DNA of 64,000 nt from Nitrosopumilaceae archaeon. Lineage in GTDB: Archaea > Thermoproteota > Nitrososphaeria > Nitrososphaerales > Nitrosopumilaceae. The translations under genes and the position numbers were made by a program. Where the stretch lies: assembly GCA_965207375.1 (NCBI GenBank), contig OZ242274.1, positions 992,001 through 1,056,000 on the forward strand, read 5' to 3'. Every line of letters begins with the position of its first letter. Position 1 is the first letter of the stretch. The notes under the pieces were generated by a model. The model searched no databases and was not told where the DNA came from. It was given only the letters and a program-made list of their open reading frames with translations. Shown here piece by piece: positions 1 to 64,000 of the stretch.

Positions 1-615
1 AATTACCTCAATATTCTCATACCCCGCAATCTGTTAGATGCCAAACTTGCCATTGAAATGGACAGATCGTTTTCTGTTTTAGTTGATGGTGTAAAAATAG
101 ATTACATTAAAGCCACAAATCATTGCTATCATAACATGTTAATTCCAATCGATGTGGATTCTAAACTCATCGAGATAATGTACAACAATACAAATTTTGA
201 CATTCTAAACAAATCAAAAATTCAGCCACTTTACATAGAGACTCTTAAAGATCGCTATTCTAGTAATGAAACAATTATGATGAAAGGATGCGTATCTTTG
301 AACTCTGAGGGAGATGATGTGTCTGTTAGTGTTTTAGATCATAATGGCAAAGTCTATCACAGTACCTTGGTGCAGCCAAATCAAGATGGGACGTTTTCAT
401 CCTCATTTGTCATTGGCGATGCTTTAGCTACAGATGTACAACATACAGTCAAGGTAGAGTATGGAGGACACACTACGATGAGAGTATTTACAGTGCCTGA
501 ATTTCCAATTGCTACACTTGTTTTGTTTATTGCCATAATCTCAATTATTTTATTCTCTAGAAAGACACATTGTGGTCATCATGGACAAATATCCGTACCG
601 GCATCTCTAAACTAA
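1..615 (+). CDS. PEF(G)-CTERM surface protein, 5'-truncated by window edge
   Basis: Frame is open from base 1 (NYLNILIPRNLLDAK...). C-terminal VPEF motif, hydrophobic helix and basic RK match an archaeosortase sorting signal. Confidence 0.75.
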   Translation, partial: NYLNILIPRNLLDAKLAIEMDRSFSVLVDGVKIDYIKATNHCYHNMLIPIDVDSKLIEIMYNNTNFDILNKSKIQPLYIETLKDRYSSNETIMMKGCVSLNSEGDDVSVSVLDHNGKVYHSTLVQPNQDGTFSSSFVIGDALATDVQHTVKVEYGGHTTMRVFTVPEFPIATLVLFIAIISIILFSRKTHCGHHGQISVPASLN

Positions 616-889
616 TCAAAAAGAGATTTGATAAAGGACAAAATCTGTAACATGGCATATGCCATGAAATATCTAGTGCATGTCTTACTCGTATGGAACA
701 ATGCTAAATCAATACATTCAATCAAAGAACAAAGGCGACAAAGATATTCTGATCTACAAACACATATTGTGCAGGATACATCGCATACTTTTCAGATGAT
801 TGCAAGTTAGTTTTTTTTGGTTTTGATTGTACTTTAATTATAATTAGGCGTCTAAAATTTCTAAATTCAATATGTATATGGTGGAACAG

Positions 890-1921
890 TTATTTTCGCA
901 GGTTATACTTTGCTATTTCCAAAATTTCATATGACATTTGTGTAGTTGATGCGCCTCCTCCTATATCCCACGTTACAGTTTTACCTTCGTTAATTACCTG
1001 ATTGGTTGCATCAAAAATTGCATCTCTGATGTGTTTTTCACCCAAATATTCGGCCATCCATGCACCAGATAATATCGTAGCTGTTGGATTTACTTTGTTT
1101 TGTCCTGCAAATTGTGGTGCGCTACCGTGTGCTGCCTCAAACATTGCAAAATTATCTCCCATGTTTGCAGAATAAATTAACCCAATAGAGCCTACAAGGG
1201 CCGAAGCCAGCTCTGAAATAATATCCATAAATAAATTAGTACTGACTAGTACAGTACCGTTGAATTGTTCTGTTGCAATTACCATTTGTTGAGCCATGTT
1301 ATCAATGTAAATTTCTGACAATTTAATTTCTGTTCCCTGTACTGCCTTTTGAGCCTCATCCCAAAAAATTCCATCAGTCTGTTTTAAAATATTTCTTTTT
1401 GTAATTGCTACCATTTTTTTCATATTATAGTCATTTGCCCATTTTACTGCCGAATCAATTAATCTTCGTGAGCCCTGTCTTGTAATTTTCCTGATTGCAA
1501 TTGCTGCATCTTCTGTAACTTTTGTTTCAACACCTGTGTACAACCCTTCAGTTGCTTCTCTAAAACACACACAATCAAGCTTTCTATCTGGTGTTAATCT
1601 ATCAAAGGTTTTGCAGGGTCTGATGTTTGCATATAATTCGAATTTCTGTCTTAGTGTTACTGCCACACTTTTTGGTGCCCCTGGAACCGGAATGGTTGTA
1701 GTCGGACCCTTAAAGCAGGTATCTGATTCTTTTAGAACCTGCATCGTTTGATCAGGAATGTATGATGTATCTTTTCTTCCATTTTTATCCCACTGTTCAG
1801 AACCTGCTTCACATAAAATAATTTCTGATTGCAAATTACACTCTTTGAGAATCTTTAACATGCAATCTACTACTTCGGGTCCTATGCCGTCACCTCTCAT
1901 TACTGCGGCTTTTTTTACCAT
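890..1921 (-). CDS. Isocitrate/isopropylmalate dehydrogenase family protein
   Basis: GDGIGPEV, REATEGLY, NLFMDIISE and FEAAHGSAP..AG...NP motifs. Confidence 0.93.
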   Translation of the reverse strand: MVKKAAVMRGDGIGPEVVDCMLKILKECNLQSEIILCEAGSEQWDKNGRKDTSYIPDQTMQVLKESDTCFKGPTTTIPVPGAPKSVAVTLRQKFELYANIRPCKTFDRLTPDRKLDCVCFREATEGLYTGVETKVTEDAAIAIRKITRQGSRRLIDSAVKWANDYNMKKMVAITKRNILKQTDGIFWDEAQKAVQGTEIKLSEIYIDNMAQQMVIATEQFNGTVLVSTNLFMDIISELASALVGSIGLIYSANMGDNFAMFEAAHGSAPQFAGQNKVNPTATILSGAWMAEYLGEKHIRDAIFDATNQVINEGKTVTWDIGGGASTTQMSYEILEIAKYNLRK

Positions 1922-2021
1922 AACAGGATTAAGGTTGAGTGTTTACTATTTATTTTTACCCAATGACTCTATTGTATGTGGATATAACTTAATAACAAAA
2001 ACTTTGATGTTACAATTGAAC

Positions 2022-2768
2022 ATGATTATAGTTCAGCTGTCTGATTTGCATGTGGGCTCTCAATTTCAGCCCAAAGTCTTTGAAAAACTAGTCGATGAAA
2101 TCAATGAGATCAAACCTGATGTTGTAATAGTTACAGGTGATCTTACCAATGAAGGACTAGTAAAAGAATACGAAATCTGTAAAAAATCCCTCTCAAAAAT
2201 CAAAACAAAAAAATTAATTGCAATTAGTGGAAACCATGATTACAGAAACACCGGTTACTTGCTATTCAAAAAATATTTTCCATTTGAAACTGTCAACGAA
2301 CTTGATGAAAATACCGTTCTAGTTACTTTGGGCACTACACGACCTGATAGAAATGATGGTGAGGTGGGATATAGGCAGAATTTGTGGTTAGAAAGAACTA
2401 TGAAAAAATACAAAAACAAGGTAAAGATTTTGGCAATGCATCACCACCTGATTGCAATTCCTGATACGGGCTCTGATCAATTGACTGTAGTCGATGCAGG
2501 CGACGTTTTAAGAACAATTCTTGCAACTCATGTTAATTTGGTACTGTGTGGGCACAAACACAGGCCTTGGGCTTGGAATTTTGGCCAATTAATGGTCGTA
2601 AATGCAGGTACTGCTACATCTGAAAGAGTAAGAGGTCTTTTTGAAAACACCTACAATATCATCACGATACAAAATAAAAAAATTCAGATAGATCTGAAAA
2701 TTGTAGGTAGCAAACGCATTCCGATTGAAAATATTGTTAAAAATTATGCCCGATTTGGTGAAGAGTGA
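2022..2768 (+). CDS. Calcineurin-like metallophosphoesterase
   Basis: SDLH, GDL, GNHD, HHH and GHKH motifs. Start moved to ATG 2022 (MIIVQLSDLH). Confidence 0.92.
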   Translation: MIIVQLSDLHVGSQFQPKVFEKLVDEINEIKPDVVIVTGDLTNEGLVKEYEICKKSLSKIKTKKLIAISGNHDYRNTGYLLFKKYFPFETVNELDENTVLVTLGTTRPDRNDGEVGYRQNLWLERTMKKYKNKVKILAMHHHLIAIPDTGSDQLTVVDAGDVLRTILATHVNLVLCGHKHRPWAWNFGQLMVVNAGTATSERVRGLFENTYNIITIQNKKIQIDLKIVGSKRIPIENIVKNYARFGEE

Positions 2769-2769
2769 A

Positions 2770-2777
2770 TTTATTTA
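2770..2777 (+). promoter_or_regulatory. Putative TATA box of tRNA-Ser
   Basis: TTTATTTA about 25-30 nt upstream of the tRNA 5' end. Confidence 0.45.
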
Positions 2778-2800
2778 CAGACATATTTTAGTCAAACCAT

Positions 2801-2884
2801 GCGGGGATCGCCTAGCCTGGTAGGGCGTGGGATTGCTAATCCCATGTCCGCAAGGACACGGGGGTTCAAATCCCCCTCTCCGCG
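2801..2884 (+). tRNA. tRNA-Ser(GCT)
   Basis: Acceptor stem GCGGGGA/TCTCCGC, discriminator G, anticodon arm TGGGA-TTGCTAA-TCCCA, long variable arm GTCC-GCAA-GGAC, T arm GGGGG-TTCAAAT-CCCCC. Confidence 0.97.
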
Positions 2885-3120
2885 CTATTTGTTTTCTATT
2901 TCATGTACAAATATCCTTGTGCAGGATTGCAGATTCAGTCACACATAGGAATCTGTCACGGTACGATCAAAAGACACTGATCTAAATTTGTCAATAATTT
3001 GACCACACTTTGTCAATATTGGATGGGACCTGATATTGTACCAAAATATCAATTTTACAAAAAATCATATTAAAAAAGATGACCTCCTACTGCAAAAAGA
3101 CACCAAAATCTCAGAGCTGA

Positions 3121-3245
3121 CCAAATGTGACAACTATCATAGAGGTGATTCGTAATTAGACAACCACGCCTAACAAGAGCAAAAATCCGTGCCCAGATCT
3201 AATTACGAATCATATCTCATATTGTTGTGACATATCTCCATTTGG
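3121..3245. repeat. Long imperfect inverted repeat
   Basis: Perfect 15-bp arms TGATTCGTAATTAGA (3146-3160) and TCTAATTACGAATCA (3198-3212), with imperfect outward extension. Confidence 0.75.
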
Positions 3246-3425
3246 TTATTTGCCGTGAGTATGAGTCTGAACACTTAGTATGTTAGCACAGCAATTGCAC
3301 ACAGTTGATATTGCAAGTCTGCATTTGGCGCATTTTTCCAGATCTTTTGTTTGACAGCCACAAATTCTGCACAGTTCAATCTTTATGTCTTTCACCTACA
3401 AGAATTAGTTGGAATTTTTTGTCAG

Positions 3426-3746
3426 TCATTTAGACAAAATCGAGAGAATAGGCATGGTATTCCACTGATACATGGAATATTCCAGAATCCCAGAGCAGAT
3501 CTTGTCATATTTTTTGTAGAATTCATCTGCTTCTTGTTCTGTTGCCTCAAATACTGCCATGGCAGTGGCATTGTCATTGAATGCTCCTGATCACATAATC
3601 TTTCCTTTGGAATGCCATTCATCTGTCAAACTCTGAATCAACGGTGAAATTCTTTGAAGATCAACAGAATTTGTATTTTCCTTAAACACAGTAATTATAA
3701 CCCAGTTTTGTGTTTCTTGCATCTCTTGTTGTTGCTGCTGACTCAC
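3426..3746 (-). pseudogene. 106-codon hypothetical protein interrupted by one in-frame TGA
   Basis: GTG start, MSQQQQEMQETQNWVIITVF...KGKIM*SGAFNDN...LSK. TGA at 3591-3593, probably from TGG. Frame is open on both sides. Confidence 0.65.
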
Positions 3747-4139
3747 AAAAGTAAGTCACGAATTCGTTTAATAAAATTTCTGATAAATCTATTTCTTTGT
3801 TACATGTAATTAGAACATTGAAAAATAATTATTGTTAACACAAGACGTACTTGTTCCCGTAGTGAAGTTAATTTGTACCTAAATGATGGTAACTGACCGA
3901 TTTTACAAAGTGCTATGCCTGAATCAAATGTAAAAATGATAGACTCGACATTTTTTACGTATGCGATTTCACAAAGTGTTACCAAACTTGTCTATTATAT
4001 CATCAAATTGATTTCTGCCTAGATGGAATCTGGCCTGAAAATTGCAAATTTTGAATAATTCTGGATAGGACTATAACACAAACTACACTATACAGGACAT
4101 TTATCAGATATTGCTTATATCAAGAATATGAGGTTAGAA

Positions 4140-5060
4140 CTAAGAAAACCATTTTGTTAAATCATCTCTTTTTCCAGTGACAACTTTTAACCCTCCATTA
4201 ATCATTTCTGTTTTTACGCGAGTTAATTTTCGTGCAGATTCTACAATATTTCCTGCTCCCAAACTGTTTGTTGCAATAAGGATATGATATGTTATCTGTT
4301 TTCCTGATTGATAAACTGGTATATTAAAAACATGTTTACGAAATTCTCCTATTTGCCGCTTGTATAATTCCATTAGATCATTGCCCTCAGTGTAAGATAG
4401 CCATTTTTTGTTTCCATAAAATTGAACAAGAGATTCTTCAAATGCATTACCATCTTCAACATTTGATCTATGTCTTGCTATTACATGTGTCATAAAAGTA
4501 AAGAAAATATCAGCTGTTTTAATTTCTAATAATGATTTCATTAAATCCCATTTAATTTCTTTAAAACCTATAGGATCAATTACTATGAAAAATCCATTCC
4601 GTCCCTTAAACTGTTTTACAAATTCAACCGTTTTAGAAAAATCTCGCGTAACAAGATCATATGAACAATTTAGAATATCTGATTCCAACACCTTCAATCT
4701 TTTTTTTAAAGCATCAATAGTTTCTTGCTCACTATCTGAGAAAAAATATTTGGAAAAAGAATAGTTTTGAGCTTTGAATGCAGACACAAGAGGTGAGCCA
4801 GGAAATTTTTCATCATACAGCTCTTTTTCTTTGAAACCAATCAAACCTGTTCCACAATGTGTATCTACATAATACCAATTATCAAAATAATTACGAAATA
4901 TAGGCACAAACCCACCAATACAATAATCTAAGACAAAGAATTTTTTTATTGACCAAATATCACCTGGTGAAGTAATTAATTTATCATCTTTGATTTTTCC
5001 AATTTTTTTAATAAATTCATCTAATTTGGTTTTAGACCAATTATATGGATCAAATGACAT
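4140..5060 (-). CDS. tcmP: Three-Cys-motif partner protein (TcmP-like, methyltransferase-like fold)
   Basis: WS..K...L..Y, YVDTHCGTG, GSPL and IDPIG...W motifs; adjacent to a DUF5131 gene. Confidence 0.85.
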   Translation of the reverse strand: MSFDPYNWSKTKLDEFIKKIGKIKDDKLITSPGDIWSIKKFFVLDYCIGGFVPIFRNYFDNWYYVDTHCGTGLIGFKEKELYDEKFPGSPLVSAFKAQNYSFSKYFFSDSEQETIDALKKRLKVLESDILNCSYDLVTRDFSKTVEFVKQFKGRNGFFIVIDPIGFKEIKWDLMKSLLEIKTADIFFTFMTHVIARHRSNVEDGNAFEESLVQFYGNKKWLSYTEGNDLMELYKRQIGEFRKHVFNIPVYQSGKQITYHILIATNSLGAGNIVESARKLTRVKTEMINGGLKVVTGKRDDLTKWFS

Positions 5061-5159
5061 AGAATTACTTTAACTTAGTTTTTACAATAAATTATGTGGT
5101 TATTATAATGTGACCATATTGATCAATACTTTAATGAATAAAGCATAATCAGATTACTT

Positions 5160-5996
5160 GTGGCTACAAACTCACAGATTGAATGGACAGAAGCAACTTG
5201 GAACCCATCTACAGGGTGTACCAAAATTTCTCCTGGATGCAAGAATTGTTATGCTGAAAGACTATCAAAACGACTCAATCTCATGGGCGTAGCTAAATAC
5301 AAAAGAAATTTTGAATATGCAGAGCACCTACATGATATTTCCTTGCCTCTAACATGGAAAAAACCAAAGAAAATTTTTGTCAACAGTATGTCTGACTTGT
5401 TCCATGAAAAATCTACTATGGAATTTGTTGCTGAATGTTTTCATACTATGATCAGGGCTGATTGGCATACATACCAAGTTCTAACAAAAAGGCCTAAAAA
5501 AATGAAAGAATTTTCAAGACTATTTGTTAATTATTTTGGTTACAAGATTCCAAATCACATATGGATGGGAGTAAGTGTTGAAAATGCAGATTACAAATGG
5601 AGGATCAACGAATTAAGAAAAGTAAAATGTCATACAAAATTCATCAGTTTTGAGCCATTACTTGGTCCTATAAAAAATCTTAATCTGAAAGGAATTGATT
5701 GGGCCATAATTGGTGGTGAAAGCGGTGCAGGCTTTAGACCTGTGAAAAAAGAATGGATTGTCGATATAATTAGACAGTGTAAAAAACAAAATGTTGCAGT
5801 TTTCTTCAAGCAATGGGGAGGCATAAGACCAAAATCAGGAGGCAGAAGGATCAATGACAAAACGTTTGATGAATACCCCATCATTGAAAAAAGAAAAAAT
5901 GTTTTAAAAAATATTGATTTTGATATTAACTCTTTCAAACAACAAAACAAACTTGGAACCAAGCAAAAAAATATTGAAATAACTAATCCATTCTAA
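5160..5996 (+). CDS. DUF5131 (phage Gp37/Gp68-like) three-Cys protein
   Basis: IEWTEATWNP..GCTKISPGCKNCYA, FVNSMSDLFH, LTKRP, SFEPLLG, GGESG and FFKQWGG motifs. Confidence 0.93.
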   Translation: MATNSQIEWTEATWNPSTGCTKISPGCKNCYAERLSKRLNLMGVAKYKRNFEYAEHLHDISLPLTWKKPKKIFVNSMSDLFHEKSTMEFVAECFHTMIRADWHTYQVLTKRPKKMKEFSRLFVNYFGYKIPNHIWMGVSVENADYKWRINELRKVKCHTKFISFEPLLGPIKNLNLKGIDWAIIGGESGAGFRPVKKEWIVDIIRQCKKQNVAVFFKQWGGIRPKSGGRRINDKTFDEYPIIEKRKNVLKNIDFDINSFKQQNKLGTKQKNIEITNPF

Positions 5997-6007
5997 AAGA
6001 AAATTTT

Positions 6008-6069
6008 CACAAGGTGGTGTGTGGTCCTGTCTACAAGTACAAATGTCGGGATCCGCACCATGCCTTGTG
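6008..6069 (+). other. GC-rich stem-loop immediately downstream of the DUF5131 gene
   Basis: CACAAGG/CCTTGTG and TGGTG/CACCA stems plus inner GGTCCTG/CGGGATC pairing. Confidence 0.55.
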
Positions 6070-6156
6070 ATTATTTAGACTGATCAAGGTGCACAAGAAA
6101 TGAGAATATGGCACTCTACCAATTCATTTAATTACTTACATCTAGGCCAAAACATA

Positions 6157-7152
6157 GTGAAGACCTTACATCTTGCCATTGTTGCAGTTTTAGCAGTAAC
6201 CTTGCTGTCTAGTGGTGTCGTATATGCAAATCCAGACATTATTGCTCAGTTAGAGGCTAAAATTGCAGAACTTGAAAATAAGATAAAAAACAAGGAAGCC
6301 AAAATCGATGCCAAAAAACAAAAGGTTGAGCAACTAAAATCAGAACTTGAAGTTCAAACCAAAAATCTTGAAGAGATTACAGCAAAACTTGATCAGAAAA
6401 ACAGAAAGATTGACAGACTAGAAAACAAGATTGAAGAATTTAGGGAAAAACTAGATAGAAAGAATACAAAACTTGATAATAAACAAGACAAGATTGATAA
6501 TTTTAAAATCCAAACTAGTCCTGAACCGTTGCTTGCACTGTTGGCAGAAGGCGTAAGTGTATCTCCATATTACGAATATTATGATAACGGGAATCTAAAA
6601 GTAGCAATAACGTATGACGTGTATGGTGGAAGTATAACGTCACATTACTATGACAATGGCAAGGCTAGACAGGTCACCTATGTGCATAATGGTATCATGA
6701 AATATAATATGACATATTACGAATCAACTGCATATTTGCAGGATCAATATTTTTACTCTAATGGAAAGATATCACAATCCCAACACGGTACAGAAGACAA
6801 CTCGCTTTGGGCCTTGATTGAATATTATGAAAATGGCAATAGAAAACTTGTTCTTTTGACAAACAGTACGATACCAAAGGCTGTAGAAACTCCTGACAAG
6901 ACAATAAAATCAATTATTTACTTTGACAATGGATATATTCAAACCCAAGACTCTTATGAATATGACGAGGATGGACGCATTGTATCTTCACACTCTACTC
7001 ATATCGATGAGAATGGCAATAATCTAGTAGATGTCTGCTATACTTTTACACATACCTTTATTGACTCTAGATACACGTATGACCAGACACGTAATGATTC
7101 ATGCATGGCATCTCATCCGGTATATCATGTAGGCTCAATTTCTACAGAATAG
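6157..7152 (+). CDS. Secreted protein: signal peptide, long coiled coil, MORN-variant/YwqK-like repeats
   Basis: GTG start, MKTLHLAIVAVLAV...VYA signal, heptad K/E-rich helix, repeats YYDNG/YYENG/FYSNG/YFDNG. Confidence 0.7.
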   Translation: MKTLHLAIVAVLAVTLLSSGVVYANPDIIAQLEAKIAELENKIKNKEAKIDAKKQKVEQLKSELEVQTKNLEEITAKLDQKNRKIDRLENKIEEFREKLDRKNTKLDNKQDKIDNFKIQTSPEPLLALLAEGVSVSPYYEYYDNGNLKVAITYDVYGGSITSHYYDNGKARQVTYVHNGIMKYNMTYYESTAYLQDQYFYSNGKISQSQHGTEDNSLWALIEYYENGNRKLVLLTNSTIPKAVETPDKTIKSIIYFDNGYIQTQDSYEYDEDGRIVSSHSTHIDENGNNLVDVCYTFTHTFIDSRYTYDQTRNDSCMASHPVYHVGSISTE

Positions 7153-7225
7153 AGTCAAACTAGTCTGTTACAAAATTAAATGAAACAATAAATCTAATGT
7201 TACTTTATCTGTCCTGCACGTCTTA

Positions 7226-7320
7226 CTAGGTAGTCTAGTCTTTATGTTTTCTCTGTCAGCTCACACTTTTCTGTATTTCTCGTTGTTAGTCCGCATGTGT
7301 CAAATTATCTCCGGCAGGTG
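7226..7320 (-). repeat. Degenerate copy of the IS110 transposase 3' end
   Basis: Aligns with 7418-7520 (CTAGGTAGTCTAGTCTTT...CAAATTATCTCC) with several indels and substitutions. Confidence 0.75.
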
Positions 7321-7403
7321 GCCACCATCTGTGGTACAAATTAACTCCCATATGAAAAATCCCTTGGCTACGTGCCGGATCCTATACAGCGTGCATTTGC
7401 AGA

Positions 7404-8409
7404 TCAGGACATCTTTGCTAGGTAGTCTAGTCTTTTATGTTTTCTCTGTGTCAGCTCACAATTCTGTGTTCTGTATTCTTCGTTGTTAGTCAGCATGTAC
7501 CAAATTATCTCCAGCATGTGTCGTGCTACTGCAACCTTTGCCTTTTGTGCACCGCGTCTCTTTTTTATTCTCTCGTAGATTCTTTGCATTCTGGGATCAT
7601 GCTGTATGGTTATTGTAGCTGCCTCAACTATGGCGTTTCTCATCCATACTGAACCCTCCTTTGTTATTCCTCCTCCTTTGTATGTGGTAGCACTGTTACG
7701 GTGTGATGGTATTACGCCACCTCCTGCAGCAAACTTTTCTGCAGTAGAATATCTTGTAATATCTACAAGCTCAGAAATTATTGTAAATGCTGTAATGTGT
7801 CTGATTCCTGGTATCGTCATGAGCAGTTTTACTCTATCATCATCTTGTGCTATTTGTGCCATCTTTTGTTCTAGTTTGTTTACCTGTGCAATTGAAGTGT
7901 TTATGCATTCTAGATGTATGTCCATTGACATGCGGTCTATTTCTGATATTGGTATACTTTCTAACCATTTCATTCCTTTTTTTGTAAACACACCCTTAGT
8001 TGGGCACGTATAGTCATATCTGGCAAGTATTGCATGGATTTTGTTTCTGTGTAGTGCACCGTCTCGTTTGCATCTGCTTCTGGTTCTGACTAGATTCCTT
8101 AGATCTCTATAGTACTTGTTAGGTACAAAAGACTCGTATATCATGTCTGATTTTAACAAATCAGTTAGTATCTCAGAATCAAGCTTGTCGTCTTTTAGCT
8201 TGGCCTGTGCTATTATCTTCGTCTTTGCAGGATGTGCAAGTATTGTATCTATTCCCTCGTCTTCTAGCTTGTCGTGTAATCTTATCCAATAGTTTGCAGT
8301 GGATTCACAGACTGCTCTTGCAGTGTCATTGTATGTTTCCTTTATGTGTTTGATAAAACCTGTTATGCCTTCTGTGTCGTTTGAAAATGTAATCTGTTCT
8401 AATTTCTTT
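7404..8409 (-). pseudogene. IS110-family transposase, C-terminal part (disrupted by IS66)
   Basis: CESTANYW and KDDKLD (DEDD residues), TIPGI, SHRNSA and AVARHML motifs. Frame is open up to the IS66 end. Confidence 0.9.
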
Positions 8410-10146
8410 GTAACATTCCGACTCTCTGAAGTTCCTTATATAGTCAGGCAGTAAAGCATAAGGATCACTATCATCAGCATAAAATTATGATGCCGGGATT
8501 TGATCTTGAAGAAATAGACTGGAAGAATCCCGATGTCAACAAGCTTTTCGAGGTTCTTACTGAAAAATTTGATCAAATGGATAAACAAATGAAAGATCTG
8601 CAAAAAGACAATCAGCTAAAAGATGTAGAAAGCAAACAAGTGATTGCAGAAAATAAACAAGTGATTGCAGAAAATAAACAAGTAATCACAGAAAACAAAC
8701 AGCTAAAAGAAGAAATCGTTCAACTAAAAAAACTCATAGCAAAACTGCAAAAGAAAAAAACAAGATCCAGTCATGTCAGTAGCTATAACACCAGAGAGTA
8801 CAAGGGATACCCAGAGATCAAAAAACAAAAGACGCAGCCAAAATATACGCAACAAGACCATGAGACCACAGATGTAATTGTAGATCACAAGTTTTGTCCA
8901 TCATGTGGTAATCCGCTTGCAGATTCGTCAAGCAAATACACTAGAAACGGTGAATCGATAATAGACGGCAAATGGTCTGGTGTCAACATGACTATTGTGG
9001 GTAGATACTGCAAAAAATGTGCACGCATGCAATATGCAAAACCTATTGACTTTATGCCAGAAGAGCATTTTAGCATCACAATAATGGCAAGAATTTCTGC
9101 AATGAGAAACCTGACTATATCGTATGGCAAAATACAAAAACTCTTGCAGATGTTTTACGGCAAAAATATTGCCATATCCACACTTGAAAAACTTGATGCA
9201 CGTGTCTCAAAATGCCTAGAACCTGTATATTATTCGCTTCTTGATGAGATTGTCAAGGCAAAAATCCTAGGAGGTGACGAAACAGGATGGTATCTAAACG
9301 GCAAACTGTGCTGGGCATGGGTGTTTCATTCTGTATATACGGTAGTATATCACATCGCACAATCTAGAAGCAAAATGGTATCTGAGACGTTTCTAAAGGA
9401 TTTTGAAGGCATACTGATGGGTGACTCTCATCCCGGATGGAGTGTTGCAGATATACTTCAAAAATGCCTGCTACACTATTTCAGAGACATGTATAGAACG
9501 CTTGAAAAAAATGACAAAAAAGAATTTCAAACATTCTTTGATGAACTATACAAGATACTAAAATCTGCAATAAAGCTTGGCAAAAAACACGACACAGTAC
9601 AGGACATTCCAAAGCGCAGCATAACTAAACTGCAAAAAAGAATCAATGCACTTGCTACAGGAACATATGAGGATACAGATTGTCTCAGATATGTAAAGCG
9701 ACTAAAACGCGAGGGTAACTCTTTGCTAACATTTCTAAAATATGATGGTGTGCCGTACCACAACAATGCAAGCGAGCAGGCAATGCGCATATTTGCTATA
9801 ATGAGGAAGATATTCTACGGTAGTCGCTCAGAGAGAGGCCTAAAAACCACAGAGATACGTCAAAGCATATTTGCCACATGTGAAAGGCGCGATGTAAATC
9901 CGTATCATTTCGTCAAGGAGTATCTGCGTGGAAATATCAAAGAAATTCCCATGCCAAAAGTCACAGTTGCTGCATGATACCATCAAATGTACAGTGTATA
10001 ATACACAAAATTTGTTACTGTATGATCATTTCTGTAATCTGAATCTGTTGTATACTGGTTCATTGACGTAAACTGCACCGGGGTTTTGCATGCAGTTTCA
10101 TGGGTCATCTAAATCCCAGAGTAACTTCAGAAAGTCGATCTGTTAC
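8410..10146 (+). mobile_element. IS66-family element, copy 1 (1737 bp, single ORF)
   Basis: TIRs GTAACATTCCGACTCTCTGAAGTT / GTAACAGATCGACTTTCTGAAGTT (20/24). Flanks ATTTCTTT and AATTATTC. Confidence 0.95.
8487..9977 (+). CDS. IS66-family transposase
   Basis: Coiled coil with 21-bp KQVIAEN repeats, CPSC..CKKC zinc finger, DETGW, QKCLLH and HNNASEQAMR motifs. Confidence 0.93.
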   Translation: MMPGFDLEEIDWKNPDVNKLFEVLTEKFDQMDKQMKDLQKDNQLKDVESKQVIAENKQVIAENKQVITENKQLKEEIVQLKKLIAKLQKKKTRSSHVSSYNTREYKGYPEIKKQKTQPKYTQQDHETTDVIVDHKFCPSCGNPLADSSSKYTRNGESIIDGKWSGVNMTIVGRYCKKCARMQYAKPIDFMPEEHFSITIMARISAMRNLTISYGKIQKLLQMFYGKNIAISTLEKLDARVSKCLEPVYYSLLDEIVKAKILGGDETGWYLNGKLCWAWVFHSVYTVVYHIAQSRSKMVSETFLKDFEGILMGDSHPGWSVADILQKCLLHYFRDMYRTLEKNDKKEFQTFFDELYKILKSAIKLGKKHDTVQDIPKRSITKLQKRINALATGTYEDTDCLRYVKRLKREGNSLLTFLKYDGVPYHNNASEQAMRIFAIMRKIFYGSRSERGLKTTEIRQSIFATCERRDVNPYHFVKEYLRGNIKEIPMPKVTVAA

Positions 10147-10451
10147 AATTATTCGTGTTTTTTGGTAACACTTGACTAAATGCTACGTCTAAATCGCATG
10201 TAAAAACTGGCCTGTCCAGAGTTTTTGGGCACGCAACTTTAGAAATCATGTATATAGTTTTTTTACAATTTATTTGCTACAAATCTTGAGTTTGTAAAAT
10301 AATAATGTGTGAGACTTTTTGCGTGTCTGATTCATGGTTTTTGGCTCAATTTGACAAATGTTACAGAACAGATCTCACATATGTAAAGCAGACAAGATAT
10401 GACCCCTTTGCGCTCAAGGATTAAATATCATCTAGTCACGAATCAAGCTAA

Positions 10452-11576
10452 TTGAGGTTAATTAACGAGCAGCTTTCTGCTAGTTCCATAGGAGATATTT
10501 TAGAGAGAGCATTAACAGGCAATACCATTACAGCACAAGATTGTCTCAGGCTTTTAGAATCTGAAGATGTTCATTTGATGGGGCTAGTTGCAGGCTCGCT
10601 GACACGAAGACGATTTGGTGCAAATGCATCCTTTGTAAATAACATGATTTTAAATTATACAAATGTCTGCATCACAGATTGCAAATTTTGCGCGTTTTAT
10701 AGATCACCTGGTGCTGATGACTCTTACACCCTGACCCTTGATGAAATAAAGACTCGCGTAAAGACCTGTTGGGACATGTTCAAAATAAGACAGGTACTGA
10801 TTCAGGGAGGCCACAACCCAAATTTGAAAATCGAATATTACGAGGATGCATTTAAGATGATACGTGAAAAATTTCCAGAGGTGGGCATACATGGACTGTC
10901 TGCATCAGAAATTGACATGATTGCAAAGGTTGAAAAATCCTCAACTAGAGAAGTTTTAAAGCGGCTCAAAGATTCAGGATTACAATCTGTTCCTGGTGCT
11001 GGTGCAGAAATTTTAGTTGATTCTGTAAAAGATATAATCAGTCCTAAAAAAATATCAAGTTCTGACTGGCTTCGAATTATGGAAGAGGCCCACGATATAG
11101 GACTGCCTGCATCTGCAACTATGATGTACGGACATGTAGAATCCAACCAAGACATAGTAGATCATTTTGAGGCAGTCAAAAAATTACAGGAAAAAACCAA
11201 CGGATTTATGGCATTTATTCCATGGAATTTTGAACCAAACAATACTCTGATGCAAAAGGAGAATTTGGTAACTTTTGGAACAGGTGGAATTCAGCTTTTA
11301 AAGATGATTGCAATATCTAGAATAATCTTTGATGGCATAATTCCACACATACAGTCATCATGGCTTACAAACGGGGTCGGAATGGCTCAGCTTGCGCTAC
11401 AGTACGGTGCAGATGATTTTGGAGGAACCCTGATAGGCGAGGAGGTAGTATCATGTACCGGGGCGCGCTCCACTGAATTAACCGACAAGCGAATAATTGA
11501 CTCTATACATCAAATAGGATATCAGGTCAAAGAAAGGGATAATTTTTACAAAACAATCAAGATTCATAATCCATAG
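10452..11576 (+). CDS. mqnC: Radical SAM cyclic dehypoxanthinyl futalosine synthase (MqnC/CofH family)
   Basis: NYTNVCITDCKFCAFYR, QGGHNP, PGAGAEIL and ATMMYGHVE motifs; convergent with a UbiD gene. Confidence 0.82.
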   Translation: MRLINEQLSASSIGDILERALTGNTITAQDCLRLLESEDVHLMGLVAGSLTRRRFGANASFVNNMILNYTNVCITDCKFCAFYRSPGADDSYTLTLDEIKTRVKTCWDMFKIRQVLIQGGHNPNLKIEYYEDAFKMIREKFPEVGIHGLSASEIDMIAKVEKSSTREVLKRLKDSGLQSVPGAGAEILVDSVKDIISPKKISSSDWLRIMEEAHDIGLPASATMMYGHVESNQDIVDHFEAVKKLQEKTNGFMAFIPWNFEPNNTLMQKENLVTFGTGGIQLLKMIAISRIIFDGIIPHIQSSWLTNGVGMAQLALQYGADDFGGTLIGEEVVSCTGARSTELTDKRIIDSIHQIGYQVKERDNFYKTIKIHNP

Positions 11577-13023
11577 TTTGGCCATTTCTGATCTACTAGG
11601 CTTTTTGTTTTAGAATCGGCTTTTACCTGTTCTTGAATTTCTCTGGCGTACCCTTCCTCTACAGTTTCTGGGTAGCATCGATTCCAAGCTTTGAACCTAG
11701 ATTAACCAAAGGAGATGCCGGATCTAAAGTATCAGTTGGCGTGTTTGGTATGATTATCGTATCACGTGCAGCATCTGCCCTAGTAGTTATTGCCCAAATT
11801 ACATCGTTTATGTCATGAACATTTACGTCCTGATCTACAATTACAAACATTTTGGTGAGTGCAAGCTGCCCTGTTCCCCACAAACCCATCATGACCTTTT
11901 TTGCCTGACCAGGATATCGTTTCTTAATTGAAATGATGGCCAAACCCTGAAACCATCCGGATGCAGGCATGGAATAGTCGACTACTTCAGGGTGCAACAT
12001 CTGAATCAGTGGTAAAAATGAGCGCTCTATTACCTTGCCAATATATGCATCTTCTAATACCGGCTTGCCAACAATTGTTGTAAGGTATATTGGTTTTTCT
12101 CGTCTCATGATTGCAGTTAGTGTAAATGTCGGATATTTCTCAACTGGTGTATAGTATCCGGTATGATCCCCAAATGGGCCCTCGTTTCTGAGGTCTGTGG
12201 GATCGACGTATCCTTCAAAGACAATATCTGCATTGGCAGGAACCTCAAGATCAATTGTCTTACATTTTACGGTTTGAATTCCTTTCTTTTGCGTAATTCC
12301 TGCAAACAGGTATTTGTCTAATCCTTCTGGTACAGGTGCTACTGCTGAAAATATCGTTGCAGGTTCTCCGCCGATTATGATGGCTGCCTCAATTTTGTCA
12401 CCAGTGTCCTTTTTTATCTCACCGTGTTGTGCACCACGCTTGTGTTTTTGCCAGTGCATCAAGGCATGTGTATCATCTACAATTTGAATTCTGTACACAC
12501 CGAGATTTCTTACACCCGTCTGTGGATGCTTGGTTGCAACGAGTCCAAATGTGATGAATTTACCTGCATCCTTTGGCCATGTCTTAAGAATTGGGGTTCT
12601 ATCAAAGCTTGGAGATTCATCTGTAATTTCAGTTACCGGTCCTGACTTTTCCAATTTAGGAAATGATTCTGCCATCTTTGATAGTTCGGGTAATTTTTTG
12701 ATTTTGTTAAACAGTCCTGAGGGCATTTCCATTTTTGTCATATCCACAATGCGCTGACCAATTTGGGTAAAGTCTCTAGTCTCTAGACTAAGTTCTAGTC
12801 TTTTCATTGAACCAAATGTATTTCCCAAAACAGGTATATCATATCCCTTGACATCTTCAAAAAGAATGGCAGGTCCGTTTGCATACATGCTTCTTTTTAA
12901 AATTTCAGCAATTTCTAAATCAGCATCAACTTGTGTTTTTACTCTTTTTAGCTCACCTGCACCTTCCAAAATTGTGACAAGCTCGTGAATGTCCTTTATT
13001 GGCATATGAGAATATACGCTCAA
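11564..13023 (-). CDS. ubiD: UbiD-family (menaquinone pathway) decarboxylase with 1-bp frameshift near the 3' end
   Basis: RNLGVYR, EGPFGDHTGYY and SKLGIDAT motifs. ORF stops at 11659; one extra A restores QKTVEEGYAREIQ...KWPNYGL to 11564. Confidence 0.88.
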
Positions 13024-13203
13024 GATGGTATAAAGATTGGCAGGGTTTAGTATTGTAGTAATGTGAAAGGTTGTACTGATAAGACCACGCCTAGATTTTT
13101 ATTCTTGATCTTTATGACACTTTGTACCTAGGATACGCGTAATTTCAAAACTAACTATACGAAAATTTTAATGTTAGAGTTTTAATCTAGTCAAATAGGA
13201 GGT

Positions 13204-13434
13204 ATGTCGGAGCAAAATTGTCCGGTTTGCAAGGGCTTGGGCAACATAGAGTTGTTGGGAAGTCAGTGTCCATTTTGCAACGGAACAGGAGAATATACAA
13301 AATCAGCTCAAGCATATTTGAAATCGCACATATGTCAATGCATTTTGCTAGACAGGAAAAAATGCCCATTATGTGGAAAAAAATGTCATCACGATACTCC
13401 TAATCGGCCAAAGGTTTTGATTGGTCCAGTTTAG
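13204..13434 (+). CDS. Small Cys-rich zinc-finger protein
   Basis: Two CxxCxGxG motifs (DnaJ-like) plus CQC and CPLC...CHH. Confidence 0.7.
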   Translation: MSEQNCPVCKGLGNIELLGSQCPFCNGTGEYTKSAQAYLKSHICQCILLDRKKCPLCGKKCHHDTPNRPKVLIGPV

Positions 13435-13826
13435 GGGTTAATTGGAGGAAGTTCGCTTTTCTTTTCATATCCACCAGAGCCGAATTTACAATAAAAGCAC
13501 ATGTCAGATTGCATGTGTGTCAGATGTTCAATTTGAATTGCTCCTAATTTCAAAGCTATTTTTGTTAGCAGTTTGTATTTGAGCGGCATTGCAGGAATCA
13601 CCTCTTCAATGTAGACTTTGTAGTGATCTGGGCAAAACTTTAGGGTAACTCTTTCGGGTTCCTTTCTTGATCCCTTGTTGGATTCGTTTACCTGTTTTGT
13701 AAAATTTATCTGTTCTCGAATATACTCGTGTTTTGGACATGGGCAGCTTTTTCCACCAGGATGTTTGTATGCTGGTGTGTTTTTCCAGTCAAAATCAGGA
13801 TATTCTTTTTCAAAGTCGTCCATCAT
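13431..13826 (-). CDS. Hypothetical Cys/His-rich protein
   Basis: 131-aa ORF with CPCPKH, CPDH and CFYC. Confidence 0.65.
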   Translation of the reverse strand: MMDDFEKEYPDFDWKNTPAYKHPGGKSCPCPKHEYIREQINFTKQVNESNKGSRKEPERVTLKFCPDHYKVYIEEVIPAMPLKYKLLTKIALKLGAIQIEHLTHMQSDMCFYCKFGSGGYEKKSELPPINP

Positions 13827-13916
13827 TACACTGTCACTGTAAGTGCTTATAAAACTTGATTATGAGACAGAAAATAAACCAAATGTAAATAAACCCCTCT
13901 CAAATCCTGTTGTATC

Positions 13917-14453
13917 ATGGCAACCTCAAAAAGAACCACTAAAAAGGATTTAGAAAACAAAATTGTTCAATTAGAGGCAAAAATAGCACAGCTTTCAACA
14001 AAACTAGAAGCCAAACCAGAAAAGCAGATAGAGACCAATCCTGTCAAAAAGGGAAAAAGAGTCCTGCCAAAGGGTTTTGAAGAACCTGTAATAGAAACTC
14101 TGACTACAGTCGAATCAGACTCGTTGGAACATGCGTATCAAAACGCAGCCATGACGGATTTTCACCAGTATCGTGCAAAGGTAACAGGATATACTCCGGC
14201 ACCAAACCGATACTTTGTTAGAAGAACCGCTCCGGTAGGTACAGTTACAACAAAGAGTTGGCACTCACAAAAGGCTACGGTTGCAGGCTATACGCAACCC
14301 TCAAACCAATACTTTGCAACAAGGGCAAGATTGGCATATCATCCACCTGAGAAAACATTTGCAGGATACGATATGAGCTTTGGAGCAGGATCAGTCCAAA
14401 CGCAGACTGCACAGTCCCAAAAGGTTCATGGCACTATGCCGAAAGGTTTCTGA
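13917..14453 (+). CDS. Hypothetical protein with N-terminal coiled coil and internal repeats
   Basis: Repeats VTGYTPAPNRYF / VAGYTQPSNQYF and PKGF twice. Confidence 0.65.
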   Translation: MATSKRTTKKDLENKIVQLEAKIAQLSTKLEAKPEKQIETNPVKKGKRVLPKGFEEPVIETLTTVESDSLEHAYQNAAMTDFHQYRAKVTGYTPAPNRYFVRRTAPVGTVTTKSWHSQKATVAGYTQPSNQYFATRARLAYHPPEKTFAGYDMSFGAGSVQTQTAQSQKVHGTMPKGF

Positions 14454-15213
14454 CCAGTTTTTTAAAATAAAAATTTGTAACAGATGTATGCCTGACAAGT
14501 AGCAAAAATAATTTACATGTCATTTAGATGTTAAACTCCAACCTAACAGGATGACAGATAAATGACTGATTGTATGAATGAACGTGCACAAAAAAAGACA
14601 TTATTTTATTTGGTCTACACCATTATCGTTTGAGGGTTTTTTAATTGCCACCGCATTGAAAAAAATCTTACAGTACACATTGGTATGAATGTCAAACAAA
14701 ATTTTATTAAAGAATTGATGATTAGTTAATTGAGCGTTGTACTATAGATCAAACTCTTGCCTGCATTTTTCACATTTGCATTTTTCTTGACCGGGCTGGC
14801 CTAGCAAGAAAATACGACCAATTGTTTGACATAAAGGACACAAGCCAGTAGTAACATTTTTTGGACCGGTTTTGATTATTTTCTGAGTCTTTCGACGTCC
14901 CATAAATGTAATATTTAATGACGCCTTTTAAGTCTAATTTTTTCAAATTAGAACAGAATAGATTTGTCGTACTTGTTCACCTATTTTTGAGCATTTTTGG
15001 TCCTAAATATATCAGACTGGCCCTACCAGATAATCCTGTCCCAGATTCTTCCAGTGTACGTAATAGACGTTATATGAAAAATTTTTCTCCTACGGCTACG
15101 TACTGATTATATTGGATCTGAGGGCTGAATTAACAATACCTCGTATGAAGGTGAGTAATAGACTAGCTCACAGTAAGCGGACAACAAAATACCACGTTTT
15201 TGATGAATGGTGA

Positions 15214-15346
15214 ATGGGAGTATTCCGCAAGGTCAGGTCCACAAATTTTGATCAAAAAGGAGATGATGATATCATCAACATCGGAATAGACGTTCACAAG
15301 AAACAATGTGTTGCAACCATAAAAAATGATAAAAGCAAAAAGAAAT
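15214..15346 (+). pseudogene. IS110-family transposase, N-terminal fragment
   Basis: MGVFRK...IINIGIDVHKKQCVATIKNDKSKKK contains the first DEDD Asp. It joins 8401 (minus strand) in frame across the AAAGAAAT duplication. Confidence 0.88.
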
Positions 15347-17083
15347 GTAACAGATCGACTTTCTGAAGTTACTCTGGGATTTAGATGACCCATGAAACTG
15401 CATGCAAAACCCCGGTGCAGTTTACGTCAATGAACCAGTATACAACAGATTCAGATTACAGAAATGATCATACAGTAACAAATTTTGTGTATTATACACT
15501 GTACATTTGATGGTATCATGCAGCAACTGTGACTTTTGGCATGGGAATTTCTTTGATATTTCCACGCAGATACTCCTTGACGAAATGATACGGATTTACA
15601 TCGCGCCTTTCACATGTGGCAAATATGCTTTGACGTATCTCTGTGGTTTTTAGGCCTCTCTCTGAGCGACTACCGTAGAATATCTTCCTCATTATAGCAA
15701 ATATGCGCATTGCCTGCTCGCTTGCATTGTTGTGGTACGGCACACCATCATATTTTAGAAATGTTAGCAAAGAGTTACCCTCGCGTTTTAGTCGCTTTAC
15801 ATATCTGAGACAATCTGTATCCTCATATGTTCCTGTAGCAAGTGCATTGATTCTTTTTTGCAGTTTAGTTATGCTGCGCTTTGGAATGTCCTGTACTGTG
15901 TCGTGTTTTTTGCCAAGCTTTATTGCAGATTTTAGTATCTTGTATAGTTCATCAAAGAATGTTTGAAATTCTTTTTTGTCATTTTTTTCAAGCGTTCTAT
16001 ACATGTCTCTGAAATAGTGTAGCAGGCATTTTTGAAGTATATCTGCAACACTCCATCCGGGATGAGAGTCACCCATCAGTATGCCTTCAAAATCCTTTAG
16101 AAACGTCTCAGATACCATTTTGCTTCTAGATTGTGCGATGTGATATACTACCGTATATACAGAATGAAACACCCATGCCCAGCACAGTTTGCCGTTTAGA
16201 TACCATCCTGTTTCGTCACCTCCTAGGATTTTTGCCTTGACAATCTCATCAAGAAGCGAATAATATACAGGTTCTAGGCATTTTGAGACACGTGCATCAA
16301 GTTTTTCAAGTGTGGATATGGCAATATTTTTGCCGTAAAACATCTGCAAGAGTTTTTGTATTTTGCCATACGATATAGTCAGGTTTCTCATTGCAGAAAT
16401 TCTTGCCATTATTGTGATGCTAAAATGCTCTTCTGGCATAAAGTCAATAGGTTTTGCATATTGCATGCGTGCACATTTTTTGCAGTATCTACCCACAATA
16501 GTCATGTTGACACCAGACCATTTGCCGTCTATTATCGATTCACCGTTTCTAGTGTATTTGCTTGACGAATCTGCAAGCGGATTACCACATGATGGACAAA
16601 ACTTGTGATCTACAATTACATCTGTGGTCTCATGGTCTTGTTGCGTATATTTTGGCTGCGTCTTTTGTTTTTTGATCTCTGGGTATCCCTTGTACTCTCT
16701 GGTGTTATAGCTACTGACATGACTGGATCTTGTTTTTTTCTTTTGCAGTTTTGCTATGAGTTTTTTTAGTTGAACGATTTCTTCTTTTAGCTGTTTGTTT
16801 TCTGTGATTACTTGTTTGTTTTCTGCAATCACTTGTTTATTTTCTGCAATCACTTGTTTGCTTTCTACATCTTTTAGCTGATTGTCTTTTTGCAGATCTT
16901 TCATTTGTTTATCCATTTGATCAAATTTTTCAGTAAGAACCTCGAAAAGCTTGTTGACATCGGGATTCTTCCAGTCTATTTCTTCAAGATCAAATCCCGG
17001 CATCATAATTTTATGCTGATGATAGTGATCCTTATGCTTTACTGCCTGACTATATAAGGAACTTCAGAGAGTCGGAATGTTAC
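15347..17083 (-). mobile_element. IS66-family element, copy 2 (inverted, 1737 bp)
   Basis: Near-identical reverse complement of 8410-10146. Flanks AAAGAAAT and GAATAATT. Confidence 0.95.
15516..17006 (-). CDS. IS66-family transposase
   Basis: Protein identical to 8487..9977. Confidence 0.93.
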   Translation of the reverse strand: MMPGFDLEEIDWKNPDVNKLFEVLTEKFDQMDKQMKDLQKDNQLKDVESKQVIAENKQVIAENKQVITENKQLKEEIVQLKKLIAKLQKKKTRSSHVSSYNTREYKGYPEIKKQKTQPKYTQQDHETTDVIVDHKFCPSCGNPLADSSSKYTRNGESIIDGKWSGVNMTIVGRYCKKCARMQYAKPIDFMPEEHFSITIMARISAMRNLTISYGKIQKLLQMFYGKNIAISTLEKLDARVSKCLEPVYYSLLDEIVKAKILGGDETGWYLNGKLCWAWVFHSVYTVVYHIAQSRSKMVSETFLKDFEGILMGDSHPGWSVADILQKCLLHYFRDMYRTLEKNDKKEFQTFFDELYKILKSAIKLGKKHDTVQDIPKRSITKLQKRINALATGTYEDTDCLRYVKRLKREGNSLLTFLKYDGVPYHNNASEQAMRIFAIMRKIFYGSRSERGLKTTEIRQSIFATCERRDVNPYHFVKEYLRGNIKEIPMPKVTVAA

Positions 17084-17256
17084 GAATAATTTGGGAAAAA
17101 CACCGACATAACTGCATTGATCCAGGGTTTGATGATAAAAACAAACTAGATTGCGCTCATTTAAAATATCTTGGAAAATTTAGTCTAGATCTCTATTGTA
17201 GAGCCTCTCTTTTTTTCACGTTATTTTTAAGTAGGGTACAAAAAGTAGATCCACTC

Positions 17257-18039
17257 ATGGTATCGGGTCATCAGATTAGATTGAACAGAATTATGAAAAA
17301 AGGAAGGATGCTTTGTATCCCAATGGATCATGGAATTTCAAACGGCCCAATTGAGGGATTGGAAAATCCACACAAAACAATTTACGATTGTGAAAATCAT
17401 GGGCTTACAAGTGTTATTGTCAATAAGGGAATCATCAAAACATTATCAAGACCAACAAAGATTGGCATTTTGGTTCATTTTTCAAGCAGTACATCACTTT
17501 CTGTATCGCCAAACCGCAAGATGCTGACAGGTTCGGTACAAGAGGCAGTAAGACTAGGGGCAGACGGAGTATCATTACACATCAATATAGGTGGAAAGGA
17601 GGAACCAGAAATGTTAGAGCAGTTAGGATTAACAGCCGAGCAATGTCACAAATGGAATATGCCCTTACTTGCAATGATGTATCCAAGAGGTCAAAACATC
17701 AAAGATCCTCATGACCCACAAATCGTGGGCCATGTTGCAAGAATCGGTGCAGAATGCGGTGCAGATATTGTCAAAACAGTATATACCGGAGATGTGGATT
17801 CATTTGCAAAAATTGTCAAAAGCACGCCAGTTCCTATTGTAGTTGCAGGCGGACCAAAAACAAAGACGGATTTGGATCTGCTAACTATGACCGAAGAGGT
17901 AATGACTGCCGGAGGTAGGGGCGTGACATTTGGCAGAAACATATTTGCCCACAAAAATCCCCAAAAAATTACATCTGCCCTTGCTGCAATAATCTTTGGC
18001 AAGGCAACAGCTAAGGAAGCAGTGAAAAAACTTGAGTAA
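17257..18039 (+). CDS. aroA': 2-amino-3,7-dideoxy-D-threo-hept-6-ulosonate synthase
   Basis: Class I aldolase motifs PMDHG, AMMYPRG, GADIVKT and VVAGG; first gene of the aro cluster. Start set at ATG 17257. Confidence 0.9.
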   Translation: MVSGHQIRLNRIMKKGRMLCIPMDHGISNGPIEGLENPHKTIYDCENHGLTSVIVNKGIIKTLSRPTKIGILVHFSSSTSLSVSPNRKMLTGSVQEAVRLGADGVSLHINIGGKEEPEMLEQLGLTAEQCHKWNMPLLAMMYPRGQNIKDPHDPQIVGHVARIGAECGADIVKTVYTGDVDSFAKIVKSTPVPIVVAGGPKTKTDLDLLTMTEEVMTAGGRGVTFGRNIFAHKNPQKITSALAAIIFGKATAKEAVKKLE

Positions 18040-19090
18040 ATCTAGAGAACTAGTTGTTTTGCCAAAGGTTCCAAAGGCAAAATTGGAAAACTTTGTCTCA
18101 CAGCTTGCCCAAGAAGGAATAAAGACAGTGTATGAAAATCCAAAATCACTTGCAAAAAGCAAGACAAAGATGAGTACAATTTATCCTTCAAGTGATGCAA
18201 ATTATGTGATACTTGAAAAAGATGTCAGAAAGGTTCGTGGCAAAAAAATAGGTAAAAAATTCCGGGTCTTATCAAATGAGGATATTGAAGATATACTATA
18301 CACTGCAAAAAAAGGCCTAGATTTTGTCATAGTTGAAGTCAAGGATTGGAAAATTATCCCGCTAGAAAACATTATTGCAAAATTGCACAAAATTCACACA
18401 AAGATCTTTACAATTGCACATAGTCCACAGGAGGTAAGAAAGATGTTTTCTATCTTAGAGGTAGGCGTAGATGGGGTAATCTTTGCTGCTTCTTCAATTA
18501 ATCAGGTAAAGGAGGCACTAGTATATCTGGGAACTAGACACTTTGAGCTAAAACCTGCAAGAATTGTTGAAATCAAAGAGGTCGGAGACGGTGAGCGTGT
18601 GTGTGTGGATACGGCATCAATGTTACACAAGGGTGAGGGGATGCTTATCGGCAGCAGATCAAACTTTTTGTTTTTGGTTCATAATGAATCTGTGGGTTCC
18701 TCATTTACATCGCCTAGACCATTTAGAGTCAATGCAGGGGCTGTTCATTGTTATACCTTGGCGCCAGATGGCACAACAAAATACCTCTCAGAAATGGAGA
18801 CAGGAAGCGAGGTCTTGGTGTTGAATCCAAAAGGAAATGCAAGAAGGGCAACTGTGGGCCGCTCAAAAATTGAAAGACGTCCCATGTTAATGATCAAGGC
18901 AAAGACGGGAAATGAAATTGGAGGCATCATTGCACAGGATGCAGAAACTATAAGATTTGTAAAACCAAATGGCAGCCTAGTATCTGTAACGCATCTCAAA
19001 AAAGGAGACACCGTTATGGTGCATGCAAAATCTGCAATAGGCAGGCATTTTGGAATGGAAGTCTCAGACGAATATATTTTGGAAAAATGA
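18032..19090 (+). CDS. aroB': 3-dehydroquinate synthase II
   Basis: WKIIPLENIIA, RVCVDT, RPFRVNAG and RHFG motifs. Confidence 0.93.
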   Translation: MSKSRELVVLPKVPKAKLENFVSQLAQEGIKTVYENPKSLAKSKTKMSTIYPSSDANYVILEKDVRKVRGKKIGKKFRVLSNEDIEDILYTAKKGLDFVIVEVKDWKIIPLENIIAKLHKIHTKIFTIAHSPQEVRKMFSILEVGVDGVIFAASSINQVKEALVYLGTRHFELKPARIVEIKEVGDGERVCVDTASMLHKGEGMLIGSRSNFLFLVHNESVGSSFTSPRPFRVNAGAVHCYTLAPDGTTKYLSEMETGSEVLVLNPKGNARRATVGRSKIERRPMLMIKAKTGNEIGGIIAQDAETIRFVKPNGSLVSVTHLKKGDTVMVHAKSAIGRHFGMEVSDEYILEK

Positions 19091-19761
19091 AATACAAAAC
19101 ATGTGTTTCTATAGCAGAGAAAACACCAAAAAAACTAAACCAGACACTGCTAAAGGCACTAAAAAAATCGCAATACGCAGAACTGCGATTGGATTTTCTA
19201 AATCCTTCCCAGGTACCTGTTGCATTGGATTTGGCAAAAAAAAATCTCAAAAGATGTGTGTGCACACTGCGTCCAAAGACAGAAGGTGGCGTATTTGCAG
19301 GTACACAAAAACATAGAGTCTCAATTTTAAAATTAATTTCCGAATATTACCCGTATATGATTGATATTGAATTTTTGACACTCTCAAAAGATCGGGATCT
19401 GCTAAATTATGTTAAAAGGACAAAAACGCCTATACTTGTATCATGGCACGACTTTAAGAAAACACCAAAAATCTCAGAGCTTACAGGCAAATTCTCCAAG
19501 ATGCAAAAACTATCAAAAAACATCAAAATAGTTACCACTGCAAAAACACCCGATGATGCATCTAGAATACTCTCACTGTATGGACGTTCATCCCAATCTA
19601 ATTTGATTGCCTTTGCAATGGGGGATCTGGGGCGAATTTCAAGAATTTTATGTCTGTATTTGGGCAGTCCTTATACTTATGTGTCGTTGGGACAGGCCAT
19701 AGCTGCTGGACAATTCAGCGTAGATGAGGTCAAAAAAATCACCAAACTTTTAGGCAATTAG
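19087..19761 (+). CDS. aroD: Type I 3-dehydroquinate dehydratase
   Basis: ELRLD, EGG, SWHDFKKTP, MGDLGRISR and AGQ motifs. Confidence 0.92.
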   Translation: MKYKTCVSIAEKTPKKLNQTLLKALKKSQYAELRLDFLNPSQVPVALDLAKKNLKRCVCTLRPKTEGGVFAGTQKHRVSILKLISEYYPYMIDIEFLTLSKDRDLLNYVKRTKTPILVSWHDFKKTPKISELTGKFSKMQKLSKNIKIVTTAKTPDDASRILSLYGRSSQSNLIAFAMGDLGRISRILCLYLGSPYTYVSLGQAIAAGQFSVDEVKKITKLLGN

Positions 19762-19794
19762 AGTTTAAATCAATCTATTGTATCACAAAATTAA

Positions 19795-20607
19795 ATGATT
19801 AAAACATTTGCAGTCATAGGTGACCCAATTGAGCATTCGATGTCTCCTAATATACACAATGCAGCATTTAAGGAATTAAACATGGAATCAACCTATATTG
19901 CATATAAAATTCCAAAAAGCGAACTAGAAGAAGGCATAGAATCTCTCAAAAAAATCCAGATTTCCGGATTCAACGTTACTATCCCACACAAGGTTGATGT
20001 GATGAAATACCTCGATAAGACAGATGATATATGTAGTGTGATTGGGGCCTCAAATACGGTTACAAATGAAAATGGTATTTTAAAAGGATACAATACCGAC
20101 ATGGATGGATTTTTAGATCCCATTAAAAAAAGGGGAATCAAAATCAACAATGAATCTGTTTTGTTACTAGGGGCAGGAGGCGCAGCTAGAGCAATTGTAG
20201 CAGGATTTGCAAAGGAGCATGCAAAAAATGTTACAATTGCAAATAAAACGATACTAAAAGCAAAGGAACTTGTACAGTTTGCAACAAAATTGGGACTAGA
20301 TGCAGCTGCTACTGACTCTGTACCTGACCCCTCAGAGTATAGATTCATAGTCAATGCTACATCTGTTGGACTGCGAGGTGAGACAACACAGGTTGATACA
20401 GCACGAATTGGAAAAAATTCAGTCGTATATGATATTGTGTACATGCCAATGAATACGGATCTGATAAAAAAATCAAGGGTGCGAGGGGCTGTAATAATTT
20501 ATGGATATGAGATGCTGTTGGCTCAGGCAGCTAGGGCGTTTGAAATATGGCATAAAAGACAAGCACCATATAATGCAATGAAAAAGGCACTAGTAGGTGC
20601 AACTTAG
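19795..20607 (+). CDS. aroE: Shikimate dehydrogenase
   Basis: HSMSP, NVTIPHK, NTD, GAGGAARA and YDIVY motifs. Confidence 0.95.
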   Translation: MIKTFAVIGDPIEHSMSPNIHNAAFKELNMESTYIAYKIPKSELEEGIESLKKIQISGFNVTIPHKVDVMKYLDKTDDICSVIGASNTVTNENGILKGYNTDMDGFLDPIKKRGIKINNESVLLLGAGGAARAIVAGFAKEHAKNVTIANKTILKAKELVQFATKLGLDAAATDSVPDPSEYRFIVNATSVGLRGETTQVDTARIGKNSVVYDIVYMPMNTDLIKKSRVRGAVIIYGYEMLLAQAARAFEIWHKRQAPYNAMKKALVGAT

Positions 20608-20609
20608 AC

Positions 20610-21461
20610 ATGAAGACACAAGCTACGGTTCATGGTGCAATCTCGATTGTAAATGCAATAGCTACGGGCAAGGGAGCCACCTTGGGTACCGAACAACAGG
20701 TGGTTGCAACTGCGCAGGATTCTGTAGGCAGGGGTATCATTTTACAAACCAAATGTGGCAATATAAGTTCTAAATTGGTCAACAAAACTGTTGAAAAGAC
20801 GGTTCCAAAAAAAATTCTTGACAAGACAAAAATTACAATCAGACTAGATACTGACATTCCTACAGGATATGGATTAAAAAGTTCTAGTTCTATATCTTCT
20901 GCAGTAGCATTGGCATGCGCAAAACTTTTTGATTTAAAAATAAATGATCAAAAGATTTTGCTTGCAGGAGTTGACGCCTCAATTCAAACCAAGATAAGCA
21001 TAACTGGAGCATACGATGACGCATGTGCCTGCTATTATGGTGGATTTAATGTCACAGATAATTTAAGAAAAAAGATAATCTGTAAAGAAAACGGACCTAG
21101 AAATGTAGTGGCTGCAATATTTATTCCAAAGGCAAGAAAACGTGGCAATGTAAAAAAACTCAAAACATTAGACATGGTGTTTCAAAAGGCGTGGAATCTT
21201 GCAAAAAATTCAGATTATTGGAACGCCATGATACTAAATGGACTAGCAACGTCTGCCATATTAAACTCGAACCCAAAAATAATTACGGATTTATTAGACA
21301 GGGGGGCAATTGCAGCCTCAATTTCAGGAAACGGCCCTGCAATTGCAGCAGTTACAAAACAAGAAAATCTAACCGGAATCAAAAAGGTATTTTCGGCAAT
21401 GGAGGGGAAAACAATAGTGACAAAAATCAACAACAAAAGAGCCGAGGTACATGAAGTGTAA
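20610..21461 (+). CDS. aroK: Archaeal GHMP-family shikimate kinase
   Basis: IVNAIATGKG, GLKSSS, TGAYDDA and SGNGP motifs. Confidence 0.93.
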   Translation: MKTQATVHGAISIVNAIATGKGATLGTEQQVVATAQDSVGRGIILQTKCGNISSKLVNKTVEKTVPKKILDKTKITIRLDTDIPTGYGLKSSSSISSAVALACAKLFDLKINDQKILLAGVDASIQTKISITGAYDDACACYYGGFNVTDNLRKKIICKENGPRNVVAAIFIPKARKRGNVKKLKTLDMVFQKAWNLAKNSDYWNAMILNGLATSAILNSNPKIITDLLDRGAIAASISGNGPAIAAVTKQENLTGIKKVFSAMEGKTIVTKINNKRAEVHEV

Positions 21462-22713
21462 GGTCAACAAATCAAAGATATCTGGAGAGCTGACATGTCC
21501 TCCAAACAAAAGCTACACTCATAGGGCAATATTTTTGGCATCTTTGGCTCTAGGCAACAGTACAGTCAAAAATGCCTTGCTTTCTGCAGATACTTGTGCA
21601 ACAATTAATGCCTGCAAGTCGCTAGGTGCAAGGCTAGATGTGTCTGGTGATATCATAACTGTGAAAAAACCCATATCCTTTGAACAATCCTGTACAATCC
21701 ATGCCGAGAATTCAGGCACGACAGTTAGAATAGCTGCTGCAATTGCTGCGCTGTCTGAGACAAAAATCACGCTTGCAGGAGATGAGAGCCTGCAAAAAAG
21801 ACCCATGCAGCCAATTCTTACGGCCTTGGAAATGCTTGGGGCAACATGTACATCCTCTGATGGATGTTTACCAATTACGGTTCAAGGAAAAATCAGGGGG
21901 GGCAGTGTTATTGTCCAGGGAAACATTTCTAGTCAATTTATCACATCTTTGCTTATCTGTGCTCCATTGACTGTACAAGGTATTACAGTAAATATAGGTG
22001 ATCAACTAGTTTCAAAGCCGTACCTTGATGCAACAATTGCATCCATGATGCAGTTTGGTGTAACAGTACAGACGAATAAAAAGTATAAACAATATACCGT
22101 AAAACCGCAACAGTACAAAGAAACTGCATTTATCGTGCCTCCTGATTATTCTAGCATGGCATTGCTGTTATCTGCTGCCGTACTAGTGGGTAAGGATGTA
22201 AGTATACGGGCTGCACACAATAATCTACCTCAGGGAGATAAGGCATTTTTAGAAATTTTAGAAAATCTTGGAGTCCGAGTAGATATAGACGGGGATTTGA
22301 TTTCAATATATAGTCCTGATGTGCTAGGAGGCGGTACATTTGATCTCTCAGACACGCCTGATTTGCTTCCTCCATTGTCGATTTTGGTTTTAAAATGTCA
22401 AAGTATGCTGGAGATTGTAAACGTAAAACATGCACGATACAAAGAAACAGACAGAATTGCAATTGTTTCAAGGGAACTATCAAAGCTAGGAATTAAAATA
22501 GATGAAAGAGACGATGGAATGCAGCTACAAAATACACAAAATCTGCACGGTGCCAATCTTGATTCAGAAAAGGATCATCGGTTGTTTATGGCCTTTTGTA
22601 TAGCTGCAATGTATGTTGGTAACTGTACTGTAACTGATCCAGAGTCTGTATCTGTGTCATATCCTGATTTTATCTCAGATATGAACAAGATTGGCGCAGA
22701 TATTTTGTTATGA
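21451..22713 (+). CDS. aroA: EPSP synthase
   Basis: KSYTHR, NSGTT, RPM, SSQF, KETDR and DHR motifs. Confidence 0.95.
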   Translation: MKCKVNKSKISGELTCPPNKSYTHRAIFLASLALGNSTVKNALLSADTCATINACKSLGARLDVSGDIITVKKPISFEQSCTIHAENSGTTVRIAAAIAALSETKITLAGDESLQKRPMQPILTALEMLGATCTSSDGCLPITVQGKIRGGSVIVQGNISSQFITSLLICAPLTVQGITVNIGDQLVSKPYLDATIASMMQFGVTVQTNKKYKQYTVKPQQYKETAFIVPPDYSSMALLLSAAVLVGKDVSIRAAHNNLPQGDKAFLEILENLGVRVDIDGDLISIYSPDVLGGGTFDLSDTPDLLPPLSILVLKCQSMLEIVNVKHARYKETDRIAIVSRELSKLGIKIDERDDGMQLQNTQNLHGANLDSEKDHRLFMAFCIAAMYVGNCTVTDPESVSVSYPDFISDMNKIGADILL

Positions 22714-23214
22714 TTTATTGTGCAAATCAGATAGATGTATTGATTGTTGTATGTTTTAGCTGACAATCTTTGATGCCTAAGACATTTGCTAGAGTGTATT
22801 GGAATATTTTTTCGTATTGTTTTGAGCTATTAGATGCAGTAATAGGATTGCCATGTATTACAAATACTGCCAAGCACTATAGATCAAACTGTTTTTGTAC
22901 GTATTGAAATCAGGGTTGGATTTTTTTGGCAATCTTAGTAGATCTGCTCATGTCTTTTGTATTTCATTTAGGCAAAACCAATCGATTTGTTTAAAACCCC
23001 ATATACACTAGAATGCAGAAATTACAATATTCTTAGAATACATCAAAATATCTGATATACCTGGCATATTTTGCTATCTTTGCAGAAAATATCAGGGGTA
23101 ACTGTGATTGTACAGGTCCTGTGCATGTCACAGAGAATTTGTAAAAATCAAGACATACACGTAAAATCTAAATTATATCCACAATAGGAATTATAAGCAT
23201 CAGTTGAACTAATT

Positions 23215-24315
23215 TTGGTATTGTCAGGCAACTCGATAGGTAAAAGATTGGTTTTAACAAGTTTTGGTGAAAGTCATGGTAGCTGCGTTGGTACTGTTCT
23301 TGATGGATGCCCTGCAGGACTAGAGTTGGAAGAAAATGATATTCAAAGAATGCTAGATTACAGAAAGCCAGGACAGTCCAAGATCACAACTCAGAGAAAG
23401 GAAGAGGATATTGTCGAAATTATTTCCGGCGTGTTTAGGGGACATACTACCGGTGCTCCAATTACAATGATAATACAAAACAAAGATCAGCACTCAAAGG
23501 ATTACGATGAATTAAAAACAAAATTAAGGCCAGGACATTCAGACTATCCTGCAATGCTAAAGTATAACCATTACAATGATGCTCGCGGGGGAGGAAGATT
23601 TTCTGGCAGATTGACTGCAACGCATGTAATGGGAGGAGCAGTAGCTAAAAAGCTACTCAAGGTATCCTTGGATGTGGAAACAAATTCTTACACGTCGCAG
23701 ATAGGCAAAGTCAAAACAACCTCTGAGTTTACAACTCGTAATATTTCACATATATACAAAAATGATGTAAGATGTCCAGAAAGGGACACTGCAGTAAAGA
23801 TGAAGGCAGCGATTCTGTCAGCACGTAAAAAAGGTGATTCACTTGGAGGAATGATAGAGTCAGTTACGACCAATCTGCCGGTAGGATTAGGAGAGCCGAT
23901 TTTTAGCTCACTAGAATCTGAGCTTAGCAGGGCAATGTTTTCTATCCCTTCAGTAAAAGGAGTAGAGTTTGGTTCCGGATTTGCCGGTTCAAGTTTGTAT
24001 GGTTCACAAAATAATGATTTATACGTCATCAAACAAGGAAAAATTCAAACTGTTACAAACAATTCGGGTGGAATTTTGGGTGGAATTTCAAATGGGATGC
24101 CAATTACGATGAGAATTGCATTCAAGCCTGCCTCATCAATTATCAAATCCCAAAAAACAATAGACATCAAAACCAAAAAATCCACATACCTGACAGTCAA
24201 GGGCCGCCACGACCCGTGTGTGGTTCCAAGAGCGCCCCCCGTTGTGGATTCCCTAGTTGCACTAGTCATTGCAGATCAGGCATTAATTGGCGGCTTTATC
24301 AAACCGGTTTTATGA
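23215..24315 (+). CDS. aroC: Chorismate synthase
   Basis: FGESHG, RPGHSDY, RGGGRFSGR and GRHDPC motifs. Confidence 0.96.
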   Translation: MVLSGNSIGKRLVLTSFGESHGSCVGTVLDGCPAGLELEENDIQRMLDYRKPGQSKITTQRKEEDIVEIISGVFRGHTTGAPITMIIQNKDQHSKDYDELKTKLRPGHSDYPAMLKYNHYNDARGGGRFSGRLTATHVMGGAVAKKLLKVSLDVETNSYTSQIGKVKTTSEFTTRNISHIYKNDVRCPERDTAVKMKAAILSARKKGDSLGGMIESVTTNLPVGLGEPIFSSLESELSRAMFSIPSVKGVEFGSGFAGSSLYGSQNNDLYVIKQGKIQTVTNNSGGILGGISNGMPITMRIAFKPASSIIKSQKTIDIKTKKSTYLTVKGRHDPCVVPRAPPVVDSLVALVIADQALIGGFIKPVL

Positions 24316-24319
24316 GAAA

Positions 24320-25684
24320 ATGCCTGACATCGAATCACTTCGTAACAAAATGGATCAGATTACCCTTGATTTGGTAAAGCTGCTCAAAGATAGAACCGAG
24401 ATTGCAAGGGCGATTGGAATACTCAAAAAAGATATTGGAAAAAGCGTAACAGACCAAACAAGGGAAGACAATCTGCGCCAAAAGGTGATTTCATTATCAA
24501 GAGACATACAACTAGATGAAAATATGACGGCAAGATTTCTCAACTTTTTGTTAAACGAGTCAGTAAAAATTCAATCAGAAAACAAACAAACGCATCTTTC
24601 GATATTTCTAAAGGCAAAGTCAATGGAACAGCAAGGCAAAAAAATTATTCATCTCGAGGTAGGAGAGCCTGATTTTATGCCGCCTGATATTGTGGGTTCT
24701 GCATTGGCTCAATCCTTTAAGAAAGGATTTGTAAGGTACGGTCAAGCAAAAGGACACATACGACTCAGAGATGCACTAGCTGCCAAAACAGCTTGCCAAC
24801 ACAATGTGAAATTAGATCAACAAAACATACTAGTTACTCCCGGAGCACGGTTTTCTATATTTTTGGCAATTACTACCTTGTTGAATTTTGGAGAGGAGCT
24901 GATTGTAATTGAACCTGCGTGGCCTGCATACAGGGACTGTGCGCTGCATGCAGGAATAAAGGTTCGCTCTGTCAGAACAACTTTGGAAAATCATTGGGAG
25001 CCCAAGATAGAACAAATCTTGAAACTAATCACACCCAATACAAAAATGATTGTTCTAAACTATCCAAACAACCCGACAGGAAAAATATTGTCTAGTACAC
25101 TACAGGACAAAATTATCGAAATTGCAAAACAAAATAATCTTTATGTTCTAAGTGATGAAATTTATGGTCAATATGCAAAGACACAATGGAAAAGTATACT
25201 GCACTACAAATACAGCAAAGCAATTGTTACACAATCATTTTCAAAATCTCATGCAATGACTGGTTTTAGAATCGGATATACGATAGCAGACACGTCCATC
25301 ATTGATAAAATGTCAAAGCTACAGGCATTATGTTTGACTAGTGTGTCTGAGCCCATACAGTATGCAGCATTAGGGGCATTACAGGCAGATACGTCACAAA
25401 ACTCTCAAATCATATGTTCCAGACTAGAACTATTACAGCAAAGTGCAAGACAGATGGGTCTTGATTTTGCAGATGCTGATGGCGCAATGTATCTATTTGC
25501 TAGGGTAAACAGGGAAGGTTTTGATGGCCAGGAATTTGCAAAAAAGGCACTAGATGCAGGTTTGGCCATAGCTCCTGGTGCTGGATTTGGCGACTATAAA
25601 GAGTTTGTCCGAATTTCTGCCTGTCAGGACGAAAAGACACTAAAAGAGGGTATGAATATTCTAAGTGAGCTTCTGAGGAGATAG
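24320..25684 (+). CDS. Chorismate mutase-like domain fused to a class I/II aminotransferase
   Basis: N-terminal LRNKMDQI...RE AroQ-like helix, then GEPD, PNNPTG, SDEIY and SFSK..AMTGFRIG motifs. Confidence 0.87.
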   Translation: MPDIESLRNKMDQITLDLVKLLKDRTEIARAIGILKKDIGKSVTDQTREDNLRQKVISLSRDIQLDENMTARFLNFLLNESVKIQSENKQTHLSIFLKAKSMEQQGKKIIHLEVGEPDFMPPDIVGSALAQSFKKGFVRYGQAKGHIRLRDALAAKTACQHNVKLDQQNILVTPGARFSIFLAITTLLNFGEELIVIEPAWPAYRDCALHAGIKVRSVRTTLENHWEPKIEQILKLITPNTKMIVLNYPNNPTGKILSSTLQDKIIEIAKQNNLYVLSDEIYGQYAKTQWKSILHYKYSKAIVTQSFSKSHAMTGFRIGYTIADTSIIDKMSKLQALCLTSVSEPIQYAALGALQADTSQNSQIICSRLELLQQSARQMGLDFADADGAMYLFARVNREGFDGQEFAKKALDAGLAIAPGAGFGDYKEFVRISACQDEKTLKEGMNILSELLRR

Positions 25685-25686
25685 AA

Positions 25687-26541
25687 ATGGGCAAAAAAAT
25701 TACAATCATTGGAGCAGGCGGAAAAATGGGTAAATGGTTTTGTAAATATTTTACAGATACCGGTTTTGAGGTTACAGGCTATGATTCAGAAAACAAGGTC
25801 TCAGGCAAAAAGATTATAGTTTCTGAATCCCTAATTGGCTCGATTTTGAATACTGATTATGTGATGTTGTGTACACCAACACGGAGAACTCCAGAAATTA
25901 TAAGACTGATTGCAAAAGAAATGAAACGCGGCACATACCTTATTGATATTTCATCAGAAAAATCAAAGACAATGTCGTCATTGTCAAAGATTCCTGCAAA
26001 AATTAATCCCATCTGCATTCATCCAATGTTTGGACCAGGAACAAAAAATCTAAAGGGCAAAAATGTCGTCTCGGTTCCAGTAAAGGATGCAAAAAAAGAA
26101 CTTGCAGTGGCAAAGTCATTATTCTCAGGAGCAAACTTTGTTACAATAGATTCATCAGAGCATGACAAAAAAATTGCAGTGATACTTGGACTGACTCACC
26201 TGACAAACTTGGTATTTGCCAATATATTATCCAAAGATGAAAAGTCATCACTTACTGAAAAAATGTCTGGTACAACTTTTAAGATACAAAAAATACTCTC
26301 AGAAAGTATAATGACTGAATCACCTGAATTAATAGAGACTATAATTGCAAATCCAGAAATAAGAAAGATCGCCGAAGAATTTTGGAAGGACATTGGCAGG
26401 TTGCTAACTGCAGTGCAAGAGGCAAAAACAGAAGAAGTTGTAAATTACATCAAAGAATGCCAACAGAGATTAGAAATTAATTCTGATCCAGAGGCGTCTT
26501 ACAAAAAACTAACAGCCATGATTCGTACTGTTGAAAAATAA
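25687..26541 (+). CDS. tyrA: Prephenate dehydrogenase
   Basis: GAGGKMG, HPMFGP and EHD...GLTH motifs. Confidence 0.9.
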   Translation: MGKKITIIGAGGKMGKWFCKYFTDTGFEVTGYDSENKVSGKKIIVSESLIGSILNTDYVMLCTPTRRTPEIIRLIAKEMKRGTYLIDISSEKSKTMSSLSKIPAKINPICIHPMFGPGTKNLKGKNVVSVPVKDAKKELAVAKSLFSGANFVTIDSSEHDKKIAVILGLTHLTNLVFANILSKDEKSSLTEKMSGTTFKIQKILSESIMTESPELIETIIANPEIRKIAEEFWKDIGRLLTAVQEAKTEEVVNYIKECQQRLEINSDPEASYKKLTAMIRTVEK

Positions 26542-26544
26542 AAC

Positions 26545-26952
26545 ATGCGCTCAACTAGGATTGTTACCTCCTTTATTGAGGGTGAGGGAAAATTTCTTAT
26601 TTTAAAGCGAAGCCACCGAGTCAAAACCATGAAGGGGTTGTGGGCAGGAATTAGCGGAATAATTGAAAACAATGAAGATCCTCTAAGCCGGGCCAAAATC
26701 GAAATTTTTGAAGAGTTGGGAGTACGTGAGGACAAAATTCAGCTAGTAAATACTGCAAAAAAGATGAGTATCACCTCTCCCCAGTACAAAAATCATCGGT
26801 GGACAATTTTCCCATTCTTGTTTTCTGCAAGTAACATAACAATAAGACTCAATTGGGAAAATTCAGAATACAAATGGGTAAGCCTTGATGAGATTAAAAG
26901 ACACAGGACTGTGCCAAATTTGAACAAGGTATTGCTAAAGCTGCTCAAGTGA
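26545..26952 (+). CDS. NUDIX hydrolase
   Basis: G..E..E....A..EI.EELG Nudix box and LNWEN. Confidence 0.85.
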   Translation: MRSTRIVTSFIEGEGKFLILKRSHRVKTMKGLWAGISGIIENNEDPLSRAKIEIFEELGVREDKIQLVNTAKKMSITSPQYKNHRWTIFPFLFSASNITIRLNWENSEYKWVSLDEIKRHRTVPNLNKVLLKLLK

Positions 26953-26958
26953 TACCCA

Positions 26959-28274
26959 TTATGTGGCCTCATTTGGTTTTTCGTATTTTCTTTGCTGTGG
27001 CAGCATAAGATACACGCATGCGCCGCCGCACATGGTACAGGGAACATTGTTTCCTGGATGTTGGCCTGTTCTGCTGTGGATTCGTGCAGCCTCTTCGGGA
27101 TCAATTGATAGTGCAATCTGTCTTTCCCAGTCTAGCGTTCTTCTTGCTTCAGTCATCTGCTTGTCCATTTTATGGCCTTGTCTCGAATCTTGACAAGATC
27201 TCCTGCATGGGCTGCTATTCTATATGCAATCAATCCTGCCTTTACCTCCAAGGCATTGGGCAATGCAAGATGTTCTGAAGGAGTAAGGTAACAAAGTAGA
27301 TCAACGCCCTCGCTTGCAGAAATTGCAGCACCTATGGCGCTTGCAATATGATCATGTCCTGATGCAATATCTGTAACAAGCGGACCTAGTACGTAATATG
27401 GGACATCTCCAATTAATGACTTTGCGAGTCTGACGTTGGCTGCAACCTCGTTTAATGGAACATGTCCGGGGCCCTCTACCATGACTTGAATGTCTTTTTC
27501 ATGGGCCTGCTTTGCCAATCTAGAAATGTTGATCATCTCTTGCACCTGCAATTCGTCATGAGAGTCCAAAATAGAGCCTGGACGTAGTGCGTCTCCGAGG
27601 CTAAATGTGACATCATATTTGCGTGCAATCTCAATCAGATAGTCAAAATGGGAATAGTACGGGTTTTCTTTTTCATATTTTAGCATCCATGCAGCAGTAA
27701 TTGTGCCTCCCTTGCTTACGACTCCTCCATGTCTTTGAACTTGAAGTATGCGTTTTGCAATATCTTTTGTAATTCCAGAATGAATTGTAGTATAGTCGAC
27801 GCCGTCTTTGGCATTGTTTTCAAAGGCATTTAAAAAGTCATCCTCTGTTAAATCCAGTGGATTTTTGTGCACCTCTACTCCGTAGTTATATGCCTCATAA
27901 ATTGGAACTGTGCCAAATGTGATGGGTGCTGCCTCTAGCAGGGTCCGTCTGATAGAACCTACATCTCCACCATCACTTAGATCCATTATGGTATCTGCAT
28001 GGTACTTTACTGCAACTTTGGCTTTTTTGATCTCCTCATCCAAATTTACATCAAGCGTAGAGGTTCCGATATTAACATTGACTTTGGTTTTTAGCCCTTT
28101 GCCAATTCCAACACGATGAACCTTTTGCTTTCTGGTGTTATTGCTTGGAATAATTATTGCGCCACTTGCAATTTTTGGCAATAGCCAATCTATAGTTACA
28201 TCCTCGTCTTGGGCCACCTGCTTCATTTCATCGGTTGCTATGCTGCGTCTAGCGTGACTCATTTGAGTGCTCAA
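26959..28274 (-). CDS. thiC: Phosphomethylpyrimidine synthase ThiC with 1-bp frameshift near 27165
   Basis: [21 protein letters not shown] and YLTPSEH motifs. The C-terminal CTMCGGAC cluster motif lies in the shifted frame 26959..27168. Start TTG 28274 is inferred. Confidence 0.92.
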
Positions 28275-28405
28275 TGTATTCTCTAAGTTAAGGCCCGATT
28301 TAAACAATCATGACTAGTATATGTAAAACAGGCGATCAGAATTGGATCTACAAGTGTATATTATGGATCAACATTATATTCTAGATCGACCTATATTATG
28401 TCACC

Positions 28406-28501
28406 ATGAAAATGATCAAAGAGTGCCTGCATTGTGGAAGAGAGTTTCAAGACACATGTAACAATTTTTGCTCATACAAGTGTGCAAGCGAAGCATCATA
28501 A
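28406..28501 (+). CDS. 31-aa zinc-finger microprotein (CxxC...FCSxxC)
   Basis: MKMIKECLHCGREFQDTCNNFCSYKCASEAS; below the ORF-track length cutoff. Confidence 0.5.
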   Translation: MKMIKECLHCGREFQDTCNNFCSYKCASEAS

Positions 28502-28801
28502 ATTGACCATCTGACAAGTTCACATTCTAGAAAATTCATGTATGTCAATGCAGGTACAAAGTATGACTGAAACCTATTCCTTACTTAAGGGGTTAGGTTC
28601 CTAGTATCTTTTCATTCTTACATGCTCAGGAGTCCCTTTTTTCCTAGGTCAGAACGCAGCTCATTAGAATACTATGTTCATTACATGTTTTGGCTTTTTA
28701 CATCTGACTTTGCTTTATTTTTGATCTGTTACCTTTGAGAAAAAAAATCTAATGACATCTAAATCAAAAAGTAGATTAGCTAAATTAATACCTGATATGT
28801 T

Positions 28802-30097
28802 ATGAACATGCTCTCAATTGGAGGCTCTGACCCCTCATCTGGGGCAGGAATACAAAGAGACGTAAAAACTGCAATGTCGCTAGGTGCTCACTGTTGTACT
28901 ATAATCACTGCAATTACAAGCCAAAATACCTCAAAATATGTAACATCTAGTCCTGTATCTGTAAAAACAATCAGGCATCAGTTTGAATCTATACTTTCAG
29001 ACTTTGAAATAGACGTAATAAAAATAGCAATGGTTTATGATTCAAAAACAATTCATACAATACATGATTTATTAAAATCACTGTCTGTTCCAATTATAGT
29101 TGATCCTGTAATACAATCAACTACTGGTGGAACGCTGTTAAAAAAAGATGCATTGACAGATTATAGGAAACAAATAATTTCTCTGGCACATGTTATTACG
29201 CCAAATCTGGTCGAATCAGAAATAATATCGGGCATAAAATTACATAAAAAATCAGACATTGAAAAAATAATGACAAAGATAACTGGTATGGGTGCAAAAA
29301 ACATCATAATTACCGGCATAGAAGAAAATGGAAAAATTGCAGATTTTGTAAAAACAAAACAGGGCATCTGCAAAGTTGTGGGCCAAAAAATCAAAACACA
29401 AAACCATGGAAGTGGATGTACATACGCCACTGCATTGGCAGTATCAATTTTTCGCAAAGGCGACATTTTAAAATCTGCAAAAAATGCCCAAGAATTTACC
29501 ATACGGGCAATTATTGGTGCCAAAAAAATCGGTAGAGGAGTTAAAATTACGAATCAGACACCAGATGATATCAGAAAAAAACTGTCATCAGGCATTGCAA
29601 AATTTATCCAGATAAAAAATATATCTTCTGTAATCCCAGAGTGCCAGACAAATTTTGTTTTTGCCAAAAATAATCCCGAATCTGTAGGCGACATACTAGG
29701 ATTGTCAGGAAGAATAGTAAAAGCAGGTGATGGCCTAATAGTTGCAGGAGAATTAGAATATGGCGGCTCCAAACACGTGGCAAATGCGGTATTACTAGTA
29801 AATAAAAAATTTCCCAAGGTTAGGGCAGCAGTAAACATAAAGTATGATCCAAAGATACTAACACTATTAAAGAACCAAAAAATGAAAATTCAAAACTATG
29901 ACAGAAATCAGGAACCAGAAAAAATCAAAGGTACAGAGAATATGACCATCAAATGGGGCGTACAATCTGCTATTTCACATAGTACAACAGCTCCGGATGT
30001 AATATTTCATACAGGTGACATTGGAAAGGAACCTATGATTTTGGTGTTTGGTTCCACGCCACAAAATGTAATAAAAAAAATTGCAGGTATTTTTTAA
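28802..30097 (+). CDS. thiD: Bifunctional HMP(-P) kinase / thiamine-phosphate synthase ThiDN
   Basis: GSDPSSGAGIQ, DPV, TPN and HGSGC motifs, followed by ThiN motifs IPECQTN, GGSKHVA and GKEPMI. Confidence 0.92.
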   Translation: MNMLSIGGSDPSSGAGIQRDVKTAMSLGAHCCTIITAITSQNTSKYVTSSPVSVKTIRHQFESILSDFEIDVIKIAMVYDSKTIHTIHDLLKSLSVPIIVDPVIQSTTGGTLLKKDALTDYRKQIISLAHVITPNLVESEIISGIKLHKKSDIEKIMTKITGMGAKNIIITGIEENGKIADFVKTKQGICKVVGQKIKTQNHGSGCTYATALAVSIFRKGDILKSAKNAQEFTIRAIIGAKKIGRGVKITNQTPDDIRKKLSSGIAKFIQIKNISSVIPECQTNFVFAKNNPESVGDILGLSGRIVKAGDGLIVAGELEYGGSKHVANAVLLVNKKFPKVRAAVNIKYDPKILTLLKNQKMKIQNYDRNQEPEKIKGTENMTIKWGVQSAISHSTTAPDVIFHTGDIGKEPMILVFGSTPQNVIKKIAGIF

Positions 30098-30141
30098 GAT
30101 CTGGCTTTTAACATAAATACTCACAAAGGTGTACAGTCCGT

Positions 30142-30843
30142 ATGAAGACGGTAATTCTAGCAGGCGGATTAGGTACCCGACTTCAACCGTATACGACATT
30201 TATGCCAAAGCCGATGCTGCCATTGGGAGAAAAACCGCTTTTAGAGCATTTAATTGACTGGAATAAAAAAAACGGAATAAAATCCATTGTCTTGTGTGTA
30301 AGCTATTTGAGAAAGACAATACAGGATTATTTTGAGGACGGGGCAAATTTTGGAGTAAATGTAGAATATGCAGTGTCTCACAAACCATTGGCAACTGCCG
30401 GTCAACTCAAAACGGCTGAAGAATTTTTAGATGATGACTTTGTATGTATGTATGGAGATTCAATTTTTGATTTTAGTCTGCGCAACATGATAAAACAGCA
30501 CCAGAAAAACAGATCATTTGTCACCATGGGTCTATATCAATATACAACAAACATCCAGTATGGTGTAATTGAAACCTCTAAAACAGGCAAGGTTACTAGT
30601 TGGAATGAAAAGCCAGAAATTAAGGCAAACATCAACATGGGCTGTTACGTGATGAATCCAAAGGTTTTATCCTATATTCCAAAAAATATACCGTTTGGCA
30701 TGGACAGCGTTGTTAAAAAGGCAATTTCCAAGAAAAAAGCAATTGACAGCTATATTGCCAAAAAAGGATTCATAGACATTGGTGACAAGACATCCTACCG
30801 AAAGGCGTATCAGCTCTTTTACCAAAAATTGGGAAAGATCTGA
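30142..30843 (+). CDS. Sugar-phosphate nucleotidyltransferase
   Basis: LAGGLGTRL.P.T...PKPM, GD, EKP and DIG motifs. Confidence 0.92.
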   Translation: MKTVILAGGLGTRLQPYTTFMPKPMLPLGEKPLLEHLIDWNKKNGIKSIVLCVSYLRKTIQDYFEDGANFGVNVEYAVSHKPLATAGQLKTAEEFLDDDFVCMYGDSIFDFSLRNMIKQHQKNRSFVTMGLYQYTTNIQYGVIETSKTGKVTSWNEKPEIKANINMGCYVMNPKVLSYIPKNIPFGMDSVVKKAISKKKAIDSYIAKKGFIDIGDKTSYRKAYQLFYQKLGKI

Positions 30844-30845
30844 AG

Positions 30846-31280
30846 ATGTCAGATATTGTGATACGGGAAATTAAAAAAGACGATTTACAAAATGGATTCC
30901 TAGAATCAATAGATTCGTTAAGACAGGCAAGTGATCTAGATTCTGAGACTGCCAGAAAAATATTGGAAAATATTTTGTCAAATCCTGCACATATGATATT
31001 TGTTGCCGAATATGATGGAAAAATTGTAGGCTCTACAACGTTATTTATTGAACAAAAATTTATTCACAAGGGAGGACTAGTCGGCCACATTGAGGATGTG
31101 GTTGTGACAAAACAGTTACAGGGCAAAAATATAGGTGCCGAATTGATAAGACACTCTTTAAATTATGCCAAAAATCAGGGATGCTACAAAACTATTTTGG
31201 ATTGCACCGATGATGTCTTGGGATTTTATGAAAAGCTGGGATTTATCAGACACTCAAGCTGCATGAGATTTGATCATTAG
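30846..31280 (+). CDS. GNAT acetyltransferase (glucosamine-6-phosphate N-acetyltransferase-like)
   Basis: EQKFIHKGG..GHIEDVVV and YKTILDC motifs. Confidence 0.85.
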   Translation: MSDIVIREIKKDDLQNGFLESIDSLRQASDLDSETARKILENILSNPAHMIFVAEYDGKIVGSTTLFIEQKFIHKGGLVGHIEDVVVTKQLQGKNIGAELIRHSLNYAKNQGCYKTILDCTDDVLGFYEKLGFIRHSSCMRFDH

Positions 31281-31702
31281 AGATAGTCTTTTTTAATGCG
31301 TCTCTTTTTGACTCTAAACAATAGTACGCCAAATACCATGACTGGAATCGATACTGCCATAAACACAGGCGGTGCAACAATTACAGGAACAGTTAGAAAT
31401 TCTTCTTGCACGCGTTCCAAAAGGGATTGGGTCACTATCATGCCAATCAACAATGATGCACCACCTGCTAGAACCATGATACCAATGGGTCTTGAACCGT
31501 AGCGCCGTGACATTATATATGAAACTCCTGTAAGAATGATGGCAGGTGCCACGCCAATGGAAATAAACTGTAACAATTTTGGCTCTGGTTCAAACATTTC
31601 GGTTGCTGGATTTATCATAAAATTATAAACTGTAATCATTTCGCCTGCAAACATTACAAACAGGCCCAAGCTTGCAGCTGCAATGTATTTCTCTATTGCC
31701 AT
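31277..31702 (-). CDS. Hypothetical membrane protein (about 4 TM)
   Basis: Four hydrophobic segments and a basic tail. Confidence 0.75.
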   Translation of the reverse strand: MAIEKYIAAASLGLFVMFAGEMITVYNFMINPATEMFEPEPKLLQFISIGVAPAIILTGVSYIMSRRYGSRPIGIMVLAGGASLLIGMIVTQSLLERVQEEFLTVPVIVAPPVFMAVSIPVMVFGVLLFRVKKRRIKKDYL

Positions 31703-31741
31703 TATTATACAGAAAAGGAATTGTTAAATAAACTAAAGGAA

Positions 31742-32758
31742 TCAGACAATGCCGACTAGCCCTGCAAGTTCCTTTCTGCACGATGCGCCCAATTTTTCAG
31801 CAGCCTCCTCTGGAGACACATCATTTAAGAAAATTCCATATCCTCGTTCTAGTCCAGACCATGGCTTTGTAATCGGATAGATTTCTATATGCCAATGAAT
31901 TTGACGACTGTTTTTCTTTTCAGGAGACAGGTGGAAAACTATGCTGTAGGGAACGTTTTTGATAGTTTTTGTCAAACCTCCAAGTGTGGCTCGCAAGATA
32001 AGGGATAAGTCATTAATTTCCTTTTGAGTTATTTTAGAAAAGCATGTATTATGTTTTTTAGGAGAAATGCAAAACTCGTAAGGATACGAAGGGGCCCAAG
32101 GTGTAAATGCTATAAATCCTTCAGTTTGAAGTATTTGTCTGGGTCCGCCTATTTCTTCATTGACTGTCTGACACATGGGACACACGCCTTTCTCATTAAG
32201 GATTTTATGCGATGCCTCTGCCTCTTCTTCAATAACCGGCGGGATGGTAGAGAAGGTGACAATATTTAGATGTGGGTGAGAATTAAAGCTGCCTGCCTGC
32301 TTGCCGTGGTCTGCATAAATTGAGACATACGTTACACCTTTTTGCGTATAAAGCCATCGTAATCTGTCTTGGACTACGACTAGAATGTTTGACCATTGCT
32401 CCATGTCTAGTATTGCAAAATTATCTTTTTCGTTGGGTGATGCAACAACTACATAATGATATCCATAAGCGGGTTCGCTATAATGCGGCCTTTCACTGTA
32501 GGTGTTTTCAGAATTAACTGATACAACAGGAATCTTGCTCTCAAAAACCCTGATTGACCAGCCCTTAACATAATCGTCCTCACTATCTTGCAATCTTTGT
32601 AGCATGCCATCTTTTGCCACTAGTGACAAAACCGAAAGATTTGTCTTGGATTCGTGCCCTGGTGCATATGGTGATTTTTTTGCATCCTTGATTATTTTAT
32701 CAGTAGAGTTGACAATCATGAATCTTTCAGAGACATAGTCCTTTCTCATATCTCCCAT
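31742..32758 (-). CDS. galT: Galactose-1-phosphate uridylyltransferase family protein
   Basis: AGSFNSHPH, CPMC, HWHIEI and SPEEAA motifs. Confidence 0.85.
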   Translation of the reverse strand: MGDMRKDYVSERFMIVNSTDKIIKDAKKSPYAPGHESKTNLSVLSLVAKDGMLQRLQDSEDDYVKGWSIRVFESKIPVVSVNSENTYSERPHYSEPAYGYHYVVVASPNEKDNFAILDMEQWSNILVVVQDRLRWLYTQKGVTYVSIYADHGKQAGSFNSHPHLNIVTFSTIPPVIEEEAEASHKILNEKGVCPMCQTVNEEIGGPRQILQTEGFIAFTPWAPSYPYEFCISPKKHNTCFSKITQKEINDLSLILRATLGGLTKTIKNVPYSIVFHLSPEKKNSRQIHWHIEIYPITKPWSGLERGYGIFLNDVSPEEAAEKLGASCRKELAGLVGIV

Positions 32759-33033
32759 GGTGTTTTTTCAATTTTTGTGCGTTAAAACGTTTACTTTACA
32801 GTTTTCTTATGCTGCAAAAACTGTATCTTTTTCTCATCTACTGCCAAACATTTCTGTTGATATTCTTTGTTTTTAAAAAACACCAAAAATGCCAAGTTCA
32901 ATCAATTAGGCAATATGTTGTCATGCCAAAAACTGACATGTTTTTCGATCGCAATTGCAAATGAAACTTTAAAGCATCAATTATTTGAGAACATACAGGG
33001 TAGATCAAAATTTCTGATAATTCAAAGATTCAC

Positions 33034-34299
33034 ATGGTTTATGTTCTATTAGACGGCGTAGGTGACCTGCCACATCCTGATTTGGAGGGAAAAACACCCC
33101 TTGAGGCTGCAAATACCCCCATTATGGATGCACTTGCACAAAATGGAGCACAGGGAGAGGTCATATCTGTTGGAAAGGGAATAGCACCAGAATCTGATAT
33201 TGCAGTCTTTAACATGTTGGGATACAAATTTGCACATGCAGATTATGTTGGCAGGGGTGTAATAGAGGCAATTGGAATAGGGGTGGATTTTAAAAATGGG
33301 GATTTGGCGTTGCGTGGAAATTATGCAACACTTGATGATCAGGGAATCATAATAGACAGAAGGGCAGGGCGACACATTGAAAAACAAGATGCTGAGGAAA
33401 TCGCAAAAGAAATAGAGAACAAAATAAGATTTTCACACCCTAGTACATCTGTAGTCATTGCACCAACGATAGGCCACAGAGTCACAGTACGAATTAGATC
33501 TGAGAATAACAGTTTATCATCAAAAATAACCAATACGGATCCTGCTTATAGCAACATAGGGGGGATGGGAGTTGCAAAAGCCGTGGGAGATTTTTTAAAA
33601 ATTGAAAAATGTTTGCCATTAGAGGAGGGAGATCAGGCCAGACTTGCCTCTGATTTGGTAAATGAATTTAATACACAGTCGATCAAAATTATGCAAGACA
33701 GCCAAATAAATAAAAAACGAAAGGAGGACTCGAAAAAATTACTTGGCTGTATTCTGTTAAGAGACGCAGGAAACAGGTATCCTGATGTGGTACCAATTAA
33801 TGAAAAATATTTGATGAATTTTTCGTGCATTGTGGATATGCCTGTAGAACTAGGTATATCGCAAGTGTTGCAAATGAAGGCATTTGAGGCGGGGGGACTG
33901 ACTGATTATGAACAAAAAGCAAAGATTGCAGCCAAAGCAATGGATACCCAAAATGCAATATATGTACATCTCAAGGGACCTGATGAATTTGGTCATGATG
34001 GCGATGCAATAGGTAAAAAAAACAATATTGAAGAAATCGACAAAAGGTTTTTCAAAACGCTACTAGACAACATTGATACAAGCAAGGTGGCAGTAGTTAT
34101 TTCAGCAGATCATTCTACTCCGTGTATTAACAAAGGACACAGTGATGACCCTGTCCCCGTGCTAGTTTCAGGAGACATGATTCACAAAGACGACACCGTA
34201 CGAGTAACAGAGTCTGAGGCAAAGAAGGGAAGTATAGGACTATTGCAAGGCGCACAGGTGGTTCAAACTGCTTTGGATCTGATTAAAACCTCCAATTAA
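33034..34299 (+). CDS. apgM: Archaeal BPG-independent phosphoglycerate mutase
   Basis: DGVGD...KTPLEAA, ESD, DRRAG, HLKGPDEFGHDG and ADHSTP motifs. Confidence 0.92.
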   Translation: MVYVLLDGVGDLPHPDLEGKTPLEAANTPIMDALAQNGAQGEVISVGKGIAPESDIAVFNMLGYKFAHADYVGRGVIEAIGIGVDFKNGDLALRGNYATLDDQGIIIDRRAGRHIEKQDAEEIAKEIENKIRFSHPSTSVVIAPTIGHRVTVRIRSENNSLSSKITNTDPAYSNIGGMGVAKAVGDFLKIEKCLPLEEGDQARLASDLVNEFNTQSIKIMQDSQINKKRKEDSKKLLGCILLRDAGNRYPDVVPINEKYLMNFSCIVDMPVELGISQVLQMKAFEAGGLTDYEQKAKIAAKAMDTQNAIYVHLKGPDEFGHDGDAIGKKNNIEEIDKRFFKTLLDNIDTSKVAVVISADHSTPCINKGHSDDPVPVLVSGDMIHKDDTVRVTESEAKKGSIGLLQGAQVVQTALDLIKTSN

Positions 34300-34710
34300 G
34301 AAAAATTTGGCTTGGCTGTTGGAGTGGACCTCATAAAATGATAGTAAGTGTTAATGTCACACTTGAATTTTTATTCTATCTTTTGACAGCAAAGTAATTT
34401 CGTGCCTAAAATTATTATAAATTCAAAACAACGTTAACAGATACAAATGATTTTTTTTACCCTATAATTCATACGGTAGGCTTTGCCTTTATTTGGATGC
34501 CAAACTTGGCAGCTGTAAGTTATCTTGTGGTTATGTGAATTTTTACTGTATCATGATTTTCAAAGGCTTCTAGGACAGATTCTGCATCGTGTCTATGTTG
34601 GTCTTGATTGACTCTACGTTCTGTGTCCATTTTGGTTTTGAAGTAAACTTGCTTTTTATCCTGGTTCTCTCTACAGTATTGATTTTAAAGGAGTATGAAT
34701 GCCAAGCGTT

Positions 34711-34830
34711 ATACTTGTAGATGGGTTCGCACCACTCTCACAGAGGTCGCTCCATCGCCGTAACTACGCGGGAGTGATTATCATAATGTGGATCCTGATG
34801 CTACAGGTATGTTGCCTGCTAGAAAGCAGG
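34711..34830 (+). ncRNA. Candidate structured non-coding RNA (strand uncertain)
   Basis: GC-rich island with a 10-bp closing stem 34711-20/34801-10, crossing helices and the hairpin CCTGCT-AGAA-AGCAGG. TTTAAA lies ~25 nt upstream. Confidence 0.5.
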
Positions 34831-34917
34831 TTAGGTTATCAAAAAATTTCCCTCGTTTCTGATTCAAGATTTATGATCACATGTGTCTAGCGTTGATTTT
34901 AACTTTTTTTGTATGAA

Positions 34918-35478
34918 CTAAACCTCAAATCTGACTAGTTTTTTGTCATGCTTCATTTTGGCTACTCTGTATTTGATGCTATCGATGTTGATTCCGTGAT
35001 ATGAACCTGTGCTGTTACCAATTTTTTCTTCGACTCGGTCTAGCATGCCCAAACCAATCGTGACATCGTTTTTTTGACAATGTGCAAATGATACTGCCAA
35101 CAAGATGAGTCCCTGCACCAGGATTTTTTCTGATCCCTTGCATTTTTTCCAGACGCCCTCCCATGCTTCGTGTGCCTCCCAGTATCGTTCATGATTGAAA
35201 TAAAAGATTCCGTCTCTGATGCCGTCATCCTTTGAGGTGTCTTCTTCTACTACATGTCGTGCGTTGTCTAGTTTTCCAATAGGTTCTAGGCAAGCAACTA
35301 TGGCATCAAAATTATCTTTATCTACGGACACATCAAGTTCTACAAACTTGCTTGCTATTCTACATACGCGAATAGAGGCAATAACTCCTTTGCATAGTTC
35401 TCTGGCCTTGTGTACCACGTCGCGAGAGTTATGCGGCAGGTATTGCTCATTTTCCAAATGCAACATGTATCGTTCCAT
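34918..35478 (-). CDS. DUF309 domain protein
   Basis: FN..RYWEAHEAWE.VW and QGLI motifs. Confidence 0.85.
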   Translation of the reverse strand: MERYMLHLENEQYLPHNSRDVVHKARELCKGVIASIRVCRIASKFVELDVSVDKDNFDAIVACLEPIGKLDNARHVVEEDTSKDDGIRDGIFYFNHERYWEAHEAWEGVWKKCKGSEKILVQGLILLAVSFAHCQKNDVTIGLGMLDRVEEKIGNSTGSYHGINIDSIKYRVAKMKHDKKLVRFEV

Positions 35479-35560
35479 AAAAATTCCAAGATCCTATTTC
35501 TTAAATTTCTTATTGACATCAATCAAGATTTATATGCACTATGGCAAGGATTTTGGATAC

Positions 35561-35953
35561 ATGTCTGTGATCAATGCAGTAAGTGATGTAAATAATACGT
35601 TCCTGTCAAGACGGGAGATTATATGTAATTTTGCAGGTCTTGGTGGAAAGCTCAAAAAATTAGATGCAATAGATATGATAACTAGGGAGTTTAAACTAGA
35701 TGGCAAAATCGTCATTCCGATTAACATGACATCTCATGTTGGAAAGCCATTGATGTCAGGTACCTTTTATATTTACGATGATGAAGTGCTTGCAAGAAAG
35801 CAGGTAAATCCAACAATATTTGCCAGACTAGAAAAGGCAAAAAAGAAGTTAGATGAGGAACAAGCTGCACAAACAGAAGATAAACCCACACAAACAGAAG
35901 ATACGCCAGATGCCAAAACAGATGCACCTGCACAAGGGGAGAAATCTGAATAA
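35561..35953 (+). CDS. rps24e: 30S ribosomal protein S24e
   Basis: N.FLSRREI and G...IYDD motifs; coupled to S27ae. Start set at ATG 35561. Confidence 0.85.
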   Translation: MSVINAVSDVNNTFLSRREIICNFAGLGGKLKKLDAIDMITREFKLDGKIVIPINMTSHVGKPLMSGTFYIYDDEVLARKQVNPTIFARLEKAKKKLDEEQAAQTEDKPTQTEDTPDAKTDAPAQGEKSE

Positions 35954-36126
35954 TGTCTAGAAAAAAAGGCTCTAGTCCCAAAATCTCTAGTTATTATGCA
36001 ATAGACGGCGAGAAGGTAACTAAAACAAAAAGAATCTGTTCAAGATGTGGAAAAGGAGTTTTCATGTCCGAACACAAAGACAGACATACCTGTGGAAAGT
36101 GCGGACTTACAGAATTTAATCAGTAA
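35953..36126 (+). CDS. rps27ae: 30S ribosomal protein S27ae
   Basis: MSRKKGSSPKISSYY...CSRCGKGVFMSEHKDRHTCGKCG; missed by the ORF track. Confidence 0.93.
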   Translation: MSRKKGSSPKISSYYAIDGEKVTKTKRICSRCGKGVFMSEHKDRHTCGKCGLTEFNQ

Positions 36127-36827
36127 AGTTTCTTTTTACGTATTTTAGTACTCTTTGACTCTAACTGGTTAATTTTTTCAACAAATTTTGGATCCAGTTT
36201 AATCTTGGACATGGATTCGGCTGAAATTTTTACTGTGTTGGTATCCAAAGCTATGTTGTTTTTGGGAAGCTTGGTGTCGATCCAATTTTTTACAATCTTG
36301 TCCTCCAACCTGTAATCGCGAAATCCTGCAGGAAATTTTTTTGTAATGTGTGACAACAGTGTCCTGTCATTAAAAACTGCCTTTGGTTCAAACAATCTGG
36401 TCTCGTCTGCATATATATTTTCAAATAGATTTCCAGAAATCTCGTCTGAGAGAACCTCCATCTTTGAAACCTTCCGTATGAGCTCCAAATAGTGTAAAAA
36501 TTCGTGGGCCAAAATGGCATGAATGGTTCCTTTGAGTCCGTATGCTACCAATGGTGCAGAAATCTGAATAACCACCTGCAAATTCTCCTCATGAATCAAT
36601 GGAATAGTGCGCGCAAACAAAATCCCATATTGATACGAGCTAGGATCTGATGCTGTTACGGTGATACTGGGTTCAACGTAGGCAATGGGAAATCTGATTC
36701 CTGATGCCTTTTCAATACGATTTATTCCAGAAACAGTAATTGGGAATCGTTTCTTGATTAACGAGTATACTTTTTCGGGTATGCTGTGTTGTTTGTATGC
36801 CTCTTTAACCTTAATCAGTGGATCCAT
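36120..36827 (-). CDS. Hypothetical protein with HEXXH metallopeptidase-like motif
   Basis: ILAHEFLHYLE. Confidence 0.75.
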   Translation of the reverse strand: MDPLIKVKEAYKQHSIPEKVYSLIKKRFPITVSGINRIEKASGIRFPIAYVEPSITVTASDPSSYQYGILFARTIPLIHEENLQVVIQISAPLVAYGLKGTIHAILAHEFLHYLELIRKVSKMEVLSDEISGNLFENIYADETRLFEPKAVFNDRTLLSHITKKFPAGFRDYRLEDKIVKNWIDTKLPKNNIALDTNTVKISAESMSKIKLDPKFVEKINQLESKSTKIRKKKLY

Positions 36828-36865
36828 AGAATCAACTCAAGTTAGCAACTAGTAAAATTAAACCA

Positions 36866-36967
36866 TTATCTAGAGCGAGCCTTACCTGACTTTGATTTTT
36901 TACTCTTTCGTCTTTTTTCACGCTGATCTGCCCACCGTTCATGTTTGCCTGTTTTTCTTATTGGCAT
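36866..36967 (-). CDS. 33-aa highly basic microprotein
   Basis: MPIRKTGKHERWADQREKRRKSKKSKSGKARSR. Confidence 0.5.
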   Translation of the reverse strand: MPIRKTGKHERWADQREKRRKSKKSKSGKARSR

Positions 36968-37300
36968 GATAAATCACTATTCTGTAGGACTAGTTAATTG
37001 TTACCATTATTTGGAACTAAAGTTAACGGGATCTGGGTGAATCTCAACCTATTGCTATTATGGTATCCTTTGTCATCTTAGTTGTTTATTCTTAAACTCA
37101 TTTTGTATGTCATTCTCTTTTCCTCCTAGGTCAGGGCAGGTCTGTCAAACTTGTCATCAAAATCAAAAATCTGTAACTGTTTTGCTTTTTGAAGCTCTCT
37201 CAAATGGTCATGCGCAACATTCCCTATCATTTGCAATTTGTTATTCCTTAGGATATAATACAGAAATAAAATAATGCTATCGGGCGCTACTAGGAATTTC

Positions 37301-37680
37301 TTAGAATATCATAAAAGATGGTATCTTGAATCTTGCTAATATGGTAAACAGTATGGAATTGGTCTCCATGTCTGTAGCAGAACGGTTCCCGCCTCCATCG
37401 TACCGTATCGATACAAAACGCCGGTTCATTATCTCCACTCTGTTATTGTCAGGTTCTGCCCCCTCCATTGTCCGAAACGTAGTATACCCTTCCTTCTCCA
37501 TCTCTTTTGGAATCTGCGTATCGTATCGTGCTTGTCATCGGTCCACTCTGCGTTCATAATCTGATGTATTTGACTGTCAAGACAGTTGATTGACACCTTT
37601 TTTGAGTGCGTGTCTGTTACCTTGTCTGCAAAATAGTGTTGCTTGCATAGATGCACAAGTTCGTTTAGAAATTTCAGCAC
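37301..37680 (-). pseudogene. Frameshifted IS66-like transposase C-terminal remnant (a second family)
   Basis: GAEPDNNRVE.MNR...IR..GGGNRS resembles the IS66 P.NN..E..R...R....RS motif; split over two frames. Confidence 0.6.
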
Positions 37681-37959
37681 GTCTCACTTGAGATTGCCGT
37701 ATTTAATCTCCTTTTTTGGCAGCCGAAGAATGCATATTTTAGATAGGATGTGACAGAAATTAGATCAGCAGGTACAAATTTCTTGGCAAACAAATGGGGG
37801 CATGTAACTAGGCTGAAGCGTCAAAAAGCGAAACAATTATGAAAACATCTTCTTGATTTTGAATCCCATGGATAATCTGACTATATTCACAAACTTTTGA
37901 ATACGCTCATCTAAGAACTGCATAATTTGAAAACAGTTCTGTTGTGTCTGTTATAGGAA

Positions 37960-38169
37960 TTATTTTTCTAATTTATCTAGGGGTGTATCAAGTCTACCCT
38001 TCCATCCAAAAGAGCATTGGTTACAAAACCATTTATCTTGAAATGGTGATACCATGCAACCACCCATAATAGTTCTCCCATCTTCTAGTTCCTTGGAGGG
38101 AATTATGTAACCATATAATATCTTTGCAACAGAGTTGCTGCCACATTTGGGACACTTGCGTCTGCCCAT
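37960..38169 (-). CDS. Small zinc-ribbon protein
   Basis: CPKCGS..VA.ILYG...GGC...W.CNQC. Confidence 0.7.
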   Translation of the reverse strand: MGRRKCPKCGSNSVAKILYGYIIPSKELEDGRTIMGGCMVSPFQDKWFCNQCSFGWKGRLDTPLDKLEK

Positions 38170-38302
38170 GTGAACTGTTCAATATTTTGTAAAATATAAT
38201 ATTTGATAGTAAATATTTTTGATGTATTACTAGGGGAGCACGATTCTTACCTTTTTTGGAAATGATTTCTGTATTTTTGCCACTTTTGATATATTCTACG
38301 AC

Positions 38303-38644
38303 ATCTCTTCTTTTTGTCTTTACAAATCTACCATTTGATTTGCTAGTTTTACCATTTTTAATCCAAGTCGACATTGCTAATACTGATATCGCTAAAATCA
38401 AATTGCACACAGGTACAATTTACACCTAAAATGGCAGAAACGTTGGGCTCTATACCTCAGCCTTCGACTAGTTTTTTTATGGGAACACCGCCATCAGTAA
38501 ACAGTAGTGCAACTCTGCCTAAGCTAGTGAAAAGGGTGATGAATTTCGTGCCTGAAATTTGGACTGTGCTACTATCTAACCATCCTCTACTATATTTAAG
38601 GTAAAAGAGTCAGGACCAGTCTTTGCATAAGATACAAAATGAAT
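38303..38644. repeat. Duplicate of the pus10 3' end and downstream DNA (left copy, with an 89-bp insert at 38498-38586)
   Basis: Near-identical to 40349-40601. Confidence 0.92.
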
Positions 38645-38927
38645 AATCAATCTAGTAGGTTAGGTGTGAATTTGAACGGATTAAGTTGTACCACCTGCCC
38701 ATTATTGCAAATTTATTAGTAACCGGTTTCTAGAAACTATAACTTTGATTGGAGTCAGGTTATGTTCTTGTGATTGTTTTGTAAATTCAAATATTGTAAT
38801 ACATTCATCTGACATGTCTATATGTTGCATGTATTTCAAACCCGTGTTGTTTTGCGATAATTATACCACACTGGACATCTCAAATCTAAAAGTACGTTTA
38901 TAATGATAAAATTAGATTTATTGCTAC

Positions 38928-39230
38928 GTGAGAAATAAATTGACTAAACCAAAAAATCAATTACGTAATGCATTTGTGTTAATTCGTTGTACTAAGAAAA
39001 GTCACAAGAATTGCAAACCTGTTCGTAATGCGTTGATGAATAACTTCAACAACGTATTACAATCATATACCACAAATGCAGTTGTGGAGGATATTGAGTA
39101 CTGTGTTGCAGGAAAGGCACTGATAAAGGATTCAGAGATTAATAAATTTGAGAAAAATCTCAAGAGCCTAAAAACGGATTCCTCAAATCCCATCGGTGTG
39201 GCAGAACTAAAACTGTTAATTTCAAATTAA
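38928..39230 (+). CDS. Hypothetical protein (possible Lrp/AsnC C-terminal or ACT-like fold)
   Basis: 100-aa ORF with an AFVLIRC start strand; 19 nt upstream of the HAD gene. Confidence 0.55.
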   Translation: MRNKLTKPKNQLRNAFVLIRCTKKSHKNCKPVRNALMNNFNNVLQSYTTNAVVEDIEYCVAGKALIKDSEINKFEKNLKSLKTDSSNPIGVAELKLLISN

Positions 39231-39249
39231 TCTAATCGATCTGTTACAT

Positions 39250-40212
39250 ATGGATATATTTCTAAAGACATCTGAAAAACACCAATCAAATGTCATAAAT
39301 CAAATCAATAAAAGAAAAACTACATATGCCAACATTGAAAAAATAAACCGTCATACAGACAAAAAAGGCAATTATTATATCCTAATTTGTCACAAGAAAT
39401 TACTGGTATCACATACGGAAAAAATCAAGATCAAAAAATCCTATGAAAAACTAGAACACGTCAGCGATGTTTCCATAATCCAAACAAATCCAGACAATTT
39501 TATGAAAAATTACAAAAATAGGGATTGTAGGTTCATTTTTGACATTGATAGTACATTGACTCCAGGGGAACCGGGTATCCTATCTAGGGAATCAAGATCC
39601 GTTTTAGAAGAATTACGTTCATCAGGTCACTGGATTCATTTTGCTACAGGTCGCAGTGATGGTGATTTATATGATCTTATTTCAGAATGCAATACTGAAC
39701 CACAAGGTATTGCAGAGAATGGTGGTTTGCTAGTATTAAGTAAAACAAATATTCAAGAGATGGGTAGTAGGAAGGAACCAGACATGGCATACCAGTATCT
39801 GAAAAAGAAATTCAAACGACGTTTAATTCAAGATATCAAACAGGGCTCACGGATAACCGAACGCATAATCAAAAAGAATTTGACACGGAGTGAAGTTGAT
39901 TTATGTACTAAAAAATACAGCGTTAAAGTGCTATCTAGTAAGAATTCATATCATATAGTTGATAAGCATGTTAACAAAGGAATAGCTCTTCGAAAACTGA
40001 GCAATATGCGACATTGGGACAAAGATTTAATCATATCTGTAGGGGATAGTGATCTAGATGTACCAATGTTTCAAGAATCCAACTTCAGTTTTGCCGTGTC
40101 CAACGCATCTAAACTGGCAAAAAAACATGCATCTGTTGTGCTAGATAACAGTTACGTCGAGGGTGTGCAAGAAATGTTTCGTACCTGGTTTATGTTTTCT
40201 AAATTACAGTAA
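39250..40212 (+). CDS. HAD hydrolase (Cof/phosphoglycolate phosphatase-like) with N-terminal extension
   Basis: FDIDSTL, ATGR, AENGG, NKG and GDSDLD motifs. Confidence 0.88.
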   Translation: MDIFLKTSEKHQSNVINQINKRKTTYANIEKINRHTDKKGNYYILICHKKLLVSHTEKIKIKKSYEKLEHVSDVSIIQTNPDNFMKNYKNRDCRFIFDIDSTLTPGEPGILSRESRSVLEELRSSGHWIHFATGRSDGDLYDLISECNTEPQGIAENGGLLVLSKTNIQEMGSRKEPDMAYQYLKKKFKRRLIQDIKQGSRITERIIKKNLTRSEVDLCTKKYSVKVLSSKNSYHIVDKHVNKGIALRKLSNMRHWDKDLIISVGDSDLDVPMFQESNFSFAVSNASKLAKKHASVVLDNSYVEGVQEMFRTWFMFSKLQ

Positions 40213-40348
40213 TTGTCTAGATGGTTAGATAAAACGTTAACTTTGCATAAGATCATGATAGTAAAAATCTGATAGCATGATTCCGTCATTGCAAAAAGAT
40301 ATTTTTGCTACCCCTTGTTGAAATAAATTCCTCACCTGTACAGAACCT

Positions 40349-40601
40349 ATCTCTTCTTTTTGTCTTTACAAATCTACCATTTGATTTGCTAGTTTTACCA
40401 TTTTTAATCCAAGTCGACATTGCTAATACTGATATCGCTAAAATCAAATTGCACACAGGTACAATTTACACCTAAAATGGCAGAAACGTTGGGTTCTATA
40501 CCTTCGCCTTCGACTAGTTTTTTTATGGGAACGCCGCCATCAGCTACTATATTTAAGGTAAAAGAGTCAGGACCAGTCTTTGCATAAGATACAAAATGAA
40601 T
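40349..40601. repeat. Right copy of the 253-bp direct repeat
   Basis: Matches 38303-38644 minus the insert. Confidence 0.92.
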
Positions 40602-41573
40602 CACTCGTTTTGTAGTCTTTGAACCATCTGATATTGTAATTGGGTTTTTTACCAACAGTTTTAATCTTGATAATGACTTTATTTTGGAATTGGCATGAAC
40701 CTGTATTGATATCGTGGACTGAAATCTAATGGGCACTGTAGGTATCTGCCCAATTTTGCGCAATCCAAAAAGAGTAACAGGACCTAGTCTGATTTGTTTT
40801 TTAACGCCTGAATTTCTTTTTTTGGGATTGACAAGCTTGGCAAAAAACAATCTGCCAGAGCCAGAAACCAGACTGTCTTTATCCTCGCCTCCTATCCATG
40901 TGAATTTTGCCTGAATGCAATCGTAATGTTTGTAAAAATACTGTGCAATTATGCCCTCTATACTGTTGAATTTGACAATGCCGCAATTATTGCAAAAGAT
41001 GCACCCTCGGCCACTACAATCAGGACACGGTTTTTGTTTCTGTGGCAGACCTCGTGTGTTTTTGATATATCTTCCAAAAACAATCAGGGATTTGAGGCGC
41101 AGCTTGCATGTATCAATTCTAAAGTTTACCAAAAATGTAATGTCTGGGTCGTGGGGCTCTGGTATTTTTTGGGATTTTTTAGCAAATGATTTTGTAATGT
41201 GTCTTGTAATCTCGGTTTTAACACTATCAATTCCGCGAGTTTTGAATTTTGAGCGAATAAAATCATCTCTGTCCATAAAAGACGGCTTTAGTATTGCACC
41301 GACCAAAAAAGATGAATATGCCGTATTTTTTGATATGTCAAGCAGCCTTTCAACATAAGGATCTAGGTGATCAAGTAGATTTTTACAAATGTAGCATTTT
41401 TCATCTTTTTTATAGTTAATCTGGAATTTGATTTTTTTACCTAGCAGTTTAGCAGAGATTAGATGCAGTTTTTTCACATATAGTCTTCCAAGACAGGAAT
41501 CACACAGAGAAAACTCTTTTAGAATTTTACGAGACTCTTGCAGTATGACGTCATAGGCAGGTTTTTGGTTCAA
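40404..41573 (-). CDS. pus10: tRNA pseudouridine synthase Pus10-like
   Basis: LCDSCLGR..CYIC zinc site, GRYIK..RGLPQ, GGEDKD and ADGG..IKKLVEG motifs. Start TTG 41573 is inferred. Confidence 0.85.
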   Translation of the reverse strand: MNQKPAYDVILQESRKILKEFSLCDSCLGRLYVKKLHLISAKLLGKKIKFQINYKKDEKCYICKNLLDHLDPYVERLLDISKNTAYSSFLVGAILKPSFMDRDDFIRSKFKTRGIDSVKTEITRHITKSFAKKSQKIPEPHDPDITFLVNFRIDTCKLRLKSLIVFGRYIKNTRGLPQKQKPCPDCSGRGCIFCNNCGIVKFNSIEGIIAQYFYKHYDCIQAKFTWIGGEDKDSLVSGSGRLFFAKLVNPKKRNSGVKKQIRLGPVTLFGLRKIGQIPTVPIRFQSTISIQVHANSKIKSLSRLKLLVKNPITISDGSKTTKRVIHFVSYAKTGPDSFTLNIVADGGVPIKKLVEGEGIEPNVSAILGVNCTCVQFDFSDISISNVDLD

Positions 41574-41608
41574 TGTTGTTTGCAATTTATCTGTCTTGGA
41601 TTTTAAGA

Positions 41609-42934
41609 CTAACCAATTCCCATTCGTCTTAGGGTGCCTTGCATCTGTCTTCCTTTTGATGCCTTCATCATGTTTTTGGAATTTTGATAATTTTTGACTA
41701 GTTCTTTGACGTCTTGCTGAGACCACCCTGAACCTCGTGCAATACGTTGAATTCTAGATGCGTTTAACACCCCCGGCTCTGCCTTTTCCTGTCGGGTCAT
41801 ACTTTGTATGATGAATCTCCATCTGTCTATTTTGCCTTCCATTTGGTCTAGCTGATCATCTTTTACCATTCCAGACAAACCAGGCATACTGTCTAACAAT
41901 CCTCGAAGAGAGCCGACCTTAGTTACCTCCTCTAACTGGTAGAAAAAGTCTTCAATGTTCATCTTTCCACTAGAGATGCGTTTCATTCTAACATCGTCTG
42001 CCTCATTTTCAAGTTTTTTTGCCAAATCTAGTACTGCTTGAATATCTCCCATTCCTAGCATCTTTCCTACAAATCGTGTAGGTGAGAATTTTTCCAAATC
42101 ATCAATTCGCTCTCCGGTGCCGATGTACATTATTTGTGCGCCGGTGGCAGCAGATGCTGCAATTGCTCCGCCTCCCTTTGCAGAGCTGTCCAATTTGGTT
42201 ACGACAATTCCTCCTACTGCAATAGTCTTGTGAAATGCTTCGGCCTGATTGTAACATTGTTGGCCAATTGTGCCATCAATTACTAACAAAGCCAGATCAG
42301 GATCTGCTACCTTGTTGATTTGTTTCATCTCATCTAGCAAATCGTGCTCTTCTTTGTGCCTACCAGCAGTATCTATCAACAATATGTCAAGATTGGAATT
42401 TTCAAAATGTTTCAGGCCATTTTTGACTATATTAGGAGAATCCTTGTTATTTTCTTCGCCATAAACTTCGACATTTGTCTTTTCACACATGGTCCGAAGC
42501 TGAACTAGTGCACCGGGACGATACGTATCTGCACCAATGACGCCCACCTTGTATCCCTGCACTGTTAGAAATTTTGCAAGCTTTGCAGAAACTGTGGTTT
42601 TTCCACTTCCTTGGATTCCGAGCATTACAATTTTGTTTGTTTTGCCTGGTTTGAATGTGAATTCTGTTTCATTTCCTAAAAGTTTTGCAAGTTCATCATA
42701 TAGAATTTTAACAATGTGATCCTTTCTAGGTAATCCTGGGGGAGGAGTTTCAGTCATTGCCCTTTCCTTGAGGTTTTTAGTAATTACTAAAACTAGTTTT
42801 GCATTTACATCTGATAGCAATAATGCATACTGAACATCTTTGACAAGCTTGTCAATAAGTTCCTCATTGATACCCGAAGATTTTACAATCTTTTTGATTG
42901 CCGATCTAAGATTGGTTCTAAGTTCATCAAGCAT
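41609..42934 (-). CDS. srp54: Signal recognition particle protein SRP54
   Basis: GIQGSGKTT, DTAGR, TKLD and RIARGSG motifs. Confidence 0.96.
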   Translation of the reverse strand: MLDELRTNLRSAIKKIVKSSGINEELIDKLVKDVQYALLLSDVNAKLVLVITKNLKERAMTETPPPGLPRKDHIVKILYDELAKLLGNETEFTFKPGKTNKIVMLGIQGSGKTTVSAKLAKFLTVQGYKVGVIGADTYRPGALVQLRTMCEKTNVEVYGEENNKDSPNIVKNGLKHFENSNLDILLIDTAGRHKEEHDLLDEMKQINKVADPDLALLVIDGTIGQQCYNQAEAFHKTIAVGGIVVTKLDSSAKGGGAIAASAATGAQIMYIGTGERIDDLEKFSPTRFVGKMLGMGDIQAVLDLAKKLENEADDVRMKRISSGKMNIEDFFYQLEEVTKVGSLRGLLDSMPGLSGMVKDDQLDQMEGKIDRWRFIIQSMTRQEKAEPGVLNASRIQRIARGSGWSQQDVKELVKNYQNSKNMMKASKGRQMQGTLRRMGIG

Positions 42935-43616
42935 GGTTGTCTAATTCAGCCTCTAGTATTTCAAATCTTCCTCTGTATCCGTCCCATATTTTTTTTGCAT
43001 CTTTAATAGTGATTGGTTGGCAAAAAAGAGGACAATTTAGCACAAATGTCTCAGCCTCGCCCCCCTCAAAACTAATGTTAAAGCCATATTTTGACGATAA
43101 TTTATCCAGCTCATACAAATCATTTTTTGTTATTTTTCTTGATAGCCATGAATCATCTAATCCATCTGTGGTAACACTAGTCAAAATGAATTCAAAGTTC
43201 GAATCAAGCAATTTATGCATGTATTTGCCTTGATCAATATTCCACAGGGGGGAAATTACATCTAATTTTAGGTCATTGCAGACTGTATCAAAATTATTCT
43301 TTTGGAATATGCTTAAAATTCCTCCATGTACTACACCCCCAATACCGTAATTGTCTTTTGCACAAAGCAGCACACTATGCAGTAATGACATTTCGTCTTT
43401 TGTATCTGCACTGTTTGCTCTGTAAATCAAATGCGGTAGGTCCATGGATTTTGCTTGCAACGCAGTATATTTTATATTGCAATGATGTAACATGTGACTT
43501 TCATCGGATTTTGGATATATTGTAATGAGACACTTTACGCAATGGCCTAATTGTTTGGCTGCATAGATTGCAAAGGTACTGTCTTTTCCACCAGAGAACA
43601 ATGCTGCAAGCTTCAC
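42927..43616 (-). CDS. dph6: Diphthine--ammonia ligase
   Basis: FSGGKDS, PLW and EGGEAETFV motifs. Confidence 0.9.
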   Translation of the reverse strand: MKLAALFSGGKDSTFAIYAAKQLGHCVKCLITIYPKSDESHMLHHCNIKYTALQAKSMDLPHLIYRANSADTKDEMSLLHSVLLCAKDNYGIGGVVHGGILSIFQKNNFDTVCNDLKLDVISPLWNIDQGKYMHKLLDSNFEFILTSVTTDGLDDSWLSRKITKNDLYELDKLSSKYGFNISFEGGEAETFVLNCPLFCQPITIKDAKKIWDGYRGRFEILEAELDNHA

Positions 43617-43837
43617 AATGTAAAATAAATCTTAGATTAGATATTTCTTGTTAATGAAAAAGGATGCCTCAACACTCATAATCCTCATCAAAAATCAGAT
43701 GGCTTTTCCGCTTCTCATCAGCATCCGCTTTAGATAAATATATTTCAAGATATAAGTTATAGACGTGTGTAACATTGCGCACAGTAGATTTATCTAGCTA
43801 TTTAGATAAAAAAAATTCACTTAATTAATTGTTGGGC

Positions 43838-43907
43838 TGAAAAAAGATTACAAATTACAAACTTTAATTATCATTTGAAAAAAGATTACAAATTACAAAC
43901 TTTAATT
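43838..43907. repeat. Perfect 32-bp direct repeat, two copies (period 38)
   Basis: TGAAAAAAGATTACAAATTACAAACTTTAATT at 43838 and 43876. Confidence 0.9.
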
Positions 43908-44039
43908 GATTCTGTTTTGAAAAGTAATTTGCTGTTCACGATTATACTACAACACACTAGTATAATAATTTTTCAAAAATAAAATTTTGTTGGTACACAT
44001 GAAATAATTTATCAAATAGTACATACGATACAATACAGG

Positions 44040-44228
44040 TTGCAAAAACAAAAAAACCACAAAACAAAAAGTAAACTTGCTACCAAAGAACAAAGATTGT
44101 ACAAAAAAATTGCAAACGCAGATCCTACAGTAATACATCATGTAAGAAAACATTTGTCTGCTAAACAAAGAAAGCAAATAGCAAACATACTGCACAAAAA
44201 GATTTCAGTGTTGGGAGATATGCGATGA
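44040..44228 (+). CDS. Basic micro-ORF 1 of the coupled array
   Basis: TTG start; ATGA overlap with the next ORF. Confidence 0.55.
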   Translation: MQKQKNHKTKSKLATKEQRLYKKIANADPTVIHHVRKHLSAKQRKQIANILHKKISVLGDMR

Positions 44229-44503
44229 GTACCAGACGACCACGGTCAACCTATATGGACCCAATAAAGAAATTATGTATCACTTGCAGACATGAAGATT
44301 TCCTACATGATGATACTTGTGCTGTCCAATTTTGTAAATGTGAGGGATTGGATAAAATTAGATGTAAGACCTGTAATGTACTGTTCAAACGAAGAACTGC
44401 TGCTATGGCACAGACATGTTCAAAAGAATGTCGTAATAAAAATAGTTACAATACTCAAAAATTAAAAAAACAAGAGGAAATAAAATGGAGGTTGCCTGAA
44501 TGA
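44225..44503 (+). CDS. Micro-ORF 2, double zinc finger
   Basis: CITCRHEDFLH...C...CKC and CKTC...CSKEC. Confidence 0.75.
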   Translation: MSTRRPRSTYMDPIKKLCITCRHEDFLHDDTCAVQFCKCEGLDKIRCKTCNVLFKRRTAAMAQTCSKECRNKNSYNTQKLKKQEEIKWRLPE

Positions 44504-44658
44504 ACTGTCCTGAATGTAACAAATCAATGCAAGTAGAAGAATCAAACTTTAGATGTTTTGATTGTCATGTGAGTTATAATAATGACATCTGGTATTATGA
44601 CAAACTAGATGCAAATCAAATGAGACAAATTAAATTAAGTGAGTTGATGCATGAATGA
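44500..44658 (+). CDS. Micro-ORF 3, zinc ribbon (52 aa)
   Basis: MNCPECNK...FRCFDCH; ATGA overlaps at both ends. Confidence 0.7.
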   Translation: MNCPECNKSMQVEESNFRCFDCHVSYNNDIWYYDKLDANQMRQIKLSELMHE

Positions 44659-44825
44659 ATCTACTTGAAATTCAACTAAAAGCAAGAGACAGACAAATCA
44701 CATATTTGGCAGACAGACTAATAACAACAGTTCCAAAACAAGAACGTGAAAAACTTAGAGACGAATTAATTAAAGATTGTATACAGATTGCCAAAAATAC
44801 ATTAGACAAGGAGATGTCTGAATGA
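44655..44825 (+). CDS. Micro-ORF 4, helical (56 aa)
   Basis: MNLLEIQLKARDRQI...KEMSE; ATGA overlaps at both ends. Confidence 0.65.
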   Translation: MNLLEIQLKARDRQITYLADRLITTVPKQEREKLRDELIKDCIQIAKNTLDKEMSE

Positions 44826-44854
44826 CTAAATGTGTAGATTGTGGACATGAAGAA

Positions 44855-46168
44855 TAGCAGATCTAACTAATAATCGATAGCAAATTTGTCAATTAAAGTC
44901 AACTAAAAGATCTATATGTCGATCTTGTTCCAAGATGGTTACAATGGATAAATTCCTACCAGATACAAACATGAAGAAATTGTACAAACTCAAAAAAGAA
45001 GAAAAAAATCCAAAGGTTGTACAGAGAATTACTGCATACATGTTAAAAAAGGAGGGCAAAACATTGTGGGAAATTTCAAATTCCATAAAGATACCGTACA
45101 CCACGGTTCAAAATTGGATAGACAGAATCAACAAGGAAGGCATTGATGCTAGATACGATAAGAAGCAACCTGGTGCACAGTGTAAGCTGGACAAGAAGCA
45201 GATAAACAAGCTAATACGTGATTTGAAAAAAGGACCACAAAAATGTGGTTATGATACTAATTTGTGGACATCACCCATAATACAAAGACACATCAAAAAA
45301 ATATTCAAGACAGATTACAATGTAAGTTCGGTATGGGCATTGATCACTAGACTTGATCTTCATCTAGTTGCACCTAGACCTAGAAACGACAAGGCAGCAA
45401 CCCCTGAGGAAATCGCAGTGTTCAAAAAAAAAGCTCACCGCAAGGTAAAATACTATAGCGACAAAGGACACACAATTATGACCATGGATGCTGCTCACAA
45501 GCTGGTGGCATCAGTGCCCAAAAAGGGCTGGTTTTTTGAAAAACGTCCTGTATTTATCACAGGCAAGAAAAAACCAAAGAAAAAATCCGCAAAAAATAAA
45601 TCTAAAAAATCCAAGAGTCTCACGATTATAGGTGCTATTGGCGCAGAGAAAGAATATTACTTTAGGTTTTACGATACAGGAAACTGGGTTAACGTGGAAA
45701 ACTTTTTGCAGGGTGTACACAAGAAATTCGGCAAGGTTCTGATGTTTATGGACAATGCAGCTTATCACAAAAAAGATGAGCTAAAACGTATCACAAGGGA
45801 GACAGGTGGTCAGATGCAGTTTGAGTTTTATCTAAAATATACTCCTGAACTCAATCCGATTGAGCCTGAATGGTCGGTCATGAAAAAGAGTATTGCAGGT
45901 ATTATAGCTACAAATGCTGAGCTCAAACGTATCATAGCTCGATCAATAAAAAACAAAACTATTCCAATAGTAAAAATGTTCGACTATTTGATACCGTAAT
46001 TTTGTTCTTTGATTCTTTTGTTTGTAACTATCAGATAATATGCTGTAATATTTTGTGCATTTCATGTTTAGTTGCTTTGATCGCAACTGTTGCAAGTGTC
46101 AATGTCAGGTCACGACTTTGTTTTTTAAAATATGTAGAAAAACTATTGATTATTAGTTAGATCTGCTA
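44855..46168 (+). mobile_element. IS630-family element (1314 bp)
   Basis: 26-bp TIR TAGCAGATCTAACTAATAATC(G/A)ATAG, flanked by AA on both sides. Confidence 0.92.
44935..45999 (+). CDS. IS630-family transposase
   Basis: HTH, LWT winged helix, MDNAAYHK and YTPELNPIE motifs. Confidence 0.92.
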   Translation: MVTMDKFLPDTNMKKLYKLKKEEKNPKVVQRITAYMLKKEGKTLWEISNSIKIPYTTVQNWIDRINKEGIDARYDKKQPGAQCKLDKKQINKLIRDLKKGPQKCGYDTNLWTSPIIQRHIKKIFKTDYNVSSVWALITRLDLHLVAPRPRNDKAATPEEIAVFKKKAHRKVKYYSDKGHTIMTMDAAHKLVASVPKKGWFFEKRPVFITGKKKPKKKSAKNKSKKSKSLTIIGAIGAEKEYYFRFYDTGNWVNVENFLQGVHKKFGKVLMFMDNAAYHKKDELKRITRETGGQMQFEFYLKYTPELNPIEPEWSVMKKSIAGIIATNAELKRIIARSIKNKTIPIVKMFDYLIP

Positions 46169-46268
46169 AATCATTTCATACTCAATACAACTGTAAGTAT
46201 GTAGTTGAGACTATAGACGACATAGTAAAAGAATGTGGCTGTGAAGGATACTTGGAGTTAATGCCAGA

Positions 46269-46421
46269 ATGAAATGTGATTTATGTGAAGAACCAATCAA
46301 AAGTTATGATGAGTATTATACCGAACATAATTTACCAATAATTAAACAAAGAACATTATGCAAAAATTGTGTTATGTGCAAAGCACAATTTACTTATCAA
46401 GAGGCTAGAGCATACAAATGA
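46269..46421 (+). CDS. Micro-ORF 6, zinc finger (50 aa)
   Basis: MKCDLCEE...LCKNCVMC. Confidence 0.68.
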   Translation: MKCDLCEEPIKSYDEYYTEHNLPIIKQRTLCKNCVMCKAQFTYQEARAYK

Positions 46422-46434
46422 GGAAGATACTTGA

Positions 46435-46542
46435 ATGAAAATTTGCCCTAGTTGTAATTATCCCATGTCAGAATCAATATCAGATGATACATTATTTGAA
46501 TGCCTAACATGTAATTTGAGTTATGAGGGAGATCCTGATTGA
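46435..46542 (+). CDS. Micro-ORF 8, zinc ribbon (35 aa)
   Basis: MKICPSCNYPM...FECLTCNL; linked upstream by the 6-aa ORF 46418-46438 and downstream by the 17-aa ORF 46539-46592. Confidence 0.65.
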   Translation: MKICPSCNYPMSESISDDTLFECLTCNLSYEGDPD

Positions 46543-46588
46543 CCAAGTTCAACATCTACACTTGCCAACTTTGTTTTGGGGCTAAATC

Positions 46589-46846
46589 ATGAAGATACAA
46601 ATCGATTGTGATGTCAAGTTCAAACGAACACATGCCATCTTAATACTGGCCATAGGTCTGGTAATAGTTACTGCAATTGGATTACATGTAGGTATGAATC
46701 CGCCATGTGTTGATGGCCAATACAAATACGTACACAGTGCAAATGATATGGGAATAGTAGTACAGGCGATGGATGGCAAGACCATAATTGATTTTAATCT
46801 AGAACCAGGTAACTACTGGGCAAAATACTATGAAATATGCAGATAA
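46589..46846 (+). CDS. Micro-ORF 10, single-TM protein
   Basis: Hydrophobic AILILAIGLVIVTAIGL; last ORF of the coupled array. Confidence 0.65.
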   Translation: MKIQIDCDVKFKRTHAILILAIGLVIVTAIGLHVGMNPPCVDGQYKYVHSANDMGIVVQAMDGKTIIDFNLEPGNYWAKYYEICR

Positions 46847-46943
46847 AAGAGAACAAAAATTTAACCAGTTGTTCAAAATCTGTTAATCCACAAAGTCCTT
46901 ATTATATTAAATGCAATAGTGAGATTTATGGTCCCACTATTTT

Positions 46944-47171
46944 TTACGATTTTGTATGTTTCGCTTTAAATCGTTCCTGTTTTTCATACGTTTCTTTTAG
47001 CAGTTTTTGATGGTCGATTAATTTCTCAACTTGCAACATGGTACGCTGCACCTCACAACCGATATCTCTAAATTTATCTTCTATTTCGTTTAGATATTGT
47101 ACAGTAATTCTATCCATCTTTTGGTGTTTTCCACATACAAACTTTAGCACATCAAGACGATCTTCATGCAA
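46944..47171 (-). CDS. Small hypothetical coiled-coil protein
   Basis: 75-aa ORF overlapping the upstream ORF. Confidence 0.5.
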   Translation of the reverse strand: MHEDRLDVLKFVCGKHQKMDRITVQYLNEIEDKFRDIGCEVQRTMLQVEKLIDHQKLLKETYEKQERFKAKHTKS

Positions 47172-47347
47172 TATCCTCTTTCACGCCATTTTCGGTCGCG
47201 CACTTCTTGTTCAGCCCACTGTTCTTTTGTAACTGCCGCATATTGCAATTGCTTATAGTCCTCTATCAAGTCAAGTATAGTCTGACTCATATATTCAAGA
47301 TCGTCATAAGTCTTGTGAAATCTCTTGAGATTTAGTTCTACTTCCAT
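47144..47347 (-). CDS. Small hypothetical protein
   Basis: 67-aa helical ORF. Confidence 0.5.
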   Translation of the reverse strand: MEVELNLKRFHKTYDDLEYMSQTILDLIEDYKQLQYAAVTKEQWAEQEVRDRKWRERGYCMKIVLMC

Positions 47348-47440
47348 ATACCTATACTGTACACACCATAATTTATGTTTGAAAGCATTCAGGGCTCATG
47401 GTATCACAAACAAGTTCAAAACCAATTATGAAAACACATG

Positions 47441-48082
47441 TCATGTCTTGTGTATTATCATTTCAAGTTGTTGCCATGTCCCGCTTTTTGGCTTTTTACG
47501 CGGTTGGCTTGTTTCCTTACAGTGCAGTATCGTCATACCGTTACCTAGTATACTGCATATTTCTGATTCAGTAAAAAAGTGTATTTTTAATCCTTGTTTT
47601 GGCCCATCATGGTACTGTATAGTAAATCCACCGTGCTTGTTTTTTTCAATAATTTTGTGGGCATGCCAGGGTACAGTAGATGCTGAATTGATGCGTAAAA
47701 ACAGCAAGCCGTTTTTGCGCAAAATTTGTACAGTTTTTGTAAAATAGCGATACACCGTACTATAATCACCATGCTGATATGATTGTATTGATACCACATA
47801 ATCATAATTTTCTGAAACATTCAAAATGTTTTTGCATGAAACTCTTTTTGTTTTTTTGAGCAATTGAGATATGGCAACCTTTGAGACATCTATACCCTTT
47901 ATGTCAAGTCCTGATAAAACCAACGGAAGATAGTTTCTCCCGTTACCACATCCTACATACAATCCTTCTCCTCGTGGTTTATATTTCAATATCGTCTTTA
48001 CAAATTTCACAGGTGCTTGGTGCTGATATCTTCCGGCTGCATATTGTCTGTCCCAACTGTGAGAAATTAAAACATCATCCAT
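47441..48082 (-). CDS. Class I SAM-dependent methyltransferase
   Basis: LYVGCGNGRN, GIDVS, YDYVV and LRKNGLLF motifs; 8-bp overlap with the upstream gene. Confidence 0.88.
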   Translation of the reverse strand: MDDVLISHSWDRQYAAGRYQHQAPVKFVKTILKYKPRGEGLYVGCGNGRNYLPLVLSGLDIKGIDVSKVAISQLLKKTKRVSCKNILNVSENYDYVVSIQSYQHGDYSTVYRYFTKTVQILRKNGLLFLRINSASTVPWHAHKIIEKNKHGGFTIQYHDGPKQGLKIHFFTESEICSILGNGMTILHCKETSQPRKKPKSGTWQQLEMIIHKT

Positions 48083-49553
48083 TTTTCATCAATTCAGATT
48101 TTTGTGGGAAAAACTGATCCCAGAATGAGAATGGAGGAGAGGCAATCACAAAACACGAAAATGATTTGTCAGATGTGACAATTACCTTGTGAGCCGTCTT
48201 TGTTGGTATTGTGAGATAATCGCCCTGTTTGAGATGATAGGTATGTTGCTTCTTAATCTGTTCTGGATCCCATGTAATAATATCTGCCTCGCCTGATTCG
48301 ACAAGATATGCCTCTTCAGATGTTGAATGGTAATGCCCACGCGTTGTAGAATTAGATTCAAACACGGCACGTACTACTGAAAAATTTCCAAGATCATGTT
48401 TTGAAGTAAATCTATATAATTTCCCCCATGGTCGGTTTTCCTCCTGTAACATATCTTTTGAAATATGGTAAGGCACAAGGTTGTTGTTAGGTAACATTAT
48501 TGATGCTATCTCTGTTTCTATGTTTGTAGCAAGTTTACAAATCCCTCCGTCGAGTTCTTGTGGAATCGTTTTTATCATAGTTAACAATATTCCTGAAAAT
48601 ACTATTTCCATTATGGTAGTTGATGTTCCATTACCACACATCAAGTTTATTGGTTTGGCCGAACCAATAATACCAATGCGTTTCTTTAGTTTTGCTTTAC
48701 TAAAGTTGCATTGTATAAGTGTCCCTGTTCTAGTTATTTCTATGTGGGCATCATCAAATTCAAATGTTCCAAGAGTCAACATACGTTTTGAAATTTCGCC
48801 TGTTCCACTACCTGCATTTATTACTATTGCACCATTTTTCATCAGTAGAAATTGGCGCACATCAATACCTTTACCGTCCGTACTTGTGGTACATGATATT
48901 ATCACATCCTGAATTTGAATTACATCTCGTATGTCATCTACAACTGTAAATCCATGTGCCGAGGCAATCGCCCTTTTTATGACATCTGAATCCATTATTG
49001 TGACATGACTTTTGTGCGATTTACAAACTTCTGCCAGTCCTTCACCCACATGTCCATAACCGATAATCAAGACATTTTTACCAATTAAAGAAATTGATGA
49101 TTCAGACAACAAACATGATATGATTGATTCAGGTGTGGCTAATTTGTTTTCTATTCTTGTTTTTAAACTTGATTCGGCCATGTTTATGACAGGATATGGT
49201 AATAATGCATCTTTTGCTTTCTTAATACCACCAGTGGTCTGTTCTATCGAATATATGGTACTCTTTAAACTTGGAGTATTCTTACAAATTAATTCTGTGA
49301 CACAGTGACCGTCTTCTACAATGACATCAATGGACTCGATTATGGAAAAAATTTGATTTTGATTAATTATTGTAACCTTGTTTATTTTTGATACTGTATC
49401 ATTTCTGTAGCTTTTTGGAAGATAATATACTCTGACACCCAACAAAACTAGATTTTGAAGAAAAATTTTTGTGGCATGGGTGTTGTGCGTACAGACAAGA
49501 ATATTTCTTTCATTTAATGAATTTGGATATCTTTTTACAATTGATGATATCAT
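48075..49553 (-). CDS. Divergent S-adenosylhomocysteine-hydrolase-like protein fused to a C-terminal cupin
   Basis: CTH, EDG, EQTTGG, K..IEN, GYGHVG, NAG and INL motifs, then cupin RPWG...HYH....E...P...H. Confidence 0.8.
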   Translation of the reverse strand: MISSIVKRYPNSLNERNILVCTHNTHATKIFLQNLVLLGVRVYYLPKSYRNDTVSKINKVTIINQNQIFSIIESIDVIVEDGHCVTELICKNTPSLKSTIYSIEQTTGGIKKAKDALLPYPVINMAESSLKTRIENKLATPESIISCLLSESSISLIGKNVLIIGYGHVGEGLAEVCKSHKSHVTIMDSDVIKRAIASAHGFTVVDDIRDVIQIQDVIISCTTSTDGKGIDVRQFLLMKNGAIVINAGSGTGEISKRMLTLGTFEFDDAHIEITRTGTLIQCNFSKAKLKKRIGIIGSAKPINLMCGNGTSTTIMEIVFSGILLTMIKTIPQELDGGICKLATNIETEIASIMLPNNNLVPYHISKDMLQEENRPWGKLYRFTSKHDLGNFSVVRAVFESNSTTRGHYHSTSEEAYLVESGEADIITWDPEQIKKQHTYHLKQGDYLTIPTKTAHKVIVTSDKSFSCFVIASPPFSFWDQFFPQKSELMKNG

Positions 49554-49679
49554 TGTAAAATCAATACATATTTGGAATATAAAGTCTATTTAATACATCA
49601 GTTAACCCACCAGCAACGCAGAATCTGCCGCAATGTTTCGGTGGGGGCTTTGGATTGATCTGATATTTGGTTATAATTG

Positions 49680-49812
49680 TAATTTTAAACTAAATCATTT
49701 ACTGTATCATCTCAAATTAAATTCTCCTTTTAAATTCAAATTAAAATTATATCGTCCTCTCAAAATTTAAATTCAAAAATCAAATTAAAAATTAAAATCA
49801 AAATAAAATGAT
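49680..49812. repeat. AT-rich low-complexity tract (TTTAAATTCAAA / AAATTAAAA units)
   Basis: Repeated short A/T motifs at the right end of the island. Confidence 0.55.
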
Positions 49813-50769
49813 TCTATAGCTAAAGCATTATTTTTATGCACAAGATCAAAAAAATTTGTCCCATACATTAAGAGATCAGTCCTGCATACACCAAAATATG
49901 AAACCAATCAAACGCATGGAACATGATCTCAAGCCCCGCAAGACTCACTATGACGCACAAATGAGACTCAGAATGATATACGCCATTGAACATGGAATAC
50001 ACGTAGACGATGTGGCTGAAATCTTTGGCGTATCAAGACGCGTATTATACGAGTGGAAGACCAAATACGAACAACATGGTCTTGAGGGGCTTGAGGAGGC
50101 TCCCCGTACAGGAAGGCCGTCGTTTCTTTCAGACAAGAAAATAAAACGATGCATGGATAACATCCAAAAACCAGGCAAGATACCAAATGCAAAAAAATTG
50201 CGAGAAGAGATCCACAAAAGTCACGGCATCTGGTACAGCAAATCAGGAATACGAAGGATATTGGCCAAAAACGGTCATACCTTCAAAAAAATTATGCCGG
50301 TTCATGTACGTGCAGCTACAAACGAGGAGGCAGACATTTGGCGTAAAAAGAATCTTCCAAAGATTAGGAGACTGCAAAAAGAGGACCACAAACTTGTTGC
50401 CCTAGATGAGGCATCAGTTGAAATTGATTCAAATTCTAGATATGGATATTGCAAACGCGGTACGAGACTGTATGCCACATACAACGGTACAAAGCAAAAA
50501 GTGCCTATAATTGGCGCCATGGTAGAAGACGGACGATCTATGTTTCGTACAAAACCCAAATTTAATTCACCTACGTTTATAGAATTTTTATGAGATATGC
50601 AACGGACAATGGGGCCCACAGTAATTGTGATGGATAAGGCATCATATCACAGGTCCAAAGATATAAAACAATGGTTTAAAGGATTCTTCTGCTTTATCTG
50701 TTGGTCAAAGTCAATATGCAAATTTTCTCCGAATTGCCCGTGCCTAGATTACTGCCTGTACCAGCAGAT

Positions 50770-50839
50770 CAATCACACATTATCAAAGCAATCACACATT
50801 ATCAAAGCAATCACACATTATCAAAGCAATCACACATTA
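50770..50839. repeat. 19-bp tandem repeat, about 3.7 copies
   Basis: Unit CAATCACACATTATCAAAG. Confidence 0.92.
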
Positions 50840-50902
50840 GCAGAACATAATCTTCTCCGAGTTGTCACTGTTTCATCACACATGTAACTTTGACATTAGA
50901 GT

Positions 50903-52270
50903 TTATTGCACGTACAGTGCAGCGTTTGATATTACTGTCCTCCATTTTTGTCCGTGTATAGTTATACCTGCAGCCTCTGCAGGCGTCTTGCCTCCAAGAC
51001 TCGAGTGAGGTCGCATGAAATTGTAATAAATATCACATCCTGCAAATATTGGCGAGTTTTTACTTTTAATGCCGCGTCTGGGTCGTTGTATAGCACGTAA
51101 TGTCCCGTTGAATCTTTCCTGGACATTGTTGTTGTTCTTTTTGGAAATTCCTGCATTTGATATGTGTGTGCAATGTTGATGTATCGCGTTTGGTGCAGCA
51201 TACACTGATTCAAATGCTTGTGCATATGAGGGCAGGCCATCGCTTACAAATTCTGTAGGTTTCTTTCCGGCACGGGCTGCTGCAGCTTTGAGTAGGTTTT
51301 CTGCATTGTGTCCGTCCTTGCAGTTTGCAACCTCCCATGCTAGTAAAAATCTGGTATCATAATCAGTCTCTGCAAAAAGATAATTTTGTTTACCTCTTAT
51401 TGAAATGTATTCCTCGTCTGCACAGAATCGATTGCCTGTATTAATTGAAAGTGACATCAGGTATACATACACCATTGTTACAAATTTGATTATCCATCTG
51501 TATATCGTAGATACACACACATACACTCCCTTTTGTGCTAGCGTGTCTTGTATTGCACTAGGTGTATGTCCCTTATAGTAGGCATCAAGTGCATCTAGAA
51601 TCGCCCATGATTCTATTCGTGTGTGTTCCATGCCGCCCCTGTACCCAAAGACACGATTGCAATTTTTGCATTGGTATCGTTGCGTAGTGCCATGTCTACG
51701 CTGTATATGACCATATTTTATGATGTGTTCGTCACCGCAATGCATACAGTGTGATGGAATCTCTATTAGAACTATTTCTGTGGTTTTTTTCTCAGTATTG
51801 TCATCTGCATCTTTGGGCTGTTTGTCCTGGCAAGGCAGCTTAGCTGCATCTTTGGATTGTTCATCAATTATTGTCTCTGCATCCCTGTCTACAGTATCTG
51901 CAATTACTGCTAGGATATGCTTGCATTGAGCCTGTCTGTATTTGTGATCTGGACAGTCACATGACCAGGAATTTTTTTTCTGTATCACGGTATATCTGAT
52001 GTTGTCCTTAGATTGGGACTGTACTGTGTAATGGTTATGCCTGACTTTTTTTATTGCATTTTGTGTTTCTAGTATTTTCAAGGCACGATTTCCGCGTCCT
52101 TGTGCACCCTTGCTCCAAGATACACGTGTACTCATCCATCTAGTAACTCTTGTCATTTTGTCAGTACTGCGCGTAAGCAGTACCGATGTCTTGTTTCGTA
52201 TAGCCTCAAATTTTTCGTGTAGTTTAAATTTTGATCTTGTATATGATTTTTGATATGTTAGTCCCATCAT
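50903..52270 (-). CDS. DDE transposase (IS6/IS240-like) with SWIM and zinc-ribbon domains
   Basis: CDCPD...CKH, CMHC...CKNC, STIYRW, ADE, SDG, NNVQERFNG and YNFMRPHSSL motifs. Confidence 0.88.
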   Translation of the reverse strand: MMGLTYQKSYTRSKFKLHEKFEAIRNKTSVLLTRSTDKMTRVTRWMSTRVSWSKGAQGRGNRALKILETQNAIKKVRHNHYTVQSQSKDNIRYTVIQKKNSWSCDCPDHKYRQAQCKHILAVIADTVDRDAETIIDEQSKDAAKLPCQDKQPKDADDNTEKKTTEIVLIEIPSHCMHCGDEHIIKYGHIQRRHGTTQRYQCKNCNRVFGYRGGMEHTRIESWAILDALDAYYKGHTPSAIQDTLAQKGVYVCVSTIYRWIIKFVTMVYVYLMSLSINTGNRFCADEEYISIRGKQNYLFAETDYDTRFLLAWEVANCKDGHNAENLLKAAAARAGKKPTEFVSDGLPSYAQAFESVYAAPNAIHQHCTHISNAGISKKNNNNVQERFNGTLRAIQRPRRGIKSKNSPIFAGCDIYYNFMRPHSSLGGKTPAEAAGITIHGQKWRTVISNAALYVQ

Positions 52271-53108
52271 TGCGAAATACGATGGGACTACATGTCGTGT
52301 GTATTTGGATCATGTGGGTTAACAAATTTTGAAAAAATGGTTAAATTTTTGATCTCTTTTACCGGTACAAAAGCAAATTATGCTGCAATTGAAGAAATTT
52401 TAGGCACGCGCAATCCGGAGAAAATTTGCATAGTGACTTTGACCAACAATTAACGCTGGAGAATCGTTTAAAGATAATCCAAAAACCGTGCCAATATATC
52501 TGCCCACTGGTTCTCCCCACATGAATGACATAGAGGGTAAGTGGGGTGTTACAAAATCTGAGATAAGTGATATCGTATATCAAAATATTAATGAATTCAA
52601 GGCAGGTCTATACAAGGCACTGCGTCACAATAACTATCCAACAAACATTTACCAAAAATTATTCAAGCGTCTAGATAATGCTGCAGAAGCATGTATCATC
52701 CATGCAAGACACAAACTTGGATCATGCTGATCTGTTTTAGTAACAAGTTACGCACATAACAAAATCGTATCATCTAATTGATATGGATCATTTCATAAAT
52801 TCGATCTGACACTGTACGTCTGTTTGTACTTGATTCTTATACAAAACATGTGATCGGCCAAGATATCCCAATACAATTGTGAATCCACTTTGTATGACTG
52901 AATTTTGTTATTTTATTTACTTGCAAATTAGTGCAGAAAAATAATGCTTTAGCTATATAGTATATGGGGGCATTATTTTAATCTAGTAAGATAAGGTGTC
53001 ACTTTGAAGCGACAGTCTATTTTACTATTTTAGTCAAACACAAACTTGTCATCAGGATTGACAAAATATTGAAAAATGGTCAAGGTCTTTGTAGATCTGT
53101 TGATTGTT

Positions 53109-53453
53109 TTAGGAATTTTTATGCATGAATAGTTCTAGCATGGTTCTTCCCTTGTCTGTAATTGAATAAATTACGTTTACCCCGACAGCCTCTTTTTCAA
53201 TAAAGTTGTAATCCACGCATAGGTGCAGGTAATTAAGAAATGACCTTTTCATTCTGATCTTTGATTTTGAATACAGCTCTGAAAACGTCATAGGTCCACC
53301 CCTTACCTGATACAAGAGTTTTAAGAGAGATAATGTGCTATAATCTCTGGCTCTTGCCTTTACGGCATCTAGGACTTGTTCATCACGCTTTATGATAAAG
53401 TCATCAAATTGATCTGCTACCTCTAATGGTATGTATGTGAGTCTTGCTTTCAT
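53109..53453 (-). CDS. Winged-helix DNA-binding protein
   Basis: MTFSELY...NYL...FIEK...YSITDKGR. Confidence 0.78.
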   Translation of the reverse strand: MKARLTYIPLEVADQFDDFIIKRDEQVLDAVKARARDYSTLSLLKLLYQVRGGPMTFSELYSKSKIRMKRSFLNYLHLCVDYNFIEKEAVGVNVIYSITDKGRTMLELFMHKNS

Positions 53454-53529
53454 ACTGTACAGTACCGTACTTTACCTTATTAACGTTAAGTTGATTTTTG
53501 TTGATCAATATGGTTGAATTTTGTACACC

Positions 53530-53931
53530 TTAATTGTGGAATTCTCTGAGTCCCTTACTTGTGGGGTGCAGTTCCACCTTTTGTCCCAACATTCCCTGCT
53601 TGTGTTCGACCCTGATCATCTGTCTTGATTCTAGATCCTGCAATGCTGCATCTAGCTTTTCAGAGGGCAGACCGGTGTATTTTTGGATACTCTCAAATGT
53701 TTTTGCACCTGCGATCATTTGTCCTAATATCATCATGTCGTTGCTTTGTAGTTTTGTCGATTTTGTAGGTTCTTGTGTATTTTGGACATTCCAGTGTCGT
53801 GTTGTCTCCTCTGAATACTCTTGCTGAATGGGTTGCCTCTCTCTTATCTTACGTATTATTCTAGGCAGTATTCTGACTAGAGGAATTGTAAGAAATATGA
53901 TGATGTACAACCATACAAATTCATTTGCCAA
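53530..53931 (-). CDS. Membrane-anchored winged-helix protein
   Basis: N-terminal TM segment, then ESIQKYTGL...L.DLE...TSKG. Confidence 0.7.
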   Translation of the reverse strand: MANEFVWLYIIIFLTIPLVRILPRIIRKIRERQPIQQEYSEETTRHWNVQNTQEPTKSTKLQSNDMMILGQMIAGAKTFESIQKYTGLPSEKLDAALQDLESRQMIRVEHKQGMLGQKVELHPTSKGLREFHN

Positions 53932-54081
53932 TTGTATGTGTTAATCCTAGAGTTGCATAAACCTATTGTTTAGAGTCCTTTAATCAGATAACACTCTTTA
54001 TGTTTGGTCTAGTTTAACTAAAACATCGATGTGCAAGCGATCATCGCTTAATATAATAACAGGAAAAAACGCGTAATTTTA

Positions 54082-54945
54082 TTGTCAAAGTACCAGTCTC
54101 CGAAAATGAATGTTAACATGGGAGCAGCCAAGGGCGCTGCAATTGGAATTCTTGTCTTAATTATTATAGGTGTAGTAGCATACTCGTCTGTGCAAATTGT
54201 GGATGCAGGACACCGTGGCGTATTACTGCACTGGAATGCAGTCGATACTAGTGTCCCACCACTTGATGAGGGACTGCATTTTGTCACTCCCTTTGCAGAT
54301 TCTGTAGTTAATATGGAGATTAGAACCCTAAAGTATGTCAAATCCACATCCTCTGCATCAAAGGATCTTCAGACCGTATCTACTGCAGTTACCGTAAACT
54401 ATCAACCTTCTCCTGAATCTGTGCATCATCTGTACAAAAATGTAGGACTTGACTATGAAAACAGGATCATTCAACCTGCAGTAGAGGAGGTAGTAAAGCA
54501 GGTCACTGCAAACTATAACGCCGAAGAGCTCATTACAAAACGACCTCTGGTAAAAGCAGACATTGAGCGCGAAATCACAATGCGTCTTAATGATTTTAAC
54601 ATTTTAACTGAGGTAATCTCAATTACCGATTTTCAGTTTTCTCCACTGTTTGCTGCAGCAATTGAGGCAAAGGTAGAGGCAGAACAAAAGGCACTAAAGG
54701 CAGAAAATGATCTTCAACGAATCGAGGTAGAAGCACGACAAAATGAACAACAGGCAAAGGGAATCGCTGCTGCAAACATTGCAGAAGCCTCAGGTGAGGC
54801 AGAGGCAATTCGCATAATCAATGACGCATTGGCACAAAATCCAAATTATCTGGAATGGCTCAAGACACAAGCATGGGATGGCAAGCTGCCTCTAGTTGTA
54901 GGTGAAGGTGGAACTCCATTTATCCAGATTCCTACAACTCCATAA
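54082..54945 (+). CDS. Prohibitin/SPFH (band 7) protein
   Basis: VDAGHRGV, EGLHF, SKDLQ, AEELITKR and WDGKLP motifs. Confidence 0.93.
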   Translation: MSKYQSPKMNVNMGAAKGAAIGILVLIIIGVVAYSSVQIVDAGHRGVLLHWNAVDTSVPPLDEGLHFVTPFADSVVNMEIRTLKYVKSTSSASKDLQTVSTAVTVNYQPSPESVHHLYKNVGLDYENRIIQPAVEEVVKQVTANYNAEELITKRPLVKADIEREITMRLNDFNILTEVISITDFQFSPLFAAAIEAKVEAEQKALKAENDLQRIEVEARQNEQQAKGIAAANIAEASGEAEAIRIINDALAQNPNYLEWLKTQAWDGKLPLVVGEGGTPFIQIPTTP

Positions 54946-54957
54946 TCAATTGGATTT

Positions 54958-55293
54958 TTAATCCTCTCTTATAGCATCATACATTGCTAGAAACTCGTCT
55001 GGGTCTGTCTGTCTGTATTGTTTTTCTAGATTTCTGATCTCCTTTTCTGAGAGTGACTCTCCCTTTTTCTTGTAAAACTCTTGTACAATCTCAAACGGTG
55101 TTTTTCGTATATTGTATTTTTTCAAAGTCTTATTTACAGAACTTTTGCACATGGCATCAAAAAAGGCGTATCTGTATACAAGATATCCTCCTAGTCCTAA
55201 TATTGCCACGATTACAATTGGAATTATGATAGCAGAGGCCATGATTATGTACGGATTTTTTAATATTTCATTGCTATTTGTTATTTTCGTCAA
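54958..55293 (-). CDS. Hypothetical membrane protein
   Basis: One TM segment and a charged C-terminus. Confidence 0.65.
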   Translation of the reverse strand: MTKITNSNEILKNPYIIMASAIIIPIVIVAILGLGGYLVYRYAFFDAMCKSSVNKTLKKYNIRKTPFEIVQEFYKKKGESLSEKEIRNLEKQYRQTDPDEFLAMYDAIRED

Positions 55294-55386
55294 TCCTGCC
55301 CGTATTTTATGCCTAGACCAGTCAAAAATTAGCTCTTATTGTTACAATGGTAAAAGAAGAGTAAAACGTCCACTTTAAACTAAACC

Positions 55387-56343
55387 TTGTTTGAAAATTA
55401 TCTCATGGAGCTTGCCATTAATGTACTTTTGACAGTTGTAGGCCTAGCCATGCTGTGCTTTGGAGGCAATTGGCTTGTGGGCGGCGGAGTAAACATCGCA
55501 AAGCGGTTGGGCATTGGCAATATGATAATCGGAATGACCGTAGTTGCATATGGGACCTCCACTCCTGAACTAGCAGCTAGTATGGCTGCAGCAGGTCAGC
55601 ATTCGCAGATTATTCTGGGAAACGTTGTTGGAAGCAACATTGCAAATGTGGGAATGGTCATTGGCATGTCTGCAATTCTGACCCCCTTACTTGTCAACCG
55701 AACCGGTATCAAAAAGGAGCTACTTGTCATGCTTGGTGCATCTGTACTGTTGATTGCATTATCTATTGATGGTGAAATTTCCCAATATGACGGCATATTG
55801 CTGATATTGCTTTTGATAGCGTTTACTGCTCTTATGTACCGCTCAATTAAAAAACAAAAAAACTATAATGAAAACAAGACAGATTCTTACTCTAAAAGAT
55901 TTTATCTAAAATCCTTTGGACTGTTGGGAATTGGAATTGCATTTTTGTATGTAGGCTCTGAGCTAACAGTTGATAATGCAGTAAAGATTGCCCAGTCATT
56001 TAACATATCAGAAAAAATCATCGGCATAACAATTATTGCAATAGGTACGTCACTACCTGAGCTTATCACATCTGTAATTGCAATACGAAAGGGTCACACC
56101 GACATTGGAATAGGCAACATCATCGGAAGCAACATTTACAACATTTTGATGATAATGGGTGTTGCATCAACACTTGCAGGTATTATGATAATTGATGCAA
56201 TTTATCTAGATTATATAATTATGATTGCATTTAGTCTGGCACTGTTTGCTGTACTAAAAACCGGCGTGGTTTCGCGTAAAATCGGAGCCGGACTAGCCAT
56301 AGCATATCTCACTTATCTGATAATGTCTTTTTTGTATCTATAA
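55387..56343 (+). CDS. Ca2+/Na+ antiporter (YrbG-like)
   Basis: Two GTS.PE...GN..GSN alpha repeats. Confidence 0.93.
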   Translation: MFENYLMELAINVLLTVVGLAMLCFGGNWLVGGGVNIAKRLGIGNMIIGMTVVAYGTSTPELAASMAAAGQHSQIILGNVVGSNIANVGMVIGMSAILTPLLVNRTGIKKELLVMLGASVLLIALSIDGEISQYDGILLILLLIAFTALMYRSIKKQKNYNENKTDSYSKRFYLKSFGLLGIGIAFLYVGSELTVDNAVKIAQSFNISEKIIGITIIAIGTSLPELITSVIAIRKGHTDIGIGNIIGSNIYNILMIMGVASTLAGIMIIDAIYLDYIIMIAFSLALFAVLKTGVVSRKIGAGLAIAYLTYLIMSFLYL

Positions 56344-56344
56344 T

Positions 56345-57688
56345 TTAGATTGAATTTACCATGATATCATCAAACCGTACCGTTGGCACAATTGAGGGCA
56401 ATGAATCCCACTGTTGCACATTTTTTACGTCATCTGCAATGTCTACAGTATCTTGCAACAGTTTTTTTAAATTGTGGATTATTCTTATCGGTCTTCCTGC
56501 TGCCTTAATTTTGCCATTTTCAATTATCTGAATTCCGCTTCTTGCAGTACATGAAAAATCCCCGCATATTGGGTTTAGTGCATATGTGTACCATAGTCTT
56601 CCGATTCTAATTCCCTTTTTTACATCTTTGAGTATATCCTCTTTTTTGCATGTGCTTTTCTCGATTCTGATATTGTGTGGTGCACAAATCGGATTTGGAT
56701 CCGCACTTGTTCCCATGGGTGAGCCTAGCCTGCTTGCATTTCCTGTAGGTGTAGAGTCAAACCTGTATGCATCATGAAGATTTGTGTACATATCTCTGAA
56801 GATGCCGTTTTCAATAAGAGCAAGTTTTTTGGTTGGAACTCCCTCGTCATCGATGCTCTTGGAACCAATGCCCTCTGCAACAAAGGGGTCATCAGTAATT
56901 GTAAGTATGTCTGATGCAATTTTCTTGTTTTGCTTTTCAGAAAAGCAGCTTTTTCTCTCCTCACATGTCTGTAGATTAAAGTTTGCAGCAAATACAAATG
57001 CTAGAATCTCCCCAACCGAATAAGGCTCAAAAATTATCGAATATCTGCCTGACTCTGTTTTTATCGGATTTTGAGATTCTAGGCACATGTTTTTTGCATC
57101 CTGGCCTATTTTTTGGGCGTCAAATGAATCAAGTGTCCTGCAACAGCTGTGTCCCATTCCTGACACCGTGCCTGAATCTGCGTTGATTATACCTGAAATG
57201 TATGAATTTTCATCCCTAAATTCTAGCCCGCTGCTGTTTGCAATTTCAAATGTTTCAGACACTATGTTCAACGAGCCTGTAACTGTAGAAATTTTTGCAT
57301 CTAGTGACTCGTTTATCATTGACTGTGCAATGTCTGCAGCACATCTTCCAGAAATATTTCTTAATTTGACATCAAATGTACTCTCCACCTTGGCCCTTGA
57401 TGCCTGATGCGGAAACTGCTTCCAAAATTCTTTTGGCTTTAGGTATTTTGTTATACTGGTACTGTCTTGCAGACATTTTGATATTTTATCTGGCTGTGTT
57501 TTTACAGAAAATATCTTTTTATCCTGAACTAGTCTGGCAGAGATTCCCTGATCAAAGATTTCTTTGATCTCTGCAATTTCAGAGTCAGTTATTCTGATGG
57601 TGGTGATCTTCTTTTTTGAATAAACTGCCTCTGCCTCTGATATGCCTAGTCCTTTTGCAGTGTGTAAGATGTCTTGACAGTACGACAA
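56345..57688 (-). CDS. TldD/PmbA family protein
   Basis: DDP, DDEGVP, LIENG, TGNASR and GDFS motifs. Confidence 0.88.
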   Translation of the reverse strand: MSYCQDILHTAKGLGISEAEAVYSKKKITTIRITDSEIAEIKEIFDQGISARLVQDKKIFSVKTQPDKISKCLQDSTSITKYLKPKEFWKQFPHQASRAKVESTFDVKLRNISGRCAADIAQSMINESLDAKISTVTGSLNIVSETFEIANSSGLEFRDENSYISGIINADSGTVSGMGHSCCRTLDSFDAQKIGQDAKNMCLESQNPIKTESGRYSIIFEPYSVGEILAFVFAANFNLQTCEERKSCFSEKQNKKIASDILTITDDPFVAEGIGSKSIDDEGVPTKKLALIENGIFRDMYTNLHDAYRFDSTPTGNASRLGSPMGTSADPNPICAPHNIRIEKSTCKKEDILKDVKKGIRIGRLWYTYALNPICGDFSCTARSGIQIIENGKIKAAGRPIRIIHNLKKLLQDTVDIADDVKNVQQWDSLPSIVPTVRFDDIMVNSI

Positions 57689-58945
57689 TTACTGTTTTCT
57701 GGGATTTTTGTATCTGTATTTGTCAATCTTTATCAAATCAAAATAAGAGCCAAACCGTCTTTTGTCTACCGTATCTAGTAATTCGTCTGTATCTTCGTCT
57801 TTGAACTCTTTTAGAATTTGATATTTCGTACTTCTTTGTGCAGGCACTCTTCCTATCTCTCTTACTGTCTGTCTGATTTCTTTTGGACGTAAAAGCTGCC
57901 CGTGTCCTGACCCTGCCGACGTTGAAATGCTCTCGTTGATTAGGGTGCCTCCAAAGTCGTTTGCCCCCCACATTAGCAGCAACTGTGCCATTTTCTGACC
58001 CTCCTTTACCCATGACATCTGAATATTGTCAATTTGATTGTTTAGCATTATTCTAGAAACTGCATGCGTCAGCAAAACATCTTTTGCACTGCTACCTTTT
58101 CTGATGTTTTCATGCATCTGATGCTTGTACATGGGAGCCTCTGCATGCACAAAGTTTAGAGGAACAAATTCTGTAAATCCTCCAGTCTCTTTTTGTATCT
58201 CTCTAATTTTTGCAATATGTTTTACTCTGTCCTCTGCAGTCTCTATGTGTCCAAACATCATTGTGGATGTGGTGTTTATGCCGATTTTGTGTGCAGTTTT
58301 TATTATATTCGTCCAGTCCTTTACGCTGATTCTTCCAGGCGAAATTTTATCCCTTATTTTATGATCAAGGATTTCTGCTGCTGTTCCAGGCAAAGTGTCT
58401 ACGCCTGCCTCCTTTAATCTGAGCAGATACTCTTTGATTGATACCTGTGATCTTGCAGCCCCGTACAGTATCTCCTCTGGTGAAAATCCGTGAATGTGAA
58501 TATCTGGAATTTCGTTTTTTATGGCCTTGCAAATGTCCTCATACAGGCCCGCATCCATGTCAGGCGGCAATCCTGCCTGTATGCAAACCTCGGTGGCACC
58601 TAAATCGTATGCCTCTTTTGCCCGCCTTACTACCTCCTTAGTTGGCAGAAAGTACCCTTGCTCTTCTCTAAAATCCCTGCTAAATGCACAAAATCCGCAC
58701 TGTTTGATACATACATTGGTAAAGTTGATATTTCGATTTATTACGTATGTCACGCAGTTTCCAACCCTTCTTCTTCTTAGTTCGTCTGCTACTAGTCCTA
58801 CTAGATGAAAATCACGTCCATTTACATTGTATAACTCTAGGCCCTCTTGCGGGGTTATCTCCTTTTCATCTAGGGCACGATTTAGTATGTGTGAAATTAT
58901 AGCATCTGTATTTTTAAGCAATGATTCAAGGTTATTTGCCTGCAT
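57689..58945 (-). CDS. cofH: FO synthase subunit CofH
   Basis: NRNINFTNVC...CGFCAF, PGTAAEIL, FTEFVPL and ESISTSAG motifs; next to cofG. Confidence 0.93.
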   Translation of the reverse strand: MQANNLESLLKNTDAIISHILNRALDEKEITPQEGLELYNVNGRDFHLVGLVADELRRRRVGNCVTYVINRNINFTNVCIKQCGFCAFSRDFREEQGYFLPTKEVVRRAKEAYDLGATEVCIQAGLPPDMDAGLYEDICKAIKNEIPDIHIHGFSPEEILYGAARSQVSIKEYLLRLKEAGVDTLPGTAAEILDHKIRDKISPGRISVKDWTNIIKTAHKIGINTTSTMMFGHIETAEDRVKHIAKIREIQKETGGFTEFVPLNFVHAEAPMYKHQMHENIRKGSSAKDVLLTHAVSRIMLNNQIDNIQMSWVKEGQKMAQLLLMWGANDFGGTLINESISTSAGSGHGQLLRPKEIRQTVREIGRVPAQRSTKYQILKEFKDEDTDELLDTVDKRRFGSYFDLIKIDKYRYKNPRKQ

Positions 58946-58947
58946 TT

Positions 58948-60120
58948 TTACCTCCAGTATTTTTCTCTGACATAATTTTGCTCATCTGAAATTTCTTCTA
59001 ATCTGTTCCTTAAATCCTCATCGACCCATGTAAAGTATTCAGGATACACCGGAAATCTGCATTTTAGGTTAAATCCTGCCTTTTTACATCTAGTCTCCAC
59101 CTTGTCGATTTGGGGCCAGGCAAACTCGGGGTTTACAAAATCTGGTGTTAGCGGAGATATACCTCCCCAGTCATTGATTCCTGTTTGAAGAAAACTCTGG
59201 TATGATACAGGCGACAGATTTGGAGGAATTTGTATATTCATGTGTGGCATGACTAGTCGTGTTATTGCAACTATGATCTTAAAATAATTCTCGTTTGCAG
59301 ACGGGTATTTGCTCATTGCAGTGTCTGGTTTTGGTTGAAAGTTTTGTAAAATAACTTCTTGAATGTTTTGATACTTGTCATGCAGATTCTTTATTGTTAC
59401 AATAGAGTCTATGGTTTCTTTGGGAGTTTCTCCTATGCCAATTAGCAGGCCCGTAGTCATTGGAATTGCCAGTCGTCCAGAGTTTTCTAAAACCTCCAGT
59501 CTTGTCTTTGGTTTTTTGCTTGCTGCTAAATAATGAGGCATATCCTTTTTGGTCAGTCTGTCACTTGCATTTTCTAGCATCAGACCCATGCTGACATTTG
59601 TTTTTTTGAGCTGAATCAGCTCATCTGTTGACAGGTTGCCTGCATTTGTGTGCGGGAACAGGCCTTTTTCTAGTGCCATCTCTGAGCAATGAGTTATGTA
59701 TTCTACAGTACTTGAGAATCCGTTTTCTTTTAGCCATCTTCTTGCCTCAGAATATCTGTCTTCGGGTCTTTCTCCTGTGACAAACAATGCTTCTACACAG
59801 TGATATTTTTTTGCCATATTGAGCAATTCTGAAACGCTGCGTTTTGACATTAGTGATAGTTTTTTTTCTCCAGGCTCTGCCTTGTATGTGCAGTATGAAC
59901 ACGAATCTTTGCACAAATTTATCAAATTAAAAAATGCTTTTTTTGAGAATGTGACAATTTTTTTTTTATTTTTTTTGCGTAGTTTCTGTGATACTTTGAA
60001 CAGCTCTGTTGGATTTTTTTGCGCCTCTTGAAAAATCGTATACCATGTGTCTGGTGATGTGCCTTTACCATCTAATACTTGATTCAAAGATTCTGAATTT
60101 AGAATCAGCTCACTCAACAT
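58948..60120 (-). CDS. cofG: FO synthase subunit CofG
   Basis: C...CSYC, PHTNAG, QEVILQNF, QIPPNL and DWGGISP motifs. Confidence 0.94.
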   Translation of the reverse strand: MLSELILNSESLNQVLDGKGTSPDTWYTIFQEAQKNPTELFKVSQKLRKKNKKKIVTFSKKAFFNLINLCKDSCSYCTYKAEPGEKKLSLMSKRSVSELLNMAKKYHCVEALFVTGERPEDRYSEARRWLKENGFSSTVEYITHCSEMALEKGLFPHTNAGNLSTDELIQLKKTNVSMGLMLENASDRLTKKDMPHYLAASKKPKTRLEVLENSGRLAIPMTTGLLIGIGETPKETIDSIVTIKNLHDKYQNIQEVILQNFQPKPDTAMSKYPSANENYFKIIVAITRLVMPHMNIQIPPNLSPVSYQSFLQTGINDWGGISPLTPDFVNPEFAWPQIDKVETRCKKAGFNLKCRFPVYPEYFTWVDEDLRNRLEEISDEQNYVREKYWR

Positions 60121-60153
60121 GAATCATGTCAAAATCAAGTATTTATTCTTGTA

Positions 60154-61278
60154 TCACGCATCGGGCCGCTCTTCTAAAACTATGGCAAAACTACTAGTCT
60201 GTCCATTGCGGAGTATCTCAAGCAGCATCTCATCACCTACTGTCTTTTCTCTTTGTAAATGAATCAATATGTCGTCTATTTTTCTTACCTCATTGCCATC
60301 GACTGCAAAAACAATATCTCCACCTATATGATATGTCTCTCCGTCTTTATCGATTGTCTCTGTTGCACCTTGAAGTCCTGCTCTAGCTGCTGGACTATCT
60401 TCTAAGACTGATATGATCAAAAATCCTCTTGTATCATTTAGATTTAAAACATCTGCATAATCGGGGCCAATGTCTACGCCTCTTACCCCCAACCATGGGT
60501 GCTTGTACTCTCCATTTGAAATTAAAACCGGAATTATTTTTTGTACCGTATTTGAGGGTACTGCAAATCCGACACCTGTAAACTCTCCTGTAGCTGATTG
60601 TATTGCAGTATTGATTCCTACCACCTCACCTCTCATGTTGATTAGGGGACCTCCAGAGTTTCCTGGATTAATGGCAGCATCTGTCTGTATTATGTCCGGT
60701 ATTGAGAATCCTGAGGCTTGAGGTAGCAATCTGCCCATCTGGCTTACAATTCCTGAGGTCATTGAACCTGAGAGTCCAAACGGATTTCCAATGGCTGCAA
60801 TTGATTCTCCAATTTTTAGTTTTGAGGAATCTCCTATAGCTAATGGGTGCAAAGTCGATCTTGTTGCATCTACTTTGATCACTGCTAAATCTGTGTCTTC
60901 ATCGGCTCCAATCAATTTTGCATTGTATGAGCGCCCATCCAAAAATGTAACGACGATTTTTTCTGCGTTACTTACAACATGTGCGTTAGTAATTATGTGC
61001 CCCTTGATATCATATACAAACCCTGACCCTAGTCCGGTTCCTGTGGTGTCTGTTGCTCCCTTTTTGACATTTATCTGAATTACTCCCGGCTCTGATCTTT
61101 CAAAAATCTGCACTAGTGACAGTTTGTCAAATTCTAAATTTTGTGCATTTGCAATAATGTCATCATTTTCTGTGATCTCTTGCTTTATGTCAAGTGGCGG
61201 AATCAATAGTATTGTAAAAGCAACTATTGCAATTGATGCTCCAAAAATTCCTCCTAAAACAAGACCTGATTTCTCCAA
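60154..61278 (-). CDS. htrA: HtrA/DegP serine protease with PDZ domain
   Basis: TNAHVV, DLAV and QTDAAINPGNSGGPL motifs plus a PDZ domain. Confidence 0.93.
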   Translation of the reverse strand: MEKSGLVLGGIFGASIAIVAFTILLIPPLDIKQEITENDDIIANAQNLEFDKLSLVQIFERSEPGVIQINVKKGATDTTGTGLGSGFVYDIKGHIITNAHVVSNAEKIVVTFLDGRSYNAKLIGADEDTDLAVIKVDATRSTLHPLAIGDSSKLKIGESIAAIGNPFGLSGSMTSGIVSQMGRLLPQASGFSIPDIIQTDAAINPGNSGGPLINMRGEVVGINTAIQSATGEFTGVGFAVPSNTVQKIIPVLISNGEYKHPWLGVRGVDIGPDYADVLNLNDTRGFLIISVLEDSPAARAGLQGATETIDKDGETYHIGGDIVFAVDGNEVRKIDDILIHLQREKTVGDEMLLEILRNGQTSSFAIVLEERPDA

Positions 61279-61477
61279 TGGTTCGTAGAGTAAAATTTTC
61301 TTTAAAAAGCATTTCTATACCTAGTTTTATTGGTTATAGAGACCTAATCTGAATTTTCTTTGTAAGGTGAGGTAATTTGATCAAGTGCAATCCACCTGTT
61401 CTTACCATTCTGTTTTTCATTCTTTTTTAAAACTATTATGTATAGACATCAAATCTAATACCTAGTTTAATTGTTTT

Positions 61478-61999
61478 TTATTTGATCCATGCTGTACCAA
61501 AATAATACCCTGCCAAGATGGTTCCAGCTGACCAAACAAATGATCCTCCAAAAGTATACAAAATAAATTTTGGAATTTTCATACCTAATAATCCTGCAGG
61601 AATTGAAATCATCTCTCTTATGACTGGTATTATACGTCCCAAAAACACTGCCCGGTCTCCGTATTTTTTAAACCATTTTTCCACCATGTCTAACTTCTTT
61701 TCAGATATTTTTAGAAAACCTAGATAGCGCAACATTACATTTCTACCAAGTTTTAGTGCTATTAGATAAATCACCGTTGTGCCAACAGTTGCACCAAGGG
61801 CTCCTAGAATTATCATGGGAATTACCTCAATTATTGAAAATCCTTTTTGTGATGCTACAAATCCTGCAGTAGGAAATACTGCAAGTGTTGGAATCGGTGG
61901 AACTATAGTCTCAAGCAGGGCTGCCAAAAAAACTCCGGCATACAGGTATTCTCCCAAAATTTCACTAATCCATGAAATTGCCGAATCAAAGGGTTCCAA
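61478..61999 (-). CDS. DedA family membrane protein
   Basis: E...PPIP and F.KYG...VF.GR.IP..R..ISIPAG motifs. Confidence 0.9.
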   Translation of the reverse strand: MEPFDSAISWISEILGEYLYAGVFLAALLETIVPPIPTLAVFPTAGFVASQKGFSIIEVIPMIILGALGATVGTTVIYLIALKLGRNVMLRYLGFLKISEKKLDMVEKWFKKYGDRAVFLGRIIPVIREMISIPAGLLGMKIPKFILYTFGGSFVWSAGTILAGYYFGTAWIK

Positions 62000-62053
62000 T
62001 TAATACAATGTAGATCTTTGCCCTTAAATTTAGCTATTCTTCAAATATCTGAC

Positions 62054-62446
62054 ATGAGTAACGCTATCGTGGCAATTTCTTTGGATCACATCAATATGCA
62101 AGTTAAAAACTTGGAGCAGAGCATATCTTTTTACAAAAACATGTTTGGATTTACAGTACGTAAAGAGGACAATTCTACAAACTCAGGTGTTCCATCTCAA
62201 ATAATTGGAAACGATGCCATCAAATTGTGTCTGTACGAACACCCTGAAATGTCTCCTGAGGGAGGAATTGTTCATTTTGGTTTTCATGTCAAAAACTATG
62301 ACGATATTTTGTCCAAATGCAAAAAACACAAAGTACAAGTTTTGTATGGGGGACCTGTCAAATTTGAAAAGTCCGAATCTGTATACATCAAAGACCCAAA
62401 TGGTTACGATATAGAACTAAGTAAAATATGTGGAGGTGGGTTATAG
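62054..62446 (+). CDS. VOC/glyoxalase family protein
   Basis: LDHINMQV.NLE.S..FY, HFGF and DPNGY.IEL motifs. Confidence 0.88.
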   Translation: MSNAIVAISLDHINMQVKNLEQSISFYKNMFGFTVRKEDNSTNSGVPSQIIGNDAIKLCLYEHPEMSPEGGIVHFGFHVKNYDDILSKCKKHKVQVLYGGPVKFEKSESVYIKDPNGYDIELSKICGGGL

Positions 62447-62842
62447 AAATTTGTGTTGCACATGCGTTTAACCCTTAATCTGCCTAAATCTTTGATAATC
62501 CGAGTTTTTGCAATGTGCGTTACTGTACAAGTCTTGTAATTCAAAATTATATTACGTACAAGATTTAACGTATACAAATTAATTTCATAATCTAGATTAC
62601 AAATTCCTGTGTACAATTTGTCTATTGCAGAAATTACATACATTAAACTCCCGGCGGCACTCTCCAGCATACTGCACCGTACACGTACAGACATCCGTAG
62701 AAGCTTAGAATAAATCCTGATACTGTTCCTGTACCAAATATCAGAAAATATGTCCTCGTTCTCATATTTTTTAATATTTTAAAAACGTCATGCTGACTAG
62801 TGTGTTTTTTGTAATATATATCGGTATTTTTTTTACACATTA

Positions 62843-63214
62843 ATGCCTGAAAGCAAATTTGATTTTGTTGCTCACAAAGTCACGATTCATCGTTGGCCTC
62901 ATGATACCCCACAATGGAGTGATCAAAGAAAAAAACAGGTTGAACAATATAGTCAAAGCAGTGAACCAAAACATGTGTATGTACGTGGCAAAACGGTACA
63001 TCTTGACAATTTCAAGTTTGACTCTATTTGCAAAATTGGAGTCACAATTCCATTATTCAAAAGACAAAGTACTGTTATCTTTGAGGGACGTTGTGAGGAA
63101 TTTTATGCACACGTTCACATTACAACCAAATCAAACGATTATCTTCAGATCTTTAACAATTTGATGAATTGGAGAAAAAATCAATTCCCAGACGCGTTTT
63201 ATATTGACAAGTGA
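62843..63214 (+). CDS. Hypothetical protein
   Basis: 123-aa ORF with an ATG start and normal composition. Confidence 0.6.
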   Translation: MPESKFDFVAHKVTIHRWPHDTPQWSDQRKKQVEQYSQSSEPKHVYVRGKTVHLDNFKFDSICKIGVTIPLFKRQSTVIFEGRCEEFYAHVHITTKSNDYLQIFNNLMNWRKNQFPDAFYIDK

Positions 63215-63690
63215 TTTTTGAATTATCGAATATGTTTGTGACATAATATGTATAAAATACACTTTGTATTTTTGGACATCAAACACAATGAGTGTTTTAA
63301 AAAATTATTCTATCTGTTATTACCATTTATTCTTTTATGATGACTCTGATTTGTAACCAAAAATTACAACTTTTACTAAAATTAAATGCCAGGAAATTAA
63401 TCAAGGATTCAAACCTTGACTGTTTTACTTTTACAGTAATGGCATTTTATCATGTTTTTGAATTTTATGGCATCTCTTTTCATAGGTGCGTAGTAATCGC
63501 AAAAAAGAATGGAACGCTTTCTGGCTGTAGCCTGTGCTATTAGATTTCAGCCACAGGTAAAACGCAAAATCATGACAGAATATGGGCAAATTCATAAAAT
63601 CAAACATGTTGTGGCATGTTTTGGTATATTGGTGCAGTTTTGAGCTTAGGTTACCCTGAAAAGACAACCCTTGAAATCCTGATATGTTTT

Positions 63691-64000
63691 TCAGATTACA
63701 GATGTCTGAAGGACGTTTTTGGCCTGATCTATTGCATCAAGCATGTATTTGAACAGCTTTACAGTTGCCACCTCGCCTGATTTTATGAGTTGTTTTATGG
63801 TATCATGCATTTTTTCAAAGCTGCCAAAGTATCTTCCTGCAATGGCCCGTTTGATCTCACGCCACATCATCTCTATTGGATTGTGCTGTGGGGTGTACGG
63901 TGGAAGGTACCACAGGACAACATCGCCGCATGCCTTTTCCAAATACTCTTTGATCTTTTTGGATTTGTGGCCACTTGCATTATCACATATCACAAAGACT
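63691..64000 (-). CDS. IS630-family transposase, C-terminal part (cut by window edge)
   Basis: DNASGHKS and YLPPYTPQHNPIE..W motifs. Confidence 0.88.
   Translation of the reverse strand, partial: VFVICDNASGHKSKKIKEYLEKACGDVVLWYLPPYTPQHNPIEMMWREIKRAIAGRYFGSFEKMHDTIKQLIKSGEVATVKLFKYMLDAIDQAKNVLQTSVI

What the first reader, a model, noticed from the sequence alone, without database searches (positions are those of the whole stretch)
44040..46846. Unbroken chain of ten translationally coupled micro-ORFs, six with CxxC motifs, joined by a shared junction motif
Seen: with the IS630 removed, ORFs starting at 44040, 44225, 44500, 44655, 44822, 46269, 46418, 46435, 46539 and 46589 are all linked by 4-bp ATGA/TTGA overlaps. 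Each of the nine junctions has a purine-rich, SD-like motif just upstream, e.g. GGAGGTTGCCTGAATGA, GGAGATGTCTGAATGA, GGAGTTAATGCCAGAATGA, GAGGAAGATACTTGAATGA, GGGAGATCCTGATTGA. Five end in GAATGA. Two members are stubs (6 aa MRKILE; 17 aa with a single CQLC) that still preserve coupling. ORFs 2 and 5 share a CxxCxHxxxxH...C...CxC motif. Known: archaeal termination-reinitiation uses SD motifs at such overlaps, and archaeal viruses carry many small zinc-finger genes. Inference: a virus-derived, modular microprotein array, in which cassettes may be gained or lost at the shared junction. Seven of the ten ORFs are below the 60-aa cutoff of the ORF track.
Basis: partly seen in the sequence, partly recalled or inferred. 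Interest (0 to 1): 0.75.

Follow-up and report, generated by a model that had tools for sequence, protein, structure and literature searches.

The report
Overlapping operon of orphan zinc microproteins

Summary
The chain is real. All nine 4-bp junctions lie where stated. The reading of ORF5 across the IS matches an IS-free contig in a public run, which joins 44852 to 46169 in frame. The statistical signal sits in the core: six consecutive ATGA junctions between ORFs of 44-92 aa. The maximum was 3 in 2 Mb of simulated sequence and 5 elsewhere in the chromosome. Permissive chains that include stubs do arise by chance.

GGAG/GAGG precedes 7 of 9 junctions, against 36 of 108 coupled junctions genome-wide. 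GAATGA closes 5 of 9, against 43 of 701. The named frame scores best of six for every ORF except the two stubs.

ORF3 and ORF8 are paralogous C4 zinc ribbons. ORF2's N-terminal half resembles ORF5.

No homologue turned up in any protein, viral, genome or metagenome search. The only relatives seen are roughly 90-96% identical contigs in one run. They keep the ORF1/ORF2 ATGA, its SD and the CxxCxH ligands.

Best reading: a translationally coupled operon of orphan microproteins in an IS-rich variable island, probably of mobile-element origin and now split by the IS. A viral origin is not shown. Cassette exchange is only hinted at.

The parts
43838..43907 (+). Two exact 32-nt direct repeats, 38 nt apart (iteron-like), upstream of the operon
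   Evidence: the repeat finder family D2. Related copies with 1-4 such repeats lie at C1:345923-346174 and C1:1479886-1480132.
43915..43980 (+). Conserved promoter-like core with an A/T-rich TATA-like box near 43961-43968; a portable module shared by three loci of the chromosome
   Evidence: Alignment of the three copies. 43951-43980 is identical in all three, and no difference is listed there for run X5. Promoter function is inferred.
44040..44228 (+). ORF1: 62 aa, TTG start, very basic (pI 11.0), no Cys
   Evidence: Named frame is best of six. Against the X5 relative, 10 of 17 listed changes fall at third codon positions and 6 of 15 changed codons are synonymous. No SD before the TTG.
44225..44503 (+). 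ORF2: 92 aa with two Cys modules (CxxCxHxxxxH..C..CxC, then CxxC...CxxxC) and a helical tail
   Evidence: In the X5 relative the ATGA, the GGGAG and C18, C21 and H23 are kept, with synonymous changes in both Cys codons. 0 hits among 1.84 billion representatives.
44500..44658 (+). ORF3: 52 aa, C4 zinc-ribbon-like, paralogue of ORF8
   Evidence: AF2 on the 2-row alignment gave mean pLDDT 81.4 and an all-beta model. Only sub-threshold zinc-ribbon Pfam hits.
44655..44825 (+). ORF4: 56 aa, Cys-poor, charged; a helical fold is my guess from its composition, it was not folded
   Evidence: Only itself found among 5.8 billion clusters.
44822..44852 (+). ORF5, 5' part (first 10 codons plus 1 nt), cut by the IS
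   Evidence: The X5 joint 44852->46169 restores the frame.
44855..46168 (+). IS630-family insertion sequence (26-nt terminal inverted repeats; 354-aa transposase at 44935-45999); an interruption, not part of the operon
   Evidence: DDE_3 1.6e-15 and HTH_33 1.9e-10. Inverted repeat I1. Four full copies in contig C1 at 99.6-100% identity.
46169..46272 (+). ORF5, 3' part (total 44 aa once joined)
   Evidence: Frame is best of six.
46269..46421 (+). ORF6: 50 aa, CxxC ... CxxCxxC
   Evidence: No relative in genome contigs or viral contigs.
46418..46438 (+). ORF7: 6-codon stub that bridges the 13-nt gap between the ORF6 stop and the ORF8 start; possible relay mini-ORF, or chance
   Evidence: No coding signal. 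Bridging baseline.
46435..46542 (+). ORF8: 35 aa, C4 zinc ribbon, paralogue of ORF3
46539..46592 (+). ORF9: 17-codon stub with TTG start, preceded by GAGGGAG at 7-nt spacing; bridges the 46-nt gap to ORF10
   Evidence: Its frame is not the best of six.
46589..46846 (+). ORF10: 85 aa with one hydrophobic 19-mer (residues 16-34); its last codons and stop lie inside a foreign IS fragment
   Evidence: Only itself among 5.8 billion clusters.
46840..46892 (.). 53-bp piece of another multi-copy element (14 matches elsewhere in contig C1, 34-53 nt long); a rearrangement scar that marks the right end of the array

Best explanation
This is one polycistronic operon of at least eight real small genes: ORFs 1-6, 8 and 10, of 35-92 aa. 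It lies in an IS-rich, strain-variable island of a Nitrosopumilaceae-type chromosome.

Inferred mechanism:
- Transcription starts at a portable promoter module with iteron-like repeats at 43838-43980.
- Each downstream cistron is translated by termination-reinitiation at an ATGA overlap, helped by a GGAG/GAGG motif 7-11 nt upstream.
- The products are mostly one-domain, probably zinc-binding ribbon or treble-clef-like microproteins. There is also one very basic protein, one Cys-poor charged protein and one membrane-anchored protein.
- They arose partly by old duplication within the array (ORF3/ORF8, and ORF2 N-half/ORF5).
- The two stubs either relay ribosomes across gaps of 13 and 46 nt, or are what is left of shrunken cistrons.

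The island is probably a remnant of a mobile element rather than core host DNA. An IS630-family copy now splits ORF5 and uncouples the distal half.

Shown: the anatomy, the frame preference, the SD and GAATGA enrichment, the paralogy, the conservation in one relative, and orphan status. Inferred: transcription, coupling, metal binding, and mobile origin.
For: Anatomy.

The strict chain is beyond chance: 6 junctions in the island, a maximum of 3 in 2 Mb simulated, and 5 elsewhere in C1.

Coding signal: the named frame is best of six for 9 of 11 segments; the two exceptions are the stubs.

SD motifs:
- The 16S 3' end is ...GGATCACCTCCT.
- GGAG/GAGG lies within 20 nt at 7 of 9 junctions.
- The figure is 36 of 108 genome-wide ATGA junctions and 6% of 20,000 random sites.

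Junction motif:
- GAATGA at 5 of 9 junctions against 43 of 701; TGAATGA at 4 of 9 against 14 of 701.
- The repeat finder picks out the junction motif on its own as family D1.

Paralogy.

A relative in run X5 is 90-96% identical.
- It keeps the ORF1/2 ATGA, the SD and the CxxCxH ligands.
- Its indels net one codon.
- It carries the IS-free, in-frame ORF5.

Fold: ORF3 models as a small all-beta protein (pLDDT 81.4). Its weak sequence and fold neighbours are zinc ribbons.

Island status:
- Synteny with 5 relatives ends at 43737.
- The DNA was not found in 400 genomes of the family.
- IS elements lie on both sides.
- The promoter module recurs beside an integrated element that carries PolB, a D5-like helicase and a DNA methylase. 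That element has its own 11-junction coupled chain with stubs of 17-31 aa.

Literature:
- SD motifs usually precede overlapping downstream genes and aid reinitiation (PMC6728339, passages read).
- Gaps of about 20 nt nearly abolish coupling (PMC10666635, abstract read).
Against: - No expression or proteomic data.
- Outside this genome and run X5, nothing related was found for any ORF, so conservation rests on a few short contigs of one run.
- ORF1 starts with TTG and has no SD.
- The paralogous copy at C1:346000 has two 1-nt gaps early in ORF1, so the frame is not kept there.
- The absolute coding scores are near zero, as they are for known neighbouring genes.
- AF2 on ORF2 alone was poor (pLDDT 53.6).
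- For a mobile origin there is no integrase, no att repeat and no hallmark gene.
- One copy of the promoter module sits before a plastocyanin-like host-type gene.
- The IS insertion shows the intact operon is dispensable in this strain.
Confidence: 0.62

Rival explanations
1. The array is a modular cassette system in which whole microprotein cistrons are gained, lost or swapped by recombination at the shared SD...GAATGA junction.
For: - The junction motif is far commoner here than at other coupled junctions (5 of 9 against 43 of 701).
- It is recovered as a repeat family (D1).
- ORF3 and ORF5 end alike (ELMxE, then GAATGA) although they are otherwise unrelated.
- In run X5 the homology to ORF2 stops between its two modules.
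- The contig that holds ORF3 has 174 further letters beyond 44658, the last base of the ORF3/ORF4 junction, that did not lay on the window.
- The stubs could be emptied cassettes that kept both junctions.
Against: - The shared motif is only about 7-17 nt, and SD, a final GAA codon, stop and start explain most of it.
- There is no recombinase and no attC-like structure.
- Internal DNA similarity between cassettes is negligible (best blastn-short E 0.48), so no recent exchange is visible.
- Where X5 contigs bridge junctions (ORF1/2 and ORF4/5), the order is the same as here.
- Contig ends in a short-read assembly are weak evidence of breakpoints.
- No second array exists in this genome to exchange with.
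Confidence: 0.15
2. This is a native host operon of small zinc-finger regulators, or subunits of one small heteromeric complex. It evolves fast, is not mobile, and has simply been hit by an IS.
For: - No mobile-element hallmark lies inside the island.
- The promoter module also precedes a plastocyanin-like gene.
- Small zinc-finger proteins with cellular roles are known in archaea (PMC6562870, PMC10716476 and PMC2253796; search listing and abstract starts only).
- Short overlaps are enriched among subunits of complexes (PMC10666635, abstract).
Against: - Not found in 400 genomes of the family, nor in the 4 same-genus genomes.
- Synteny breaks exactly at the island's left edge.
- The flanks are IS debris.
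- The IS disruption is tolerated.
- The nearest language-model neighbours of ORF2 are viral hypothetical clusters scoring 0.86-0.89, which is a lead only.
Confidence: 0.15
3. This is not a set of genes. It is an A-rich non-coding or decayed stretch whose open frames and overlaps are accidental.
For: - Permissive NTGA chains of this length occur by chance.
- No homologues were found.
- No expression data exist.
- The two stubs and the TTG-started ORF1 are weak gene candidates.
Against: - The strict chain exceeds both the simulation and the rest of the chromosome.
- The named frame wins in 9 of 11 segments.
- SD motifs are enriched and correctly spaced.
- ORF3 and ORF8 show paired Cys ligands and paralogy.
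- The X5 relative keeps the ligands, has codon-sized net indels and shows a third-position excess.
Confidence: 0.05

Closest known systems
Translationally coupled overlapping gene pairs (termination-reinitiation at ATGA), as studied in Haloferax volcanii and E. coli (PMC6728339, PMC10666635)
   Same: - Co-directional genes overlap by 4 nt.
- An SD motif sits inside the 3' end of the upstream gene.
- The 16S anti-SD is present in this genome.
   Different: - Here nine such junctions follow one another between ORFs of 6-92 aa.
- Five share GAATGA, and four of these place a second TGA, in the downstream frame, directly before the ATG.
- Two gaps are bridged by stubs.
- Coupling itself was not tested.
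One-domain zinc-finger micro-proteins of archaea (Haloferax C(P)XCG proteins, Halobacterium Brz; PMC6562870, PMC10716476, PMC2253796)
   Same: Proteins under 70 aa with two Cys pairs. ORF3 and ORF8 begin with a CPxC knuckle.
   Different: - No sequence relationship was found.
- The motif here reads CPxCN, not CPxCG.
- The known examples are mostly scattered single genes, whereas these form one array.
- Zinc binding is not shown.
Cryptic integrated elements and proviruses of Thaumarchaeota (PMC6563490)
   Same: - Strain-specific DNA full of orphan small ORFs.
- A neighbouring region rich in IS elements.
- A similar coupled chain with stubs occurs in an integrated element of the same chromosome (C1:1.48 Mb).
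   Different: No integrase, no flanking direct repeats, and no replication or capsid gene within the island. At most it is a remnant.
Integron-type gene cassette arrays
   Same: A string of short, mostly unrelated ORFs in one orientation, with a repeated motif at each boundary.
   Different: No integrase and no structured attC site. The boundary motif coincides with SD, stop and start, so a translational role explains it.

Membership tests
Termination-reinitiation coupled gene pairs | Co-directional ORFs with a 4-nt (ATGA) or 1-nt overlap | tested here: met
   9 of 9 junctions: 8 ATGA and 1 TTGA. ORF5 needs the 1316-nt IS removal seen in run X5.
Termination-reinitiation coupled gene pairs | SD motif complementary to the 16S 3' end inside the upstream gene | tested here: met
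   GGAG/GAGG within 20 nt at 7 of 9 junctions and at 7-11 nt spacing at 6 of 9. The 16S end is ...CACCTCCT. Genome baseline is 36 of 108.
Termination-reinitiation coupled gene pairs | Downstream translation depends on upstream translation | not testable with these tools
   Needs reporter constructs or ribosome profiling.
One-domain zinc-finger micro-proteins | Under 70 aa with two CxxC-type ligand pairs | tested here: met
   ORF3 (52 aa), ORF8 (35 aa) and ORF6 (50 aa) have two pairs. ORF5 (44 aa) has CxxCxH plus CxC.
One-domain zinc-finger micro-proteins | Zinc actually bound; ribbon or knuckle fold | tested here: inconclusive
   The ORF3 model has pLDDT 81.4 and is all-beta. Foldseek found nothing at E <= 0.001; the weak rows are zinc ribbons. 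Metal binding cannot be tested here.
Thaumarchaeal provirus or cryptic integrated element | Integrase gene | tested here: not met
   No integrase domain in any ORF of 43740-47440. The only recombinases nearby are IS transposases.
Thaumarchaeal provirus or cryptic integrated element | Flanking att direct repeats | tested here: not met
   The repeat finder on 43600-47500 gives no repeat pair that brackets the island.
Thaumarchaeal provirus or cryptic integrated element | Viral or plasmid hallmark genes, or homologues in virus collections | tested here: not met
   PHROGs: nothing below 5.7e-4. IMG/VR: 6 ORFs and a promoter 30-mer without a real relative. Phage records: none.
Integron-like cassette array | Site-specific integrase plus a structured recombination site at each cassette end | tested here: not met
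   No integrase. The boundary motif is 7-17 nt and overlaps SD, stop and start.
IS630 family (the interrupting element) | DDE_3 transposase with N-terminal HTH, terminal inverted repeats, 2-bp target duplication | tested here: met
   DDE_3 1.6e-15 and HTH domains. 26-nt inverted repeats. The three other full copies are flanked by TA. At this site the empty-site contig implies an AA duplication if the element ends in TA.

The most novel reading that the evidence does not exclude
The array is a dedicated expression architecture for interchangeable microproteins.
- A double-stop junction (TGA-ATG-A) ends ribosomes arriving in two frames exactly at the next start.
- Relay mini-ORFs of 6 and 17 codons carry ribosomes across gaps that would otherwise abolish reinitiation.
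- Together these keep all products at fixed ratios from a single initiation event.
- Whole cistrons or single Cys modules are exchanged between related elements at or near these junctions. The X5 relative, which lacks ORF2's second module, hints at this.
Probability: 0.15. Interest if true: 0.7.

Novelty: new member of a known kind. Interest (0 to 1): 0.4.

Why it matters
Small proteins are routinely missed in archaeal annotation. Seven of these ten ORFs fall below a common 60-aa cutoff.

The locus is a compact natural test bed for termination-reinitiation in Nitrososphaerota (Thaumarchaeota), for three reasons:
- The two Thaumarchaeota terms I searched for in the main paper on archaeal coupling (PMC6728339) occurred 0 times.
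- It has nine junctions of graded SD strength.
- It has two candidate relay mini-ORFs.

If the microproteins act on a virus or plasmid, or on host takeover, they would add orphan families to the very thin catalogue of functions in mobile elements of ammonia-oxidising archaea. As it stands, this is a well-formed but ordinary kind of locus made of proteins with no known relatives.

Tried and rejected
Homologue searches that gave nothing usable:
- ORF2: word-indexed search of 5.8 billion clusters and exhaustive phmmer over 1.84 billion representatives (0 hits).
- ORF10 and ORF4: only themselves.
- IMG/VR scans with ORF2, ORF10, ORF4, ORF3, ORF1 and ORF6. L031-L033 and L038 came back. On inspection, L032 was a phage zinc-ribbon ORF and L038 a 28-aa frame in a tailed-phage contig. 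L033 gave the same weak match as L032. L031 matched only residues 17-30. I did not open L031 or L033.
- Metagenome scans with ORF3 and ORF1.
- Genome-contig scans with a promoter 30-mer and with ORF6; viral scan with the 30-mer.
- Phage records by tblastn (ORF2, ORF10) and by blastn.
- 60 relatives searched by protein and by DNA, and 400 family genomes by DNA.
- Pfam, PHROGs, PADLOC and NCBIfam: no hit reached a curated cutoff.
- PDB sequence search: only generic zinc-finger or zinc-ribbon rows.

Structure:
- AF2 of ORF2 without an alignment gave pLDDT 53.6, which is not interpretable.
- Foldseek of the ORF3 model found no match at E <= 0.001.
- ESM Atlas: all scores were under 0.9, so they are leads only.

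Other steps:
- Synteny could not fix the right border. The regions beside the orthologous left flank in 4 relatives map elsewhere in this genome.
- Expression: no RNA holder was listed by the look-up of sequencing runs.
- Coverage: run X5 gave no cover over 46351-46743, and run X4 none over 43731-44778. I draw no conclusion from either.
- I considered complex prediction for neighbouring microproteins and left it out. I make no binding claim, and no alignments exist.
- Supplements of the papers were not opened. Those of PMC6728339 may hold per-phylum SD figures that bear on Thaumarchaeota.

Full report
**Context.** The window is G000:C1:992001-1056000. By the tool's kinship labels (family f1), the genome sits among small-genome relatives of about 0.8-3.2 Mb. 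From the gene content I take these to be Nitrosopumilaceae-type ammonia oxidisers; that name is my inference and comes from no call.

Left of the finding lie core genes:
- Pus10
- SRP54
- a diphthamide-synthase-family gene at 42927-43616 on the minus strand.

Next comes a conserved C/D-box-like small RNA at about 43667-43728 on the minus strand. It scores 29.3 bits against Rfam sR41, below the 54-bit gathering score. Fifty-two columns are invariant across 5 relatives.

Similarity to the 5 relatives stops at 43737. To the right lie two small minus-strand ORFs, a methyltransferase, an NAD-binding/cupin protein, a second split IS630-like gene and an IS240/rve-type transposase. The finding therefore lies in an IS-rich variable region.

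**The observation.** Eight junctions are ATGA and one is TTGA. Five end in GAATGA.

The element that splits ORF5 is an IS630-family copy:
- DDE_3 1.6e-15 plus HTH domains
- 26-nt inverted repeats
- four full copies in contig C1 at 99.6-100% identity.

Under the usual model, removing the element plus one TA (1312 nt) would leave ORF5 with an in-frame TAA after 11 codons. One contig of public run X5 joins 44852 directly to 46169. It skips 1316 nt, has 83 nt on its shorter side, and 3 letters are ambiguous.

It fits an element that ends in TA on both sides and duplicated AA here. The other three copies fit either model.

The joint rests on one contig, laid at a likeness threshold of 88. The tool warns that such joints can mislead. 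The left arm of that contig has 6 other letters in 138.

With any NTGA start and ORFs of 5 aa or more, a 9-junction chain arose once in 2 Mb of order-3 Markov sequence. The other long permissive chains I inspected in the genome are repeats or frames without any SD. The chain in the integrated element described under Origin is a real exception.

It is more than chance on a strict definition of ATGA only and ORFs of 30 aa or more. The IS-free island has six consecutive junctions. The simulation maximum was 3, and the rest of contig C1 reached 5.

A three-periodic Markov score trained on long ORFs ranks the named frame first of six for 9 of 11 segments. The two exceptions are the 6- and 17-codon stubs.

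**Junctions.** The 16S rRNA ends ...GGATCACCTCCT.

| Measure | Island | Genome baseline |
|---|---|---|
| GGAG/GAGG within 20 nt upstream | 7 of 9 (6 of 9 at 7-11 nt spacing) | 36 of 108 ATGA junctions between frames of 100 codons or more; 6% of 20,000 random sites |
| GAATGA | 5 of 9 | 43 of 701 |
| TGAATGA | 4 of 9 | 14 of 701 |

In TGAATGA the first TGA lies in the downstream frame, directly before the ATG. The repeat finder recovered the junction as a repeat family without prompting (D1).

So the shared junction is real and specific to this island. SD, a final Glu codon, stop and start account for most of it. I cannot tell selection on translation from shared descent.

**The stubs.** Without them, 13 nt and 46 nt would separate the neighbouring cistrons. 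In Haloferax and E. coli, gaps of about 20 nt nearly abolish coupling (PMC10666635, abstract).

Genome-wide, 318 of 9299 TGA stops that close frames of 50 codons or more are stub-bridged to an ORF of 35 aa or more. Two in succession is therefore unlikely but not extraordinary. ORF9's TTG has the best-spaced SD of the set, GAGGGAG at 7 nt.

A relay role is a fair hypothesis. A shrunken cistron is the alternative. Neither is shown.

**The proteins**.
- ORF1 is very basic (pI 11.0) and has no Cys.
- ORF2 has two Cys modules.
- ORF3 and ORF8 are paralogous C4 ribbons (Z 9.1, 0 of 300 shuffles).
- ORF2's first module resembles ORF5 (Z 3.7, 1 of 300).
- ORF4 is Cys-poor and charged.
- ORF6 has CxxC and CxxCxxC.
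- ORF10 has one hydrophobic 19-mer.

No curated family is reached in Pfam, PHROGs, PADLOC or NCBIfam. ORF3, folded on the two-row alignment, gave pLDDT 81.4 and an all-beta model. Foldseek found nothing at E <= 0.001, and the weak rows are zinc ribbons of RNA polymerase subunits, RPA and Trm112-like proteins. ORF2 folded poorly.

**Relatives.** None was found in any searchable collection, for any ORF tried.

The only relatives are short contigs in run X5. Similar small shares of the sampled words are held by X6-X8, which I did not lay. These contigs cover the promoter, ORF1, the first half of ORF2, ORF3, the end of ORF4 and ORF5, at roughly 90-96% identity.

In ORF1, 10 of 17 listed changes are at third codon positions, and 6 of 15 changed codons are synonymous.

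At the ORF1/ORF2 junction the ATGA and the GGGAG are kept. ORF2 gains one codon net. C18, C21 and H23 are kept, with synonymous changes in both Cys codons.

Homology to ORF2 ends at 44342, between its two modules. The contig's next letters, read in frame, give six codons and TAG. The contig that carries ORF3 has 174 more letters beyond 44658 that did not lay on the window. These are hints of modular variation, not proof.

**Origin.** The promoter module (32-nt repeats plus a conserved core, 43838-43980) recurs at two other places.
- C1:345923-346174 carries the first 94 nt of ORF1 at 87% identity. It lies upstream of a plastocyanin-like gene.
- C1:1479886-1480132 lies beside an integrated element. 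That element carries a DNA methylase, a D5-like helicase, PolB, a further helicase and a PriL-like gene. It has its own 11-junction chain, 10 of them ATGA, with stubs of 17-31 aa.

The right end of the array is a 53-bp piece of another multi-copy element, and that piece contains ORF10's stop.

There is no integrase, att repeat or hallmark gene in the island, so it fails the definition of a cryptic integrated element (PMC6563490, passages). A mobile-element remnant is the most economical reading, but it is an inference. A viral origin in particular has no support.

**Verdict.** The locus is a well-formed, probably translationally coupled operon of orphan microproteins, now split by an IS. It is a new member of a known kind, with two unusual details that merit a bench test: the GAATGA/TGAATGA junction and the bridging stubs.

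Noticed in passing
window 43667-43728 (minus strand): Conserved C/D-box-like small RNA with a terminal stem. It is a weak Rfam sR41 match (29.3 bits against a gathering score of 54, E 0.0011). 52 columns are invariant across 5 relatives of two genera. Synteny with the relatives ends just after it, at 43737.
   Followed up: partly
G000 contigs C2, C3, C4 (0.43, 0.78, 0.93 Mb): ORFs of 200 aa or more cover only 7-14% of these contigs, against 69% of C1. Several tblastn hits recur identically between C3 and C4. They do not look like ordinary archaeal chromosome and may be repeat-rich, foreign or mis-binned DNA.
   Followed up: no
G000:C1:1480700-1492000 (locus L034): Integrated element with an N6/N4 DNA methylase, a D5-like helicase (D5_N, DUF5906, Pox_D5), family B DNA polymerase, a further helicase and a PriL-like gene. 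It holds an 11-junction stop-start overlap chain that includes ORFs of 17-31 aa, one of them with a CxxC...HxxxxC zinc-finger-like pattern.
   Followed up: partly
window 46840-46892: 53-bp segment matching an internal part of another repeated element. There are 14 matches in C1, 34-53 nt long, at 87-90% identity. In the 9 copies I looked at, both flanks are also conserved among those copies, but not here.
   Followed up: partly
window 44853-44856 and 46167-46170: The empty-site contig implies that this IS630-family copy duplicated AA rather than TA, if the element itself ends in TA. Otherwise the pre-insertion site differed by 4 nt from the relative's.
   Followed up: partly
window 46834-47500 against run X4 (organism B): A contig of another organism label matches 46834-47500 with 0 other letters in 667. 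Its copy of the small-RNA region (43655-43725) has 7 other letters in 71. This suggests recent exchange of the segment that holds the two small minus-strand ORFs and the methyltransferase.
   Followed up: no
G000:C1, 15 sites (e.g. 691245, 763880, 1869450): A repeated end sequence of about 50 nt (...ATAATTACGGATCACCTCT) turned up while I searched for the 16S 3' end. It is probably the terminus of a further multi-copy mobile element.
   Followed up: no
window 49856-50887 and 50903-52270: A second IS630-like gene split into two frames of 245 and 96 aa. Next to it lies a 455-aa transposase with SWIM, DDE_Tnp_IS240 and rve domains.
   Followed up: no
window 46944-47347 (minus strand): Two overlapping small ORFs of 75 and 67 aa on the opposite strand, without family hits. 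Each is the best of six frames. Whether they belong to the island is open.
   Followed up: partly
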